Below the pieces are notes generated by a model. The model searched no databases and had not been told where the DNA came from. It worked only from the letters and a program-made list of their open reading frames with translations. From Andalucia godoyi And28 (taxonomy: Eukaryota; Protista; Jakobida), in NCBI GenBank assembly GCA_009859145.1, contig VRVR01000007.1, positions 302,448 through 366,447 of the forward strand: 64,000 nt of DNA, written 5' to 3'. The position numbers and the translations under genes are program-made. Below, piece after piece: positions 1-64,000 of the stretch. Numbering within the stretch: the stretch's first letter is position 1; every line of letters starts with the position of its first letter.

Positions 1-64
1 ACAGGGATAATGCGGGAGAAAAAGAAAGTAGAAGAAGAAAAATGACATGATAACAGTTAGATCT

Positions 65-2338
65 TTAGAATTCCGGGACGCAATACTTGGCGTTGATTCC
101 GCGGTTGTGCACATCGCCGCATCCTTTGAACAAATTGCAGGCGGTGGTGGTGATGAGATGACACCCGATCATGGAATACTCGCAGCTGATCGAGAATACA
201 GTCGCATCCGGAAGGGTCTCATCAAACTTTGTGATGACGTCGTTTTCAGGGGTGATAGTGGTCCAGTGCTTGCGGAGAGTGTTAAGACTCAGATCATCGA
301 TTAAATCACTCGTGTAGTGCAGCCCGGGAGATGAAAACGACACTGCCTTTGTTGAAGTCAATGCGGCAACGATTCCAGCGGTACCGGCCCCTAGGGAATG
401 ACCCGTGATGACAACTTGGCTTGCTGATTGTCTTTGCAATACATTCTCTCGGACATAGTCAAGGACGCCCTGGTAGTACGGGTCGCTCGGACGCAACGGG
501 TCGATCACGAAAGACAGCGCCTTGTCCAGTTTCATCATCGCGCCTGTCGGAATCAGGACGGATCCAATGCTGTACAATACCCCGGGCATCCACACGGCAA
601 GATCCTCGGCGGTGTCGCGAAAGTTTGCAGTCCCTCGGATTGAGATCACACTTCGATTATACACCGTGTCTTCCATGTGGATGAAAAATGCTTTGGATTG
701 GTCCGAGCTCCTGTGAGCAATCTTAAATGCCGACCACTCAAAGAAGTTTGTCATGTCCGTTTGCAGATTAGATTCCGACTTGTAAGCCAGCTGGGCAGCC
801 AGCACATAATCAATGATGGTCAGGTTCAACGGAAGAGCGTATGAACAAAATGAATATGGATCTGGAGACGGAAAAGGGTACGTCTTTGTCCCGGCAGTGC
901 TGTAGGTCGGAGCAGCCTGGGATGCTCCAAATCCAAAGCCGACGATCGCCGCCACAAGCAACAGGATGAACAGCATATAAATCGTGAAGAACACCAAAAA
1001 CGTAGTACCCTTTCGACTCAGGAATCCCTGCGTGAACAAGAGCATGCAAATTGCAAACACGCCCGTCTTCCATCCTACGCCAGCAAATGCAAAGATAATC
1101 AAGATGACTGCGTAGAAGGTTGCTGTACCCACAACAATCTTCGCCAGAAAGCGAGGGAAACGATACGCGATGACAGAATATGCCGCAAAAATGAATCCGC
1201 AAACAAGAACCGCTGCAAGCGAATAATAGGCCGGTAGTGCAAATGCTGCAATAAAGAGCAGTGTCAGGAGAAGAAAGGAAAGAATGGAGATGCGAACAAT
1301 CTGCTGTCGCGCAACTCCGCAATGGACAAGAAGCCACATCGAGGCAATGGACATATGGTCAGCATCATACGTTGGAAACCGCACCTTGACGGAAATGAGC
1401 ATAATCACCATCGCAGCATACAACAGCGTCAGCGAGATTGTCAAGTACACAACATTTGCAATGACAATCGTTGCAATAACGAAGAGAACGAGGACGAAAG
1501 TTACTGCAAGTCGAATTAGCCAGAAGGAGCGCTTTCTCCAAACAGGCGATGCGCGGCCGTCAGGGCACAGCTTCTTTTCCGCCTCTTCAGATCCTAGCTG
1601 TCGATCGGAAGCCCCTCCCGTTGAAGGCATGGTTGGAGCCGCATACCCGTCCACAGATCCCAGCCAATACGCTCTCATAAACTGCAACTTGTGCGCATAG
1701 TCCCGGAGTGTGCCAACAGCCCACATCAGGAGCATATGCAGCACGGAGACCGCAACTGCAGCGACATACCAGCTTCCGAAGGCATCGTTTGCGTCGCTCG
1801 TTGTCAACAAGACGATGAAAGCGGCGATCAATGGAACGAGATCGCATGTCAAGATCACCCACAGTTTGACGGCCAGTTCCACTCTTGGATGTTGTGGCTT
1901 TCCAAGAAGGATACGCCGGTACCGAACGTATGAATCAAGCGTAAAAGCATCCACAAAGAGCAGCACGAACGAATCCAAAAGACTGCAAAACCACACAATA
2001 ATCAGAAACACAAGTCCCAAAAACGTCATTTCTGACAGAATTGGGACGTTTTTTGCAAACAAGAATGAGAATCCTGCCTGAAACATCAGCTGCAGACCAA
2101 AAACCAGCGTGAATAGTGCGCCAAGGATGAATATGTAGGCCATGTAGAACCTCTGAATCAGCGGAAAGACAGACTCCACCACGTCGCGAAACGAGTAGAA
2201 ATCAGATGACGCCACTGCTGTTTCGCTGCGGTCCGATCGACTCCGATTTGACGGCATTTGCAAAGGCTGAAACAACACGATATTGGAGCTGGCTTCAGGA
2301 ACCCCATTCAACTGTCCATCTTGCGCACCTTCCGACAT
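65..2338 (-). CDS. Class 3 lipase (DAG-lipase-like) with a multi-pass N-terminal membrane region, ~757 aa
   Basis: GHSLG nucleophile elbow and SIRGT motif in the C-terminal domain; many hydrophobic helices upstream. Start placed at MSEGAQ (2338) because the longer ORF extension runs through a GA/CT-rich leader. Confidence 0.8.
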   Translation of the reverse strand: MSEGAQDGQLNGVPEASSNIVLFQPLQMPSNRSRSDRSETAVASSDFYSFRDVVESVFPLIQRFYMAYIFILGALFTLVFGLQLMFQAGFSFLFAKNVPILSEMTFLGLVFLIIVWFCSLLDSFVLLFVDAFTLDSYVRYRRILLGKPQHPRVELAVKLWVILTCDLVPLIAAFIVLLTTSDANDAFGSWYVAAVAVSVLHMLLMWAVGTLRDYAHKLQFMRAYWLGSVDGYAAPTMPSTGGASDRQLGSEEAEKKLCPDGRASPVWRKRSFWLIRLAVTFVLVLFVIATIVIANVVYLTISLTLLYAAMVIMLISVKVRFPTYDADHMSIASMWLLVHCGVARQQIVRISILSFLLLTLLFIAAFALPAYYSLAAVLVCGFIFAAYSVIAYRFPRFLAKIVVGTATFYAVILIIFAFAGVGWKTGVFAICMLLFTQGFLSRKGTTFLVFFTIYMLFILLLVAAIVGFGFGASQAAPTYSTAGTKTYPFPSPDPYSFCSYALPLNLTIIDYVLAAQLAYKSESNLQTDMTNFFEWSAFKIAHRSSDQSKAFFIHMEDTVYNRSVISIRGTANFRDTAEDLAVWMPGVLYSIGSVLIPTGAMMKLDKALSFVIDPLRPSDPYYQGVLDYVRENVLQRQSASQVVITGHSLGAGTAGIVAALTSTKAVSFSSPGLHYTSDLIDDLSLNTLRKHWTTITPENDVITKFDETLPDATVFSISCEYSMIGCHLITTTACNLFKGCGDVHNRGINAKYCVPEF

Positions 2339-2625
2339 TCCTGGGGACAAGACGAAGCAGGGGGGTCTCTCTTTCTCCTTTTCTCTCTTTCTGTCTTTCT
2401 GTCTTTCTGTCGGCTGACACTGCGAAGTTCCCAGTATCCGACTCGGGTGTAGAGCATTGCAGGAAGGTCGTTCGTGGTATTTCGACAACTGGCGACAGAA
2501 CCGCTGAGAAACGCGTTTCCATTTGCGCAGTGAAGAGGATAATCGGGAGACGACCAAAGGAGAGGATCGCGCAAGTGGCAAAAGTAAAGAAGTTGGAGCA
2601 GGGCGTGGGGGGGATTGGAAAAACC

Positions 2626-4119
2626 ATGAGCAGGTTTTACGACTTTGATGCGCTCGATGCTGGACAGGTGTCTGAGAGTGATGTGTTTACGATAACAACA
2701 GAGCTGCTTTCGAAGCGCTCGCATGGGCAATCGCTGGCGTTTTTCTCCACGCGCGTTTCGCCGAGTGGAAGCAATGACGAGGAGCATGACGACTCTGTTG
2801 CAATTCAGCTTGTGATGGCCAACCAGTATTTCTCTGGAACTAAGGAAGAGTTTGCAAATTGCTTGTCGTTCATGTCGGTCCAGTCTGTGGTCGAGGCTAC
2901 TGTGCGTCCGGGGAAGTCACGACGTGGAGAGCCTAGTTTATTTTGCACCGACGCCAAGTTGTTGCGCTGTTCCCCGCATCCTGAAACAATCATGTTGATT
3001 TTGGAGGCGGTCGATTCGGGCTCTCTGAGCAGAGACAAGGCGTGTGCGGTCCTGCGTTGCACCAACCAGGAGCTTGGAAACATGCTTATCTGTCTTGGAA
3101 AGGAGGCGCTGCAAAGCGACTTGAAAAGACTGCTGAATATCCAGGCTCGGGTTCTGCACGATTTGCCAGCTGACCATACGCGAATCCGCAAAACAAGACT
3201 GAGTGCAGCACAGTTCAAGGTTGTCGAGGAGGCAAGGGAGTGCTGTGCCTCTGTGCCGCTGCAGCATTCGGACGAGGCCGCTGCGCTCCCGAACGAGATC
3301 CTCGATGCAATTCAATCGCATTTGCCGAACGGGCTGTCCGACGAAGAAAAGAACAGACGGATTGAATACCTTCAGAGGAAGAAGATTAGGCAGATCAGCT
3401 GGTTTGTAGCACACTTGAAATCCACGATAGACAAGATTGCAGGCGCCAAGGGTTCGAAAGCCCTTGCAATATGGGATGTGGGTGGTGGCCGTGGCGATCT
3501 TGCCGCAGCTGTTGCCTGGGTGTTTCCTGAATGCTCTGTTCGCGTGCTGGACATCCAGCAGTCGTCGCTTCGGGCAGGTCAGCTCGTGAGTCGCACGCTC
3601 GGATTGACGAACATCGTGTTTGAACATGCCGACTTTCTTCAGAAGCTCAAGGCATCAGACTGCAGCAAGACTGAGTCTTGTGAGATTGCAGATGCCCCAG
3701 ACCTGGTGATTGCCCTTCACGCATGCGGTGGGCTTTCCGATGCCATTTTAGCGTACGTCGCCACACACCCTGCCGCAAGCTGTCTCATCTGCACTTGCTG
3801 TTTCACGAAGAACGTGGATCTTGCATTCCGTGCGTGGGATCGGGTGAACATGCCCCAGGGCCACTGGAGAAGCGTAGCTCCGTCTACCGACTTCTGTTCC
3901 GAAGTCTGCCGAATCGCAGAGAGCGTGAGCTGCGAAAGTGAGTCGCAGCTTGCCATGCACTGCTGCAACACGTTCCGATTGCGGGGGGTTCATCTCGTGT
4001 CTCAGGCTTCTGTGTGGAACCGTGCTTCATCTTTGAGCGAGCTCTTGACGTTCCCCTTGACGTACTCTGCTAAGAACCAAGTGATTCGTATTCTTCGCAT
4101 TCAATCCTCCTGCACTTAA
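2626..4119 (+). CDS. SAM-dependent methyltransferase (Methyltransf_32/GSTCD/METTL25-like) with an N-terminal LysRS-like OB-fold, ~497 aa
   Basis: Motif I WDVGGGRGDL, ALHACGGLSD and ICTCCF; the N-terminus resembles the class IIb aaRS anticodon-binding domain (VRPGKSRRGEPSLF). Start taken at ATG 2626 in an A-rich context. Confidence 0.75.
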   Translation: MSRFYDFDALDAGQVSESDVFTITTELLSKRSHGQSLAFFSTRVSPSGSNDEEHDDSVAIQLVMANQYFSGTKEEFANCLSFMSVQSVVEATVRPGKSRRGEPSLFCTDAKLLRCSPHPETIMLILEAVDSGSLSRDKACAVLRCTNQELGNMLICLGKEALQSDLKRLLNIQARVLHDLPADHTRIRKTRLSAAQFKVVEEARECCASVPLQHSDEAAALPNEILDAIQSHLPNGLSDEEKNRRIEYLQRKKIRQISWFVAHLKSTIDKIAGAKGSKALAIWDVGGGRGDLAAAVAWVFPECSVRVLDIQQSSLRAGQLVSRTLGLTNIVFEHADFLQKLKASDCSKTESCEIADAPDLVIALHACGGLSDAILAYVATHPAASCLICTCCFTKNVDLAFRAWDRVNMPQGHWRSVAPSTDFCSEVCRIAESVSCESESQLAMHCCNTFRLRGVHLVSQASVWNRASSLSELLTFPLTYSAKNQVIRILRIQSSCT

Positions 4120-4556
4120 CTTTGCAATTTCGTGTGTCTGCCTCCATCAGGAACACAACGTGCAAGAGAAGATTCCTTCGGATTCGCTCGTTGGCGCTTT
4201 ATGTAGCTGCTGATTCCCGGTACCGTTCTGCTGGGGCATACGAAACTTGACTGCTCGTTATTCGATCCACGTCGAAGCACAGCGAGGATCCGGGATCCGT
4301 TCTGCCCCCACCAGGTGAAAACAATCGTTGTTGCAAAATCTCCAAAACACGGGAGGCCCTAAAAAACCGTCCGAACACCCGATGCCACTCCAGAAGGTCT
4401 GTGCTCACGTCCTGCTCTTTCCCTCCGCCTCCATTTTGGCTTCCTTCTTTTTTTTTTTAAATCTCAAAAATCGATTTTCCCGGCTTTGCAGCGTTCTTTG
4501 AATAGTATCCCCTCCTCGCAAGCAAAAAAAAAGAGTCTGGTTTCGCGCCTAATCCT

Positions 4557-5279
4557 ATGTCGGTTGAAAACGCATCTACCTTTCTTGGCCCGTCGCCATC
4601 CGGTCTGTCTCCTCTGCGATCGCCCCACCACCATCACCACCCAGGATCGTCGCCTTCGCCGCTGTCGGACCTTTTGCAGCCGAGCCTTCCGCAAATCAAA
4701 AACAAGTACGGAAACGACCATTTGATCTTTGGAACGTCTCCCCAGCACCAGGGACTCTCAGCAAGCCCGCATGCACCGGGCTCTCCTGTTCGTTCGTTGG
4801 CTGTGCCCCTGAGCCCCTCTGGGTCATCGACAACGACAATGACATCGACGACGACGACACCTGCAATGATGATGATGCTTGGACCTTCGGAGCCGCTTGC
4901 GCCAATCCAACGAAGCAGAAGTCCCTCCCCTTCGCTCTTCCCCGAATCCATGCTCGACGTTGCGTTACCTTCGAATAATGGAACTCATCACCATCGCCAT
5001 CAAGAAGAGAGCCTCGGCGTGAAAAAGTCGCCATGGGCTTCCAACCGCGTCTTGGGGAAAGAGTACCGTCCTTCCGCCGATGCAAACATTGCAAAATCGC
5101 CGAATCCAGCCGAAATAGCCGTGCTTGCTGGAAAGCATCCAAAAAGTCACATCTCGAGGACAAAGCAACATTGTTCGCCGTCCAAAAGACCAGACTCTCC
5201 TTACCCGATGGACGGTCTGCCAATGGCACTTCGAAGAGCGCTCTCTCCCGGCACTCGCCACGTTGTTCCCTCTGTCTAA
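4557..5279 (+). CDS. Ser/Pro-rich low-complexity hypothetical protein, 240 aa
   Basis: ATG-initiated ORF flanked by AT-rich spacers; numerous SP motifs and a His run; no domain recognised. Confidence 0.55.
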   Translation: MSVENASTFLGPSPSGLSPLRSPHHHHHPGSSPSPLSDLLQPSLPQIKNKYGNDHLIFGTSPQHQGLSASPHAPGSPVRSLAVPLSPSGSSTTTMTSTTTTPAMMMMLGPSEPLAPIQRSRSPSPSLFPESMLDVALPSNNGTHHHRHQEESLGVKKSPWASNRVLGKEYRPSADANIAKSPNPAEIAVLAGKHPKSHISRTKQHCSPSKRPDSPYPMDGLPMALRRALSPGTRHVVPSV

Positions 5280-5625
5280 CTTGCAATTTTCTGTATTTTT
5301 TATTTTTGAATTCATGTTTCAGAAGCTCACGCTCCCCCCGCTCCCCGGTAGCAGTATGTATGAAGAATTAATCCAGTCGAGTGAAATGTAAATTAGTAAT
5401 CGAGTGTCCTTTTGTATTGTCTGTCGGTGTGCGTTCAGCATGCGGAGCAAACGAAGAGAGTCGGAGACATGACCCTCTCTGAACCACTGGACAGCTGTAG
5501 TCAGAACACTGCCTTTTTACTGGCGACAGTCAGTTGTAGCGCAAGCTATTTCGTTTTTGCTTTATTTTAACTTTCTTTTCCTTTCGTATATATATATATA
5601 TATATATTGGGATGAAATTAGATGA

Positions 5626-6051
5626 ATGTCAGGATTTCGAAATGCAGAAGAGTCGGTTCCGTTGTTACGAGATCGTTCAGAAGACAACGGTGGCTCTCTG
5701 AATCCTGAGCGTGAGTCTGGGTCAGTGATTCGAGCGCACGAAGACGACGAACAGGATGATGATCCGCAAGTGGCACTACAGCAGTTGTCGCATTCGCTGA
5801 CTCGTCTCCGATCGGTCGGAGAATCCATATCGGGGGAGCTGGACGCACAAGGACAGATGCTCGATGATCTCAACCGAGACATGGATTTTGTGAATCCGCG
5901 GTTGGCACGAAACAACCGAATCGCCACCCGGGTGCACACCGATGCCGATCGCAGCTCTTGCCTGCTGTGCATCGTTCTGCTGCTCCTGATGATGATAGTC
6001 GCTGTCTACTGCTTGTCGGTCATTGTCGACAAACTCAAAACGAAATCGTGA
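5626..6051 (+). CDS. Qc-type SNARE (syntaxin-8/Bet1-like), 141 aa
   Basis: SNARE heptad LSHSLTRLRSVGESISGELDAQGQMLDDL with a central Q, followed by a C-terminal TM helix. Confidence 0.8.
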   Translation: MSGFRNAEESVPLLRDRSEDNGGSLNPERESGSVIRAHEDDEQDDDPQVALQQLSHSLTRLRSVGESISGELDAQGQMLDDLNRDMDFVNPRLARNNRIATRVHTDADRSSCLLCIVLLLLMMIVAVYCLSVIVDKLKTKS

Positions 6052-6324
6052 TGTGGCGTGCTTCAAGTGATGCTGCTGTGCTGCGTTTTATGCCCGAAAA
6101 CCCGAATCCCGACTTATGTGCCCGACATGCGAAAAAGAGAACCAGAATATTCAAGTCTGTGTGCGTTTGCAACGTTTTTCGTGCTTTCCCTTTTTCTTTT
6201 TCTTTTTCTCTGTTTCTCAACGTCATCTTTCATTTTGACCTTCGTCTCGTGCTGCGCAGATTCGATTCCGTTTCGATTGGATATAATTTGGACGTTTTTA
6301 TTAATCGTTATTTTGATTAAGAGA

Positions 6325-7215
6325 ATGGAGTTTCCGGACCTTGGAAAGCACTGTCATTATTGCAAGCAGCTCGATTTCTTGCCGTTTGAGTGTTCCGAGT
6401 GCCATGAATTTCATTGCTTGGACCACCGACTTCCTCAGTCGCACTCTTGCAAAGCACAGTCCGAGTCCTCATCATCATCGGCGGTCTTTCTGCCGGCGGT
6501 GAGAACAACCAGGAAAGACGGACAATCCGTTCGCTGCAGTATTGTGAAGTGCGCAAATGCTTCGATCAAGTCGTGTCCACTGTGCGGATTTCGCTTTTGT
6601 GCGTATCATCGCGACCACTCCTGTGCTTCTGCGTCTCATCCTGCAACGGAAAGAGGCGCCGCAGCGGCTTTCTTGTCATCCCGGGTTGATGTGGACGGAA
6701 TTCTTGCACAGCTCTACGGACTGACGATCAAGGCCCCGGACACTTCTCGAGCCAAGTTTCATCTTGCGGCACTTATTCTGGATGAGAATCAGCGTCTGAC
6801 GAGCACCACGTTGAGCACAAAACCGGAAAACACTCTTTCGCAGGCGCTACGAATGGCGGTTGCCCCTCAAAAGTCACTCACGAATGACTTTGTGGTTGTG
6901 AACTGCAGGACAGGATACCGATTGGATGCGGAAAGACCCGTGCGATTCTATGGCGTAGGGGGGCTGTTTTTGAGTGGCGACGCAGTGATGGCTATTCCAA
7001 AGGAGCTTGCGCATTCATTGCTGCAGGAAAAGCAATTTTTGTATCAGGTGTGGGACATCATTAGCGTGCAATTTGGAGTGTCGCGATTCCTGGAGCAGGA
7101 AGCGCAGCTTGCAATCATGGGCTTTCAAGATTCAATGGTGGTTCGCGAACTGCTGCACAAATACTCCGGGAAAATGGAACTTGTAATCAATGAGCTTTTG
7201 TCAACTGCTGCATAA
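6325..7215 (+). CDS. AN1-type zinc-finger protein (ZFAND1/2-like) with two AN1 fingers and a C-terminal UBA-like domain, ~296 aa
   Basis: MEFPDLGKHCHYCKQLDFLPFECSECHEFHCLDHRLPQSHSC is a typical AN1 finger; second finger CSIVKC...CPLCGFRFCAYHRDHSC; C-terminal LAIMGFQD...LLHKYSGKMELVINELL resembles UBA. Confidence 0.8.
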   Translation: MEFPDLGKHCHYCKQLDFLPFECSECHEFHCLDHRLPQSHSCKAQSESSSSSAVFLPAVRTTRKDGQSVRCSIVKCANASIKSCPLCGFRFCAYHRDHSCASASHPATERGAAAAFLSSRVDVDGILAQLYGLTIKAPDTSRAKFHLAALILDENQRLTSTTLSTKPENTLSQALRMAVAPQKSLTNDFVVVNCRTGYRLDAERPVRFYGVGGLFLSGDAVMAIPKELAHSLLQEKQFLYQVWDIISVQFGVSRFLEQEAQLAIMGFQDSMVVRELLHKYSGKMELVINELLSTAA

Positions 7216-7396
7216 TGTAATCGCGTAGTCAAGCATGCAGTCGCCTAGCGAACGCGTTGATGAGGTCGTTGCCGTTTTTAAACGTAAATAAATCAAAAAC
7301 AGTTGCAAGACAGGTGTTTCGTCGTTCATGCAGTTTAATCCGAAAAGTAAAGCGCGGCACCGACCCCACGGCAACATCAAGGTGGTGTGAAAATCT

Positions 7397-8153
7397 TTAC
7401 TTCTTTTCGGAGTCCTGCATGCTCGGATAGTACATCTCATGCAACGCATTCGCGTACGCAACAAGATTCGTGTGGTTCTCCAGCAAATGAGACTTGATAA
7501 CGTTGTCCCACGGGCACTTTAAGAACCCAATCAATGTTCCGTACAGGCATGCATCAATTGTTGTTGGCTTCGACCCGCCAAAGTAGAACTTACGCTGACC
7601 GAGCTTCGCCGAGATCGCATCGACATCTTTGCGGCCCATACGATATATGACGTCTGGATCATGGCGGCCGATGCCATGTCCATGAAGCTCGCCAATGACC
7701 TTTTTCTGGATGCGCGGGAGGATGAACGGGGCAATAAACCACGGAAGCCCCGCAGATTCCTTGACAAGATTGTACATGTGGTTCCAGCCTTGTGGATCGA
7801 CCCAACGCGAATACACCATCACCCAGTACAAGTGCTCCTCGACGGTCCGACGGACACACAGAGCGTCTGCCTTCTGGTCTTCTGTCAAGTTTGCGTCAAG
7901 CCCTTGAGCCCCCGAGCGCTCTTCGAGGAAATCGATGCACTCTCCACTGTCGGCGATCATGTCGGTGCCGTTTTCAAGCACAATATACGGGAGCTTGCCT
8001 TTCGGAGCAGTGCGGGGATCGCCGCACAGGCGCATCTTGTACGGGATTCCCGACATGCGCAGATACGCATCAAGCTTGAGACAAAACGGAGAATTCGATA
8101 CAATTCCCCAGCCACCAGGAAAACTCACCAGTTCAATACAGCCACCATTTGTC

Positions 8154-8155
<2 letters not shown>
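7397..8155 (-). CDS. FAX/metaxin-like glutathione S-transferase-fold protein, 252 aa
   Basis: SPFCLKLDAYLRM, APKGKLPYI, ADSGECIDFL and the C-terminal KPTTIDACLYG motif. Confidence 0.8.

Positions 8156-8156
<1 letters not shown>

Positions 8157-8239
<83 letters not shown>
8157..8239. repeat. (TC)n microsatellite, ~41 units, directly upstream of the GST-like start codon
   Basis: Perfect dinucleotide run read directly from the sequence. Confidence 0.98.
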
Positions 8240-8243
<4 letters not shown>

Positions 8244-8816
8244 GTCTGTTTCTTACTTACTCACTTATTGTGTTTTGCTTGCGATCTGTGCGTCTTCAGA
8301 CGCGCTGCTCAGGTACTGGAGGGTTGCTTCAAAACCTGCTGGAACTGCATGAGCCTGTCGCAGCAGATTCCGCTTTTTTGTGCAGAACAGCTTGAATCGT
8401 TCGTAGACAGTCGGAGCTGGATCGCATTTGGGAATGTGCGCACCGCAAAATGTCGGTACGAGCGCAGTCTCCGAGGAGCGGGCACTTTCGCGGAACCCTA
8501 GCTCTCACACTGTTGTCACAACCCTAGTTTGCTCACACACACACTGGAGCCTTCTGTACGGGCAGAGTTGAAAAGCGCCATGCAGATTGTTGTTGCAGCG
8601 CTGTTATGGTTGTGTGGTTTGTGTTTTTGGAATAACCGCGTGCGTTCCTGTCTTCCCGAAACACACACGCACTCACACACATACACACACAGAGCCCTGC
8701 TCATGCTCATAGTCGTAGTCGTAGTCGTAGTGCACTAGTACAAGAAATTCAGAGGGCAGGTAAAGAAAAAGTAAGCGCAGCAGTAGTTTTGGCTATCACG
8801 CAAAGCCTTCTTCGTC

Positions 8817-11438
8817 ATGCACGGTTTGTTTTGTGTTTTGCTGCTTCTGACGGCTAGTATCGCAGGGGTGGCTGGACAGGCGCTAATGGCGCCGTCGTAC
8901 ATACGGGGTCAGTGTCCAGGGACGACCTCTTTGGATTGCCAGTGTGCGTTCACTACGGGATACAACTGCACTGCAGGGCATTACTGCCCAAGCGCAGTGT
9001 TACCGAATGCATCTTATCCGTGTCCAGTTGGGTTCCTCTGTCCGCAGAACTCTGCACAGCCTACGTTTTGCTGCAAAGGATACTACTGTCCGTCTTCGAG
9101 TGAAATACACGAGTGTCCAAAGGGCTACTATTGCAAGAGAGGCCAGTCGGAACCATTCAGTTGCGGCTGGCTTACGTCTTGTCCGGCTGGAACGTCGGAA
9201 GGAGTGAGACTGGGCGCGTACGTTCTGTTTTTCCTGTCCCTGGTTGCCGTCTTCGGAGCGTACCAGTTCAAAGAATACTGTGAAAAACTCGGGATTCGCA
9301 AGCGGGGACAACTGTTGGAGCAGAGCACTGAGCAGTCCTCGGAGCTGAAAAGTGACTGCGCGGCAAAAGTCTCTTTTGCGCTCGAGGACAACAAGGAGGA
9401 CATGACGGTCGATGTCGACTGTGAAAATGGCAAAACGCACGGGACGCCGGCACCCGCCGCACTGACCAAGATGGACATCGAGTTCCAGGATTTGGGACTG
9501 ACGCTCCGAACCGGAAAAACGATCCTGGAGAATGTTTCGGGCGTCTTGAGGGCCGGGAGAGTAACTGCGATCATGGGTCCTTCGGGGGCTGGAAAGACAA
9601 CTTTTCTGTCTGTTCTGAGTGGAAAGGTGAAGAAGAGCAAAGGAGTCATCAAGGTCAATGGAAAAGAGGAGCCCAATGGAATTACACGGTTTCGCTCTCT
9701 GGTCGGATACGTTCCTCAGGAAGATGTCATGCTTCGATCCAACACTGTGTATTCAATTTTGCAGTTTTCTGCGAACTACCGTCTGCCGAAGGATTTGACA
9801 CGTGTACAAAAGCAGGAAAAAATCTTCAACGCCATTCAGCTGCTTGGCCTGTCGCAGGTCATGGAGTCGACGATCGGAGATGAGAAAACGAGGGGAATTT
9901 CAGGAGGCCAGCGAAAGCGTGTGAACATCGGCATTGAGCTGGTGACGGATCCCAAAGTATTATTTTTGGATGAGCCAACTTCTGGTCTCGATTCCTCGTC
10001 GTCTCTGGACGTTTGCATGGCGCTAAGACGACTTGCAAGGATGAATAACGTGCTCATTGCAGCTGTTCTTCACCAGCCTCGCTATGAAATCTTTGCCTCG
10101 TTTGACGATCTGCTGATCTTGGGAAAGGGAGGAAGAACCATCTACATTGGCCCGTCTGAAGACGCCATCCAGTTCTTTGAAAAATACGGTTTCCGCTGTC
10201 CTCCTCGTGTCAATGTAGCTGACTTTCTCATGGACATTGCCTCTGGAAAGGTATGCAGAGGAGGTGAAACTGCACTGTTCGATGCCGCGCTTCTGCCTGC
10301 GTTGTGGGAAAATCGTCATTCCGACGAAGCCGTCGCTTCCATTTTGAAGCAGTCTGCAAACACTATCGAAAATTCGGAGAACAGCAGCGATGTCGTCGTC
10401 AAGCCGAGCCTCCCGACATCTCCCAGTGGAGGAGACATTCGCAAGACTTGGCTTGCCCGACATTGTGATGCTCTGCGAGAATTTGCAAGCGATGCTAAAT
10501 CCGATTTCATCGAATACGTGTCGGATCTCAAGGATGAGCTGAAAAGCACTTTTCTTAAAGACGAATTTCGACAGACACCTTCCGTGTTCGCAGTCCTATT
10601 TTTGTGTCTAAAGCGGTCTTTCAGCGGTGCGTATCCTGGTTGGGGTCGGTTTCTTCGCGAAAATTTGCTGCACATCATGATTGGACTGTTCTTGGGGGTC
10701 GTTGCTCGACCAAACGATTATCTGGGACCCCTGTCGCCGTCCATGGCAGCGAATTTATGTCCGTACATGCTTCAGAGCCTTTGCAGCATGCCAATCGCTG
10801 ATAATTTCAATCGCCTTGCCGTCTTTGTGTGCTGGGGCTTGTCGTTTGCCGGCGCCGCTACCGCGGTCGGGACCTTTGGATTCGAAGAACCCAACTATTT
10901 TAGAGAGGTTGGATCTGGTATGCGGACTTTCCCGTACTACTTATCCAAGGCCATCGCAGAGCTTCCTCGGATTGGCTTTGCTGCACTGTTCTTTGAACTG
11001 GCATTTCTCGGAATATACGAAACCACCGTCAACGTCATGGTCCTGTATGCGATTGCGCTGCTCTTGTACGCAAACGGCGTTGCGATCGGATATGTTCTTA
11101 CAGCGCTGATTGGTGTTGGATTAACGCCGCTCTTTGCAGTCGTTCTTACGCTGTTGTTCTCCACTGCCCTGTCCGGAACAACCACGGCCTTGCCTGCCGT
11201 CGATCCTCACTGGATGTGGCTGTATGACATTTCATATGCAAGATGGGCCGTGAATGCATACTACGTTCTCGAAGTCCAAAACTATGATTTTTACGATGTA
11301 GAACGCGGATACGAAGCTTATGGATACCATTCCGATGATATCCCGCGATGTTTGGGGTACATGACTCTTATCGCACTCGGTTGGTACACCGTTGCCTACA
11401 TGATCATGATCATGTCGAACCGTTCAAAGAAGAAGTAA
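8817..11438 (+). CDS. ABCG-type half transporter with signal peptide and Cys-rich extracellular N-terminus (ABCG24/28/ADP1-like), 873 aa
   Basis: Walker A GPSGAGKT, signature ISGGQRKRV, Walker B FLDEPTSGLD; NBD precedes the ABC2 membrane domain; N-terminal CxxGxYC repeats plus one TM. Confidence 0.9.
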   Translation: MHGLFCVLLLLTASIAGVAGQALMAPSYIRGQCPGTTSLDCQCAFTTGYNCTAGHYCPSAVLPNASYPCPVGFLCPQNSAQPTFCCKGYYCPSSSEIHECPKGYYCKRGQSEPFSCGWLTSCPAGTSEGVRLGAYVLFFLSLVAVFGAYQFKEYCEKLGIRKRGQLLEQSTEQSSELKSDCAAKVSFALEDNKEDMTVDVDCENGKTHGTPAPAALTKMDIEFQDLGLTLRTGKTILENVSGVLRAGRVTAIMGPSGAGKTTFLSVLSGKVKKSKGVIKVNGKEEPNGITRFRSLVGYVPQEDVMLRSNTVYSILQFSANYRLPKDLTRVQKQEKIFNAIQLLGLSQVMESTIGDEKTRGISGGQRKRVNIGIELVTDPKVLFLDEPTSGLDSSSSLDVCMALRRLARMNNVLIAAVLHQPRYEIFASFDDLLILGKGGRTIYIGPSEDAIQFFEKYGFRCPPRVNVADFLMDIASGKVCRGGETALFDAALLPALWENRHSDEAVASILKQSANTIENSENSSDVVVKPSLPTSPSGGDIRKTWLARHCDALREFASDAKSDFIEYVSDLKDELKSTFLKDEFRQTPSVFAVLFLCLKRSFSGAYPGWGRFLRENLLHIMIGLFLGVVARPNDYLGPLSPSMAANLCPYMLQSLCSMPIADNFNRLAVFVCWGLSFAGAATAVGTFGFEEPNYFREVGSGMRTFPYYLSKAIAELPRIGFAALFFELAFLGIYETTVNVMVLYAIALLLYANGVAIGYVLTALIGVGLTPLFAVVLTLLFSTALSGTTTALPAVDPHWMWLYDISYARWAVNAYYVLEVQNYDFYDVERGYEAYGYHSDDIPRCLGYMTLIALGWYTVAYMIMIMSNRSKKK

Positions 11439-11614
11439 TTGAAATACTACTGCAAACCACGAATAGTAACAACAAAAACAAAAACAAACAAACAAGGCAG
11501 TCCGCACCCACTCTGTGGATGGTGCCACGTTCCTTTCCTAGAAGACGGTTTGCCCCAAACCACTCTAAAAAACGACGACAGAACCAAAAGCGCTTTGTGA
11601 AACCCCTCCCGTCG

Positions 11615-11830
11615 TCATTGTGGTTCCTGCGTTGCAGAAGCAACGCCTTGAAACTCTGTCGTGGTTTTTTCAGTTGGATGTCTTTCTGTCCATTCCTTCA
11701 GGTTCCGCTCGTATTCTTCCATTTCTGCATTGTAAATGTCGTACACACAAGGACAGCAGCCCGAATTGCAACAATCCGTCGCCAAAGGCTTTTCCGGAGG
11801 CTCGGGTCGCGGATCCTCTGCAGAACTCAT
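11615..11830 (-). CDS. Stand-alone oxidoreductase-like domain protein (OXLD1-like), ~71 aa
   Basis: PEPPEKP..DCCNSGCCPCVYDIY matches the P-x-P..CCxSGCxxCVxDxY signature; ATG at 11830. Confidence 0.75.
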   Translation of the reverse strand: MSSAEDPRPEPPEKPLATDCCNSGCCPCVYDIYNAEMEEYERNLKEWTERHPTEKTTTEFQGVASATQEPQ

Positions 11831-12134
11831 GACAGCAGTCGCCAACGCCAATCAACAACGAAACGTCTTTATTGAAATTTTAAAAGGGAAAGATGAAGGA
11901 GAAAAAGGGAAAGGAAGAAAACCAACCAACCAACAACCAATGGCAGCGGCAGCGTAAAAAGCACCATGTGAGAATGCACCTGTATGTATGAATACAGCAG
12001 ACAAGCATCGCTACAGAACGAATGTTTTTGAAGGCAAAAGACTGTGTCGACGGGGGCTGTCAGCTGGGGTAATCTTTAAAGGGTAGTCTGTAGGGGGCCT
12101 ATGGACAAATCAAGGGCGAGATTGCATTCCTCTA

Positions 12135-13114
12135 CTACGCGTCGATCATCCTGGGCTTCTGCTCTCCATTTCCAACGAGGTGGGTGGCCTCTTCTGTTTT
12201 GGTGGTTGCGTTGCGAAGCGTTTGGAACATAACCCACCCTTGGACAATGGTCGCAACGAATAAAAAGGAAAATGCGGCACAGCCCATGTCCACCGACGGG
12301 CCGAATGTGTACTCGATCTTCATTCCGTTAGAGGACTGGGAACCGATTCCTTTTCCAGAACTGCACAAGCTGCTCAACACAGGTGTGACATTGGGATCAA
12401 ACAACCCTCCGCACACCGCATCAGGAACAAGTGTGTTCATGAATTCTGTAAATGCAAACGCTGTCACAACGAACGAAATCAGGTTCATTAGGAGGGTGGC
12501 TGCTGCAACCCACAGCTGGATTCTGCTGATCTTGACAGACGGAAAGAGGTAGATTACAAACTGAGCAGCAGTCACAACCAACGTGATCACCACCATCGCA
12601 AGTGCTGCCGCAATGCGGGCAGTTACGAGCTTGAAATAGTCTTTCACCTTGGAGGAATTGTAAACAAACTCCGCGTCGTCGTAATTCACTGTCTCCGACA
12701 CCCTGCCCTGCACAAATTTCATTGTTCTCAGGAAAAGATCCACCTCCGGGTCAAATCCCGAACGTTCTGGAGATGCCGGGACATGCACGTTGAGCGTCCA
12801 CAGAGGCGCAGTGTCTGCGAATGACGCTGCTACAAGACAAAGTCTGCAGATCAATAGCAAAAGAAGGAAGCAGCAGAAGGGAGAAATAATAATATTAATA
12901 ATAACAACAATAATGATGTCAGCAATACGAGTTACAACTCTCTAAAGCATTTTTTTTTCCCTTCCTTTTTTTGTTTTGTTTTTGCTTTGATGGCTATTGT
13001 CATTCGTTCTTATGGATGGCTTAATATAAAATTCATAGAATATGCATACGTGAGAATTGCGCTCAGGCCGAGGAAACTGTGCGCTACCAGCAATTTTGAA
13101 AGCTGAAATGCCAT
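12135..13114 (-). CDS. Two-exon four-TM membrane protein (claudin/amastin-like topology), ~257 aa
   Basis: Exon 1 13114-13050 (MAFQLSKLLVAHSFLGLSAILT) joins in phase 2 via a GT-AG intron (13049-12844) to exon 2 (12843-12135), restoring TM1; three further TM helices follow. Confidence 0.7.
12844..13049 (-). other. Spliceosomal intron, 206 nt
   Basis: Donor GTATGCAT, branch TGCTGAC (12924-12918), pyrimidine tract and TGCAG acceptor; the phase match restores the ORF. Confidence 0.75.
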
Positions 13115-13410
13115 CGATGCCGTCTGCGTGGACTAAGCGATCCGATTTCTGAATGCTGCAGAACGAAAACAAACAAACAAATAATCAATTAAACACGCAT
13201 AAACCAATGTTTGGCAAATGATAAGAAGCAAATTCGCAACTGAAAGAATGGGCTCGTATAGGTCAGTCTGTGTGTCATGGTGCTGCGATGAGTGAAAAGC
13301 GAATGCTGTCCACTTTCGATTTTCGCGTCTTTTAGCTGAATTTGGACAGATTGACGCACGACACAGCTCCCAACTCTGCAATGTGGTTTGCCAGAAAAGT
13401 CCGCCGCATC

Positions 13411-16400
13411 TCAAATTGCGTCAAACATTGATGACGAATCGAGCGTCTTCATCGACTCCAAGAGAAATCGAGCTCTTTCAAGCCGCCGATTCGGGCGAGC
13501 GACATTCTCAAACGCAAGGATTTGCAGATTGATGTAAGGAAGCACGAGCATCCTTGGTTTGCGCATCGAGCCAATGTAGACTTCTTGCTCGGATGCAACC
13601 CCTCGACCATCCTTATAGTACGGTTGTACGTAAAAAATCTTGTCAGCCGACAGTGTTTTGGAATGGTGCCTGGACAAAGCCGACGGATCGGACCAAGAGC
13701 ATTCGCTCGACTTAATCATTTCGTAGAGAAGCAGTTCTTGATCAGAGAACGAGTCCAGCACAAACTTTGAGCCGAGTTTCTCATTGCCTCTCGGAAGGTA
13801 CGTAAATGCACCGATCTTTCTCATAATGTCGCAGATGCATTCCCATTTTTGGTCGTCCCACCCCAAAAGACCCCGAACAACAGTATCAAACGCACGAACT
13901 TTTGCGCGGCCAGTGGAGTCATCCACCGTCCCAAGCAACGACATGGAAAACACTTCTCCAGCAACACTACTGCAGCCCTTTGCACACTTTTGCCGACTTC
14001 CACCACCGACAACAGATCCACATTGGCCGCATTTTGCAAGAATCTCAAGCCGACTCAGTGATATGAGGTTGCCAGTTATCGCATGCAAGCAAGGGAGCAA
14101 ATCGGGACTTACTACCAGATCGTGCAGAGTTGAGGATGGAACCTTTTTCCACTCTTCCAAAGGTGGCGATGCCGCTGATTCGACCACCAGGCAGCTTTCC
14201 GGCTCCGAAGCAAGATAGACATGACCGGTTTTGGGACTCACCTTCCGCTTGAAATACTGCAGAAGTACGAGCATGCCCGCAAAAAGCGGTTCGATAAAAA
14301 AACATGAAGACGGCGCCACATAACAGGAAACGGTATCCGGAGTGTCTGTTCCGCGGATCACCAAGAACAGTTTCGCATTGTCATCCATACGCTTCTCCAT
14401 GCTGACAATGAAGCCCTCAACACAAATGATGTCAGAGGTCGACGGAAAACCGTGCAACAACAAGCTTCGAACACTTCTCTTTTCTAGTACTTGCAAAGTA
14501 GAGGCACAGTTCTGGCGGAGAGCAGCCTTCTCCTCCGGCTCCAGATTGTCGATTCCAACGGGGATTGCCGTGACGATCCCAGCTTCTTCACGAAATTCAA
14601 CAACCGTCCCCGGGATGACATCAACAAATCGATCAGCGCTAACATATCGCGAGCAAACTTTCCTTGTTCGGACATCCGAGAACACAACTGCCAATCCACC
14701 CTGTGGACTACTGCGCGGAGCAACGCGTGAAACAAGCTGCAAGCTGCGGAGGCGTTCAAACCGATTCTGCAGTTTTGAATTCGGTCCGCGAATATCAACA
14801 TTGCACTGAAGAGGATACAGCTTGAGCTCTCCATTCTGGAAAGCAAAGAAACATGGATCACGCAAGAGCCGCACCACGTATACGTTGGTCTGAGACGCAA
14901 ATCTCCAGGATTGACTGCTGATGGGTTCGATTGTGAACTGTGGAATGATTACGACAAGATCTCGAGTGGGACACGATTCCGATTCTGCAGCTCTTGCGAT
15001 TTCTCTGTCGAATGGCAGCAAATACACAGCATCCTGATTGAGCTGCGCAGACACCAATGTCAGCGAACCGGCGCTGTCGATGACCACTCTGCCTACCAAA
15101 AATGAACAATTAGTGTTGCTCGCTTCTGAGATCAGAAGTGGAGCACGAATAGGAAGATTTTCTTGCCCTGGCGAGAAGAACTCCTCCATCACGCTCCTTG
15201 TCTTTAGCTGCTGGATTCCCCAACCACAGACGTCTGCAGCGTACGTGTGCACTCTGCTAATAATATCCACGACAAGGATCTCTTTGACGGTCTTGAAAGG
15301 CCGACGTAAGGCGATCAGATCATCAATCAATGAAAACCAGAAGAGCAAGCTCGGCGCAGACCATCGTCTCGACAGTTTGACAACGTCGGAATGCGCCAAA
15401 ACAAGCGGAAGAGGAACATGGGGAATCCCTGACAGCAACCCAAACCCGCTGACCTGCACGGTCGTTCGTAGCGTGGCAACGCACACGACCTCTGAGCTGA
15501 GGTCTGATTTTGCGAAATGGGACTCGGCACGTCCAGCATGGCGACTAGACGGGATGTGCACCAACAGTGCATTGTGAATCTCGACACTTGTTCCTGGGCG
15601 GAACGCCAGCCCATACGTCGACCACGAAGAATAGCACGGGAAAAAACGAACCTTTCCGTCAAGAACGATTTCTCCACGCCGTTGAACAATGCTGGTGATG
15701 GCACCTTCGTACGTCAAGTATCGACTTGATGCATTCCATTCGCTGTGCAGCATGTCCTCCATTTTGGAAGTCAAGGTGTGTCTCTCAGTCGGGGATGGGA
15801 CATAGGAGTCCACCACGGTTTCCGACGTGTCCTCGAACAGCTTCCATCCCTGCATCTCCACGGGCCTCACGTGTGAAAGCGAGATCCACAGATGTGGTCT
15901 CAGCTGACCCATTGCGTGACACACCAAGGCATTGGAATGCGACAGTACGAGAAACACTCGAAATGACTCGGAGGGCCTGTCCACAGGAACACACAATAAA
16001 TCTGCAAAAAACCCAGATTTTTCATTTGAGCCTTGCACAATGGACGAAACTGCACACAGCAACCCTCGAAATGCTTTCCGAGTCATTGTTGGTGCGCTGG
16101 ATGCAAACTGCAATGCGTTTCGCCGCGGAATCACCTCTGGCGTAATCTTTTCCACAGAAACCTCCAAGTGAATAATCGCCTGTCGTTGGGCAGCGTCTCT
16201 CCGAAAACAGGGATCCACTCCAACCACCGAAAACGGCCCCCTGACGATCACTCCACTTCCAGGTCTGAAATGAGATGGCCGATTCATCTGATTGTTCACA
16301 CTCCCCGGGCCAACGTCATTTTGAGACGCAAGCAAAACAGACTCGTCTACAGACATGATTTTTCTACAAAGCATCAGAAACGTGACAAAAGTTATGCCGT

Positions 16401-16774
16401 GCATTACACAACAAAAAGAAGAATGAAAAAAACGATTGTTAGCAAGAAATAAGCAACACGACTCCATAAACAGACAAACGCCTCTTTCAACGTTGTGTAC
16501 TCCCTTCTTGTTGTTGTTGTTGTTGTTTTTTTGTTTTTGTTTTTGTTTTTTTGTTTTGGTTTGCTGAAGATGCATACGCACAAATCATCGGAATTCTTGC
16601 ATTTCCATCTTCGAGAAACACAATGAATCCGAATGCATAGATGGAGTCCGAGCAGTCCAGAGTCAAAGAGCCTGCAATTTCAAAGGATGAATCATATTCC
16701 CGAAAGTATGGAGGAAACTGAGCAGCGCGGACAACATCAGCGATCGTCACTCTTTTGGTGGAAAAGAGACTCAT
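13411..16774 (-). CDS. CTC1: CST complex subunit CTC1-like (multi-OB-fold telomere protein), two exons, ~1049 aa
   Basis: Exon 1 16774-16578, exon 2 16363-13411. Segments recalled as similar to plant CTC1: TIADVV at the N-terminus, FLEDGNARI, YEGAITSIVQRRGEIVLDGKV...FRPGTSVEIHNALLV, a CGQC..C zinc ribbon and GTVDDSTGRAKV. The exact start is uncertain. Confidence 0.65.
16364..16577 (-). other. Spliceosomal intron, 214 nt
   Basis: Donor GTATGCAT, branch TGCTAAC (16444-16438), TTTGTAG acceptor; phase 2 joins ORF 16487..16825 to ORF 13411..16581. Confidence 0.75.
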
Positions 16775-17480
16775 TGCATGTCGCAAGTCTTCACTGGAAA
16801 AGTCACTATCAACAGAGATCGACAATGTGTCCTAAATCAAAATGGGTTGAAAACAGAAGAATGAAAAAAAAAAATGAAGACAGGATTTCTAATCTGGCGG
16901 GAATCGTCTGAAACAAGTCTGTGCAGCACAGACTACGGTTGGCAGCTTTGTGTATCAGCGTTGAACATCAAACAAAACGATTTCTTCATTCGTCACTTTT
17001 TCTTTCTTTGTATTATTTTCTGTTTGTTTGGTTTTTTATAATCGAACCCTCAAGCAGCACCTTTCATCAGAACTCAAACATCCCATGGTTCCAAAGAGGG
17101 ATCTTCCCGACAAACTCAAACCGGCCATGCCCGAAGATACCGAGAACCAAGCAACCCGCTGATCCCCTCTCGCCGGAGGCGGAGAGCAAGAAGAAGTGAT
17201 GGCCCTTTGATGCAGAGCACTCTGCATTGAAGAGTTGGTGCTCGCCCCAAATTGGATCTGTCTTCGGTGACAGTTTAGCCGATGATCAATGGTTCATGTT
17301 TTGGCGAGCGGAGGACGGAGAAACCGCAAGACGCGGCGAGGCGCAAGGATCAGAAAGCACATGATGGTGATTAAACTGATAACGACAATTATTTAATTTC
17401 ATGTTTTTTTTTGTTCTGGTAAGAGCAGGATCAGTACAGTCCGCGTCCAACAGAGATGACAGAACGGACAGGGACGGTAT

Positions 17481-18941
17481 TTAGAGGTCGGTTGCCTTCT
17501 TGCACTGCGTATCGATTGCAGAAATCCATGCATCGCATTCATCGGCGGAGTCGCATTTGATTTCATACGTACGCAATGGTGTGCAGATCTTGAAGTACTT
17601 GTCGTCATCAGTACGTTCGACCCATGAACGCTCCAAAAGCACAACTCCCTGCGCCTCAGTGCTCGACTCTTCCTTGTAGTAAGCCAAGCAAGAGTCCTTG
17701 AGAACGAAGAGACGGCGTTTCCAGTTCTTGACGACGCCACCTTTCTTCGTCATGAAGCCCTTCTTCTGGGCGCCTTTGATGTCAGCGGGGCAAGTCTCGG
17801 AGAGGCGCAAGTTCTCAACCATGCCTGCATCCATCACCTGAACAACCTTGGCGTTCGGATCAACCTGCTCGGCCTTGCAGCGCGCGGCAAAGAAATCCGA
17901 CGGCTCCCACTTGAAATAGCCTCCAAGCGAAGTCGGGACACTGGACGCATCAACAAGCTGCGGAATCTCGGCGGGGCTGTGCTTGAAGACGTGGCAGATA
18001 CGAGTGAACTCCTTGGACAGCCACAGCGTCATCACCTTCCACACAATCCGGAAGCTCATCGGTGCATTCGTAACGACCATGGCACCAATGCGACCCGGAT
18101 AGTACCGCTTCACCACATCGAAGCCCATGCGCTCCATCTTGTCATCGAAGTTGGCGGAGCTCATGTTGGTGCAATCACACAACAGACAGATAGATTCAAC
18201 GCCAGGGGGCATCGTTTCAATTGCACGTTCCATAAGGTAGATGACCAGCTTAATGGCCTCGAGAGGCGTCGTTTTCTTTGGCTGGAACTTTCCAAACTCG
18301 AATACAACAATGGGACGTCCCTGGACATCATATACCCCGGGGATCCAGTACGAGTAACCAGCCTCGAATTCCTTTCGCACATGAGCAATTGTCAGCCTGT
18401 CGACTCCATAGCGCTCACGCCATAACACACATTCGTTGGCCTGGACAATCGTCAGATCAACATTGCTTTCGTTCCCACGCAGGAATCTGAGCAAGTCGGA
18501 CTTCGATAGTTTGGCGTTCTTGGCCTTCTCATTCAGTCCCTTTTCCACAATCTCCAGCTTCTGCGACTCTTCTTCGGAGACCGTTCCGACCGTCGAAAGC
18601 TTCAACGTGAGGAACTCGTTCCAGCGAGCAAGATCCTCTGCCTTCTTGAACGAAAACCAGATCTTCTGGCTCATGGTCGTCACTTCTGTGCAGTTGTCCT
18701 TCGTCGCTACAGCATACGGAACCGACTGAACGCTCGTCGACTTGTTCAACGCCGCAGAAATGAACGGGTCATGCTCAAGATCCTCCGATACGTACACCAT
18801 CAAATCCTGCACCGCAATAATGGCCTTCTTCCACGCACCATCTCGCTTGCACTCGCCATGACCAAGGAACTCGGCAACTTCACCAATGTTGACTGTCTCG
18901 CGAAGAACTTCCTCCTTTTTGATATCGGATCCAAGAGACAT
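17481..18941 (-). CDS. CRAL-TRIO (Sec14) lipid-binding protein with a C-terminal PH domain and a possible degenerate N-terminal PH domain, ~486 aa
   Basis: LLRFLRGN, DVQGRPIVVF and YYPGRIGAMVVTNAP (Sec14); KGFMTKKGGVVKNWKRRLFVL...CDAWISAI (PH). Confidence 0.85.
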   Translation of the reverse strand: MSLGSDIKKEEVLRETVNIGEVAEFLGHGECKRDGAWKKAIIAVQDLMVYVSEDLEHDPFISAALNKSTSVQSVPYAVATKDNCTEVTTMSQKIWFSFKKAEDLARWNEFLTLKLSTVGTVSEEESQKLEIVEKGLNEKAKNAKLSKSDLLRFLRGNESNVDLTIVQANECVLWRERYGVDRLTIAHVRKEFEAGYSYWIPGVYDVQGRPIVVFEFGKFQPKKTTPLEAIKLVIYLMERAIETMPPGVESICLLCDCTNMSSANFDDKMERMGFDVVKRYYPGRIGAMVVTNAPMSFRIVWKVMTLWLSKEFTRICHVFKHSPAEIPQLVDASSVPTSLGGYFKWEPSDFFAARCKAEQVDPNAKVVQVMDAGMVENLRLSETCPADIKGAQKKGFMTKKGGVVKNWKRRLFVLKDSCLAYYKEESSTEAQGVVLLERSWVERTDDDKYFKICTPLRTYEIKCDSADECDAWISAIDTQCKKATDL

Positions 18942-19122
18942 GTTTATTAGCGCGACGGAAAAGGAAAATAGAACAAAAAGCAGAAATAACAACTATAGCA
19001 ATCACCAAAGATTAAATTTTAATTAAAAAAAATTAACTAAAAAAATAAATTAATTTAAAAAAACAAAAAATTATCAGACTCGGAGTTTCAAAGGGCAGAT
19101 CAGAACTTTAGAGAGAGACTGC

Positions 19123-19166
<44 letters not shown>
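19123..19166. repeat. Compound (GT)n(GA)n microsatellite
   Basis: Direct reading. Confidence 0.95.
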
Positions 19167-19694
19167 TAGAAGCAAATGCAGAAAGAGAGCACGGCAAAAA
19201 GTCAGTGCTGTCGGAACTCGGACATTTGCTCCGCTCCCCTCCGACTTGTCATGATTCATGCGAAAAGTGCGGACTGCGGAGATCTTTTGGATTCTTGTTG
19301 GTTTTTTTAAATCAATTACTCTCCTCGGATTTCCAGATTTCCAGATTCCGGATGCTGAGAAGAAAATGCGTGACGGGGGGAATGTCGGGACAGACTGGTA
19401 AGTTGGGGAGGGTGTGTTGGGAATCCCTTTTTCTTCTTTTCTTCTTTTTTTTTTGTTTTGTTTTGGCGCAGTCGCACGAGCAGCCGTGAGAGCCGCAAAT
19501 CGGTAGCACTGTCACTGTCTTTCAACGTGCATGCTGCGTACTAGTAGATGCACTTTCCCCCCTTCTTTTCTTCTGTTCCCGCTCTTTGTCCCCCGCATTT
19601 TTTCCTGAACGCCGACAGTGTGATCATAAAATCAATGCAAAGCAAAGAAAAGCATGCTGCACGTACAGATTTTAACGAAACAACACCCTCGCAA

Positions 19695-21452
19695 TCATGG
19701 ACCGAGTAAGAAAAACGCAAATAGAAACAGAGCTGCATGGAGGATCGAGTGGGTCCCGTTGGTTGCCGAATTGACTGTGGAGGAGACTGCAGTCTGCCAG
19801 ACATCGGTGGCATCGAGGGTTGGATACAATCGTGTGCTGTCCCAGAACGCGCACTTTGCATACTGTGCGTCCTGCATTGCGGAGGTGCTGCCATTGAACT
19901 GCATTTGCATCTTGGTTTGAAGAGTGAAGTCGTTCCACTGCAAGCCAGCTCCCTGGTTCACGTCGCCGCCAAACCGGACAAACCTGGCCCAGTACGTGGA
20001 CATTAGATCAGCAAGCGTCTGCTGAGTCGGAGCAAGCGCTTTTCCATTCAAATTTGATGCGTTGAACACGTACACCACCTCGGCTGAATGACAAACACAG
20101 TCCGCACACGCGCCTGTGGATTGATTTGCACCGGGCAGTTGCGCAAACAAGTAGCTGTATGCATGAGGAACTGGTTTCGTGACAGCAAACGAACGGATGG
20201 CAGTCAGTGCAGCCAGACTCGGGCATCGAAACACATAGTCAGTAAGAACCTCGGAAAGCTTCAGATAGCATGAGATTCCTGACGAGCAAGTGCCATAGTG
20301 TAGTGAAACCTTGAGCGCGTTTTCCACACCAAAGATGGCACTGATGATTGCATAGTACTCTTCCCACGAGACAGACTGGGTTTTGAAAATTGCAGAAATA
20401 AACAAGACTGATTCATTCAGGTTCGTTCCGATGATCACAGATACATTCTTGAACACTCCTTTAGTGTACTGTTGAATGGGATCGGCAACGACATAGTCTC
20501 CGTCGACAACTGGGTCAACTAGCAGCAAGTACTTCATATTTCCAGGAAGAAGCAGGGACCACTCCATCACCGAGTCTGACGCGGCCAAGAGAGCCTGCGG
20601 GGACGCACTCCGCAGGCACGTCATTCCTGAAGCAGAATCAGAGGCAGGGTTCGGACAGCTGAGCTTTTCCGCAACCGTGTTTCCCAGTACAGCAGCGGCC
20701 TTCAAGGATCGATACTGAACTGCAAAGGGATTTGATTCTTGGATAACACCTGAAAAATACATCCATGAACCAGGCGAAGTGTGGTGGATCGCCGTGCTCA
20801 TCGCCCCCGCACTTTCACCAACGATCGCGACCTGCGACTTGTCTCCACCAAACGCAGCAATGTTTGCCTGGACCCATTGCAACGCAAACCGTTGGTCTTT
20901 GATTCCGTAATTTCCGGAAGCATCCCGCGCCCCACTCCCAGATCCCGTCACAAGAAACCCCAGCGGCCCCACACGGTACTGCGCAGCAACATATACAGCT
21001 CTCATACTTGCAAATGTCGACCCGCGATACTGCTGCTGCGCAATCGAACCGAAGATGAAGGCCCCGCCGTAAATCCAGAAGAAAACAGGCAGCTGTTCAC
21101 CAGGTTGCAAGTCGCTCGGAGTATAAATATCTAAATACAAGCAGTCTTCCGAAAGCTGCAGTCCGCAGTTCCCAAGTGCAGGAATGCACGGCTGGTAGCA
21201 TGAAGCCCTCTGGTACGTCGCATTGTACGGCTCAGTCCACGCTGCTGGCGCTTCTGGGTTGGTCCATCGATACTCGCCTACGGGTGGCCGGGCGAACGGA
21301 ATCCCCAGAAAAGCGCGGACGCTCGAACTGTACTGAAAACCGTACACCGGGCCGTATGTGGTGGTGACAGCCAGCGAGTTTTGTGCAGCAGTCACGGGAG
21401 TGCTCGATGCAACGGCGGCTATCGCAAAAATCATCAGTAGCGGTCGAATCAT
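19695..21452 (-). CDS. Secreted type-B carboxylesterase/cholinesterase-like enzyme, possibly GPI-anchored, 585 aa
   Basis: Signal peptide, FLGIPFARPP, SEDCLYLDIY, IYGGAF oxyanion motif, GESAG serine, NLNES Glu, CHSAE His and a hydrophobic C-terminal tail. Confidence 0.92.
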   Translation of the reverse strand: MIRPLLMIFAIAAVASSTPVTAAQNSLAVTTTYGPVYGFQYSSSVRAFLGIPFARPPVGEYRWTNPEAPAAWTEPYNATYQRASCYQPCIPALGNCGLQLSEDCLYLDIYTPSDLQPGEQLPVFFWIYGGAFIFGSIAQQQYRGSTFASMRAVYVAAQYRVGPLGFLVTGSGSGARDASGNYGIKDQRFALQWVQANIAAFGGDKSQVAIVGESAGAMSTAIHHTSPGSWMYFSGVIQESNPFAVQYRSLKAAAVLGNTVAEKLSCPNPASDSASGMTCLRSASPQALLAASDSVMEWSLLLPGNMKYLLLVDPVVDGDYVVADPIQQYTKGVFKNVSVIIGTNLNESVLFISAIFKTQSVSWEEYYAIISAIFGVENALKVSLHYGTCSSGISCYLKLSEVLTDYVFRCPSLAALTAIRSFAVTKPVPHAYSYLFAQLPGANQSTGACADCVCHSAEVVYVFNASNLNGKALAPTQQTLADLMSTYWARFVRFGGDVNQGAGLQWNDFTLQTKMQMQFNGSTSAMQDAQYAKCAFWDSTRLYPTLDATDVWQTAVSSTVNSATNGTHSILHAALFLFAFFLLGP

Positions 21453-21679
21453 GATATCTATGAGTTTCTTCTATTCTTTCCTCGTTGATGTAAGATCTTT
21501 AATTCCAAAAAAAAAAAGAGGATACAGGGAAAGCCAGTCCAAACACCGTCTTTGATTGAATAATATAAATTAATTAAATGAAAAAGAAAACACAAGCAAA
21601 CAAAACAAGACAACAAGACAACAAAAACTACTCAAAAAGAAAAGAAAAAAACACCATCAGAAAACAATCTGGATTCGCA

Positions 21680-21698
21680 GAATCGGGAAAATCGGGAG
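21680..21698. promoter_or_regulatory. Tandem AATCGGGA motif in a divergent promoter (one instance of a recurrent motif)
   Basis: GAATCGGGAAAATCGGGAG; related motifs recur upstream of several other genes (see findings). Confidence 0.4.
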
Positions 21699-21907
21699 AG
21701 AGTTGCTTTTTGTGTCGATTTCCCCGCATCGTTTGACCAGTTTTGGGCATTTCTGCGTCCAGGTTCCAGAGATGCTTGACTACAGCAAAAGAGTCCAGAA
21801 AAATGATAATGATAAAACAAAACAAAAATCCACCGAGTGTGCGAATCTTTAAAGTTTTGACTTTGAGCTGTGTATGTTCGTGGAACCAAAAAAAAAAAAA
21901 AAAAAGG

Positions 21908-23362
21908 ATGGAGGTGCCTGACCAACGATCCTTGGTGTCGGGGCGCTATGACTTGCTGAGCGTGCATCCGGATGTCGTTTCGTTCTTGTGCAGAGTCCAC
22001 GATTCGCCATTTCGATCATGGATATCGCAAAGCACATTCTTTGATCCTCAATTATCCGAAATTGCGCGGAACATCATTCGTTTTGGACGCGGAGCAGCCG
22101 AATCGTCACATCTCGGAGCAGCGCCGCCTCCTTATGCATCCTCTTCCTCATTCAATAATGATAGCAACAGTAGTAGGATGTCGGATCGACCGCTGAGCTT
22201 TCTGGACAATTCGGCATTTGTCTATTGCCCATTTGCGCAGTTCTCAGGCGACGGTGCTGGGCTGTATGTCTGGAACCGACTCGTTGTTGTTTGGGATGGT
22301 TCGGATTCAATCGATGTCGTGAACTTAGCGCAGATTGCTAACAAGCCTGCATGTGCGCTGACTTTTGGACCAAAAGGGTTTTCACAATTCTTTCTCGATC
22401 CTCCCAGCGCTGACAGCGGACTTGGATTTCTTGCGATTCAGCTGACGGAAGACTCGCCGATCCTTGGTCGATTGTTTCGAATCCACTCGGCGGTGAACAT
22501 GCACATGCTTTTCGATAAGCTGCAGACTGTCACTGCCACGTATGCAATTCGTTCTGAGTGGCGAGATGGGTTCGTGGCGGAAGGCTCTGCGTCGCACAAA
22601 CTCAGTAACGCAAGCTTTGCAAAGGAGAGGCTGAGGAATATGCGATCGAAGATACCGGTTGGATTCAAATTCTCGATTCCAACGGTACTCAATTCCGAGG
22701 CATCTTCGCGTGCAGAGTGGATGGCGTACCAGCAATCCTGCCAATACTTTTGTGGGCGGTGCTTGACATGTTTTGCCACGACTCCTGTTATGTGGAGTAT
22801 TTGCGACTCTGCGTCAAGCAAAGAAATCAACTGCGGGACGGTTGTTCGCACAGGCTGTTGCGGAGACAAGAAGACCATCGTGATTGACCGAACGCCGTTT
22901 TTATGTGTGTCTTGTGGGTCGAGCTACGAGATCGATATTCCAACTCAGACCCTCTATCAGCGAACGTCGTGTTCTCCACAAGGCATCCTATGCTTCCCGT
23001 TTATTTGGATTTGGCCCGTGCTGCTGCTCAATCCTCCGTTGTGCAACATCGGATGCAGGACTGCGGATTTGGGGGTCTTTAGCATGGTTTCCGACGATCT
23101 CGAAGATCCAGAAGCAGTCAAGAAACGAGCGTCCGCTTACTACCCGTCATCTCAGGTACGCTTTATGGCAATTATCCCCCCACCTCCTCCGGTTCCTATG
23201 GATATGGGAATCAAGTCCGAGAGCTTTCTGATCGTTGCGCAATCCTGCTGCTGCCCGTCTGGTCCGTCGTCCGAGCCAGATCTCCACAAAACACTTCGTG
23301 TCCGTCAAGCCTTTTCTGAGCTAGGTGTCTACTCCAGTCTGCGCGAGAATCTCGCGCTTTAA
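21908..23362 (+). CDS. Hypothetical protein with a Cys-rich C-terminal half and a PPPY motif, ~484 aa
   Basis: Long ORF starting after a poly-A leader (ATG 21908); CxxC pairs present; no family recognised. Confidence 0.65.
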   Translation: MEVPDQRSLVSGRYDLLSVHPDVVSFLCRVHDSPFRSWISQSTFFDPQLSEIARNIIRFGRGAAESSHLGAAPPPYASSSSFNNDSNSSRMSDRPLSFLDNSAFVYCPFAQFSGDGAGLYVWNRLVVVWDGSDSIDVVNLAQIANKPACALTFGPKGFSQFFLDPPSADSGLGFLAIQLTEDSPILGRLFRIHSAVNMHMLFDKLQTVTATYAIRSEWRDGFVAEGSASHKLSNASFAKERLRNMRSKIPVGFKFSIPTVLNSEASSRAEWMAYQQSCQYFCGRCLTCFATTPVMWSICDSASSKEINCGTVVRTGCCGDKKTIVIDRTPFLCVSCGSSYEIDIPTQTLYQRTSCSPQGILCFPFIWIWPVLLLNPPLCNIGCRTADLGVFSMVSDDLEDPEAVKKRASAYYPSSQVRFMAIIPPPPPVPMDMGIKSESFLIVAQSCCCPSGPSSEPDLHKTLRVRQAFSELGVYSSLRENLAL

Positions 23363-23849
23363 TTCTGCGCTTTCTCTTTGCTTAATCTATTTCTCCCGTT
23401 TTCTTTTCTTTGTTAGTCCGCTTCTCTCTTTTTCGTCTTCTTCGTCTTCCCCATTTATTTATTTTAATTTTTTTTTGTGCTGTTTCTCATTTCATTTTTT
23501 GCGCGGTTGTAGTTTGTGTCGGAAATCAGGAAATCGGGGATGCCCGTTTTTAGTAAAATTATCCGACTGCATGTTTCCGATCCGCTCGTTTCCGGGCTCT
23601 AAATCCCATCGATGCACATCATTCCACAGATCTTCATCATACAAGGAAGAAAAACACCTGTGTCGATGATCATCATCGTCATCACCATCGTCGTCGTCGT
23701 GGCCATCACCATCACCACCGCTGAAGCTCTCAAGAGAAAGAAAAAAAAAAAAAGACTGCTGTTTCGTGAAATCGATTTTTTTTTTTTGATATTTTATTTC
23801 TTGCCTGTGTATATTGAGTTGCAGCTCATTCGACAGCCGTATTCGCGCA

Positions 23850-26519
23850 ATGCAGGCACTGCCGTCTCTCCTCAGCTCCTTTTTCGAAAGGTTTGAGGAA
23901 ATGTCTGGGCAATTGAAGGCATGCGTCGGCGAAATCTCATGCTTGAAACGTGAAGTCTCGCAAAAGGATTCAGAGATTGCACAGCTGTATTCCCGCATTT
24001 TGGTGTCTGATGCGTTGAACAATGTGAGATTCCGCGAGTGTGAGCGCACGTCTCGTGGCATTGCGCAGCTCACGGAGGAATTGGTAGAGTCTTCGGCTGC
24101 TGGTCTCCGAAATGAGATGACAGGCCTCGTGCGATCGTCGTTGGAGAGTGTGCATGATGAAGTCCAGCTGCTGAAGCAAAGCGCAGTGAACCACAGAGCA
24201 GCAGTGAGTGACCGCTTGCTGAATGTTGAGAGAAGCATTGCAGAAGCATCACATTTGCTTTCCGAGAGGTGTTTGACGAATGCAAGGGTGTTAGAAGCAC
24301 TCACTAGTCGGTTCAGTGATTTCCAGCAGATTATGACTGAAAAACACGATTCATTCGAGATTTCATTCTTGGGAATCGAAGAAATTGTGAAAGCATTGAG
24401 TAGCTCGGTGAGCGCACACTCCGCCGAGTTGTATGAATTGAAAGATGGCGCTGCCGAGATGATATCGACTATTGCAAGTTTGTCTGCGGGTAAGGATGTC
24501 CTATCGGTTCGACTCGACAACGTGGATCAGTCACTCCAAGCTGCGCACACAGAGGTTTTGCTAATTCAACAATTCTCGGAGTGTCAGTCTTTGGAGATTT
24601 CGGGTTTGCGGGAGTCGAGCGCGGCTGCGCAGTCATGTGTGGACGGTCTTCGAAAGCAGATGGGCGCCTTGGAAAGGCAGTTGCAAGAGACCGTGCATTC
24701 ATTCGATACCGGGCTTCAAGATCTGGCTGTTTCATGTGCGAAAAAGGAAGCGGTGGAACTTGAAATTGCATCTATTCGTGCACAAGTTCTCGAGGATTTG
24801 AATGCTGCGCAGGATGTTGTGTCCACGATGCACAGGGAGCTTGTGGATCGTGTAGAGCGATTGGATGAGAAGGAAACTGCAGAAGTGCTACGACTTTCTC
24901 ATGATATTCACAAACTTGCTGCCAGCAGCGAAATTGTCTCTGGCACCTGCGAGAATCTTGACAGCCGTCTAGTAGAACTCCTCGGTAAGTCAGCGCAGCA
25001 ACAAGAATTCAGTTGTTCAATTCGGAAAGATGTGGATTGCATGCGGACTGGATTGGCCTCTGTCGAAGAAAATGCAAACATTACGTCGCAGAACGTTCAG
25101 AATGTGCGAGCGCAGCTGTCCAACCTGTCTGACGGCATATCCAAGCAGCGCGAGTCTCTAGAAGCTGCCAACTTGCTTGCTGAATCAACGGCTCATCTCG
25201 TAGGCGTACATCAGAGGGTGCTCGATGAATTGAAGTCAGAGATGTCACAGCATTGTGGAGCCGTTGCTGCAGTGGAGCATTCTTTGCGTGGTGTGAAGGA
25301 AGTTGCTGAAATTCAATCCAAGTCTCTGGAAGAGGAGCAGTTCAAATTTGCCGACCTTGTGTCTGCTGCAAAAGCGCTTGAATTGCATATCCACGATTTG
25401 CAAGCACACCTCCATTCTAGTGTTTCGATTCTGCAGAGGGATCTTGGCGTGTTGAGCCAGGAGATTGTCGAATCGAAGGAGCACACGAATGCTCGTCTCT
25501 CTGCCTGCGACATCATGATCGCCGAACTGTCCGCAAATTTGACAGCGACGAACAGCCTTGCAGCGGAAACGGACACGAGGACGATGGTCGAAGTACGGCA
25601 CGTCGGCGATCTACTTGTGGCATTGGAGTCGGAAGTATCGGAGCAGTCAAAAGTGTTTTCGGAAATGTTCAAGAACTTGGATGACTCGGTTGTATCTCGT
25701 TTCCTTGATCATTCAAGCTGGTGCAGAGCGGAGGTATCCGAAGGACTGTCAAGCATTCGCTTGGAGCTGGCAGAAATTTTCAACCCGCGATTCCAAAAAG
25801 TCGATGCGGCTGTGTCAGAGCACTCTGCAGTGTTACGGGGAGAAGTGAGCGCATGTCTTGAAAGGTGCAGTTCGGAAGTGTCGTCGTGTGCTTCTCGAAT
25901 GGACTCGTTGTCCGCCTCACTTGCAGACCGTTTATCGCACATTGAGACGGACGTGAAGAACCGAATGGACGAAATCAAAGGCGAGGTTGCGTCCGCTTCC
26001 ACAGCGAACGACATCGCCATCTCATCTGTTGAAGACAACAGCTTGAAACTGCAAGAGCTTTGGAGCACAAAACTGTCGGTATTGGAGGATCAGATTCCTC
26101 TTACATCTAAGCGTATGGAGCGATTTGAGCAAGTGCTGCGTCTCGTTGCGCAGCGCTTTTCGGAGCCCGTTCTGGAAAAGAAGCAATTCATTGTTGATTC
26201 GCGAGACCAGGTGGCAAAGTCGACTGGCTACCCCATTGCGCAATGGGAGGCAATCGTCGTCAACTCGAGCATTTCTGACGCCGTCAATTCTTCAATGCCC
26301 CTCAAGGAACACTATGACGTGACGTTGACGAACGGCGATGGATCCTCTCAAGAATGGACAGTCAAGCTCGTTTATCATTCCTTGACACCCGTTGAAGCAG
26401 AAAAATCCAAAAAAGACAAGGACAAGAAGGGCATCCTTGCCCAGAGTGTCCAGCAACCCTCTTACGTGCTGGTGACCGCGGATGTCCTTTTCATCCGAAG
26501 AGCGTTTTCTCTTTCCTAA
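23850..26519 (+). CDS. Long coiled-coil protein with a small C-terminal globular domain, ~889 aa
   Basis: Heptad-rich L/E/S composition over ~770 aa; unrecognised beta-rich C-terminus. Confidence 0.75.
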   Translation: MQALPSLLSSFFERFEEMSGQLKACVGEISCLKREVSQKDSEIAQLYSRILVSDALNNVRFRECERTSRGIAQLTEELVESSAAGLRNEMTGLVRSSLESVHDEVQLLKQSAVNHRAAVSDRLLNVERSIAEASHLLSERCLTNARVLEALTSRFSDFQQIMTEKHDSFEISFLGIEEIVKALSSSVSAHSAELYELKDGAAEMISTIASLSAGKDVLSVRLDNVDQSLQAAHTEVLLIQQFSECQSLEISGLRESSAAAQSCVDGLRKQMGALERQLQETVHSFDTGLQDLAVSCAKKEAVELEIASIRAQVLEDLNAAQDVVSTMHRELVDRVERLDEKETAEVLRLSHDIHKLAASSEIVSGTCENLDSRLVELLGKSAQQQEFSCSIRKDVDCMRTGLASVEENANITSQNVQNVRAQLSNLSDGISKQRESLEAANLLAESTAHLVGVHQRVLDELKSEMSQHCGAVAAVEHSLRGVKEVAEIQSKSLEEEQFKFADLVSAAKALELHIHDLQAHLHSSVSILQRDLGVLSQEIVESKEHTNARLSACDIMIAELSANLTATNSLAAETDTRTMVEVRHVGDLLVALESEVSEQSKVFSEMFKNLDDSVVSRFLDHSSWCRAEVSEGLSSIRLELAEIFNPRFQKVDAAVSEHSAVLRGEVSACLERCSSEVSSCASRMDSLSASLADRLSHIETDVKNRMDEIKGEVASASTANDIAISSVEDNSLKLQELWSTKLSVLEDQIPLTSKRMERFEQVLRLVAQRFSEPVLEKKQFIVDSRDQVAKSTGYPIAQWEAIVVNSSISDAVNSSMPLKEHYDVTLTNGDGSSQEWTVKLVYHSLTPVEAEKSKKDKDKKGILAQSVQQPSYVLVTADVLFIRRAFSLS

Positions 26520-27101
26520 GGAATATTCATCATGTAACCTACGTCTTTCTCCACCTCATCTATGAGGAATATCCAGCTGTGTTTTTTGTTTGCATTTTCA
26601 TTTGCATATATTTATACATATATTTATCTTTTTTCTTTTCTTCTTGTCTGGTTGCTGTAAATACCGCCTTCGTGGACTGTTCGCAACGATCTGCGAACTC
26701 GTGCCCAGGAATGCTGCTGCGGCGTTCTCCAGAGCAGACGAGAGACACACGCAACTCACAACCGCCCCTCTCGACATCCCAAGAGAATCGCAATCCAGCA
26801 GCAGCTGTAATTGCCGCCCTTTTTTGTGTGTGTTGTGTGTTTCATTCATTCATTCGAGAAGCTCGGTCTTTCCCTTTTGCCAAAAGGTTGCTATTGTTTT
26901 GACCTCTTTCGCAGAACTGCTTTCTTCTTATTTTCTTTTTTCATATTTCGGACCACACACTTCTTTCAGTATCATTTTTTTTATTTTTATAATTAAAATT
27001 AAAATTAAAGTTAAACAAGAAGAAAAAGAAGAAAAAGAAGAAGAAAAGGGGAGAAGGATAGAAAGTGTCAACTTGCTAGGACCACTTTGATCGCAGTGCA
27101 G

Positions 27102-30100
27102 ATGCTGATATCATTGTCAGATCTCACAGCGGAAATACTGGGTGCTCCGGAGCAGATTGTTCTGCTTGTGAACAATCGGCATTCTGGGTTTATCGAAGAC
27201 CAAAAGCTCAGATTTGATGTTTTGCTTCAGCAAAGGGATTCTGAGATCGTGCTGTTGAAACGAGAGCTTTCTTCGAGGAAGGATCTGTCAGCCGAGCTTG
27301 CGCAGGCCAAGGACTCGCTTGACGAAGCTCATAAATTGATTGAGAAGCTGTCGAATGACTGTTTTTCGCTGCAACAGCAAGTTCGCACTTTAGAACGAGC
27401 AGCAGCGGAGCGCGATGCATGTGGCTCGCGAATGGAAGCGGAGGTTAGAATGGCAAAGGACAGAGAGGGCATCTCGAACAGGGAATTAGAACGGGTTAAG
27501 AGCGAATTGTCGGAAGGACGAAGTCTTATGCAGGTTGAATCCGCACGACATTTTCAGCAGGAATCTAAACTGCAGTCTCGCATATTTGAGCTTGAAAGAC
27601 AGGTCCAGAACCTGTCCGTGGCATCGACAAGGTTCCAGGAACAAATCACACTGGCTTCACAGACGATAGAGTCTTTGCAGGCTGTCATTCGGGAACGCGA
27701 GGAGCAAATTCATGAACTGCAGCAGCAGATTGTACCGCCTCCTCGGTTTTCAGATCTCAGCCATGCTGAGTTGAGGAGCGAGATCGAAAGACTGGTGACC
27801 GAGCAGGAACAGAATGCGCCATTGATCGAGGCTCGCGAGAAAGAGTTCCAATCTCTCAACAAGGCGCATCGAATGCTCTTGTCTCAGTATGCACAGCTGG
27901 AAAGCGATCTCGAACGAGATCGACGGGAGGCCCGGTATGAAAGAGAACAAAGTAGAGCATTGCGCATCGAAAAGGATTCGCTGGAGAAAACTATCAAGCA
28001 GCTGCAAGATGACATTCATGCGCTGACGGTATCCACCAGTGAGGATTTGGGGCCGAAGTTTGCAGAGAGGTATCGAACGCTTGTCCAAAGATGCCAGGAA
28101 CTCAGCATCACTGCAGAGAGTGCAATGGGTCTCGCTCGTCAAAAGTCGCATGAGGAGTATGCAAAGAAGAATGAAGAAGCTATTCGGCAAATTACGGAAA
28201 TGAAGGAGGAGAGAGAGAAGATCAAGAAATCGGTGGATTTGCTGCTGAAGCAACGAGATGAGTTGCTGCAGAAACTGACTGCGTTTAACGGTCCGGTTGC
28301 CCCACCTGGGCCTGCAAGCGCCGCGGCCTCACAATCAGATGAGCTGAAAAAACGGCTGGAGGAATATGAAAAGGTGGTCGTGCCTTCGATGCGTAGCGAG
28401 CTCGAGAGCTTGTCCCGGGAACGGTCGTCCATAATGGACATGATGCACAAACTTCAAACCTCCCTTCAGTCGCTTCAGGCGCTGTTGTCGGATGCAGAAA
28501 AGCGTGCACGCGAAGCAGAACATTTGAAGGCTCTTGCAGAGAAAGACCGGGATCTCGCCATGCAACAACGACAAATGATGCATGATCGGATTGCGGAGAT
28601 TTTGGCTGCCAAGGAGCGTACAGAAGCGCAGGTGGATGCTCTGAGCCGAATGGCAGGCGAAAGCGAATTTCTGCGCAAAGAAATTTCTAGAATGAAGGAG
28701 CAGGGCCCGATAATTGAACAGCTCAGACAGGACGTTGAGTTCGAGAAGTCTCGATCGGCCAGGCTCGAGGGAGAAGCTGCCAAGAGGTCTCTGTTAGAGG
28801 AGGAAAACACTCGTTTGAAGAATCAGTTAATTGAGTTGCGGATGAAGGTCGATGATCTGTCGTCGTCATTGGCATCCCAGCTGGAAGCCGCTACTGCCTT
28901 GGAAACTCAACTTGCAGAACGAGCGGTCCAGATTGAGACCGTTCTTGCTGACAAATCAAAGTACATTGAGCAGCTGCGTAACAGCCAGGAACGTGCGGAG
29001 TTCTTGGAGGCAACTTTGAAGGGTCTTCTAGAATCGAAGAAATCTGTTGATGAAATTGAGCGGCAAAAAACCGAACTGGAAGCGCGTTTCCGTGAGGAAA
29101 AGATCGGACACGGAAGATCCCTGGAGGGACTTCGGAAAGTTACCGACGATCTTGTCGCTGCTCTCAACAATATTTCCGTTCTGGAATCGAAAGTGGGCAC
29201 TCTTCAATCGGAAAATGCAATCATGGCCGCGCGGCTTTTTGAGACATCGCAAATGTACACACAGCAGTTGAAAGACCGGGACTCGCTTTTGCAGGAGAGG
29301 TCCCAGGAAATCGACAGGTTGCTTGCGCGGATTGAATCTGCCGCTATCCAAACGTCCACTCCGCTGCTGGCTGTTCACGATGGTGACACTTCTGTTTCAT
29401 TCATCAATTCTTCTGGAGATTATGTGGATAATTTGCGATTTCTCCGTCGGGAAAAATCCGTGGCAGAAGAAAAATTGTCGTCTGCAAGGAACGAAATTTC
29501 CTTGCTCAAATCGCGCCTAGCCGCCACAGAACAGGAGTTGTCGCAGGCAGCAAACAGTGTGTCGGACCGTCTTTCCGTTCTTGAAGAAACGCGAAGACAG
29601 TGCTCCATTTTCGAAGCAGCAGCGTCGTCGCTGCGCATGGACAGGGAATCATTGGAAAAGGAAGTTCGCCATCTTCGTAGCAGGCTTACAGATTTAATTT
29701 CGTCAGGAGCGTCTGCTGCACTGGAGACTCTTGGCAAGAAAGAGTCAGAGTGGATGGCGGAGAAGACCGAGCTTACGAATCACATCGCCGACTTGGAGGC
29801 GACAGTTCATCGCTATGAAGACGAAATCCGTGTTTGGCAGCAGCGTCTTTCTGCGGCAAAAAGCCAAATTCCGAATGGAGTTGAATTGGAGGACATGAGG
29901 AAGAAGCTGGCAGACGCGTCCAAACTTGCAGAAGATCATGCGAAAGAGGTTGCCGATTTCACAGCCCGCTTACAGGCGCAGTCAAAGGCGGTTGAGGATG
30001 CGCAGAAGCAACTGGAGGATCGAATTAAGCGGGAGCAATTCCTGAAGACGCGCATTCAGGCAATGCGTGAGGAGTGGACAGCGAAGGAGAAGGACTATCA

Positions 30101-31421
30101 GACACAAATTGACGAAGTGAGCGCAAAAGCCGTCATTTCCGTGTCAGCTGCCGCAGCGAACGCCTCGAAGCTGTGCTGCGAAGCGGAGTGTCAGACAGAA
30201 GTCGTCTTCGAGGAGATGCGTGTCAACTTGGTGAACAAAGCCAAGGAAATTGTAGCAAAGAGGGTCCCGCCGCTTGAACAGCGGATTCGAGAATTGGAAG
30301 CCCAGCTTGCGGAACTGTCGACTCGGGCGGAGAATCTGCAAAAAGAAAAGGCGGAGATTGAAAATGTGCGTAGTGAGCTTGATTCGCGACTCAAGACATT
30401 GCAAGAAGAGAAAGACAGTGAAGCAGAGATGTTCGGCATGCGTATCAAGATGCATCAGACCAAGACGAAGAAGGAGACCGATGCTCTTCATGACGAAATC
30501 AGTCAGTTGAAGACGCATTTGGCGGCAGCGGCGGCAGCAGCTACAATCGTTTCACCCCCCTCGTTGTCAAGTGTTCCCATGCAGGATGCTTCCACGTTCT
30601 CCAAAGGGACGAAGAGGGAGCGCGAACCGTCTCCAGCCGCTGTTGGACCGCCGTCTGTTGTGATGCCGTCTGTTTCGTCGGAGCCCGTTGCGAAGAAGCT
30701 CCGTGTTGCAAACAATGCTGTATCGGCGACAGGTGTCCCAGTCCCATCTCCTGCACCCGTTCCTATTTCTGCCTCTGTTCCTTCTTCTGCTTCTGTCCCC
30801 TCTGTTGCTGTTCCTCCACAAACGGCTACCACTCCTGTGCAATCGGACGCCACGAATGGTTCTTCTCAAGGCGGGGAATCCGAAGAGGATCGCCGTCGCA
30901 AGCGAGCGGCAAAGTTTGGGAAAATTGCCGGCGCCGCCAACACCCCTCCTGTGAATACACCCGATTATGCACTTCAACCGCAGCCTGCGCCGCAGCCGCA
31001 GACGGATGTTTCCGTCGGAGATATGCGGGTACACGTTTCGACGGACGCGGCTGCTGGCGCTTCTTCCGACGATGCAGTCTTTGAGCCTGCCAAAGGAAGC
31101 CATGTCCCCGAGATTATTGAAATACCCGCAGATCAGGTGACGGTGGCTTCTGAAGACACTCCTGTGGAGATTATTCCTGCAGAGTCGGGTTCTTCTTATG
31201 TTGGTGGCTTGCGTATGCCTGGTGGTCAGGAAGACGGAGACGGGGAAGCGACACAGGAGGAAGGGCACGTCCCGGAAGATCTTCCCATCGAGGAAGTGGA
31301 CTATGCCCAAGATGAAGCAGCCGCAGAACCATATGCGGTGGAGTATGTCGACTATGCACCGGATGAGCAAACTGTTCCAAATGATGATGGTGGAGATGAC
31401 ACGATGAAAAGTGTAGAATGA
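27102..31421 (+). CDS. TPR: Nuclear basket protein TPR/Mlp1/NUA-like, ~1439 aa
   Basis: Long coiled coil containing NLRFLRREKSVAEEKL, which resembles the conserved TPR LRFIRREKEIAE segment, followed by an acidic disordered tail. An upstream exon cannot be excluded. Confidence 0.65.
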   Translation: MLISLSDLTAEILGAPEQIVLLVNNRHSGFIEDQKLRFDVLLQQRDSEIVLLKRELSSRKDLSAELAQAKDSLDEAHKLIEKLSNDCFSLQQQVRTLERAAAERDACGSRMEAEVRMAKDREGISNRELERVKSELSEGRSLMQVESARHFQQESKLQSRIFELERQVQNLSVASTRFQEQITLASQTIESLQAVIREREEQIHELQQQIVPPPRFSDLSHAELRSEIERLVTEQEQNAPLIEAREKEFQSLNKAHRMLLSQYAQLESDLERDRREARYEREQSRALRIEKDSLEKTIKQLQDDIHALTVSTSEDLGPKFAERYRTLVQRCQELSITAESAMGLARQKSHEEYAKKNEEAIRQITEMKEEREKIKKSVDLLLKQRDELLQKLTAFNGPVAPPGPASAAASQSDELKKRLEEYEKVVVPSMRSELESLSRERSSIMDMMHKLQTSLQSLQALLSDAEKRAREAEHLKALAEKDRDLAMQQRQMMHDRIAEILAAKERTEAQVDALSRMAGESEFLRKEISRMKEQGPIIEQLRQDVEFEKSRSARLEGEAAKRSLLEEENTRLKNQLIELRMKVDDLSSSLASQLEAATALETQLAERAVQIETVLADKSKYIEQLRNSQERAEFLEATLKGLLESKKSVDEIERQKTELEARFREEKIGHGRSLEGLRKVTDDLVAALNNISVLESKVGTLQSENAIMAARLFETSQMYTQQLKDRDSLLQERSQEIDRLLARIESAAIQTSTPLLAVHDGDTSVSFINSSGDYVDNLRFLRREKSVAEEKLSSARNEISLLKSRLAATEQELSQAANSVSDRLSVLEETRRQCSIFEAAASSLRMDRESLEKEVRHLRSRLTDLISSGASAALETLGKKESEWMAEKTELTNHIADLEATVHRYEDEIRVWQQRLSAAKSQIPNGVELEDMRKKLADASKLAEDHAKEVADFTARLQAQSKAVEDAQKQLEDRIKREQFLKTRIQAMREEWTAKEKDYQTQIDEVSAKAVISVSAAAANASKLCCEAECQTEVVFEEMRVNLVNKAKEIVAKRVPPLEQRIRELEAQLAELSTRAENLQKEKAEIENVRSELDSRLKTLQEEKDSEAEMFGMRIKMHQTKTKKETDALHDEISQLKTHLAAAAAAATIVSPPSLSSVPMQDASTFSKGTKREREPSPAAVGPPSVVMPSVSSEPVAKKLRVANNAVSATGVPVPSPAPVPISASVPSSASVPSVAVPPQTATTPVQSDATNGSSQGGESEEDRRRKRAAKFGKIAGAANTPPVNTPDYALQPQPAPQPQTDVSVGDMRVHVSTDAAAGASSDDAVFEPAKGSHVPEIIEIPADQVTVASEDTPVEIIPAESGSSYVGGLRMPGGQEDGDGEATQEEGHVPEDLPIEEVDYAQDEAAAEPYAVEYVDYAPDEQTVPNDDGGDDTMKSVE

Positions 31422-31517
31422 TACAGTTTCCTCCCCTCCCCAGTAATCCTTTGTTATCTTTTTGTAAATTCTACGAGTCTGTTTTTATTTTTGGACAGTC
31501 ACAATTCTTCGATTGTG

Positions 31518-31540
31518 CTCTCTCTCTCTCTCTCTCTCTC
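31518..31540. repeat. (CT)n microsatellite
   Basis: Direct reading. Confidence 0.95.
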
Positions 31541-32063
31541 CCCCCTTACTCTCTCTCTGTCTGTCTGCCTGTCTCTTTTTTTCTTCTAACTCTGTCCTCA
31601 TTCCTTCATCATCTTTACCTTCTCTCCCCCGCTTGCCCAAAGAATGGAAGAGAAAACCAACGAACAGAGAAATGGCAGAAGAAAAAGCAAAACCGCAAAA
31701 CCGAACGTCTGCTTCCGCAGCCTGCCTGCTGTAAACAAGCACAAGCATTCTCGCAAGAGCAAACAAGGTTCAAGAAAAAACATGAAAAAGCTTGGACTCA
31801 CGGATTTGAACCCCGACACACGTTCTCATGCCAGTGGAAACCAGGGGGTAGTCGCTCATCTCAACACAACAACAGCCTTTCAAATCCCCGCCATCCGGCT
31901 TCCCTCCAATTCGGTATATAAACTCTTCTTCTTTCCTCTTTCCTCTTTCTTCTCCTTTTCCTTTTTATTTTTTTACTTTACCCTTCTTTTTTATAGTATT
32001 GTTTTTCTTTATCACAAAGGTTTTTTCATTTTATAACTAACCCCAGACTAACAAACATATAAA

Positions 32064-32369
32064 ATGGCAGGACGCGGCAAGGGAGGAAAGGGACTCGGAA
32101 AGGGAGGTGCCAAGCGCCATAAGAAGGTTTTCCGTGAGACCATCTCGGGAATCACGGTCCCGGCAATCCGCCGCTTGGCTCGCCGAGGTGGTGTGAAGCG
32201 TATCTCGAAGGGAATCTACGACGAGACCCGCAAGGTCCTCAAGATGTTCCTTGAGCAGGTTATTCGCGATGCAGTCACGTACACGGAACACGGACGCCGC
32301 AAGACCGTCACTTCGCAGGACGTTGTTCTCGCTCTTAAGCGCCAGGGACGCACGCTCTATGGCTTCTAA
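32064..32369 (+). CDS. H4: Histone H4 (divergent), 101 aa
   Basis: [17 protein letters not shown] tail and histone fold; 18 substitutions versus canonical H4 and no terminal GG. Confidence 0.97.
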
Positions 32370-32650
32370 GCTGTTTCTTCTTTTCCTCTCCTATTTTACT
32401 TTTTTAATTTTTTGGTTCAAGGGGCCAGGCGGAAGGAAGGTTCATCAATGTGAATGAAACTTCACTTGGTCTGCTATCTTTGATGTAACCGTCATGACGC
32501 TCCCCCTTTCTCCATGTAAATCATAAAAGCTACACCTGTACAGAACTCCAGTCTTTGTGCGTCGGTGACCGTGTCCACATGAACGGCAGCAACTAGCAAG
32601 TGTCGGAACTTGGAAGAACCCCCCTCAAAAGACAACGGAGGCTTTTATTA

Positions 32651-34621
32651 TTATGGAGAGGAGCTGGATGGAGAAGTGGGAAGAATGTCTGACCATGGGA
32701 CGCAGACGAGACAGGAAGCAAGCGAAAGAACGACACCGCAGGGCGTAGTCGCAAGTCTCGGAAATGAAATGCAAACACCGCTACCAAGTTCTCGATCGTC
32801 GGAAAAAGACACAATGTTCATCTGTTTGAACTGAGTCGCGACGAAATCAATGTGGATCACGTGCAACGCAATTTCCTGGACTTCGCCGTCGGTTTCCCGT
32901 TCACGACCGGAGAGAACAAACAGAAAGTCATTGGAAAACATTGGCTGGGAAAGCACGCGTTCGGCAGCCACGATGACTCGCTCTTCGTCTTGCTTGGTTG
33001 CTCGCTTCTTCTTCGGTTTCTTGCGACGAGGCTCCCCATCAGAGGATTCCAGATCGCCAACAGACATCGACAGCGAAATTGTGGTCAGGATATCGCCGGT
33101 GTGCAGGTCGAGGATGTCGATACCCTGCGACACAGACTTTGCGACGAACAGCCGGTTCAGCACGATGCATGTGGATGCGTTCATGTTGGCGACTGTGGAC
33201 AGCACTGGGAACATCTGGGTGCGACTCCACAGCACCCGAGTCGACACGAGGTCCACCGCGGTGAGGAACGAGGAGGAATCGTTCGTGTACTCGATGATGC
33301 ACGTCGTTGCCTGAGCACAAACGTTCAGCACGCGAGAAACACCGATCGGAAAGAAGAATACTTGTCGAACATCCTTCATCTCCAGCGATGCCACGTACAG
33401 TGGAATGTCAAACAGCGTGCTCGCGTAGAATATCAACGCACGGTCTCTCCATAGCACAATCCGTGGAAATGATAATCGTTCGGTTTGGCGCTTGGTTCGA
33501 GAAGCTGAGCACGGAAGAACGATGCGAGAGGTCTGTTCCAACGAGTCCAGTGCGTACACAAGCAGTGTTCCCAGCGACCATATCAACGCACACTGCAAGT
33601 GTCCAACGATCACCATGTCGGTGAGTTCCGCGAGGTCCACGGTAAAGGACGATTTGTTCACGTACGTAACGAGATCCGACGACGCATTGTACAACCATCG
33701 ACCGAGGGTGAACTGCTTCTTGGATTGCGCAACCGGGCAAGCAACAAGCAAACAGATGGCCACGGAGTCAGGACCAAGAGCGCTGTTCGCCGACTTTTCC
33801 TCGAACAAGCATGCATACTCACTGTACCCCCCTTGCAGCCGCGAAGCAAGTGTATGGGAACCACCCGACCAGTGATGCAGGGAGAACTCGCCAAGCTGGT
33901 TCACGGATACCACCGCATCAATGTGGTACAACGGAAACGTATCCAACCTTCCAGAAAGCAGATAGTGCCGAATGCGCAGCGGTCCCTGTTGAGGTTGGCG
34001 TCTGCGGCTGCCACTGCTGACATGGGACGATCGGGAGATCCTCTCCAGGTTTTCCGAGTCAGCTGTGTGCAAATCTGTTCTTTGCTGCTCTGGCGCATCC
34101 GGACGACCCGCTGTGGACCGGTTCTGGAACCGAAGTTCGTGCAGCATGCAGCCGGATCGTCCCGCAGAGCCTCGTCCATACGACGACGGGTAATCTTCCG
34201 GTCCAAACATCAAGCATTGCATCATTGCAGAGCACGGTCTGCTCCACAACATTGAATCATCCCGCGTTTGTTTTAAACCAACCAGCACCGCTCCTTGTCG
34301 TCCTCCTTGTTTCTGTTGTTTCTGTTGCTGGACTAGCCTACTTGGCTGAGCCGGGCCGCTTTCGACGTCTCGAATAGCATAGTTTGGATCAACGAGCGAA
34401 AGGGGAGCGAATTGCCGCACATCCATGCAACGAGCATGCGCATGATCGGACGTACGATAAAAGTCGCGGTGGAGAATGCGCGTCCATAATTGCTCTGCAG
34501 ACGACACAAAATGAGCGTGGCCAACTGATAGCAGACGAATACTCTGAACGATTTCCCCAATGTGGAGATATGACAGCACTCGCTCGACTGTCTGCGTGGG
34601 AAGTTGCTCGAACAATGACAT
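32651..34621 (-). CDS. F-box protein with a probable C-terminal beta-propeller, 656 aa
   Basis: N-terminal LFEQLPTQTVERVLSYLHIGEI...W F-box pattern; beta-rich repeats; basic NLS-like PRRKKPKKKR. Confidence 0.7.
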   Translation of the reverse strand: MSLFEQLPTQTVERVLSYLHIGEIVQSIRLLSVGHAHFVSSAEQLWTRILHRDFYRTSDHAHARCMDVRQFAPLSLVDPNYAIRDVESGPAQPSRLVQQQKQQKQGGRQGAVLVGLKQTRDDSMLWSRPCSAMMQCLMFGPEDYPSSYGRGSAGRSGCMLHELRFQNRSTAGRPDAPEQQRTDLHTADSENLERISRSSHVSSGSRRRQPQQGPLRIRHYLLSGRLDTFPLYHIDAVVSVNQLGEFSLHHWSGGSHTLASRLQGGYSEYACLFEEKSANSALGPDSVAICLLVACPVAQSKKQFTLGRWLYNASSDLVTYVNKSSFTVDLAELTDMVIVGHLQCALIWSLGTLLVYALDSLEQTSRIVLPCSASRTKRQTERLSFPRIVLWRDRALIFYASTLFDIPLYVASLEMKDVRQVFFFPIGVSRVLNVCAQATTCIIEYTNDSSSFLTAVDLVSTRVLWSRTQMFPVLSTVANMNASTCIVLNRLFVAKSVSQGIDILDLHTGDILTTISLSMSVGDLESSDGEPRRKKPKKKRATKQDEERVIVAAERVLSQPMFSNDFLFVLSGRERETDGEVQEIALHVIHIDFVATQFKQMNIVSFSDDRELGSGVCISFPRLATTPCGVVLSLASCLVCVPWSDILPTSPSSSSP

Positions 34622-34692
34622 TTTAAAATAATAAAAACAAAAAATTATTAAACGTGCTATACCATTCCATGCAATGCAGATTTTTCAAACAA

Positions 34693-34800
34693 TCATCATC
34701 GTCGTCGTCAATTCTTCATCACCACCACTGTCACCATCATCATCACCCTCACCATCATCATCGTCGTCGTCGTCGCCGTCGTTGTCGGCGGACCACCATC
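34693..34800. repeat. Mixed trinucleotide (CAT/CGT/CAC) low-complexity tract
   Basis: Direct reading, in the divergent spacer between the F-box gene and LRRC56. Confidence 0.85.
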
Positions 34801-35248
34801 AGCAACGTACAGTCCGCACTTTGCAAGTCGCAGAGAGTCGTTTTCGATTTTTGCTGTTTTAAATCAAGTCTACTGGCGGTCGTAGTGTGTAGGACCACAT
34901 CCGTTATGGGGGGTTTTTGGCTTCACGCTCTTCTCGGGAGTCTCTGACATGACAAAAGTGCATCTGTTTTCCATTTTTCAATGTTTTCGATGTTTCGGTG
35001 TTTCGATATTCTTTCCTCCGTCTTCGTTGTTCGTTCCTGTCTCACGGATTTTAATTAGAAGGCAGCGGCCGGTGGTTTTGACAGAGTGATACCAAAAGTA
35101 GACGAATATCACAGAACATTTTTCAGCACATCTCCGAGAAAGAATAGTCAGCGAAAGGGAAAAATCCACAAGCTTCAATTTCACATATATCTTGAGTTAC
35201 ATTCGTATTTGGAAATACTTCTTGTCTTGTTTTAGTTTCTCATGTCTC

Positions 35249-36613
35249 ATGTCTGAAGACTTTGAAGTCATGGAAGAGTATCTTTCCGATGCAGCGCTGA
35301 CTGAAATATGCGGAACTTCAGAATTTTCAAAGGTTCGCAAGATCGAGATGTTTGTCGACACAAACGAAAACTCTCTTTCGCAGCTTGGAGACAAGCTTCC
35401 TAGTCTTGCGGAGCTCAAGCTTTCGCATTCTGTGCTTCTAAGCATTCGAGATTTGGGGACAAGCTTGCGAAATCTGCGAGTGCTGTGGATTTCTCATTGC
35501 GGGTTGCATGATCTGGAAGGAATTGCGGCACTGCAGAACCTCACGGAGCTGTATGCAGCATTCAACAACATTGAAGATCTTTCGCCACTTACATCCATCG
35601 ACAAGCTGCAAGTCTTGGACATCGAAGGATGCAGCGTCAGTGATCCAGACTCGCTGTCGTTTCTGAGCCACTTAGATGATTTGCATACAGTTTCGGCAAT
35701 TGGAAATCCAATGGTTTCGCATCCGCAATTCAGAGACAAGATTCGCGAATACTGCCCACATGTCGATGACATTGACGCATCAATGTCGGGGGATCTGGGA
35801 TTGGATAACGAGGTTTCGCTACTCACGGATGTGATAAAGAGAATAACGCCCTCTGTTGGATCGTCTAATTCGTTTGATCCCAGGCCACCGTCATCAGTTT
35901 CGAGTTCATCTTCGACGTCGACATCATCATCCAATTCTCGATCACGACCCATGAGCGCACGGCCCGCATCTGCAAGGCCACTTTCGGCCCGCGGAAGCAA
36001 CAAGGAAATAATGATGAATGCAATGAGATCCAGCTATGCATTTGGGGAATCAAAGGCCGACGATCAGTCGTCGGATTTGACGTTTGGCACTGCGGAAGTC
36101 TTTGCCGGTAACGCTGCACGGTCACTGCGAAACAGAAAGCTGGAAAGCGCATCGGCGTCCAGTCCCACGGGCACGCAGTCGCCAAAGAATAGGGTTTTTC
36201 GATGCCTGTCTTCAAACGGTGGCAGCACGAACGCGTCGGTGTCCGCTTCCAATGAAGATGTCCTGGAAGCCATCAAGGCTGTAAAAGAGCAGGAGGAGAT
36301 CGCACTGCGGTCAAGACGACGCAGAGTCGCGATCAGTTCGGAAAGCCTGTGTGACGAGCTGGACGACGATACCGTGGATGGATTCATCTATGACGACGAC
36401 AGTGAAAATGCGGCGCCGTCTTCCATGGCCCCAATGCCGCCTCGGCCTCCCGCGTCCACATCACCACCCAGAGCTCCCCGACCGCCGTTGCCATCAAATG
36501 CGGCGAGTTCCTCAGTATCTGCTGAAAGCGGCCCTGTAGCACCGCAGGTTATGGTAGGCCGTCTGCGGCCTTCTTCAGCGCGTCAACTCAAATCGTCCCT
36601 CAATGTATCATAG
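35249..36613 (+). CDS. LRRC56: Leucine-rich repeat protein LRRC56/ODA8 (axonemal dynein assembly/transport), ~454 aa
   Basis: EMFVDTNENSLSQLGDKLPSLAELKLSHS..SIRDLGTSLRNLRVLWISHCGLHDLEGI closely matches the LRRC56 N-terminal LRRs as recalled. Confidence 0.8.
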   Translation: MSEDFEVMEEYLSDAALTEICGTSEFSKVRKIEMFVDTNENSLSQLGDKLPSLAELKLSHSVLLSIRDLGTSLRNLRVLWISHCGLHDLEGIAALQNLTELYAAFNNIEDLSPLTSIDKLQVLDIEGCSVSDPDSLSFLSHLDDLHTVSAIGNPMVSHPQFRDKIREYCPHVDDIDASMSGDLGLDNEVSLLTDVIKRITPSVGSSNSFDPRPPSSVSSSSSTSTSSSNSRSRPMSARPASARPLSARGSNKEIMMNAMRSSYAFGESKADDQSSDLTFGTAEVFAGNAARSLRNRKLESASASSPTGTQSPKNRVFRCLSSNGGSTNASVSASNEDVLEAIKAVKEQEEIALRSRRRRVAISSESLCDELDDDTVDGFIYDDDSENAAPSSMAPMPPRPPASTSPPRAPRPPLPSNAASSSVSAESGPVAPQVMVGRLRPSSARQLKSSLNVS

Positions 36614-37123
36614 TTCAGACATGCGATCAGTTTCCATCCCGATTGACGTTGTTGGAGTTTCAGCGCTTCGTGCCGCCGTTCTTCTCTTCGTTCCCTCCCC
36701 CACCTCACCCCCTTTTCTCTTATTGTGGTGTTGTTGTTGTTGTTTTTGATGTTCGCATCTTGGCAGCCCGCACAACAGTCTCTTGTCGCGACTTGCATTG
36801 AGCAAGCAGCTTTCAAATTGAATGACCGGAGGACAAAAATCCGTGTGCAAGACTTGTAGTTAAAATAAATGGATAATACAGCAAGCAATAAGTAATCAAC
36901 ACATTCATAACAATCCTTTCACAGTCGACGATTGTGAGAATAAAATCTATAAAGAAACAAGCACGCAGACACGCGGACACGCAGAAACACAGACCGACAC
37001 AAACACACACACACGCACACAAACGCACACACACACACATACATACAGCGGTGGAACAAGCAGCAGTGCCAATTCCCCTCGTTCTTTACCCCACTCGGAT
37101 GAAGAAAGCCCGCACGTCGTCGA

Positions 37124-38146
37124 CTAGTCGCTATGAAACGATTCCGAACTAGAGCGAAGATGCGCCCTTCGCTCCCGTGCCCTGTGCCTCTTCGTGATGA
37201 CATTATCGATCAAAAAGCGGAACACACGTCCAACGATGACACCAACGGGGGCCAAGACGATGTCGGACAAGAGCGAAGGTCTCGGCGTGCTTCCGGCCGT
37301 GATTGCAATCGCAAGACGAGTACCTGGATCTGCGCTGATGTGATACGTACTGAGTGCAAGTTGGTCCACAATCGACTTTGCAACGTATTCGGGATCCAGC
37401 GGCTTTCCACCCCACGAAGAAATTTCCGCACACTCCTCTGGCTTTGTTTTGTTTTCCTGATGGTATCCCGGTGTGTCTGTATCCGGTGGATACACAATGG
37501 AAACCTGCACATTGTTGGGCTTCAATTCGTTTCGGAGCACCTCTGCCAGCCCGCGAACGGCAAACTTTGCGGGCGAGTACGTCGAGAACCCACAGAACGA
37601 CAGCATTCCGGCTGTTGATGAGAAAAAGACGAGATGCATGTTCTGATTTGCCCATTCCTTTGCACGCAGTGACTTGATCTTCATATCCACAAATGCCTTT
37701 GCGACGTGCAGCGATCCAAAGTAGTCCAACTGCATGGTCTTCTGATGCACAGAGAGATCCTGGTCAGCAAAATAGCCTGGGTAAGAAAGCCCTGCACTCA
37801 TAATGATGTACGTCGGAAGCCCAAGTGCATTGCACGAAGCCGCTGCAGCAGCCTTGACCTCCTCAAAGTCACACACGTCGACAGACACCACAGACACTTT
37901 CTGCCGAGTCCGGTCCACAATCTTGTCAATCACTTCGCTGCGAGCCTCTTCCAATCGTTCCTTGTTTCGTGCAGCCAGCGTAATCGAAGCGCCGCGTCGC
38001 GCAAGCTCAATTGCCACTGCCTTTCCAATCCCAGACGACCCTCCAGACACGAACACATGCACGCCCTGGAACGACGCTCGTTGCTTAAACGGCCGGAAGT
38101 ACCAAAACAAGAACGAAATCGCACCAACAAGAGATAACAGCAGCAT
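37124..38146 (-). CDS. KDSR: 3-ketodihydrosphingosine reductase (SDR family), ~340 aa
   Basis: N-terminal TM, SGGSSGIG, YSPAKFAVRGLAEVL, VYPPDTDTPGY and E..TKPEEC, typical of FVT1/TSC10. Confidence 0.85.
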   Translation of the reverse strand: MLLLSLVGAISFLFWYFRPFKQRASFQGVHVFVSGGSSGIGKAVAIELARRGASITLAARNKERLEEARSEVIDKIVDRTRQKVSVVSVDVCDFEEVKAAAAASCNALGLPTYIIMSAGLSYPGYFADQDLSVHQKTMQLDYFGSLHVAKAFVDMKIKSLRAKEWANQNMHLVFFSSTAGMLSFCGFSTYSPAKFAVRGLAEVLRNELKPNNVQVSIVYPPDTDTPGYHQENKTKPEECAEISSWGGKPLDPEYVAKSIVDQLALSTYHISADPGTRLAIAITAGSTPRPSLLSDIVLAPVGVIVGRVFRFLIDNVITKRHRARERRAHLRSSSESFHSD

Positions 38147-38616
38147 CTCCTTTTCTAACCGAATCGCTGTAATTTTCACAAGTCGCCCCCTGTCTTCACC
38201 GCTTAACGTTTTATTAAAATATAAATATTAATTTACATCAATTATTAAAATATATACACGTACAGAAAATCCAAACCAGAAGAAAAATTTCAATTAAAAG
38301 TGAAACGACGAAAAGCAAAGTGGACCGTCTTGCATGTCTACAGCAGGTGCAGAGAGCACTTGTCTTTTTTTCCCTCTTCCGGCGTTTAAAATGCCTGGAA
38401 ACAAAAAGCACCCTCGATTCGTCCTTCATTTGTCGGGGAAATCGGGAATTTCCAAAATACTACTGCCAAAAAAACGAACGTTGGATATGCTGCAGAACGG
38501 ACATCCCGATTTAAAAAGAAGCTTGTTTTTATTAAGAAGAAAGGGGGGAAAAGGAAAGAAAGAAAGAAAGAAAGAAAGAACATCAACACAACGCACGCGC
38601 ACGCGCAGACAGAGGA

Positions 38617-39930
38617 ATGGGTAGTGTAGCAAAACTTGGCGCGAAGAAGCCGCCAACTCCACCTTTGTTGGTGGTGGATTCAAGAAGAGCGGCATCGTCA
38701 TCAACTCTATCACGGTACGACGCAATCTCGACTGCCGACCACCCACAATCGATGACTCGGTCCAATATGGCTCGACCGCCGCTATTGGCCGCTGGAGTTC
38801 GCAAGCCCTTGCCAAAACAGACTCTAAGCGACAAGCAACCGAGACCTTCTGGAATGGTCCTTTTTCAATATCCGGTCCAAGAACCGTCACCAACTTTGTC
38901 CACACACACATCGGAAGCATCTTCGTTATTGTTATCCTCTTCATCATCGTCGTCGTCTTCACTGTCTGTGTTGAGACCGAGATCCGCCTCTGCGAAAAAA
39001 TCCAATCGCGACCCCACATCGGTTCGAAAGCCAGTTGCGGCTGCTCCCCGGGAGACGACTGCTTCTATCAAACGCAAGGAGGCTGCAATGGCACGACTTG
39101 CGGCATTTTCATCATCATCGAGCAGCAATTTATCTTCTGGAGTTTCTGGTGGCGATTTGGACACGGATGGTGCTCCGAAGATTCGAGAAGAAGTGTTGTA
39201 CAGATCGCCATCATCAGGTTCACAAGGACAAGGTCGGAATAGAGCGTATACGAACCCGGATCAACGCCCGCTCCCACGCCCGCGCCCGATGGCAACCGAA
39301 GGGAACGCAGCTCGGTTGCGGATGCTGTATGAATCGATGATGGACTCGCAGCGCAATCATTCAGATGACTTGGAGGGAATTATCCAAGCATCGTCCATCT
39401 CGGCGCTAGAACTGCAGAACCAAGAAGAGCACGAGTTGGCAGTTGCGATGGCCATGTCGCTTGCAACAGCCGCCGGTCATGTGCCAAGTTATCAGCATCT
39501 GCATGGGCATCACGGTCCGTATAGTGAAGATCGATCGACCGCAGGATACTGGACAGAAGATGGCATAGAGGTCATTGACGGGTCGCGCAGTCCGGTTGCG
39601 GGCTTCGATGGTCAAGCTGCGCGAGTACTGGATGCGCCAGGCGAGTACGAGTCGTTGCTGCAGCTTGAGGATGTGAAGCAAGGGCTACGACCCGAGCGAA
39701 TTGATCAGTTTCCGATTGGAATTGTAGGAGAAACGCTGGCGCTGGATAAGATCCGAGGTGGGGAAGAGCTCGGTGCTTGCTGTGTTTGCATGGAGGAGTT
39801 CAAAGCCGGAGATGTAGTGCGCCAGCTCCCCTGTGGACACTGGGAGTTCTGCATGGACTGCATTGACAAGTGGTTCGAAGAGAACAAGAAGTGCCCTATC
39901 TGCAAGCACTGGTGCGACGAGTCCGAGTAA
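38617..39930 (+). CDS. C-terminal RING E3 ubiquitin ligase with a UIM, 437 aa
   Basis: EHELAVAMAMSLA (UIM); CCVCMEEF...LPCGHWEFCMDCIDKWFEENKKCPIC. Confidence 0.8.
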   Translation: MGSVAKLGAKKPPTPPLLVVDSRRAASSSTLSRYDAISTADHPQSMTRSNMARPPLLAAGVRKPLPKQTLSDKQPRPSGMVLFQYPVQEPSPTLSTHTSEASSLLLSSSSSSSSSLSVLRPRSASAKKSNRDPTSVRKPVAAAPRETTASIKRKEAAMARLAAFSSSSSSNLSSGVSGGDLDTDGAPKIREEVLYRSPSSGSQGQGRNRAYTNPDQRPLPRPRPMATEGNAARLRMLYESMMDSQRNHSDDLEGIIQASSISALELQNQEEHELAVAMAMSLATAAGHVPSYQHLHGHHGPYSEDRSTAGYWTEDGIEVIDGSRSPVAGFDGQAARVLDAPGEYESLLQLEDVKQGLRPERIDQFPIGIVGETLALDKIRGGEELGACCVCMEEFKAGDVVRQLPCGHWEFCMDCIDKWFEENKKCPICKHWCDESE

Positions 39931-40345
39931 CCGGCCTTGGACTGTGCCGGCGGGAAAATGTGACCACCTGCTGTAATAAAAGACCACCATTTTTATGAAT
40001 ACACAAAAAAAAAAAGCGGCCGAGGTTACACAATGTAATTGGAGTGAGGTGCTGATGTCAGAGCTGTCAGTCTATCAGCGCATTGGGTATATTTTGTCCC
40101 CGCAGTCCCTTTTTTGCTGTCAGAGGTTCGAATGGGCTCTTCCATACTTGCATCAGGTTTTTTCACCTCTCCTTCTTTCCTCTCTCCTTTTCGATTCTTT
40201 GAGTGGCTTCTTTTTCATTTTCCTTTCTTCCTCAATCACCCGCCTGTTCACTTTTTTATAATAATTTTCTCCCCCGCCACCTTTCTTACTTCTTTGCATA
40301 TTGTTATTGTTTTCGCATCTGGAGACCCAGTGAGTTGGAGCAAGA

Positions 40346-43300
40346 ATGAGCAATCTCGAGATGCGTGGTTTGACGATGTTCATTTCGGACATTCGAAACT
40401 GCCGAACAAAGGATCTTGAACAGAAGCGTATCAACAAGGAGCTTGCGAAAGTGCGCCAGAAGTTCAAGGAGGACACCAAGATGACTGGATATGACCGCAA
40501 AAAGTACATTGCCAAGCTACTGTATATTTTCATGCTTGGCTACAATGTGGATTTTGGCCATATCGAGGCGGTTCGTCTGCTTTCGTCTGACAAGTATTCT
40601 GAGAAGCACCTAGGATACCTTGCTTGCACGCTGCTTCTTGATGAAACCCACGAGTTGCTGACTCTGATCATCAACTCTGTTGCGCAGGACTTGCTGTCCA
40701 ACAATGAAAACTTCCAGTGCCTTGCCCTGACTGCGATTGCAAATGTCGGCGGAAAGCAGTTTGCCGAAGCCCTGTGTGGCGAGGTCATCAAGGTGCTTAC
40801 GGAGCGTGAGACCAAGACACCTGCTGTCAAGAAGGCGGCGCTGACGCTGCTTCGACTGTACCGAAAGTACCCCGAAGTGTTCCCTCCTGATGAATGGTGC
40901 CAGAAAGTTGTCGGACTGTTGGACCGTCCAGATCTTGGTGTACTGACTTCCGTCGCTTCTTTGCTGGTCGGTCTCGTTTCCGACCATCCTGATGCGTATG
41001 AGGGCGCGGTTCCCCGTTCTGTCCGCGTGTTGGTCAAGATTGTGTTGCAGAAGGACTATTCCTCCGATTACGTATACTATGGAGTGCCTACTCCTTGGCT
41101 CCAGGTCAAGCTTCTTCGCTTGCTGCAGTACTATCCGCCCCCTGCCGATCAGACTCTCCAGGCACGAATCAACGAGGTCTTGACCCGCATCATTGGCGGC
41201 TCTGAAATTGTTCCCAAGGCACCGAACAAAACGAATGCAATCCATGCAGTCCTGTACGAGGCCATTGCCCTTGTTATTGCGTACAACAACAACCCCGAGC
41301 TGCTTACACAGGCTGTCACCATCTTGTCACGCTATCTCGTTGTCAAGGACGCCAACCTCAAGTATCTCGCTCTCGAGTCGCTCGCCCGCGTTGCCACCCA
41401 CGAAGCAATGAAGAAGCAGCAAGAAACAGTCGTTGCGTCTCTCAAGGATGCGGACATTTCCATTCGCCGCCGTGCGCTCGAGGTTCTGTACTGTCTTTGC
41501 GATGCCTCCAATGCAGAGGATATTGTTCGCGAGTTGCTGGAGTATCTGCAGGTTGCAGATTTTGCGATCCGCGAAGATCTAGTGTTGCGTATTGCGCTGC
41601 TTGCAGAAAAGTTTGCTCCGTCCCCCGGTTGGTTCCTGGACACCTGCATGAAGCTTTTGCACACTGCCGGTGACTATGTAACAGACGATGTGTGGTTCCG
41701 CGTCGCCCAGATTGTGACAAACACTCCGGATATCCATGCGTATGCAGCAGAGCAGGTTTTGAAGGAGGTTCGCAACCCTGCTGCCCACGAAACCGCCATC
41801 AAGATTGGAGCGTACATTCTTGGAGAGTACGGTCGCAGCCTTGACGTCTCTGGTGCGGACGTTTTTGATGCGCTGCATGCCAAGTACGTCACGGTTTCGG
41901 CGAAGACGCAGGCCCTTTTGCTGAATTCCTATGTGAAACTGCGTGCATCTTTCGCGTCTGATGGAGCACTTCGGGATCGTGTTTCCCGCGTCTTCACGCA
42001 GATGCAGTCGTCCATGGATCCAGAAGTTCAGCAGCGTGCATGCGAGTACTCGTACATGCTGGAAGCTGGCCAGGGCTTCTATGCGTCTGTCCTGGAGGAA
42101 CTTCCCGCTTTCCCAGAACGTGAGTCGTCCATCCTTCGTCAGCTGAAGCAGAAAGAACAAGACACCGTCGACAAGTCTGTGTGGACCAAGAAGCAAGAAC
42201 AGGAGAATGCAGCCGGTGAGGAAGGCGAGCAGCAAGAAGAGCAGCAACCAGAGGTAGAGCGCGCTGCTCCTCTCCGTTCTGCGAGCCAACAGCAGCAGAA
42301 GAAGTCCGAGCCCCTTGATTCGCTTTTGGATCTTGGAAACTCGGAACCGATTTCGTCCTCGGGATCTAAGAGCTCCGGCAACGCGGGCGACATCCTGGAT
42401 CTTCTCTCTGGCCCCTCCGCCGCACCTTCACACTCGGCATCGTCCTCTTCTTCTGGAGGACTTTCTGCGGCTTCCCTGTTCGGCGGCCCGGTTGCTGCCC
42501 AATCGGCACAACATGCGGCGCCTGCCCCGTCTGCTCTTGACGACATCTTTGGAGGCCCCGTCAACGTATCGACTGCAGCGTCTGCCTCCTCAGTCGACAT
42601 CAACACTGTGGGATCGAACAACTGCAACGTCTCTCCGGAAGCCATCAAGGCCTCCGCCCGCAATTTGGCGATCCAGGACCGTGGCGTGCTCTTTGAGGAC
42701 GAGCGTGTTCAGGTTGGCTGCGTTGCCCAGTTTGCCGGAGCTGCTGCTCAAGTCGGTCTGTTCTTTGGAAACAAGGCTTCCGCTCCTCTTACGCAACTCA
42801 GCATTCAAGTGCACAGCAGTGATCCGAATGCTCTCCGCATCCAGACCTCTGCACTGCCACCAATGGTCACTCCGCGCCAGCAAGCTCAGGCGACTGTGCA
42901 GGCCCAGATGTCCGCACCATTCGAGGAGGCACCGCACGCAGTCATTTCATACAACCTAGGTGCGCAAAGTTTCACCGCGGTTGTCAGCTTGCCGATCTTG
43001 GTTACAAAGTTCTTCGCTCCGATGCAGGCTGCAAACTCGGAACAGTTTTTCGGGCGGTGGCGATCCATCGTTGGTGATGGAACCGAGCAGCAGGAAGCAT
43101 TCAAGTCTTCCCGACCGGTTGATGTCCAGAATGTGCAGAGAATCCTCGGAAACGGACTCCGCTTCTCGACGCTCTCTGGAATTGACCCGAATCCCGCCAA
43201 TGCAGTTGCTGCTGCGTCCTATGGACAAGTTCCGGTTATGGTCCGTGTGGAGACGAATGCGCAGTCGAATGCGTACCGTGTGACCGTCCGTGCGTCCTCC

Positions 43301-43351
43301 GCCCCTCTCGCCAGAGCGACTCTGCAGATTGTGAAGGCACAACTTGCGTAA
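40346..43351 (+). CDS. AP2A: AP-2 complex alpha adaptin, 1001 aa
   Basis: MRGLTMFISDIRNC..EQKRINKELAKVR, YYGVPTPWLQVKLLRLLQ, a hinge with LLDL motifs and an ear/platform domain. Confidence 0.95.
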   Translation: MSNLEMRGLTMFISDIRNCRTKDLEQKRINKELAKVRQKFKEDTKMTGYDRKKYIAKLLYIFMLGYNVDFGHIEAVRLLSSDKYSEKHLGYLACTLLLDETHELLTLIINSVAQDLLSNNENFQCLALTAIANVGGKQFAEALCGEVIKVLTERETKTPAVKKAALTLLRLYRKYPEVFPPDEWCQKVVGLLDRPDLGVLTSVASLLVGLVSDHPDAYEGAVPRSVRVLVKIVLQKDYSSDYVYYGVPTPWLQVKLLRLLQYYPPPADQTLQARINEVLTRIIGGSEIVPKAPNKTNAIHAVLYEAIALVIAYNNNPELLTQAVTILSRYLVVKDANLKYLALESLARVATHEAMKKQQETVVASLKDADISIRRRALEVLYCLCDASNAEDIVRELLEYLQVADFAIREDLVLRIALLAEKFAPSPGWFLDTCMKLLHTAGDYVTDDVWFRVAQIVTNTPDIHAYAAEQVLKEVRNPAAHETAIKIGAYILGEYGRSLDVSGADVFDALHAKYVTVSAKTQALLLNSYVKLRASFASDGALRDRVSRVFTQMQSSMDPEVQQRACEYSYMLEAGQGFYASVLEELPAFPERESSILRQLKQKEQDTVDKSVWTKKQEQENAAGEEGEQQEEQQPEVERAAPLRSASQQQQKKSEPLDSLLDLGNSEPISSSGSKSSGNAGDILDLLSGPSAAPSHSASSSSSGGLSAASLFGGPVAAQSAQHAAPAPSALDDIFGGPVNVSTAASASSVDINTVGSNNCNVSPEAIKASARNLAIQDRGVLFEDERVQVGCVAQFAGAAAQVGLFFGNKASAPLTQLSIQVHSSDPNALRIQTSALPPMVTPRQQAQATVQAQMSAPFEEAPHAVISYNLGAQSFTAVVSLPILVTKFFAPMQAANSEQFFGRWRSIVGDGTEQQEAFKSSRPVDVQNVQRILGNGLRFSTLSGIDPNPANAVAAASYGQVPVMVRVETNAQSNAYRVTVRASSAPLARATLQIVKAQLA

Positions 43352-43750
43352 GCAGCATCACAACCACGTACGGAAGATCGGTTGTTGGCCATGCTGTGTT
43401 TTGATGATTTTTTCTTCTTCTTTGATTTGAGGTTGTGGGTGCGGAACAACATGGAAGTATGTGGAGTAAAACTGGTTTTCTGAGTTTTTTTTTTTGTTTT
43501 CTTTTTTGCCCCCCAAAGGCTTTCCTCTTTGTGTTTGCGTGGTGGGTGGAGGTTTACGTAGTGGGCCCCGAAACAGAGTGTGGATGATCTTTGAATTAAT
43601 TAATTAAAAATATATAAAAAGGCAAACTTTTGTGACCACGGCCAAACCCCTCTCCCTCTCTCTCCCATTTGTGCATCCCTGATGCTCCCTTATGCATGTG
43701 TGTGTTCGTTGCTGATCAAGTGGCCACTCCCGATATATTTGTATTTTCTT

Positions 43751-44665
43751 TCAATGGTTCAACGACCAGTCATAGTCCACATACTCGACGTTGAACGTTG
43801 CAAGCACCGTCCGATCTTCATGGAGCTCGCGTGCGCCCCAGTCCAGCACGCCTTCCAGGCCCCCAAAATCGGAGCCGTACCACTTGAAAATCATGCTCAG
43901 GCGGACCGTCTTGGCATCCTTGTCGACCAGAAAGGAGTTTGTGAAAAAGTTCGTGGAGGCCATAGAGAGTTGGTCCTCCAGCTGCTCTGCAGCGTAGAAG
44001 CGGATCGGAGGACAGCTTTTGGAACCGCAAACCAACGCGGTATGAATTCTTGGATCCATGGTGTCCAAAGCATACGATTTCCGTGGATCGTCCTTGCAAA
44101 AGTACGCAACAGCCTTCTTCGACGCTGACGGATGAGGTCTGTTTGCTCTCAGGATGCCGTGCTCAATGTCATCAGGCGTGAATGTCAGATCTCCAATGCG
44201 ATACGCTATTCCCCGAAAGAACGTTGGTATTTCCAGCACCGTGTTTTTGATCTGGAGCGCAATGATCCCGTGCATGACGAGTACGTTGTACAGATTGAGG
44301 AAGAACGCAGTTCGCTCTTCTGTCGACGATCCACACTCTGCAGGACTTTTGACATGCGCCAGCTCCTGTGCAGTGCAAACCAGATCCGCGTACACATCCG
44401 AGGAAGCCAAGGAAGCATAGTCCACAACTCCTCTGTCTACATCAACAGCGGCTCCTTTGAGTTTATTGGTGAGACTCTTCAGTCGCTTTGCAATATCTGA
44501 TCCCGAAACAGCAGCCTCGGACCCGCCTTGTTCAGCACTCTGCACCGTCTTTTGCGGCTCGTTCAGCACTTGCGGCGGATACCACGACTTTGGCGCAAAC
44601 ATTTTAAAAATTTCCTTTTTGGACTTTGCATTCTTCAGAATGTACTTTAATGTTTTCATCGACAT
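43751..44665 (-). CDS. DUF547 domain protein, 304 aa
   Basis: AFFLNLYNVLVMHG, DDIEHGILR, DPRIHTALVCGSKSCPPI, LSMIFKWYGSDF and YVDYDWSLN. Confidence 0.85.
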   Translation of the reverse strand: MSMKTLKYILKNAKSKKEIFKMFAPKSWYPPQVLNEPQKTVQSAEQGGSEAAVSGSDIAKRLKSLTNKLKGAAVDVDRGVVDYASLASSDVYADLVCTAQELAHVKSPAECGSSTEERTAFFLNLYNVLVMHGIIALQIKNTVLEIPTFFRGIAYRIGDLTFTPDDIEHGILRANRPHPSASKKAVAYFCKDDPRKSYALDTMDPRIHTALVCGSKSCPPIRFYAAEQLEDQLSMASTNFFTNSFLVDKDAKTVRLSMIFKWYGSDFGGLEGVLDWGARELHEDRTVLATFNVEYVDYDWSLNH

Positions 44666-44801
44666 TCTCAGCCCAATTCATCACACGAGCACCCAAAAAA
44701 TACACGTACAAAGAGACAGCACAAAAAAAAACACTGTACAGGAATAAAAACAAGAAGCGAAAGAGAAGACGGAAAATGATTGCTAAATAAACGATCAGCA
44801 T

Positions 44802-44829
44802 GAAATCCAGCGGGAAATCCAGCGGGAAA
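44802..44829. promoter_or_regulatory. 12-bp tandem GAAATCCAGCGG containing two GCGGGAAA (E2F-like) sites upstream of DUF547
   Basis: Direct repeat seen in sequence; GCGGGAAA is the reverse complement of the TTTCCCGC E2F consensus. Confidence 0.35.
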
Positions 44830-44870
44830 AGAACCGAGATGCACACCTAATGAGCACTAACTGCTGCTGC

Positions 44871-46136
44871 CTATCTCTTCTTTTTCGACTCGGCTGCATT
44901 CCTGCCACCGGGTGTTTGTACGACTGGTGAAGGAGTGGCATCTACGACAGGAGGAATCATCTGGACGGTGGTTGGCGATCGGACGGCGAGTCTTGCGGCT
45001 CTCCGTTTCTTTGCGTCCTGGATTCTGCGCTTTAAGTGCCGCGTCCAAAAGAACAAGACGACGGACGCAAAGAGTGCGCCGATGGCCAATGCTGTGTCGA
45101 GATGGTCGGAGAGAAAGTCTCCGATATCACCTCCGAACAACCTGCGAGACGCCAGCAAGCTTGCTGTGCGTTTTCTTTCTTGCTCGTAGTCGAGGGCTCG
45201 AAGACGAGGATCCGCCAGGAGATCTTCTTCTGAATACTCTGGGAAATGTTCCATCTCCTCTGGAGAAAAGATCTCCTCTAGTGCTCCAAACGGGCCCAAG
45301 TACAAGTTGTCGATCAGCAGACCGGACTTTTCAAACGGGACTTCAATCTTCCATTTCATAATCGACTGAGACTTCAGTCTGTACAACTGCTCCTTGGTCA
45401 TGGCGCAGCCCGCAACGATCGTCTCCCTGCGCTGCGTTGCGTCCTGTGGTGTCCCTTCTGGAGTGTGTACGGAAGGTGCAGCGACTGTGATGAAGAGCGA
45501 CCTGTCTCGATGGATAAGCACGGAGACCATGAAGAACCTCTGTGGATCGCCGCAATGCAGAGCATTCTCCGCAAAACAAACATCATCGCCAATCTGAAGA
45601 ACCAGATCCGAACCACGAACCGCAAAATCCAGCATGGAGTCGTGTCGCTTCGTCATCAAGAATGACGCAAACCCATCCGTCAAGCACCCGCTTTGAAATA
45701 TCACACCGATTGACATTCGAATCGTCGACTTGTCATTGAACACATCTGGCAGATCGCTCACCATTTGGCCTATTCGTCGAACATCACCGCCACCATCACC
45801 AGCAGCAGCCGTTGTAACAGCGTTGTGAGAAGAAAAGAAATGCGACATCAGTAGCGGTTTTGACAAGTTTCCTTGAATCTGCACAAAATGTCCCTGGTTT
45901 TGCATAAGGATGAGCCCATAGTTGTCTCCTAGGGCATTTTTCGCCCGAGATCGTGCCCACTTCGATGACGTGGGGTGTTCCCATCCGCTCTCCTTGAGGG
46001 GCTTACTAAATGTTTCGCGTAGATGAATCGAATCACGAAATGAAGATTCACTCAATTGCACAAAGAAACAACCGATCCATAATACACAAGTAACGAAAGA
46101 CAGAGTACAATAATAACTGTACACCGCTCCGGCCAT
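44871..46136 (-). CDS. Hypothetical type I membrane protein, 421 aa
   Basis: N-terminal hydrophobic signal, a single TM (ALAIGALFASVVLFFW) and a basic cytosolic tail. Confidence 0.6.
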   Translation of the reverse strand: MAGAVYSYYCTLSFVTCVLWIGCFFVQLSESSFRDSIHLRETFSKPLKESGWEHPTSSKWARSRAKNALGDNYGLILMQNQGHFVQIQGNLSKPLLMSHFFSSHNAVTTAAAGDGGGDVRRIGQMVSDLPDVFNDKSTIRMSIGVIFQSGCLTDGFASFLMTKRHDSMLDFAVRGSDLVLQIGDDVCFAENALHCGDPQRFFMVSVLIHRDRSLFITVAAPSVHTPEGTPQDATQRRETIVAGCAMTKEQLYRLKSQSIMKWKIEVPFEKSGLLIDNLYLGPFGALEEIFSPEEMEHFPEYSEEDLLADPRLRALDYEQERKRTASLLASRRLFGGDIGDFLSDHLDTALAIGALFASVVLFFWTRHLKRRIQDAKKRRAARLAVRSPTTVQMIPPVVDATPSPVVQTPGGRNAAESKKKR

Positions 46137-46452
46137 CTTTTTTCCTTCTTCCTCTTCTTATAATTCACTATTTTAGTTTTAAAAAATATCTTGAAATAAT
46201 TGAAAACGATAATTGAGAGTCCAAATTTATGGAATAAAAATTTAAACCAACATAACAGGTGGGGGCATGTACAGCAGTTGCAGAAAAGGTTGTGGAACTG
46301 CTGGAACGGTGCAGAAAACTGAACGTTTGGAGTATTTTTTATCCGTGTTTCGATAGACGTCATACGAAGCGTGAGGAGTACGACACAGTGCTTAACAGAA
46401 AAAGTATTCAAAAAAGGGAGAAGGAAAAACAAGAAGGATCGTGGTAGAAAGA

Positions 46453-47463
46453 ATGTCAGCTGCGTCGGATAAAAAGCACTTACGAGTGTCACTTCAGGAG
46501 CTGCGTCAGATGATGATGAGAACTGACATATCGTATCGAGATGCCCGTCCGTGCTCCTCTCCTTCGACTCACACTGTTGCTTTTCCCAAACTTATCAGTG
46601 AGCCCGTTTCTGCAAAGGACACTTATTTGCAGTCTCGGTCCAGAAGTTCGTCTTTGATGGGCTCGCCAGCCCCTCCTTCTCCACAACAACAACAACAGCG
46701 GCAGCAGCAGCAGCAAGAGACGGGAAAAGGTGAAGAGGGGGCAGAGGAAAGAGAAGCAGAGGAAGCACGAAAAAAGACGAAGAGTAGTGTCGACCGAAAG
46801 TCTGGAGTCGGGAGGAAGAAACCGCAGCCATTTGGTCGGCATGGGAGTGACATAACAGAATCGGTGGGAAGCAGTACGAGGCCTGTCAGCAGACGCGGGG
46901 CGCTTCAGCTTGAGCAGTGGATGGACAGTTCGATGGCAGAGCTGGAGCCGCTGGAAAGAAGCGATCCGGAGACGTTTCTCGCTGCGTCTCGAGAGCTGTA
47001 TAACTCAGTGTTGCAGGAGCTGGTGAGACAGGTAAGTCTGGATTGCGTAGATCGAGGAAGAGTTCTTGCTCGTGTCTGGGTACGGTTCATGGCGCTATTC
47101 CAGCACTTGACTAAGCAGGCACAGCTTTCGCAGATGAATTATGAGCACCAAACACAGCTTATGAAGGAAGACTTGGTTGCGCTCCGCGATCTTTATGATA
47201 AGGATGTCTCTTCCTTGCGAGATGCGCTCCAGGGAAGCTTTACAGACCTTGATAAGTACCACAAAATCATCCTGATGAAAACCATAGAGAACCGCAATCA
47301 GGCTACCGAGACGGATGCACTGAAGAAAAGGATCGAATTTCTCGAAGCGCAGCTCCATGAAAAGCAAAACGAAGGATCCCTTTCCCATCGACTCTTGGAC
47401 GTTCAAGAAAAACTCGGGCTGTCAGACGGTCTTGGGTTCGCTGCGTCGATTCCAAAGCCTTGA
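46453..47463 (+). CDS. Axonemal dynein light chain (p28/Ax_dynein_light) domain protein, ~336 aa
   Basis: RELYNSVLQELVRQVSLDCVDRGRVLARV resembles p28 RELY..CFDELIRQVTINCAERGLLL; a coiled coil follows. Confidence 0.7.
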   Translation: MSAASDKKHLRVSLQELRQMMMRTDISYRDARPCSSPSTHTVAFPKLISEPVSAKDTYLQSRSRSSSLMGSPAPPSPQQQQQRQQQQQETGKGEEGAEEREAEEARKKTKSSVDRKSGVGRKKPQPFGRHGSDITESVGSSTRPVSRRGALQLEQWMDSSMAELEPLERSDPETFLAASRELYNSVLQELVRQVSLDCVDRGRVLARVWVRFMALFQHLTKQAQLSQMNYEHQTQLMKEDLVALRDLYDKDVSSLRDALQGSFTDLDKYHKIILMKTIENRNQATETDALKKRIEFLEAQLHEKQNEGSLSHRLLDVQEKLGLSDGLGFAASIPKP

Positions 47464-47972
47464 TCAAAGGCTCCCCTTTATGAATCCTAACCCTTCAGTT
47501 TTTCCAGTAAGTACATACCATACTGCTTAGTTTCAGTATGAATCTGGGCTCTTCATTTCTCTCTCTGTTCTTCTTGTCTCTTTTTGCTCCCCTTTCTGCG
47601 CGAACCATGATGGCGCATGCACTTCTGTGTGCTGGGTCCTTGCGCCCCTCCACTAGACGACTGATCCCGTAGGATCGACCGTCATGCAACACTGCAATAG
47701 TACCAACTAGGGCCAATTAGGGTTTGATACAATGTGCGTTGCAGAGGCGGAAACTGCTGCATCCTGACGTGCGCACACATGAGCGGGACAATCCAAAAAG
47801 AATGCGCGATACTCGGTCCTTTTTCTTTTTTCAATCTCATCGTCGTTTCCCCCCTACTTTTCAATGTTTTTTCTTCTTCTCTTCTTCATTTAAATTTAAA
47901 TCATTATTTCTTCTTCTTCTTTTTTCCTTCTTCTGGTGTTGGTGCTGTTGGTCATAGGAGAGAGAGATCGAG

Positions 47973-48989
47973 ATGAAGGTTTGTGATGGATTGTGGGACT
48001 CCGTGGGCAGAACGCCGCTTGTGGAGCTGAAAACTCTTTCGGAGCTTCTCGGCTGTCGGATTCTGGGGAAGGCTGAGTGGCTGAACCCCGGTGGATCTGT
48101 GAAGGATCGCGCTGCAAAGTATCTTATTGATGCAGCCGAGAAGTCGGGAAAACTTGTGCCGCACTCTGGAATGACGATTGTCGAAGCATCTGGAGGAAAC
48201 ACGGCACTTGCGCTTGTTCTTCTTTCTCGCGCACGAGGCTACAATTGCATTTTCACGATCCCAGAAACTGTTTCTCCAGAGAAAATCAATATGATGAAGC
48301 GACTTGGAGCGCAGGTTGTGTTGTGTCCGATCGTCCCCTTTTCGGACGACCGGCACTTTTACCATCAAGCACGAAAAATCGCAGAAGAAACACCCGGTGC
48401 GTACTGGACCGATCAGTTCATGAACATTGCAAACTCGAATTCGCACTTTGAGACAACGGCCCCGGAGATCTGGGATCAGACCGATGGCGAAATCAGTGGT
48501 TTTGTGTGCGCAGCAGGGACAGGGGGAACGATTTCTGGGATTTCGCGGTTTCTCAAGGAAAAGAAGGGTGCCGCGTGCAGTGTGCATCTTGTGGACTGTG
48601 GTGGTTCAGGGCTTAAAAGTTATGTGGAAACAGGGACGTTTGTGGTCGAAGGATCGACACAGGCGGAGGGAATTGGAATTGGAAGGCTCGTAGAGAACTT
48701 TGCGACGGCGGTTGTCGACGGCGCGTTCTTCTGCACCGACGCAGAGGCTTTCCGAATGATTTCATGGCTCATCGCAAAGGAAGGTCTTGTACTGGGTCCT
48801 TCAGCTGCGCTCAATGTTGTTGGTGCAGTCAAACTTGCTCGAAAACTGGGTCCGGGAAATACGATTGTGACGGTTCTCTGTGACGCGGGCGAACGGTATC
48901 AAAAGAAGGTCTTTGACGTCGAATGGCTCAAGTCCCAGAACTTGTTTTTTGACGGATCACTGGACGCTGATCTCAACTGGATTCTCTAA
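47973..48989 (+). CDS. cysK: Cysteine synthase (PLP-dependent O-acetylserine sulfhydrylase-like), 338 aa
   Basis: VGRTPLVEL, KAEWLNPGGSVKDRAA (PLP lysine), AGTGGT and GPSAALNV. Confidence 0.9.
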   Translation: MKVCDGLWDSVGRTPLVELKTLSELLGCRILGKAEWLNPGGSVKDRAAKYLIDAAEKSGKLVPHSGMTIVEASGGNTALALVLLSRARGYNCIFTIPETVSPEKINMMKRLGAQVVLCPIVPFSDDRHFYHQARKIAEETPGAYWTDQFMNIANSNSHFETTAPEIWDQTDGEISGFVCAAGTGGTISGISRFLKEKKGAACSVHLVDCGGSGLKSYVETGTFVVEGSTQAEGIGIGRLVENFATAVVDGAFFCTDAEAFRMISWLIAKEGLVLGPSAALNVVGAVKLARKLGPGNTIVTVLCDAGERYQKKVFDVEWLKSQNLFFDGSLDADLNWIL

Positions 48990-49246
48990 CGAAGGAAACG
49001 TAAGCAAACAAAAAGTGCGCTTCCCTTCGCATAACCGGATCGAAATCAACAGGGGAGGGGAGCAGGAATGGTAAACCAAGAACGAGAACACGACGCGGTT
49101 TACAAGGTACCGGGTGGACTCTCATCCACGCACATACACAGACCGGCAGACAGACGATACACTGAAAATTAAATAAAAGAATCGAAAGCACGGTAATTTC
49201 AAGAAAGCACAAACACACAACAACAACAACAACAACAACCCCAGCC

Positions 49247-49817
49247 TTACAATGCCTTCTTGGTGCCGAATCGGGCCTTGTATTGAGAGTCCATAGCCTT
49301 GGAGACCCTTCCCTTGAGATTTGGATACAGACCCAGGAAGAATGCCGTTTCGACATTTACAAAGAGCAGCGCAACCCAGAAGAAGACGTTTTCCAGCAGG
49401 GCGGGTCTGGTACCCTCAAAGACGCCGTGTCCGACAAACTGGATTGCCCACGAGAACACGTGTCCAAAGACAGCGTACGACAGAGCAGCTTGTCCAAAGT
49501 GGAAGACGGTGTAGTTTGCCGCGACCCACAAGAGTGACATTTGGACGGCAGTGATGAGTCCCAGCACAAAATGCAGCTTGATAAAGTACAGACCCATGAG
49601 AACCACGACAGGCAGAATGTACTGATTGATGCTCATCAGGGAATAGGAAGTCTGGAAAAGATGATTGGGAGTCTGCAGACCCGGAATAAACGATATCATG
49701 ATCATCAACGTGTAGAAGATCATCGGAACAAATAAACAATGGATAAACTGATTGACTCCATTTCGGTGGTACTTGCCATAATCAGCCATGGCATCCACAA
49801 GCGACCAGCGATTCACC

Positions 49818-49819
<2 letters not shown>
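49247..49819 (-). CDS. DUF962/Mpo1-like membrane dioxygenase, ~190 aa
   Basis: YGKYHRNGVNQFIHCLFVP, WAIQFVGHGVFEGTRPALL; multiple TM helices. Confidence 0.88.

Positions 49820-49820
<1 letters not shown>

Positions 49821-49853
<33 letters not shown>
49821..49853. repeat. (TC)n microsatellite abutting the Mpo1-like start codon
   Basis: Direct reading. Confidence 0.95.
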
Positions 49854-49860
<7 letters not shown>

Positions 49861-50272
49861 CTTCTGTTTTGCAAAACCTTGATTTTGTTTTAGAAAAAAC
49901 CAAAAAGAAAAAAAAATTAAAAATCAAGACAATGCTTGCACATTAAAAAATGCAAATGAGAGCTAATAATAAAGGCAGTGGTCCGGTGCATTGCAGCACT
50001 CCGCATGACATTGAAAAGAGGGGAGGTCCGGAAGAATTTGATTGACGGAGCCTCAAGCATCAAAGCACAGCGGGTCCGCTGGCGAAGCAGCCCAGCACTT
50101 GACTCTCCACGTACAGGCGCGGAGGCTCGTGCCTTAGTATTCCTCATGCTGCTTGTATTGCGTGTATCGCTTTTAGGGGCGTGGGACGTGAGGCGTGAGA
50201 ACTGGGCTGGTCGTTTCCCGCAACTCGCAGGCGTACTGGGAGATAGAGATAGAGATAGAGATAGAGAGGGCC

Positions 50273-52831
50273 ATGGGATTTGGGCTTTCGAACGGGCTTT
50301 TGCGAAATGTGATTGCAACGCGGTACGAGATTCATTTGATTCCGGATGTTTCGACGTTTACGACGTTTGCCGGGCAGGTCGCGATTGATTTTGAGGTTGC
50401 TGAGAAGTGCGACAGTGTCGTGCTGAATGCGTTTGAGTTGATTATCGACTTGGCTATTGTGGGCGGATGTGGGCGCTGCAAATCCGTCGAGTATGACTCC
50501 GGAACACAGACGGTGAGGTTTCAGCTTGGACGATCGTTTGAGCCGAAGCAGAGATTCCAGCTCGTTGTATCGTACCGAGGTGTTTTGAACGATCAAATGG
50601 TTGGGTTCTATCGGTCAAAAACATCCCTTGGGACGTACTGTGCTGTGTCGCAGATGGAAGACATCTACTTTCGGAGAGCCGTGCCCTCGCAGGACCACCC
50701 GTTGTTCAAAGCGACGTTTGCGATCCGCATGACGGTGCCTTCCGGATTTACCTGCCTGTCCAATATGCCTGCAAAGACGAGCGAGGCTTTGCTGGATGGT
50801 GGGGATGATGGCGACGGCGGACTTGTGCGACATGTGTTTGAAGATACACCGCGGATGTCCACTTACTTGTGTGCGTTTATCGTGGGGAAGTTTGATGCGG
50901 TTCAAGCGACGACGGACTCTGGAGTGCTGATTCGCGTATTTGTGCCTGTGGGTCAGCAGAGGCGAGGGTTGTTTGCACTGGATGTTGCTGTGAAGGGGCT
51001 CGGCTATTTTGAAAGCTTCTTTGATTCCAAGTATCCGCTTCCGAAGCTGGACTTAATTGCAGTCCCGGACCATCCATTCGAGGCAATGGAAAACTGGGGC
51101 GCTCTCGTGTTTAGCGAAAGCCATCTGCTTTGCGATGATTCCACGTCGGTCGACGTCCGCCAGAATATCGCGCTGGTAATCCTACATGAAATCTCGCATT
51201 GCTGGTTTGGAAATTTGGTGACGTTCCGAGACTGGAATGGCCTATGGCTTAACGAAGGGTTTGCTACGTGGGCTGAACACGTTGCTTGCGACGCACTGTT
51301 TCCGGAGTGGAACGTGTTTCGCAAGTTTGTTTCCTGCGACGGTGCCAGCGCTCTCAAACTGGCTTCTCTAGAGTCTGCGCACCCTGTGGATGTCCCCATC
51401 CAGTCGGAGTCGGAGATCAACGAGATCTTCGATGCCATTTCGTATCAGTTTGGATGTTGGCTGATTCGAATGCTGTATCAGGCACTGGGGGCCACGGAGA
51501 TGCGGGATGGCATACGAAAGTATCTACGAACGCATGCGTACTCCAACGCCAAGACTGAGGACCTGTGGGCTTCCCTGGGGTCCTCATGCGGCCTGGATCT
51601 GCAGACGCTGATGAGCACATGGTCGAAAAAGAGCGGATATCCGCTTCTTTCGGTGCTAGAAGAGAGGGAAGGGCTGTGGCAGGTTCGTCAATCGAGATTC
51701 CTGCTCTCCGGTACCGTGTTTCCTGAAAACGACGTGCTGGACAGGAATCCTCTGTGGAGCATACCCATTTCACCAGGCACGTTCGCAAGCGATAGAGAAT
51801 TTGCGTTGAAGGCCCCCGTAACCGGAAAACTCAACGAGGGGCAGTATTTTCCGTACCGCGTGTTGTACACACCGTCTCAGTGGAAGCGTCTCATCGCCTC
51901 GCTGCCTTCGTTTCCAGACCCCCTTGATAGATTCGGGCTTGGTGACGATGCGTGCGCTCTTTCTTTTGCTGGTTTCCTCGCTCCAGATATCTTCTTGGAC
52001 GTCTTTGCAGCTCTGGCACGGGAAAAGGAGGATGATGTTGCAGCGTGGAACCTGGTCGGGAGTGTTCTAGGGTTGCTGTCCTCTGCTTTGCACGAATATC
52101 GCCCATTGTTCAGAATGTTCGTCTGCAAGTTGCTGAAGCCAGCATTGTTCCGGACGGGCTATCATTTTCTCGCAGCGGATTCGAGCAGCTCTTCACTTAT
52201 TCGGGAATTGCTGCTGTCGTGGCTATCGTATGTCGGAGACGAGGACACTGTGGAATGGGTTCGCACGTCGTTTGCCCATCGTTTGATAGCGCCCCTACAT
52301 CCAAGCGCCCGCTGCGTTGTGTATTCTTGTCACGTTCGCAGTTTTCAAGGTCTTGACGATGTTCTGTCGATTTTGGAGTCCGCAGCTACTGAGGAAGAAC
52401 GAGAGGACTGCATCCGTGCGCTGGGATGCGCTACAAAGCCGGAAGGAATTCGCCGTATTTTAGACTGTGCTCTGGATGAAAATGTGGTGCGAACTCAAAA
52501 TCTCTGCCCCCTGCTGTCTGCGATTTCCAGAGAAACAGCGGATGGAGAGACGGCTGCATGGGAATGGATCAAGACGAATTGGATCCTTATTTTGCATCGA
52601 TATGCGGACTGTGGAGCTCTCATTGGACGGTTGCTGCAGGGGACGTTGTCGCATGTTTGTTCCCAGACACTGTTTGCAGACGTGTCGAAATTCTTGGTCG
52701 ACAACACACCCCATTCTGCTGCGCGATCCGTCAAACAGACTCTTGAGTTCATGGAGGCAAACATTCGGTGGAAACGGCGAGATGGCGAAGCAATTGTGTC
52801 GTGGCTACGGAGATTTGGCCAAGACGCCTGA
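50273..52831 (+). CDS. M1 family zinc aminopeptidase (puromycin-sensitive-like), ~852 aa
   Basis: TPRMSTYL, EAMENWG, HEISH-x18-E zinc motif, FDAISY catalytic Tyr and an ERAP1_C-like helical tail. Confidence 0.92.
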   Translation: MGFGLSNGLLRNVIATRYEIHLIPDVSTFTTFAGQVAIDFEVAEKCDSVVLNAFELIIDLAIVGGCGRCKSVEYDSGTQTVRFQLGRSFEPKQRFQLVVSYRGVLNDQMVGFYRSKTSLGTYCAVSQMEDIYFRRAVPSQDHPLFKATFAIRMTVPSGFTCLSNMPAKTSEALLDGGDDGDGGLVRHVFEDTPRMSTYLCAFIVGKFDAVQATTDSGVLIRVFVPVGQQRRGLFALDVAVKGLGYFESFFDSKYPLPKLDLIAVPDHPFEAMENWGALVFSESHLLCDDSTSVDVRQNIALVILHEISHCWFGNLVTFRDWNGLWLNEGFATWAEHVACDALFPEWNVFRKFVSCDGASALKLASLESAHPVDVPIQSESEINEIFDAISYQFGCWLIRMLYQALGATEMRDGIRKYLRTHAYSNAKTEDLWASLGSSCGLDLQTLMSTWSKKSGYPLLSVLEEREGLWQVRQSRFLLSGTVFPENDVLDRNPLWSIPISPGTFASDREFALKAPVTGKLNEGQYFPYRVLYTPSQWKRLIASLPSFPDPLDRFGLGDDACALSFAGFLAPDIFLDVFAALAREKEDDVAAWNLVGSVLGLLSSALHEYRPLFRMFVCKLLKPALFRTGYHFLAADSSSSSLIRELLLSWLSYVGDEDTVEWVRTSFAHRLIAPLHPSARCVVYSCHVRSFQGLDDVLSILESAATEEEREDCIRALGCATKPEGIRRILDCALDENVVRTQNLCPLLSAISRETADGETAAWEWIKTNWILILHRYADCGALIGRLLQGTLSHVCSQTLFADVSKFLVDNTPHSAARSVKQTLEFMEANIRWKRRDGEAIVSWLRRFGQDA

Positions 52832-53006
52832 ATAACTGAGTCTTTTTCAATTTTTTCCCTGTCTTTCGCGACGGCCTCTGTCTTTTTTCCTTGTCTCCTC
52901 TGCTTTGTTTGCTCATGCATTCTCTGGCGGTCAGGCTTCGAGTGGATGCTGCGATAATGTGCATCATTCTTTACTGTACAGAGGAGAGGAACATAAGCAA
53001 GACAAA

Positions 53007-53060
53007 ACAATCGCAACAATCGCAACAATCGCAACAATCGCAACAATCGCAACAACCGCA
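53007..53060. repeat. 9-bp tandem repeat (ACAATCGCA)x5 plus one variant
   Basis: Counted directly; lies in the convergent 3' spacer. Confidence 0.95.
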
Positions 53061-53188
53061 ACAAACAAGCAAACAAAAACAAAAAAGCACGCACTCCAGT
53101 GGTTAAGCAGCCATAACATGTGGGTACTTCGACTCGGCATCCTGTATGCCCGACAATGAAATGGCACATGCGCCGAAAAAACGACGAC

Positions 53189-54373
53189 CTAGAAAGACTT
53201 TGGAGGTGAAGCTGTGCCAAGCAGTAGCGAGCCAGTCATGCCGGAGTTTGCCATTGCTGTTGCACATGTGTGGAACAGCGCGGACTCGAGAGCAAGTTGT
53301 CGAGACTTTGCTTCCAAGGAGTCTGCAGCATCTTGGACAAGTTTTGAAGCAGAGATGGGCGGAATGTCGTGAGGGAGCTTCTGTGGATTGGAAGCGGTGG
53401 TCACAGGCTCGTGCGCTGGCAGCGCCGTAGGTTGCAGAAGTGAGTCTTGGGTGTCGTATGAGCAGTCCCATAGAACAAGGTTTTCTGCCGCAGCCAGACC
53501 CATTGTGCGTACATTGCACGAGTCGTGGCCTTGGAGAAGCTGCTCCACCTGCACCACGGACACGGATCCCTTGCCAACCTGCAGCAGAACCGCCATCATG
53601 CATCGCACTTGGTGGTACAGGAAGCTTGATCCTCGAATGTGAAAGGCATAGATGGGAAACTGTGGAACGTGAAGCCCGGACAGTTTGATGATTCTCGATT
53701 CGTAGACGTCGCGAAGAAACGACCCACAGGACTCCTCGTCTTCTGCCGCAGCAGTTTCGTCGAACTCGGCGTTCGGAGCCACAAGGCCTGGGCCACTACC
53801 CGCAGAACCAGACGATGCACGGCTTCGCGAAGGTCTGCACAGCAACTGAAAGTTAACTTGGGATCCCACAAACCTTGCAGCGGCACTGTTCATTTCGCAC
53901 ACGTCAAGGCTGCCGTTCTCTGGAGCACCAAATAAGTACAAGTACGTCCGCGATTTGCAAATAAACCGCGCATGAAACGTCTCGGATGCTCTTTGAGCCT
54001 GGTATATCCGAATGGACTCAGGGAGCGACTTGTTCATGCTCTTCACAAACAGCGATAGATCCTGCATCTGCCGAACCCTCAACGACACCACCTGTCCCAT
54101 TGCCGACACGCCCTTGTCAGTACGACCGCACCTTGAATACGAAATCACGTGTCGGTTTGTGCTCGGAACCATGTTTGTACGAACCAGCGCGCGAAACATA
54201 TAGTCTTCTACAGAGCTCCCCGAGTCATCCAAGAAGTAGTCATGCGTCATCGAATGTGACGTTGCGAACCCTTGAAATGCTGGTCCATAGTAAAAAAACT
54301 TGACTGCAATCGGCTCGATCACCTGTTTTGTCCAGTCCATCACTTTCCGCCGCTTCGCTTCTCGACTAATCAT
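53189..54373 (-). CDS. PUS3: tRNA pseudouridine synthase, TruA family (Pus3/Deg1-like), ~394 aa
   Basis: YSRCGRTDKGVSAMGQV catalytic Asp motif, FHARFICKSRTYLY and GSSFLYHQVRCMM. Confidence 0.85.
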   Translation of the reverse strand: MISREAKRRKVMDWTKQVIEPIAVKFFYYGPAFQGFATSHSMTHDYFLDDSGSSVEDYMFRALVRTNMVPSTNRHVISYSRCGRTDKGVSAMGQVVSLRVRQMQDLSLFVKSMNKSLPESIRIYQAQRASETFHARFICKSRTYLYLFGAPENGSLDVCEMNSAAARFVGSQVNFQLLCRPSRSRASSGSAGSGPGLVAPNAEFDETAAAEDEESCGSFLRDVYESRIIKLSGLHVPQFPIYAFHIRGSSFLYHQVRCMMAVLLQVGKGSVSVVQVEQLLQGHDSCNVRTMGLAAAENLVLWDCSYDTQDSLLQPTALPAHEPVTTASNPQKLPHDIPPISASKLVQDAADSLEAKSRQLALESALFHTCATAMANSGMTGSLLLGTASPPKSF

Positions 54374-54386
54374 CTTTTCACTCACT

Positions 54387-54400
54387 CACACACACACACA

Positions 54401-54442
<42 letters not shown>
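54387..54442. repeat. Compound (CA)n(CT)n(CA)n microsatellite just upstream of the PUS3 start
   Basis: Direct reading. Confidence 0.95.
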
Positions 54443-54443
<1 letters not shown>

Positions 54444-54598
54444 TCACTCACTCCGTCTCACTCTCCTGAATTTATCCTTTGTGGAAAACCCGACTGTCCA
54501 TTCGGGGCTCTGTCTCAAGTGATGCTCTCTTCTTTCTGCGCTGCAAAACTCAAGAAACGTACAACAGGCAAGTAGTGCTGACCAGGCTGGCGGCCGGC

Positions 54599-55921
54599 TT
54601 AGACGCTGATGGAGCGTTCGCGAATCCAGATGTTCACTGCAAACTTCTGCCAATCGGTATGCAGAATGGGACGGCCTGAGTGCCATGTCCTCCAGTCTTC
54701 CTGCAGCGCTGTGAGCGATCTTCCCTTTTCGACATCTGACACGGAGACATAATGATTGGAATACGCGGTCTGCTGCAACTCTCGAGACAACAAGCGCAAA
54801 GGCTGGTCTCCACTGACATCACACAGCACACAGTTGGGCCAACATGCAACGCGGCCTTGGCGCGGAACAACCTGCACGCCGAGTGAATCAAACCTCGTTG
54901 CGCCTCCGTACTGGTCGTCTTGGAGATTGGGGGGTGAATTCAGGTACAACAGCATCGTCATGCGCCGTTGTCCACCACGCTCCAGAAACGTATTGTCTAC
55001 TTTCCGACCAGGAACCATAAAGTCAACGTGCGACACATACTGCTGTCCGCACCGGTAGCGCACTATCTGGAGATCCTCCATCCACGACTCCGTACACCCA
55101 GTGTACGCTTCAATTCGATGCACCAAATGCCGTACAGCTTCGACGAACGCCGAAGAATCCGTGTCCTGAATCTCGCCGGGAACGCCAGATGCACTGCTTG
55201 CGTACCAGCCTCTTGGGATCGTCCATGATGAAGAGGTTCGTTCTACCTCCACAGCTTTTGACCCGGATGAGCCCGAGAGTGAGATCGACGAGGAAAACAG
55301 TCGGTCTTGGTGCTTCACAACAAACCTCAACATTGATTCGCATGCCCCAGAGTCTAGAAAGGAGTCTGCCACACACAACGGAAAAGCCGCGGTTACGCGA
55401 GACACGTTCTTCAGCATGTCTAATCCGGAAGCACGCTTCCTTTCGTCAACATAGCGTTCCATGCAGTGCGCCAGGTCGGTGCTGCACAAGGCAACAGAGA
55501 TTTGAAGCGAAGGATACCGAGATGCAACACGATCACAATATGCAGAAAGGACACAGCTTTTCTTGTTCCACTCCACAGCCGACACTCCGAGTCCGATGAG
55601 ATGATACACAACATGCAACCTTGTCTTGGATGCATCGAGAACAACGATACCAAACGGTAACAACAGCACGCAGGAATCGGCGATCCCAGACACGAGACGC
55701 TTGACAGCATGCAATGTGTTTTCCCGCTGACCGACTTGCAGTTTTGGATGGTGGAACGGCGAGTAGACCGAGTAGGTGTTCCCTGATTGAATTTCATTCA
55801 CCACCGTCTTTTCAGCGGATCCGGGAAAAAAACGACCAGTGGTTCCCACGCTGTCCACATCAAACTGCACTTGGCAGTTTGGAACCACGAGTGCAGCTCG
55901 CAGCCATGATTCCACGCTCAT
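54599..55921 (-). CDS. Prolyl-4-hydroxylase-like 2OG-Fe(II) dioxygenase with an extra N-terminal domain, 440 aa
   Basis: EDLQIVRY..GQQYVSHVDF (HxD), RRMTMLLYLN, GGATRF, TWHSG (distal His) and KFAVNIWIRE. Confidence 0.85.
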   Translation of the reverse strand: MSVESWLRAALVVPNCQVQFDVDSVGTTGRFFPGSAEKTVVNEIQSGNTYSVYSPFHHPKLQVGQRENTLHAVKRLVSGIADSCVLLLPFGIVVLDASKTRLHVVYHLIGLGVSAVEWNKKSCVLSAYCDRVASRYPSLQISVALCSTDLAHCMERYVDERKRASGLDMLKNVSRVTAAFPLCVADSFLDSGACESMLRFVVKHQDRLFSSSISLSGSSGSKAVEVERTSSSWTIPRGWYASSASGVPGEIQDTDSSAFVEAVRHLVHRIEAYTGCTESWMEDLQIVRYRCGQQYVSHVDFMVPGRKVDNTFLERGGQRRMTMLLYLNSPPNLQDDQYGGATRFDSLGVQVVPRQGRVACWPNCVLCDVSGDQPLRLLSRELQQTAYSNHYVSVSDVEKGRSLTALQEDWRTWHSGRPILHTDWQKFAVNIWIRERSISV

Positions 55922-56320
55922 TCTTGGGCTATCCCAAACAAACGAAGGTGGCGGAGAAGAAATCTGCAGAAATCCCGCAGCAGCTTACTTTGCAAGCATG
56001 AAAGAAAAGAAAGAAAAACACTAGAAAGGAAGGCGTAAACTTCAAACTCTGAAACACTCGAACGCTGGAACGCGCCGAAAAGGATTTTGAACTGAACTGC
56101 AATGAAAATGGACGAGTGGAATATGGACTTGTCGAGATCCAGAGGAAGAAGAAGAAGAAGAAAACTTGGTTTAAAGAAAATAAATAAATAAATAACAATT
56201 TAAAAAGGCAAAGCAACGGGGCAATGTACTCTTGCAAGGAGCACAAAGGACTTCCCAGAAAAAGAAGGAAAGAAGAAAGGAGGGAAAGAAGAAAGGAGGG
56301 AAAGAGCCAATTTGTATTTC

Positions 56321-57058
56321 CTACATGTACGAGTCGATGAGGGAGGCCTTCATTTCCCCGGTGATTTGCTGTGGCTGTGCATTTCTGAGTTTAAAGATTG
56401 ATTCGATGACCGAGATTTCCGTACTTGTGGTATCGAGTCCGCAGAAGGCAGCCCAGTCGTTCACAACAAGCCCGGCACCGATGACGTCCGAACCTCGATT
56501 GACGGTTCCGGCAACCAACGGAACCTGCAACAAACTGGAGAGTTCGTCTTGTTGTTCGATTGGTGTTCTTGGATGGACAAGACCGCCCTGGTTTGTGAAC
56601 GTGCAGTACGATCCAACGAGCACATTTCCCGCAATTGTCGTTCGGAACACCTCTACTCCAAGCGTATCAGCCAAGATCTCCTCGGTCTCACGGTCGATTT
56701 CCGGATGGCAAATCGCCACATGGTCGTTCGTCGCAATGCAGTTTCCCAGTGCTGAAAGTCGTTCCTCCACTCTTTGGACTTTCACGGAGTCCGGAAGCGA
56801 GTTTCGGATGTGCATAAGCTCCTGATCAGTCGTCCCAGAAGGCAGCAGCAGCCCTTTTCGGTTCCCAACCGTCAGCCGACCCACAATCCGGCATCCTGCT
56901 ACCGTGCAGTACACCACAGGAATATGGTCCGCAAGTTCCGACTCGAACACAGAGTAGAAATTCTGAGATCCACCAATCGCCACAAGACTGTATGCATTCG
57001 TAAGACGAGAAAACACGCCAATCTCGGACGAATTCTCAAAAACCGCGCGGACTGCCAT
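56321..57058 (-). CDS. EIF6: Eukaryotic translation initiation factor 6, 245 aa
   Basis: [23 protein letters not shown]...[21 protein letters not shown]; near-canonical. Confidence 0.98.
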
Positions 57059-57791
57059 TGATTGAGCTTAGGATTTCACAGTTGGAAGAAGAACGCCAAA
57101 TAAAATGAACAACGTGTCGTGTAGTACAGAGAAGTCAACCAACCAATCAAATAACACAATTAATATTTTAAATGTAAAATTTAAAATTTAGAAGGGAAAA
57201 AAAAAAGCAAATGACAAAGGAAAGATAATACAAAAACATTATATAAGAAAAGAAGGCGAAAGACAAAAACGCACCCCAATTGGACGATGCTTTGTGGGGT
57301 TTCCTCCCATTGAGAGAGGCAAAGCAAAGGAAAATGAAACAGCGAAAAAATCGCTTTCATGAATTAGGTGCGGAGACTTGAATCAACACGAGTCTTACAG
57401 CCGCTGCCTCGGAAGATGTCGGGAATTTTCGGAGCGTTCTCGGCCCGCGAGGAGTCACTTCGCGCCAAAACAGAATGACAAAAATCTCTTTCATGGTTTG
57501 GTCACCAAGCGTTCCCCCCCCTCGATCCCCAACCTTTGTGTCTCCGAGACCCGAGATCCCGACGCTGTTTCCTCCCCCAAATCCTCTTTGCGCCTTTCAT
57601 GTTTCTTCTATCCTCTTTCTTCTTTTCTTCTTTTCTTCTTTTTCTTTTTCTTCTTCCTCTTCTTTTCATTTCATTGTTTTATTCGTTTTCTTAAAAAGTC
57701 GTAATAGTTATAGTAATAATAATAATCCTTGTTCAAGAATTAAAAGTCTCGTGCAGCTAAAGAAGGACAAGAAGGAAGGGAGAGCGAAAAA

Positions 57792-60700
57792 ATGGTGTCG
57801 CGAGAATCGATTATTCGAAAGTTGTTCCAGGAGCGCATTTTGCTTATTGATGGAGCAATGGGAACCATGGTTCAGCGTCACAAGTTGCAGGAAAAGGATT
57901 TCCGAGGCAAGCGGTTTGTGGACCATTGTCATGACTTGAAAGGAAACAACGACATTCTTGTGCTTGTTCGCCCTGATGTGATTTCGGGGATCCACGAAGC
58001 ATATTTGGAAGCGGGAGCTGATATTGTCGAGACAAACACATTCAACGGGACGAGCATTTCGCAGTCTGATTACAAGATGGAGCACATTGTGTATGAAATC
58101 AACTTTACTGCGGCGAAACTGGCAAAAGCCGCCTGCGAAAAGTACTCTGCCATCACTCCGAACAAGCCCAGATTTGCGGCGGGTGCTATTGGACCAACGA
58201 ACCGGACGGCATCGATCTCGCCCTCCGTGGAGAATCCAGCATTCCGAAACGTAACGTTTATGGAACTGGTCACTGCATACAAGGAGCAGATTTCTGGACT
58301 GGTGGATGGTGGGGCGGACATCTTGCTGGTCGAAACGATCTTTGATACGCTGAACGCAAAGGCTGCCTTGTTTGCGATTGATGAGTACTGGGAGGAGCAC
58401 CCAGCCTCCGAGAGATTGCCGACAATGATTTCAGGAACCATTGTAGATTTGTCCGGGCGGACGCTGTCGGGACAGACCACAGAGGCATTCTACACGTCCG
58501 TGGCTCATGCGAAGCCTGTGTGCATTGGCCTGAACTGTGCTTTGGGTGCGGATCAGATGCGACCCTTCATGCAGCGACTCAGCAATATTGCAGAGTGCTT
58601 CACACTCGCATATCCAAATGCCGGATTGCCCAATGCAATGGGTGGATACGATGAGACGCCGCAGCAATTTGCAGAAGCCGTCAAACAGTTCGCACTTGGC
58701 GGCCTGTTGAACATGGCTGGTGGCTGCTGTGGAACCACGCCAGACCATATCCGTGCTCTTGCGAAGGCCGTGGAGGGAGTCCGGCCTCGTATCACCAGTG
58801 ATCCGTGCCCGTATTTACGGTTGTCTGGTTTGGAATGCTTCACTCTCACGCCCGATATCCGGTTCGTGAACGTTGGCGAACGGTGCAATGTTGCTGGATC
58901 TAAAGTTTTCAAAAAACACATCGTCGCAGGAGAGTACGACCAGGCGATGGAAATTGCTCGCAAGCAAGTGGAGAATGGTGCGCAGGTGATTGACATCAAT
59001 TTTGACGACGGGCTGTTGGACGCCCATACGTGCATGCGCCGGTTTCTGAATCTGGCAATGACGGAGCCCGAGATTGCAAAGGTCCCGGTGATGGTGGATT
59101 CTTCCAAGTTTTCGGCGGTTGAGGCCGGTCTGCAGTGCATCCAGGGCAAGTCTATTGTGAATTCGATTTCGCTGAAGGAGGGTGAGGAGGCGTTCATGCG
59201 CACTGCCAGGATTGTCAAGCGATATGGAGCCGCCGTGATCGTGATGGCTTTTGACGAAAACGGCCAGGCTGTGGATGCGGACCGCAAGTTTGCAATTTGT
59301 GAGCGCGCATATCGGTTGTTGGTCGACAAGATTGGCTTTCCTCCACAGGACGTCATTTTTGACCCGAATATTTTGACGATTGCCACCGGCATTGATGAGC
59401 ATAACAACTATGGCGTCGAGTTCATCGAGGCTACTCGTCGCATCCGACAGAATCTGCCTGGAGCACACGTCTCAGGTGGTGTCTCCAATTTGTCCTTCTC
59501 TTTCCGAGGCCTGCAGGATTTGCGGGAAGCGATGCATTCTGTCTTCTTGTACCACGCAATTACTGCGGGCATGGATATGGGTATCATTAATGCTGGAGCT
59601 CTCCCAATCTACGAAGACATTGACAAGAGTCTTCTTACTCTTCTTGAGGACGCAGTGCTGAACAAGAATCAGGAAGCCACAGAGAAGCTGCTGGAGGAAG
59701 CGCAACGACAGCGCGAGGCAGGCTCGCAGACGTCAGGGAAGACTGGAGTTTCCGCTGTTCAGGATGCTTGGCGCCTTTTGCCGGTGAACGACCGCCTCAA
59801 GCATGCCCTTGTGAAGGGTGTGGTGGAGTTCATCGACGAAGATGTTGAGCTTGCCCGCCAGGCTGCTACTCGTCCTCTGGATGTGATCGAAGGGCCCTTG
59901 ATGGCTGGCATGAACTATGTCGGCGATCTGTTCGGTGCTGGAAAGATGTTTCTCCCCCAGGTTATCAAATCCGCTCGTGTCATGAAGAGGGCAGTGGCGC
60001 ATCTCATTCCGTTCATGGAAGCCGAGAAGTTGAAGCAACAACAAGCGGCTGGTGAAGCCGAAACAGGAAACAGGCAGAAGACTGTCGTGCTTGCGACGGT
60101 GAAAGGTGATGTTCACGATATTGGAAAGAACATCGTCGGAGTCGTTCTGGGGTGCAACAACTATCGCGTTGTTGATCTGGGTGTCATGTGCCCCTGCGAG
60201 ACAATTCTGGATGCCGTCCTACGGGAGAAGGCCGATATCCTCGGCCTTTCCGGGCTTATCACTCCATCTCTTGACGAAATGGTTCATGTTTCCAGAGAGA
60301 TGCAGCGCCGAGGAATGGCTCCCCTGCCGATGCTCATCGGTGGAGCAACTACATCTCGCATGCACACTGCAGTGAAGATTGCCCCACAGTACAGCGGACC
60401 CGCAATTCATGTTCTGGATGCTTCGCGAGCTGTTGCCGTTTGTTCGGCCTTGCTGGATGATTCTCAACGTTCTACGTACATGGACGATATCCGCGAGACG
60501 TACCAGGAAATGCGCGAAGAACACGAAGCGTCCCTTTCCGACCGACGGTTCCTTTCGCTTGAGCAAGCTCGTGCACGCCGATTTAATATTGATGCCGAGC
60601 CCGTCAAGAAAGGATCTCTGAAACCCCGTGTAGTTGGTGTTCAGGTGCTGGATAACTTTCCCCTTGAGGACTTGATTCCGTTCATTGACTGGAATCCGTT

Positions 60701-61565
60701 CTTCCAGATTTGGCAAATCCGTGGCAAGTATCCCAATCGCAACTATCCCAAGGTCTTCGATGATGAGACTGTTGGAGAAGAGGCAAAGAAGTTGTTCAAT
60801 GATGCCCAGGCAATGCTCAAAGTTATCACGGACAAGAAGCTCTTGACTGCACGTGGTATTGTTGCCATCTATCCTGCACTGGCCCGCGGAGACGATGTTG
60901 TGTTGTTTGATCCGGAGAATGAGGCTGTGGAAATCGGTACTCTGCATGGGTTGCGTCAGCAAGCGGAGAAGGACAACGTAGGAGATGCGTATATGTGCAT
61001 TTCCGATTTTGTCCTCTCCGAGAACGCTGCGACTGCTGGAGTGAAGGACCATGTTGGTTTGTTTGCAGTTTCAACCGGATTCGGTCTGGATGCCTTGGTG
61101 CATCAGTATGAAAAGGTTGAAATGGATGACTATCGAGCCATCATGGCCAAGGCCATTGCAGATCGGCTTGCAGAAGCATTTGCCGAGCACTTGCACAAGC
61201 TGGTTCGTGAACAGACCTGGGGATATGCGTCTGGCGAGCACTTGTCCACAGACGACTTGCTACGAGTGAAGTACCAGGGCATCCGCCCAGCACCCGGCTA
61301 TCCGTCGCAGCCGGACCACACGGAAAAGCAAACCATGTGGGACATTGCGCGCATTTTCCAGCGGACGGGTATTGCTTTGACGGACTCCTTTGCAATGGTT
61401 CCTGCTGCATCTGTATCTGGGCTGTACTTTGCCCACCCGGACTCCAAGTATTTTGCAGTTGGAAAAGTGCAAAAGGATCAAATCGTGGACTACGCGCGAC
61501 GAAAGAACATGTCTCTGCAGGATGTCGAGCGCTGGCTGTCACCGATCCTCTCTTATGACCCATAA
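57792..61565 (+). CDS. MTR: Cobalamin-dependent methionine synthase, 1257 aa
   Basis: DGAMGT, GLNCALG and GGCCGT (Zn ligands), [10 protein letters not shown] pterin domain, [10 protein letters not shown]12-binding motif and GIRPAPGYP activation domain. Confidence 0.98.
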
Positions 61566-61890
61566 TTCTTATCCCTTCTCCTTCCCAACGTGGCACCAAC
61601 TTTGCACTGCACCTTTTGTCTGGGCGGTATTGATTATTTTCTTCATCTTCTGTTTCTGTAATTCTCCAAAATAAGAAAACAGATGTGCGTCCTTAAAATG
61701 AAAGATACAATGAGAAAGCTGAGAAGCGCAATCACATACGTGTGATTTTACAGTGTAATAAATGAAACAGAACGAAAAGCAGGGCGATGCGGATGATGCA
61801 ACGATGCACCCATGGCATTGTCGGGAGCGAGAAGAAAAATTAAAAAACAAAAATTATAATAATATAATGTAAAGAAAGAAAAGAAAAGAA

Positions 61891-61956
61891 AAGAGAAGAA
61901 AGGAGAAGAAAAGAGAAGAAAGGAGAAGAAAGGAGAAGAAAGGAGAAGAAAGGAGA
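61891..61956. repeat. 10-bp tandem repeat (ARGAGAAGAA)n, ~6.5 units
   Basis: Direct reading. Confidence 0.9.
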
Positions 61957-61975
61957 CAAACAAAGATACTGGCAA

Positions 61976-63070
61976 TCACGAACGCGAGCCGCTTGTCAAG
62001 TGAAAAATACCCAAAATGTGCAAAAAGAACGGCTGGACTATTGACGGAAGGACCGCCTTCACGAAATCTTCAAAGATGTACCACCGCGTCGACGGAGGTC
62101 CTTGTGCAACTTGCGCTTGGGAGCTGTCCTGCATGTCGACATCTTGCTGTTCCTCCTTCTCTAGGACGCCCTTTACGTGATCTGCAGTTTGTGCAGACTT
62201 TTTGGCGTCCATGTACCGCATTTCCGCGTCGCTTTCTTCCACGAGTCTCGATGCGTCCATGACAGCAGCTTCTTCGACCAGCTTTCCCGCATCAATCACC
62301 ATCGGAGCCGACGCATCCTCTCCCGGTGTGCTGATCGCAGCCATCTGCACAAACCTGTTCGATGGCAACCGTGGCGGTGGCGGAGACGACTGCGGCTGCG
62401 GCTGCGGCTGCGACTGCGTTGCAGAATTTGGCTCGGAAAACGTAACCCCCATTCGTAGGGATCCCCGGTGCGACTCCAGATTCGCAACCTGTGAGGAATC
62501 AACTGACATTGCCGCTCGGCGACCGGACACAGACGAAGCCTTGAGCACCGCTGTCTTTGACAAGAGAGGCGCCTTCCCCAAAGGATAATTCGCATCGTTT
62601 CGAGCCGAGTTCCTCAACGGCCTGTTCAATCGCAGGCCTGCATTTCGCATACTGGCGGACATCACTCGATTCGCAACAGCTTTCGCAGCCGAGTAGTCGA
62701 AGTTCCCAGTTCTGCGGACCTTGAACACCGGTTCTGCAGGCCGTTCTTTCGCATACACGTCGTCAGCCTGCAAAAAAGCAGCCTTTCTCGACGCATTTCG
62801 ACACATGATCTTTGCGACTGTTGCGAATTCCATTCGAGAAACTGCTTTTCGCACACACTCATGCGAAACGGCGCGTGCCACGTGACGAACATCAACCATC
62901 TTCTTGTCCACGGTTGTTGCTGGACGAGACGAGCCTCTTGTCGTCGGCGCTCGCGAGCTTCTCGACACATCCAGTGCAGCAAGCAACGATGCCCGAGAGC
63001 ACAGCGACGCCGCAAGGTTCTCGCAGTACCTGTGAAGCAATGGCCGTTCATAGTATGCATCAACTGACAT
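61976..63070 (-). CDS. Hypothetical protein, 364 aa
   Basis: ATG after an AT-rich spacer; basic helical N-terminal part and a disordered C-terminal part. The 3' end may be spliced. Confidence 0.55.
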   Translation of the reverse strand: MSVDAYYERPLLHRYCENLAASLCSRASLLAALDVSRSSRAPTTRGSSRPATTVDKKMVDVRHVARAVSHECVRKAVSRMEFATVAKIMCRNASRKAAFLQADDVYAKERPAEPVFKVRRTGNFDYSAAKAVANRVMSASMRNAGLRLNRPLRNSARNDANYPLGKAPLLSKTAVLKASSVSGRRAAMSVDSSQVANLESHRGSLRMGVTFSEPNSATQSQPQPQPQSSPPPPRLPSNRFVQMAAISTPGEDASAPMVIDAGKLVEEAAVMDASRLVEESDAEMRYMDAKKSAQTADHVKGVLEKEEQQDVDMQDSSQAQVAQGPPSTRWYIFEDFVKAVLPSIVQPFFLHILGIFHLTSGSRS

Positions 63071-63178
63071 TTTCCAGCCCCCTCCAATATATAAATGAAT
63101 AAAACAAACACAATATATACATACGTATATAAATATGTAGCTTTTAAAAAAGTAGTTGGATATCCAAGCAATGGCAAA

Positions 63179-63274
63179 CTAGCCAGTGATGAAGCATTAG
63201 AGGAGACAGGCTTTCGGAAACGTGATCAAAAAGCCTTCTTTTGATCGTTCGAGTGCCGACATCCTTGATGCTAG
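63179..63274 (+). ncRNA. Candidate box C/D snoRNA
   Basis: C box GTGATGA (63186-63192), C' GTGATCA (63222-63228), variant D box TTGA (63265-63268), terminal stem CTAGC/GCTAG, and guide GCCGACATC complementary to LSU GAUGUCGGC. Confidence 0.45.
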
Positions 63275-63360
63275 GCTGCTAGAACCTGTTCGAATCCGAG
63301 GGATTATGCAATTAGGACAACACCTCCAAACCCAGATATTGCATTGATTGTTGATTGACA

Positions 63361-63540
63361 ATGATGTGCGCTACATCTGCATTGGACCCGACACTTTGCA
63401 CCTCCAGAGGAAACTACAATTACAAGTGCACCACGACAAAATCGGGATATGTCGCTCCGTCGTCCGCGGCTGCCTTCTCGTCCTCGGTATTCGTTGCGGC
63501 ACTGCTCGTTGCCATCTTCGCAGCCATTTTTGCACAGTAA
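63361..63540 (+). CDS. Possible 59-aa Cys-containing peptide with a hydrophobic C-terminal tail
   Basis: MMCATSALDPTLCTSRGNYNYKC...SSAAAFSSSVFVAALLVAIFAAIFAQ; protein-like composition but short and lacking a signal peptide. Confidence 0.3.
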   Translation: MMCATSALDPTLCTSRGNYNYKCTTTKSGYVAPSSAAAFSSSVFVAALLVAIFAAIFAQ

Positions 63541-63621
63541 AAATTAAAAAAACATTTCACAGTACAGCATCTTCCGCGCAGTAACACACAAATCGAGTAC
63601 GGTGATGCCGTCCAAGCAAGC

Positions 63622-63626
63622 AAAAA
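63622..63626 (-). terminator. RNA polymerase III oligo-T terminator of the 5S gene
   Basis: T5 run on the minus strand at the 3' end of the 5S sequence. Confidence 0.75.
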
Positions 63627-63742
63627 GTACAGCACTGGGAATTCCCGAGTGGTCACCCACCTCAGTACTACTCCAGCCTGAGAGCACTTGACTTCGCAAA
63701 TCGGACGGGATGCGGTATTTTCACTCTAGTATGGCCGTACCT
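63625..63742 (-). rRNA. 5S rRNA: 5S ribosomal RNA, ~118 nt
   Basis: Reverse complement reads AGGUACGGCCAUACUAGAGUGAAAAUACCGCAUCCCGUCCGAUUUGCGAAGUCAAG...GUAGUACUGAGGUGGGUGACCACUCGGGAAUUCCCAGUGCUGUACUU; the 5' and 3' ends pair (helix I) and conserved CGGCCAUAC, CCCGUCCGAU and AGUACU blocks are present. Confidence 0.97.
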
Positions 63743-64000
63743 GAGATCTATCGTCTTTCGCACAGCCTTGGTGTTACCGGTTGATGTCGTTGTTGTTGTG
63801 GCGGCGGCGGCGTAGGTGTGCAGGTCGACGCCCAATGAGACGCTGTCGGATATTGACAACCGATTCCTTATAATCGCTGATGGGTGATGAAGCTGACTGT
63901 AAAAGTCCCTTTTTACGCCAAATAATCTGTTTAAGGCGCAGCATGCAAGCCAAATGTTTGGAGAGGCTTTGGGTTGGACGCCTACATTATACACTGAACA

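Follow-up and report, generated by a model that had tools for sequence, protein, structure and literature searches.

What substrate is served by a protein in which an anticodon-binding module resembling that of lysyl-tRNA synthetase (LysRS) precedes a methyltransferase is the question raised by a gene of Andalucia godoyi And28, found in a 64,000-nucleotide stretch of contig VRVR01000007.1 that was analysed as a whole and is called the window here. The original prediction had taken the product for an RNA-modifying enzyme with a borrowed anticodon reader. We examined the gene model, the two domains and the linker between them, the residues expected to touch the tRNA and the distribution of the fusion. 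The protein is probably a SAM-dependent tRNA methyltransferase, whose substrate would be chosen by the LysRS-derived domain.

The fusion is encoded by a single complete reading frame

The region spanning 2626–4119 on the plus strand is a single uninterrupted open frame of 497 codons and a stop codon (4117–4119) in the ORF list. It was assigned as the complete CDS of the OB-methyltransferase fusion (497 aa) from this list and from the syntenic orthologue P0002, which showed 41% identity across 98% of the fusion length. The mechanical ORF reaches an upstream ATG at 2206. This ATG was rejected as the start because the extension (2206–2625) overlaps a minus-strand Lipase_3 gene, gave no match in the Pfam scan and has no counterpart in P0002; thus, a start at 2626 is supported, which makes the OB domain part of the translated protein. 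The N-terminus of P0002, MTSIDQLFDFESLRAGQV, aligned with MSRFYDFDALDAGQV of the window protein, and translation starting downstream of the OB domain, a case considered in the original prediction, is therefore not what was found.

The N-terminus is a LysRS-type OB domain

Residues 20–118 (2683–2979, plus strand) were assigned as a LysRS-type anticodon-binding OB domain by profile searches against the PDB, an AF2 model and Foldseek. The window sequence alone had LysRS as its top three PDB matches, all of them weak (E 0.22). A profile built from nine family N-termini matched LysRS with E values of 1e-7 to 1e-4 and AspRS/AsnRS with E values of at least 0.08, and its PDB matches were confined to the N-domains of class IIb synthetases. 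In addition, PF01336 (tRNA_anti-codon) was matched in five of nine family members (best E 1e-7), the window protein's own score being sub-threshold at 15.6 bits against a cut-off of 27. The DUF6559 match seen in one of the nine members (E 0.0069, below cut-off) was taken as chance.

The AF2 model of the isolated domain (pLDDT 83, pTM 0.76) has the OB topology b1-b2-b3-helix-b4-b5, which is a five-stranded barrel with the helix between strands 3 and 4; DSSP placed the strands at residues 21–33, 37–44, 58–65, 88–97 and 103–114 and the helix at 73–82. When this model was searched with Foldseek, as suggested with the original prediction, the top 50 matches were all eukaryotic LysRS (TMq 0.61–0.70, rmsd 1.9–4.7 Å, identity 18–26%). 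The nine-member profile, the PF01336 matches and the modelled topology bear out the alignment with LysRS given in the original prediction. On this profile and model evidence the N-terminus of the window protein is a LysRS-type anticodon-binding OB domain, with similarity well above chance.

The U35/U36-contacting residues of LysRS are retained

In cryo-EM work on human LysRS with tRNALys3, the OB domain engulfs tRNA bases 33–37, and F144 stacks against U35/U36, to which R136, Q155 and E195 are also bonded (PMC11643047). All four residues are identical in the window protein by alignment: Arg31 (2716–2718) corresponds to R136, Phe39 (2740–2742) to F144, Gln61 (2806–2808) to Q155 and Glu102 to E195. 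The last of them closes the PGKSRRGE loop (residues 95–102; 2908–2931, plus strand as for the other three codons), the counterpart of PGKTKKGE in eukaryotic LysRS, in which S98, R100 and E102 are equivalent to T191, K193 and the U36-contacting E195.

The conservation of these residues was counted in 68 single-OB domains and in the 34 first OB domains (OB1) of the two-OB members. Arg was present in 68/68 (100%) and 34/34 (100%), Phe in 56/68 (82%) and 34/34 (100%) and Gln in 58/68 (85%) and 32/34 (94%), respectively, and this strict conservation of the trio argues that an anticodon-like ligand may really be bound. The Glu that would contact U36 is found in 26/34 OB1 domains and in only 20/68 single-OB domains, and so the specificity probably varies within the family. 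Furthermore, the LysRS residues responsible for reading U33 and position 34 are replaced in the alignment to the human enzyme (K141 by S36, R161 by Q67 and N159 by A65); thus, discrimination of the wobble base may differ from that of LysRS.

A helical linker leads to a Methyltransf_32 domain

The OB domain is followed by a helical linker domain of residues 119–275 (2980–3450, plus strand), delimited from AF2 secondary structure, pLDDT and family conservation. Residues 120–250 had no match to any Pfam family. The linker holds a flexible basic loop, HTRIRKTRLS (185–194), with pLDDT below 50 at 184–189 and R188 kept in 78% of members, and also a conserved R245 and a conserved K252-K253-x-P-Q256 segment. 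Neither the OB domain nor the linker is net basic. The length of the linker is conserved in the family (median 132 aa, interquartile range 119–144), which suggests a fixed geometry between reader and active site.

As had been predicted, no synthetase catalytic core follows the OB domain: class II motifs 1–3 are absent, and the LysRS matches in Pfam and PDB end near residue 118. The C-terminal part matched Methyltransf_32 (PF13679) over residues 252–394 (3379–3807, plus strand) with an E value of 7.5e-14 and 52.3 bits against a cut-off of 27, and all 17/17 relatives scanned with Pfam matched the same family. The three motifs that had been quoted for this Rossmann methyltransferase were located at residues 283–292 (WDVGGGRGDL), 363–372 (ALHACGGLSD) and 389–393 (CTCCF), and the SAM motifs are intact.

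Conservation was scored in 89 full-length members. In the SAM-binding motif I, D284-V-G-G-G-R-G290 (3475–3495, plus strand), D284 was kept in 100%, G286 in 99%, G288 in 97% and G290 in 98%, and the acidic residues downstream of it, D309 at the end of strand 2 and D336, in 93% and 84%. The signature L364-H-A-C-G-G-L-S-D372 (3715–3741, plus strand) stands at the end of strand 4, the motif IV position, and its L364, H365, G368 and L370 were invariant (100%), with C367 at 99% and D372 at 97%. Both cysteines of C391-C392-F393 (3796–3804, plus strand), at the end of strand 5, were 100% conserved.

The methyltransferase domain gave generic PDB matches in both sequence and fold, uninformative on substrate class. 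Its profile matched many unrelated enzymes, but over the SAM-binding half only, and the full-length model returned mostly generic small-molecule methyltransferases in Foldseek, with a poor superposition (TM of 0.2–0.27 and rmsd of about 20 Å). The full-length search was rejected as a guide to the substrate.

The fusion is one of a large family in protists and algae

An exhaustive representative search showed that the window protein is not singular. It has relatives in a large family of protists and algae whose clusters number in the hundreds across genomes and marine metagenomes, the contigs of the relatives coming from sources that include SRR28401847, TARA/ENA and JGI metagenomes and GCA_041443045.1. 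Of the 159 family proteins examined, at least 116 cluster representatives (50% identity) have the OB domain at E<1e-3, as one or two OB modules. The OB domain, the linker and the methyltransferase are thus kept together in the family. No prokaryotic fusion was present among the matches listed when one genome per bacterial or archaeal species was searched with two peptide patterns; one Myxococcales locus among them matches the methyltransferase domain only (residues 233–412). One relative has N-terminal PPR repeats, an RNA-binding module.

The fusion probably methylates tRNA

The conserved residues suggest a mechanism in three steps. In the first, the OB domain would dock on the anticodon loop as in class IIb synthetases, with U35/U36 stacked on Phe39 and read by Arg31, Gln61 and Glu102. 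Because U35/U36 would be read, tRNAs with a central U35 would be selected, most likely tRNA-Lys (NUU), which on these residues is the most likely target of the window protein. In the second step, the linker of about 130 residues with its basic loop would act as a rigid helical spacer spanning part of the tRNA body. In the third, the Methyltransf_32 domain, positioned where a synthetase has its catalytic core, would bind SAM and methylate one nucleotide of the bound tRNA, and the invariant His-Ala-Cys-Gly-Gly and Cys-Cys elements may line its active site. The family being large, such a modification is likely common in protist and algal tRNA biology. The idea of an RNA-modifying enzyme that has borrowed the anticodon reader of a synthetase is thus strengthened by the conserved U35/U36 contacts, which do not prove the function. 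The weak TRM13 matches described below and the PPR repeats of one relative also speak for a tRNA or RNA substrate.

The most serious competitor, though an unlikely one, is that the enzyme methylates a protein or a small molecule, the OB domain being a docking or localisation module for an RNA scaffold, a sensor or a protein partner, with RNA not the acceptor. Methyltransf_32 has no assigned substrate, the catalytic domain has mainly small-molecule N-/O-methyltransferases and protein methyltransferases (HemK, PrmA) as neighbours, and in one relative a Methyltransf_16 lysine methyltransferase domain is attached. However, these neighbours reflect the generic Rossmann similarity described above, and the Methyltransf_16 fusion may come from two genes merged in one model. 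The strict conservation of the base-contacting Arg/Phe/Gln also argues for an anticodon-like ligand, and the constant linker length suggests that the active site has a set position relative to the reader.

With low probability, the active site may reach the acceptor arm of tRNA-Lys by inheriting the synthetase geometry, which would allow a Trm13-like ribose methylation of the acceptor stem or a reaction at the 3' end or on the attached lysine. If this were true, the fusion would be the first modification enzyme known to use an aaRS chassis, and it would define a tRNA modification specific to eukaryotes, addressed through the anticodon and spread widely among marine algae and protists.

A target within the anticodon itself appears improbable. 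The enzyme would then be a wobble-base side-chain methyltransferase like Trm9/CmoM, in which the OB domain picks the U35 tRNAs with xm5(s2)U34 (Lys-UUU, Glu-UUC and Gln-UUG) and the side chain at position 34 is methylated. U35 is common to the three mcm5s2U34 tRNAs, and it is U35 that the family-wide conserved trio would read, with the U36-reading Glu variable. The best PDB match of the methyltransferase profile was CmoM, a tRNA cmo5U34 methyltransferase (8joz/4htf, E 1.3e-7, profile positions 23–113), but this match is to the generic SAM-binding half, for which many unrelated methyltransferases score nearly equal. The LysRS residues touching the position-34 modification are kept only in part, as in the change from R161 to Q67. 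Moreover, since the OB domain of LysRS engulfs bases 33–37, a domain about 130 residues downstream would have little access to base 34. Very unlikely is an OB domain for single-stranded DNA or for an RNA other than tRNA, as in RPA and nucleases, with DNA, rRNA or mRNA being methylated: PF01336 is a broad OB family and METTL25B has an unverified rRNA-dimethylase-style annotation from GO inference, but the profile and fold searches gave only class IIb synthetases, overwhelmingly LysRS, with RPA-type and nuclease OB folds absent from the PDB profile and Foldseek matches, and the LysRS-specific PGK(S/T)(R/K)(R/K)GE loop is retained along with the U35/U36 contacts.

Comparison with known systems

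The proposed tRNA methyltransferase shares with eukaryotic cytosolic LysRS the OB fold, the R/F/Q/E contacts, the PGKxxxGE loop and an LLR-x-x-P-x-P exit segment. It differs in having no class II core, in the replacement of K141, N159 and R161 and in an extra loop of about 13 residues that separates strand 2 from strand 3.

A synthetase module that recognises tRNA is also found on an unrelated catalytic domain in the kinase GCN2, which has a HisRS-like domain, and in other enzymes with borrowed aaRS modules. The kinase of GCN2 is regulated by a complete but degenerate HisRS body, a sensor of uncharged tRNA, whereas the fusion keeps the anticodon reader alone, joined to a methyltransferase. Most tRNA methyltransferases choose their substrates by tRNA shape or through partner proteins; the use of a synthetase's own anticodon reader as the substrate address, if true, would be a distinct answer to the specificity problem.

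TRM13/TRMT13, the tRNA 2'-O-methyltransferase for position 4, likewise combines an RNA-binding module with a Rossmann domain. Counted among families with a characterised member, TRM13 (PF05206) gave a weak match in 5/17 family methyltransferase domains, spanning motif I to the H-x-C-G element (best E 6.7e-5, 19–20 bits against a cut-off of 26), and no TRM13 match was seen in the window protein at E ≤10. TRM13 has N-terminal CCCH/CHHC zinc fingers instead of the OB fold and chooses its tRNA by the acceptor stem and not by the anticodon. Zinc-finger families were absent from the Pfam scan of the window protein, whose N-terminus is the OB fold. The m5U methyltransferases RumA/RlmD also place an N-terminal OB-type RNA-binding barrel before a SAM methyltransferase, and RumA (2bh2) was among the full-length Foldseek matches (E 1e-6); however, their TRAM barrel has no relation to the anticodon domain of aaRSs and reads no anticodon, and their catalytic motifs differ from those of the fusion.

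In Methyltransf_32 the fusion resembles METTL25 and METTL25B/RRNAD1 (PF13679), with which it shares the Rossmann SAM fold and an H-A-C-G element inside the Pfam-matched stretch. To our knowledge, the two human proteins have no aaRS-type OB domain. They belong to the last few human seven-beta-strand methyltransferases still to be given a substrate. The fusion family may thus be a testable way into Methyltransf_32, with the conserved contact residues as precise mutation targets. Reviews of 2024 and 2026 list the function of METTL25 and METTL25B as unknown, and therefore these proteins give no functional anchor. In the literature searched, no paper on an OB-methyltransferase fusion was found, in agreement with the earlier remark that no substrate has been assigned to one.

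The gene shares its upstream region with a lipase gene

No tRNA genes were found within the window. The Lipase_3 gene upstream of the fusion is transcribed divergently, with its ATG at 2338–2336 on the minus strand. The intergenic region of 2339–2625 is common to both genes, as judged from the sequence, its tandem repeats and the arrangement at a related locus, and contains TTTCTGTC repeats at 2366–2411. The same head-to-head layout of lipase and fusion gene was observed at that locus, L001.

The N-terminal domain is an OB fold of the LysRS type

The window protein was predicted from sequence to join an OB fold of the lysyl-tRNA synthetase (LysRS) type to a methyltransferase. As a single sequence, its N-terminus gave LysRS as the top three matches in the PDB, albeit at an E-value of 0.22. 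When an alignment of nine family N-termini (A2) was used as a profile against the PDB, it matched LysRS of Entamoeba (E = 1e-7), Cryptosporidium (5e-6) and human (1e-4) and the N-domain of E. coli LysS (5.5e-4), with AspRS and AsnRS weaker (E at least 0.08), and no OB folds other than the class IIb synthetase kind were among the matches. The LysRS alignment given in the original prediction was correct and far above chance. Of the nine members, five match the tRNA_anti-codon family PF01336 (best E = 1e-7), and the precomputed Pfam domains of the relative P0007 are already PF01336 and PF13679 (Methyltransf_32). The isolated OB domain was modelled by AF2 (pLDDT 83, pTM 0.76) with the topology b1-b2-b3-helix-b4-b5, and its top 50 Foldseek matches in the PDB were all eukaryotic LysRS chains (Plasmodium, human, Entamoeba and yeast; TMq 0.61–0.70, rmsd 1.9–4.7 Å across ~100 residues, identity 18–26%). 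The likeness to LysRS stops near residue 118 and no class II catalytic core follows, as had been claimed; because this core is absent, the protein is not a LysRS.

The gene spans 2626–4119 on the plus strand, with 497 codons that run without interruption to a stop codon. The mechanical ORF begins earlier, with the ATG at 2206, a start that was rejected because its 140 additional residues have no Pfam match, are antisense to the beginning of the adjoining Lipase_3 gene and have no counterpart in the closest relative, P0002 (516 aa; Logan assembly of SRR28401847; 41% identity across 98% of the length), the N-terminus of which is MTSIDQLFDFESLRAGQV as against MSRFYDFDALDAGQV in the window protein. 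No in-frame ATG other than those at 2206 and 2626 precedes the OB domain. The evidence therefore supports 2626 as the start, and translation takes in the OB domain as originally assumed. The Lipase_3 gene (65–2338, minus strand, ATG at 2338–2336) encodes a multi-pass membrane protein whose C-terminal domain is a class 3 lipase; the product aligns from ORF residue 105 onward with its orthologue from residue 4 at 49.5% identity. The head-to-head pair is also found in the P0002 locus (lipase 3497–5779, minus strand), a distant relative with identities of 49.5% for the lipase and 41% for the methyltransferase. The divergent promoter region between the two genes has TTTCTGTC repeats at 2366–2411.

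Counterparts of the LysRS U35/U36-contact residues are conserved

In the cryo-EM structure of human LysRS with cellular tRNA-Lys3, U35 and U36 are bonded by R136, Q155 and E195 and stacked by F144, U33 and modified U34 are contacted by K141, N159 and R161, and T191 and K193 pack against the 2-thio group (PMC11643047). When a fragment of human LysRS was aligned with the family profile, R31, F39, Q61 and E102 of the window protein were all identical to R136, F144, Q155 and E195; T191 and K193 were conservatively changed to S98 and R100, and K141, N159 and R161 were replaced by S36, A65 and Q67. The fragment sequence is one that we take to be that of the human enzyme, and its numbering fits every residue named in the structural study. 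In class IIb synthetases, the trio of Arg, Phe and Gln recognises the central U35 common to tRNA-Lys, tRNA-Asp and tRNA-Asn. Among single-OB proteins (n = 68), Arg is present in 68, Phe in 56, Gln in 58 and Glu in 20, and the first OB of two-OB proteins (n = 34) has them in 34, 34, 32 and 26, respectively. The second OB, which is the one adjoining the linker, has Arg in 30 of 34 and has lost Phe and Gln, pointing to duplication followed by degeneration of one reader. This pattern of conservation points to a family that reads U35, with the subfamily of the window protein additionally keeping the LysRS-type U36 contact; it is the strongest argument for the anticodon loop as the predicted ligand, and the conserved residues make the anticodon-addressing hypothesis directly testable.

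The methyltransferase domain and the linker

The C-terminal half proved to be a Methyltransf_32 Rossmann methyltransferase, as predicted. The Pfam family matches residues 252–394 (E = 7.5e-14; 52.3 bits, cut-off 27), and the whole-protein AF2 model (mean pLDDT 82.7, pTM 0.60) has a Rossmann domain of strands alternating with helices at residues 281–492. Across 89 full-length family members, motif I (D284-x-G-G-G-R-G290), D309 at the end of strand 2, L364-H-A-C-G-G-L-S-D372 at the end of strand 4, C391-C392 at the end of strand 5, A431-E432, R451, F476 and S481-x-x-N484 are 93–100% conserved, and D336 is slightly less so (84%). With motif I, D309, LHACGG and CC all conserved, the enzyme looks catalytically competent.

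Residues 119–275 are helical in the AF2 model (pLDDT mostly 80–93) and matched no Pfam family. In the family, a median of 132 residues (interquartile range 119–144) separates the OB exit proline from the K253-x-P-Q motif, and this conserved length suggests that reader and active site lie at a set spacing. A disordered basic loop, HTRIRKTRLS, is part of the linker, with R188 present in 78% of members; R245 and K252/K253 are also conserved in the family.

The fusion is widespread

When 1.84 billion cluster representatives were searched exhaustively with a profile, 416 proteins matched at E ≤ 1e-30; the 150 best of these all had E < 1e-63 and mostly align from the OB domain to the C-terminus. Sources of the relatives are TARA marine metagenomes, JGI metagenomes and a small number of genome assemblies, and the GC content of their loci lies between 39% and 68%. 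The fusion recurs: at E < 1e-3, OB modules were found in 116 of the 159 family proteins examined, 73 with one and 43 with two; many of the 43 that had none are gene calls that have clearly been cut short. The architecture itself is secure and occurs widely; the function is inferred. Among the matches listed from a scan of one genome per bacterial or archaeal species with two peptide patterns, there was no prokaryotic fusion. The only prokaryotic DxGGGRG and LHACGG locus listed (2001–2456 of Myxococcales MAG JANXMC010000008.1) aligns to the methyltransferase domain alone (query residues 233–412, 25% identity), so that the catalytic domain may have a relative in bacteria. Within these limits of the search, the fusion is eukaryotic.

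The two-OB proteins (P0012, P0050, P0053, P0055, P0061 and about 40 others; 650–980 aa) have tandem LysRS-like OBs, then the linker and the methyltransferase. By eye, P0050, P0053 and P0055 start with a hydrophobic, signal-like stretch and then an AGA|F or ISF motif, resembling diatom plastid-targeting presequences, and the start of P0052 is like a mitochondrial presequence. The window protein has no extension of this kind. P0145 (1188 aa) has PPR repeats N-terminal of the family region and P0162 a Methyltransf_16 lysine methyltransferase domain C-terminal of it; these could be real fusions or merged gene calls.

Proposed function

The OB domain would dock onto the anticodon loop, read U35/U36 and favour tRNA-Lys, the helical linker would set the distance, and the Rossmann domain would pass the methyl group of SAM to one nucleotide. 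An anticodon-addressed tRNA methyltransferase is, in general terms, the probable function, and tRNA-Lys specifically is put forward as a tentative target. The PDB neighbours of the methyltransferase domain either superpose badly or share no more than its generic SAM-binding half, and they do not indicate the substrate. A protein or small-molecule methyltransferase that employs the OB for docking only would accord with such neighbours, and we consider it unlikely given the conserved anticodon contacts. Of the families with a characterised member, a weak relation, below threshold, was seen to TRM13 (a tRNA 2'-O-methyltransferase): five of the 17 family methyltransferase domains match it, the match in two-OB members extending from motif I to the H-x-C-G element. 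The window protein did not match it in the Pfam scan. A wobble side-chain methyltransferase of the Trm9/CmoM kind, which would act at the anticodon loop, appears improbable. Methylation of DNA or of another RNA is the least probable in view of the U35-reading trio.

The proposed anticodon-addressed methyltransferase has partial parallels in known systems. RumA joins an RNA-binding barrel, the TRAM domain, to a methyltransferase, and GCN2 has borrowed a synthetase module, its HisRS-like domain; a synthetase anticodon reader joined to a methyltransferase was not found described in the literature searched. The window protein is a member of Methyltransf_32 that bears a LysRS-type anticodon-binding domain, and the human members METTL25 and METTL25B are listed as of unknown function in reviews of 2021, 2024 and 2026. 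Full-text searches, which leave out most subscription journals, gave nothing relevant on the domain combination, neither a description nor a substrate assignment, in keeping with the original prediction.

Genomic setting

The window is that of an intron-poor eukaryote with a GC content of about 50%. Among the long genes that consist of a single ORF are those for an axonemal dynein light chain, a five-domain B12-dependent methionine synthase of 1257 aa (57792–61565, plus strand), a CTC1-like telomere protein (13411–16581, minus strand) and an AP-2 alpha adaptin (40346–43351, plus strand); the last three, each in one ORF, indicate an intron-poor, gene-dense eukaryotic genome using both strands. 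Another tRNA-modification gene, a TruA/Pus-type tRNA pseudouridine synthase (53189–54385, minus strand; PF01416, E = 4e-23), lies about 49 kb from the methyltransferase gene with no sign of linkage to it. An intergenic (TC)45 microsatellite is present at 8157–8247. A solitary, full-length 5S rRNA gene (63624–63742, minus strand; Rfam RF00001, 100.8 bits, E = 7e-21) is surrounded by protein-coding genes, outside any rDNA array.
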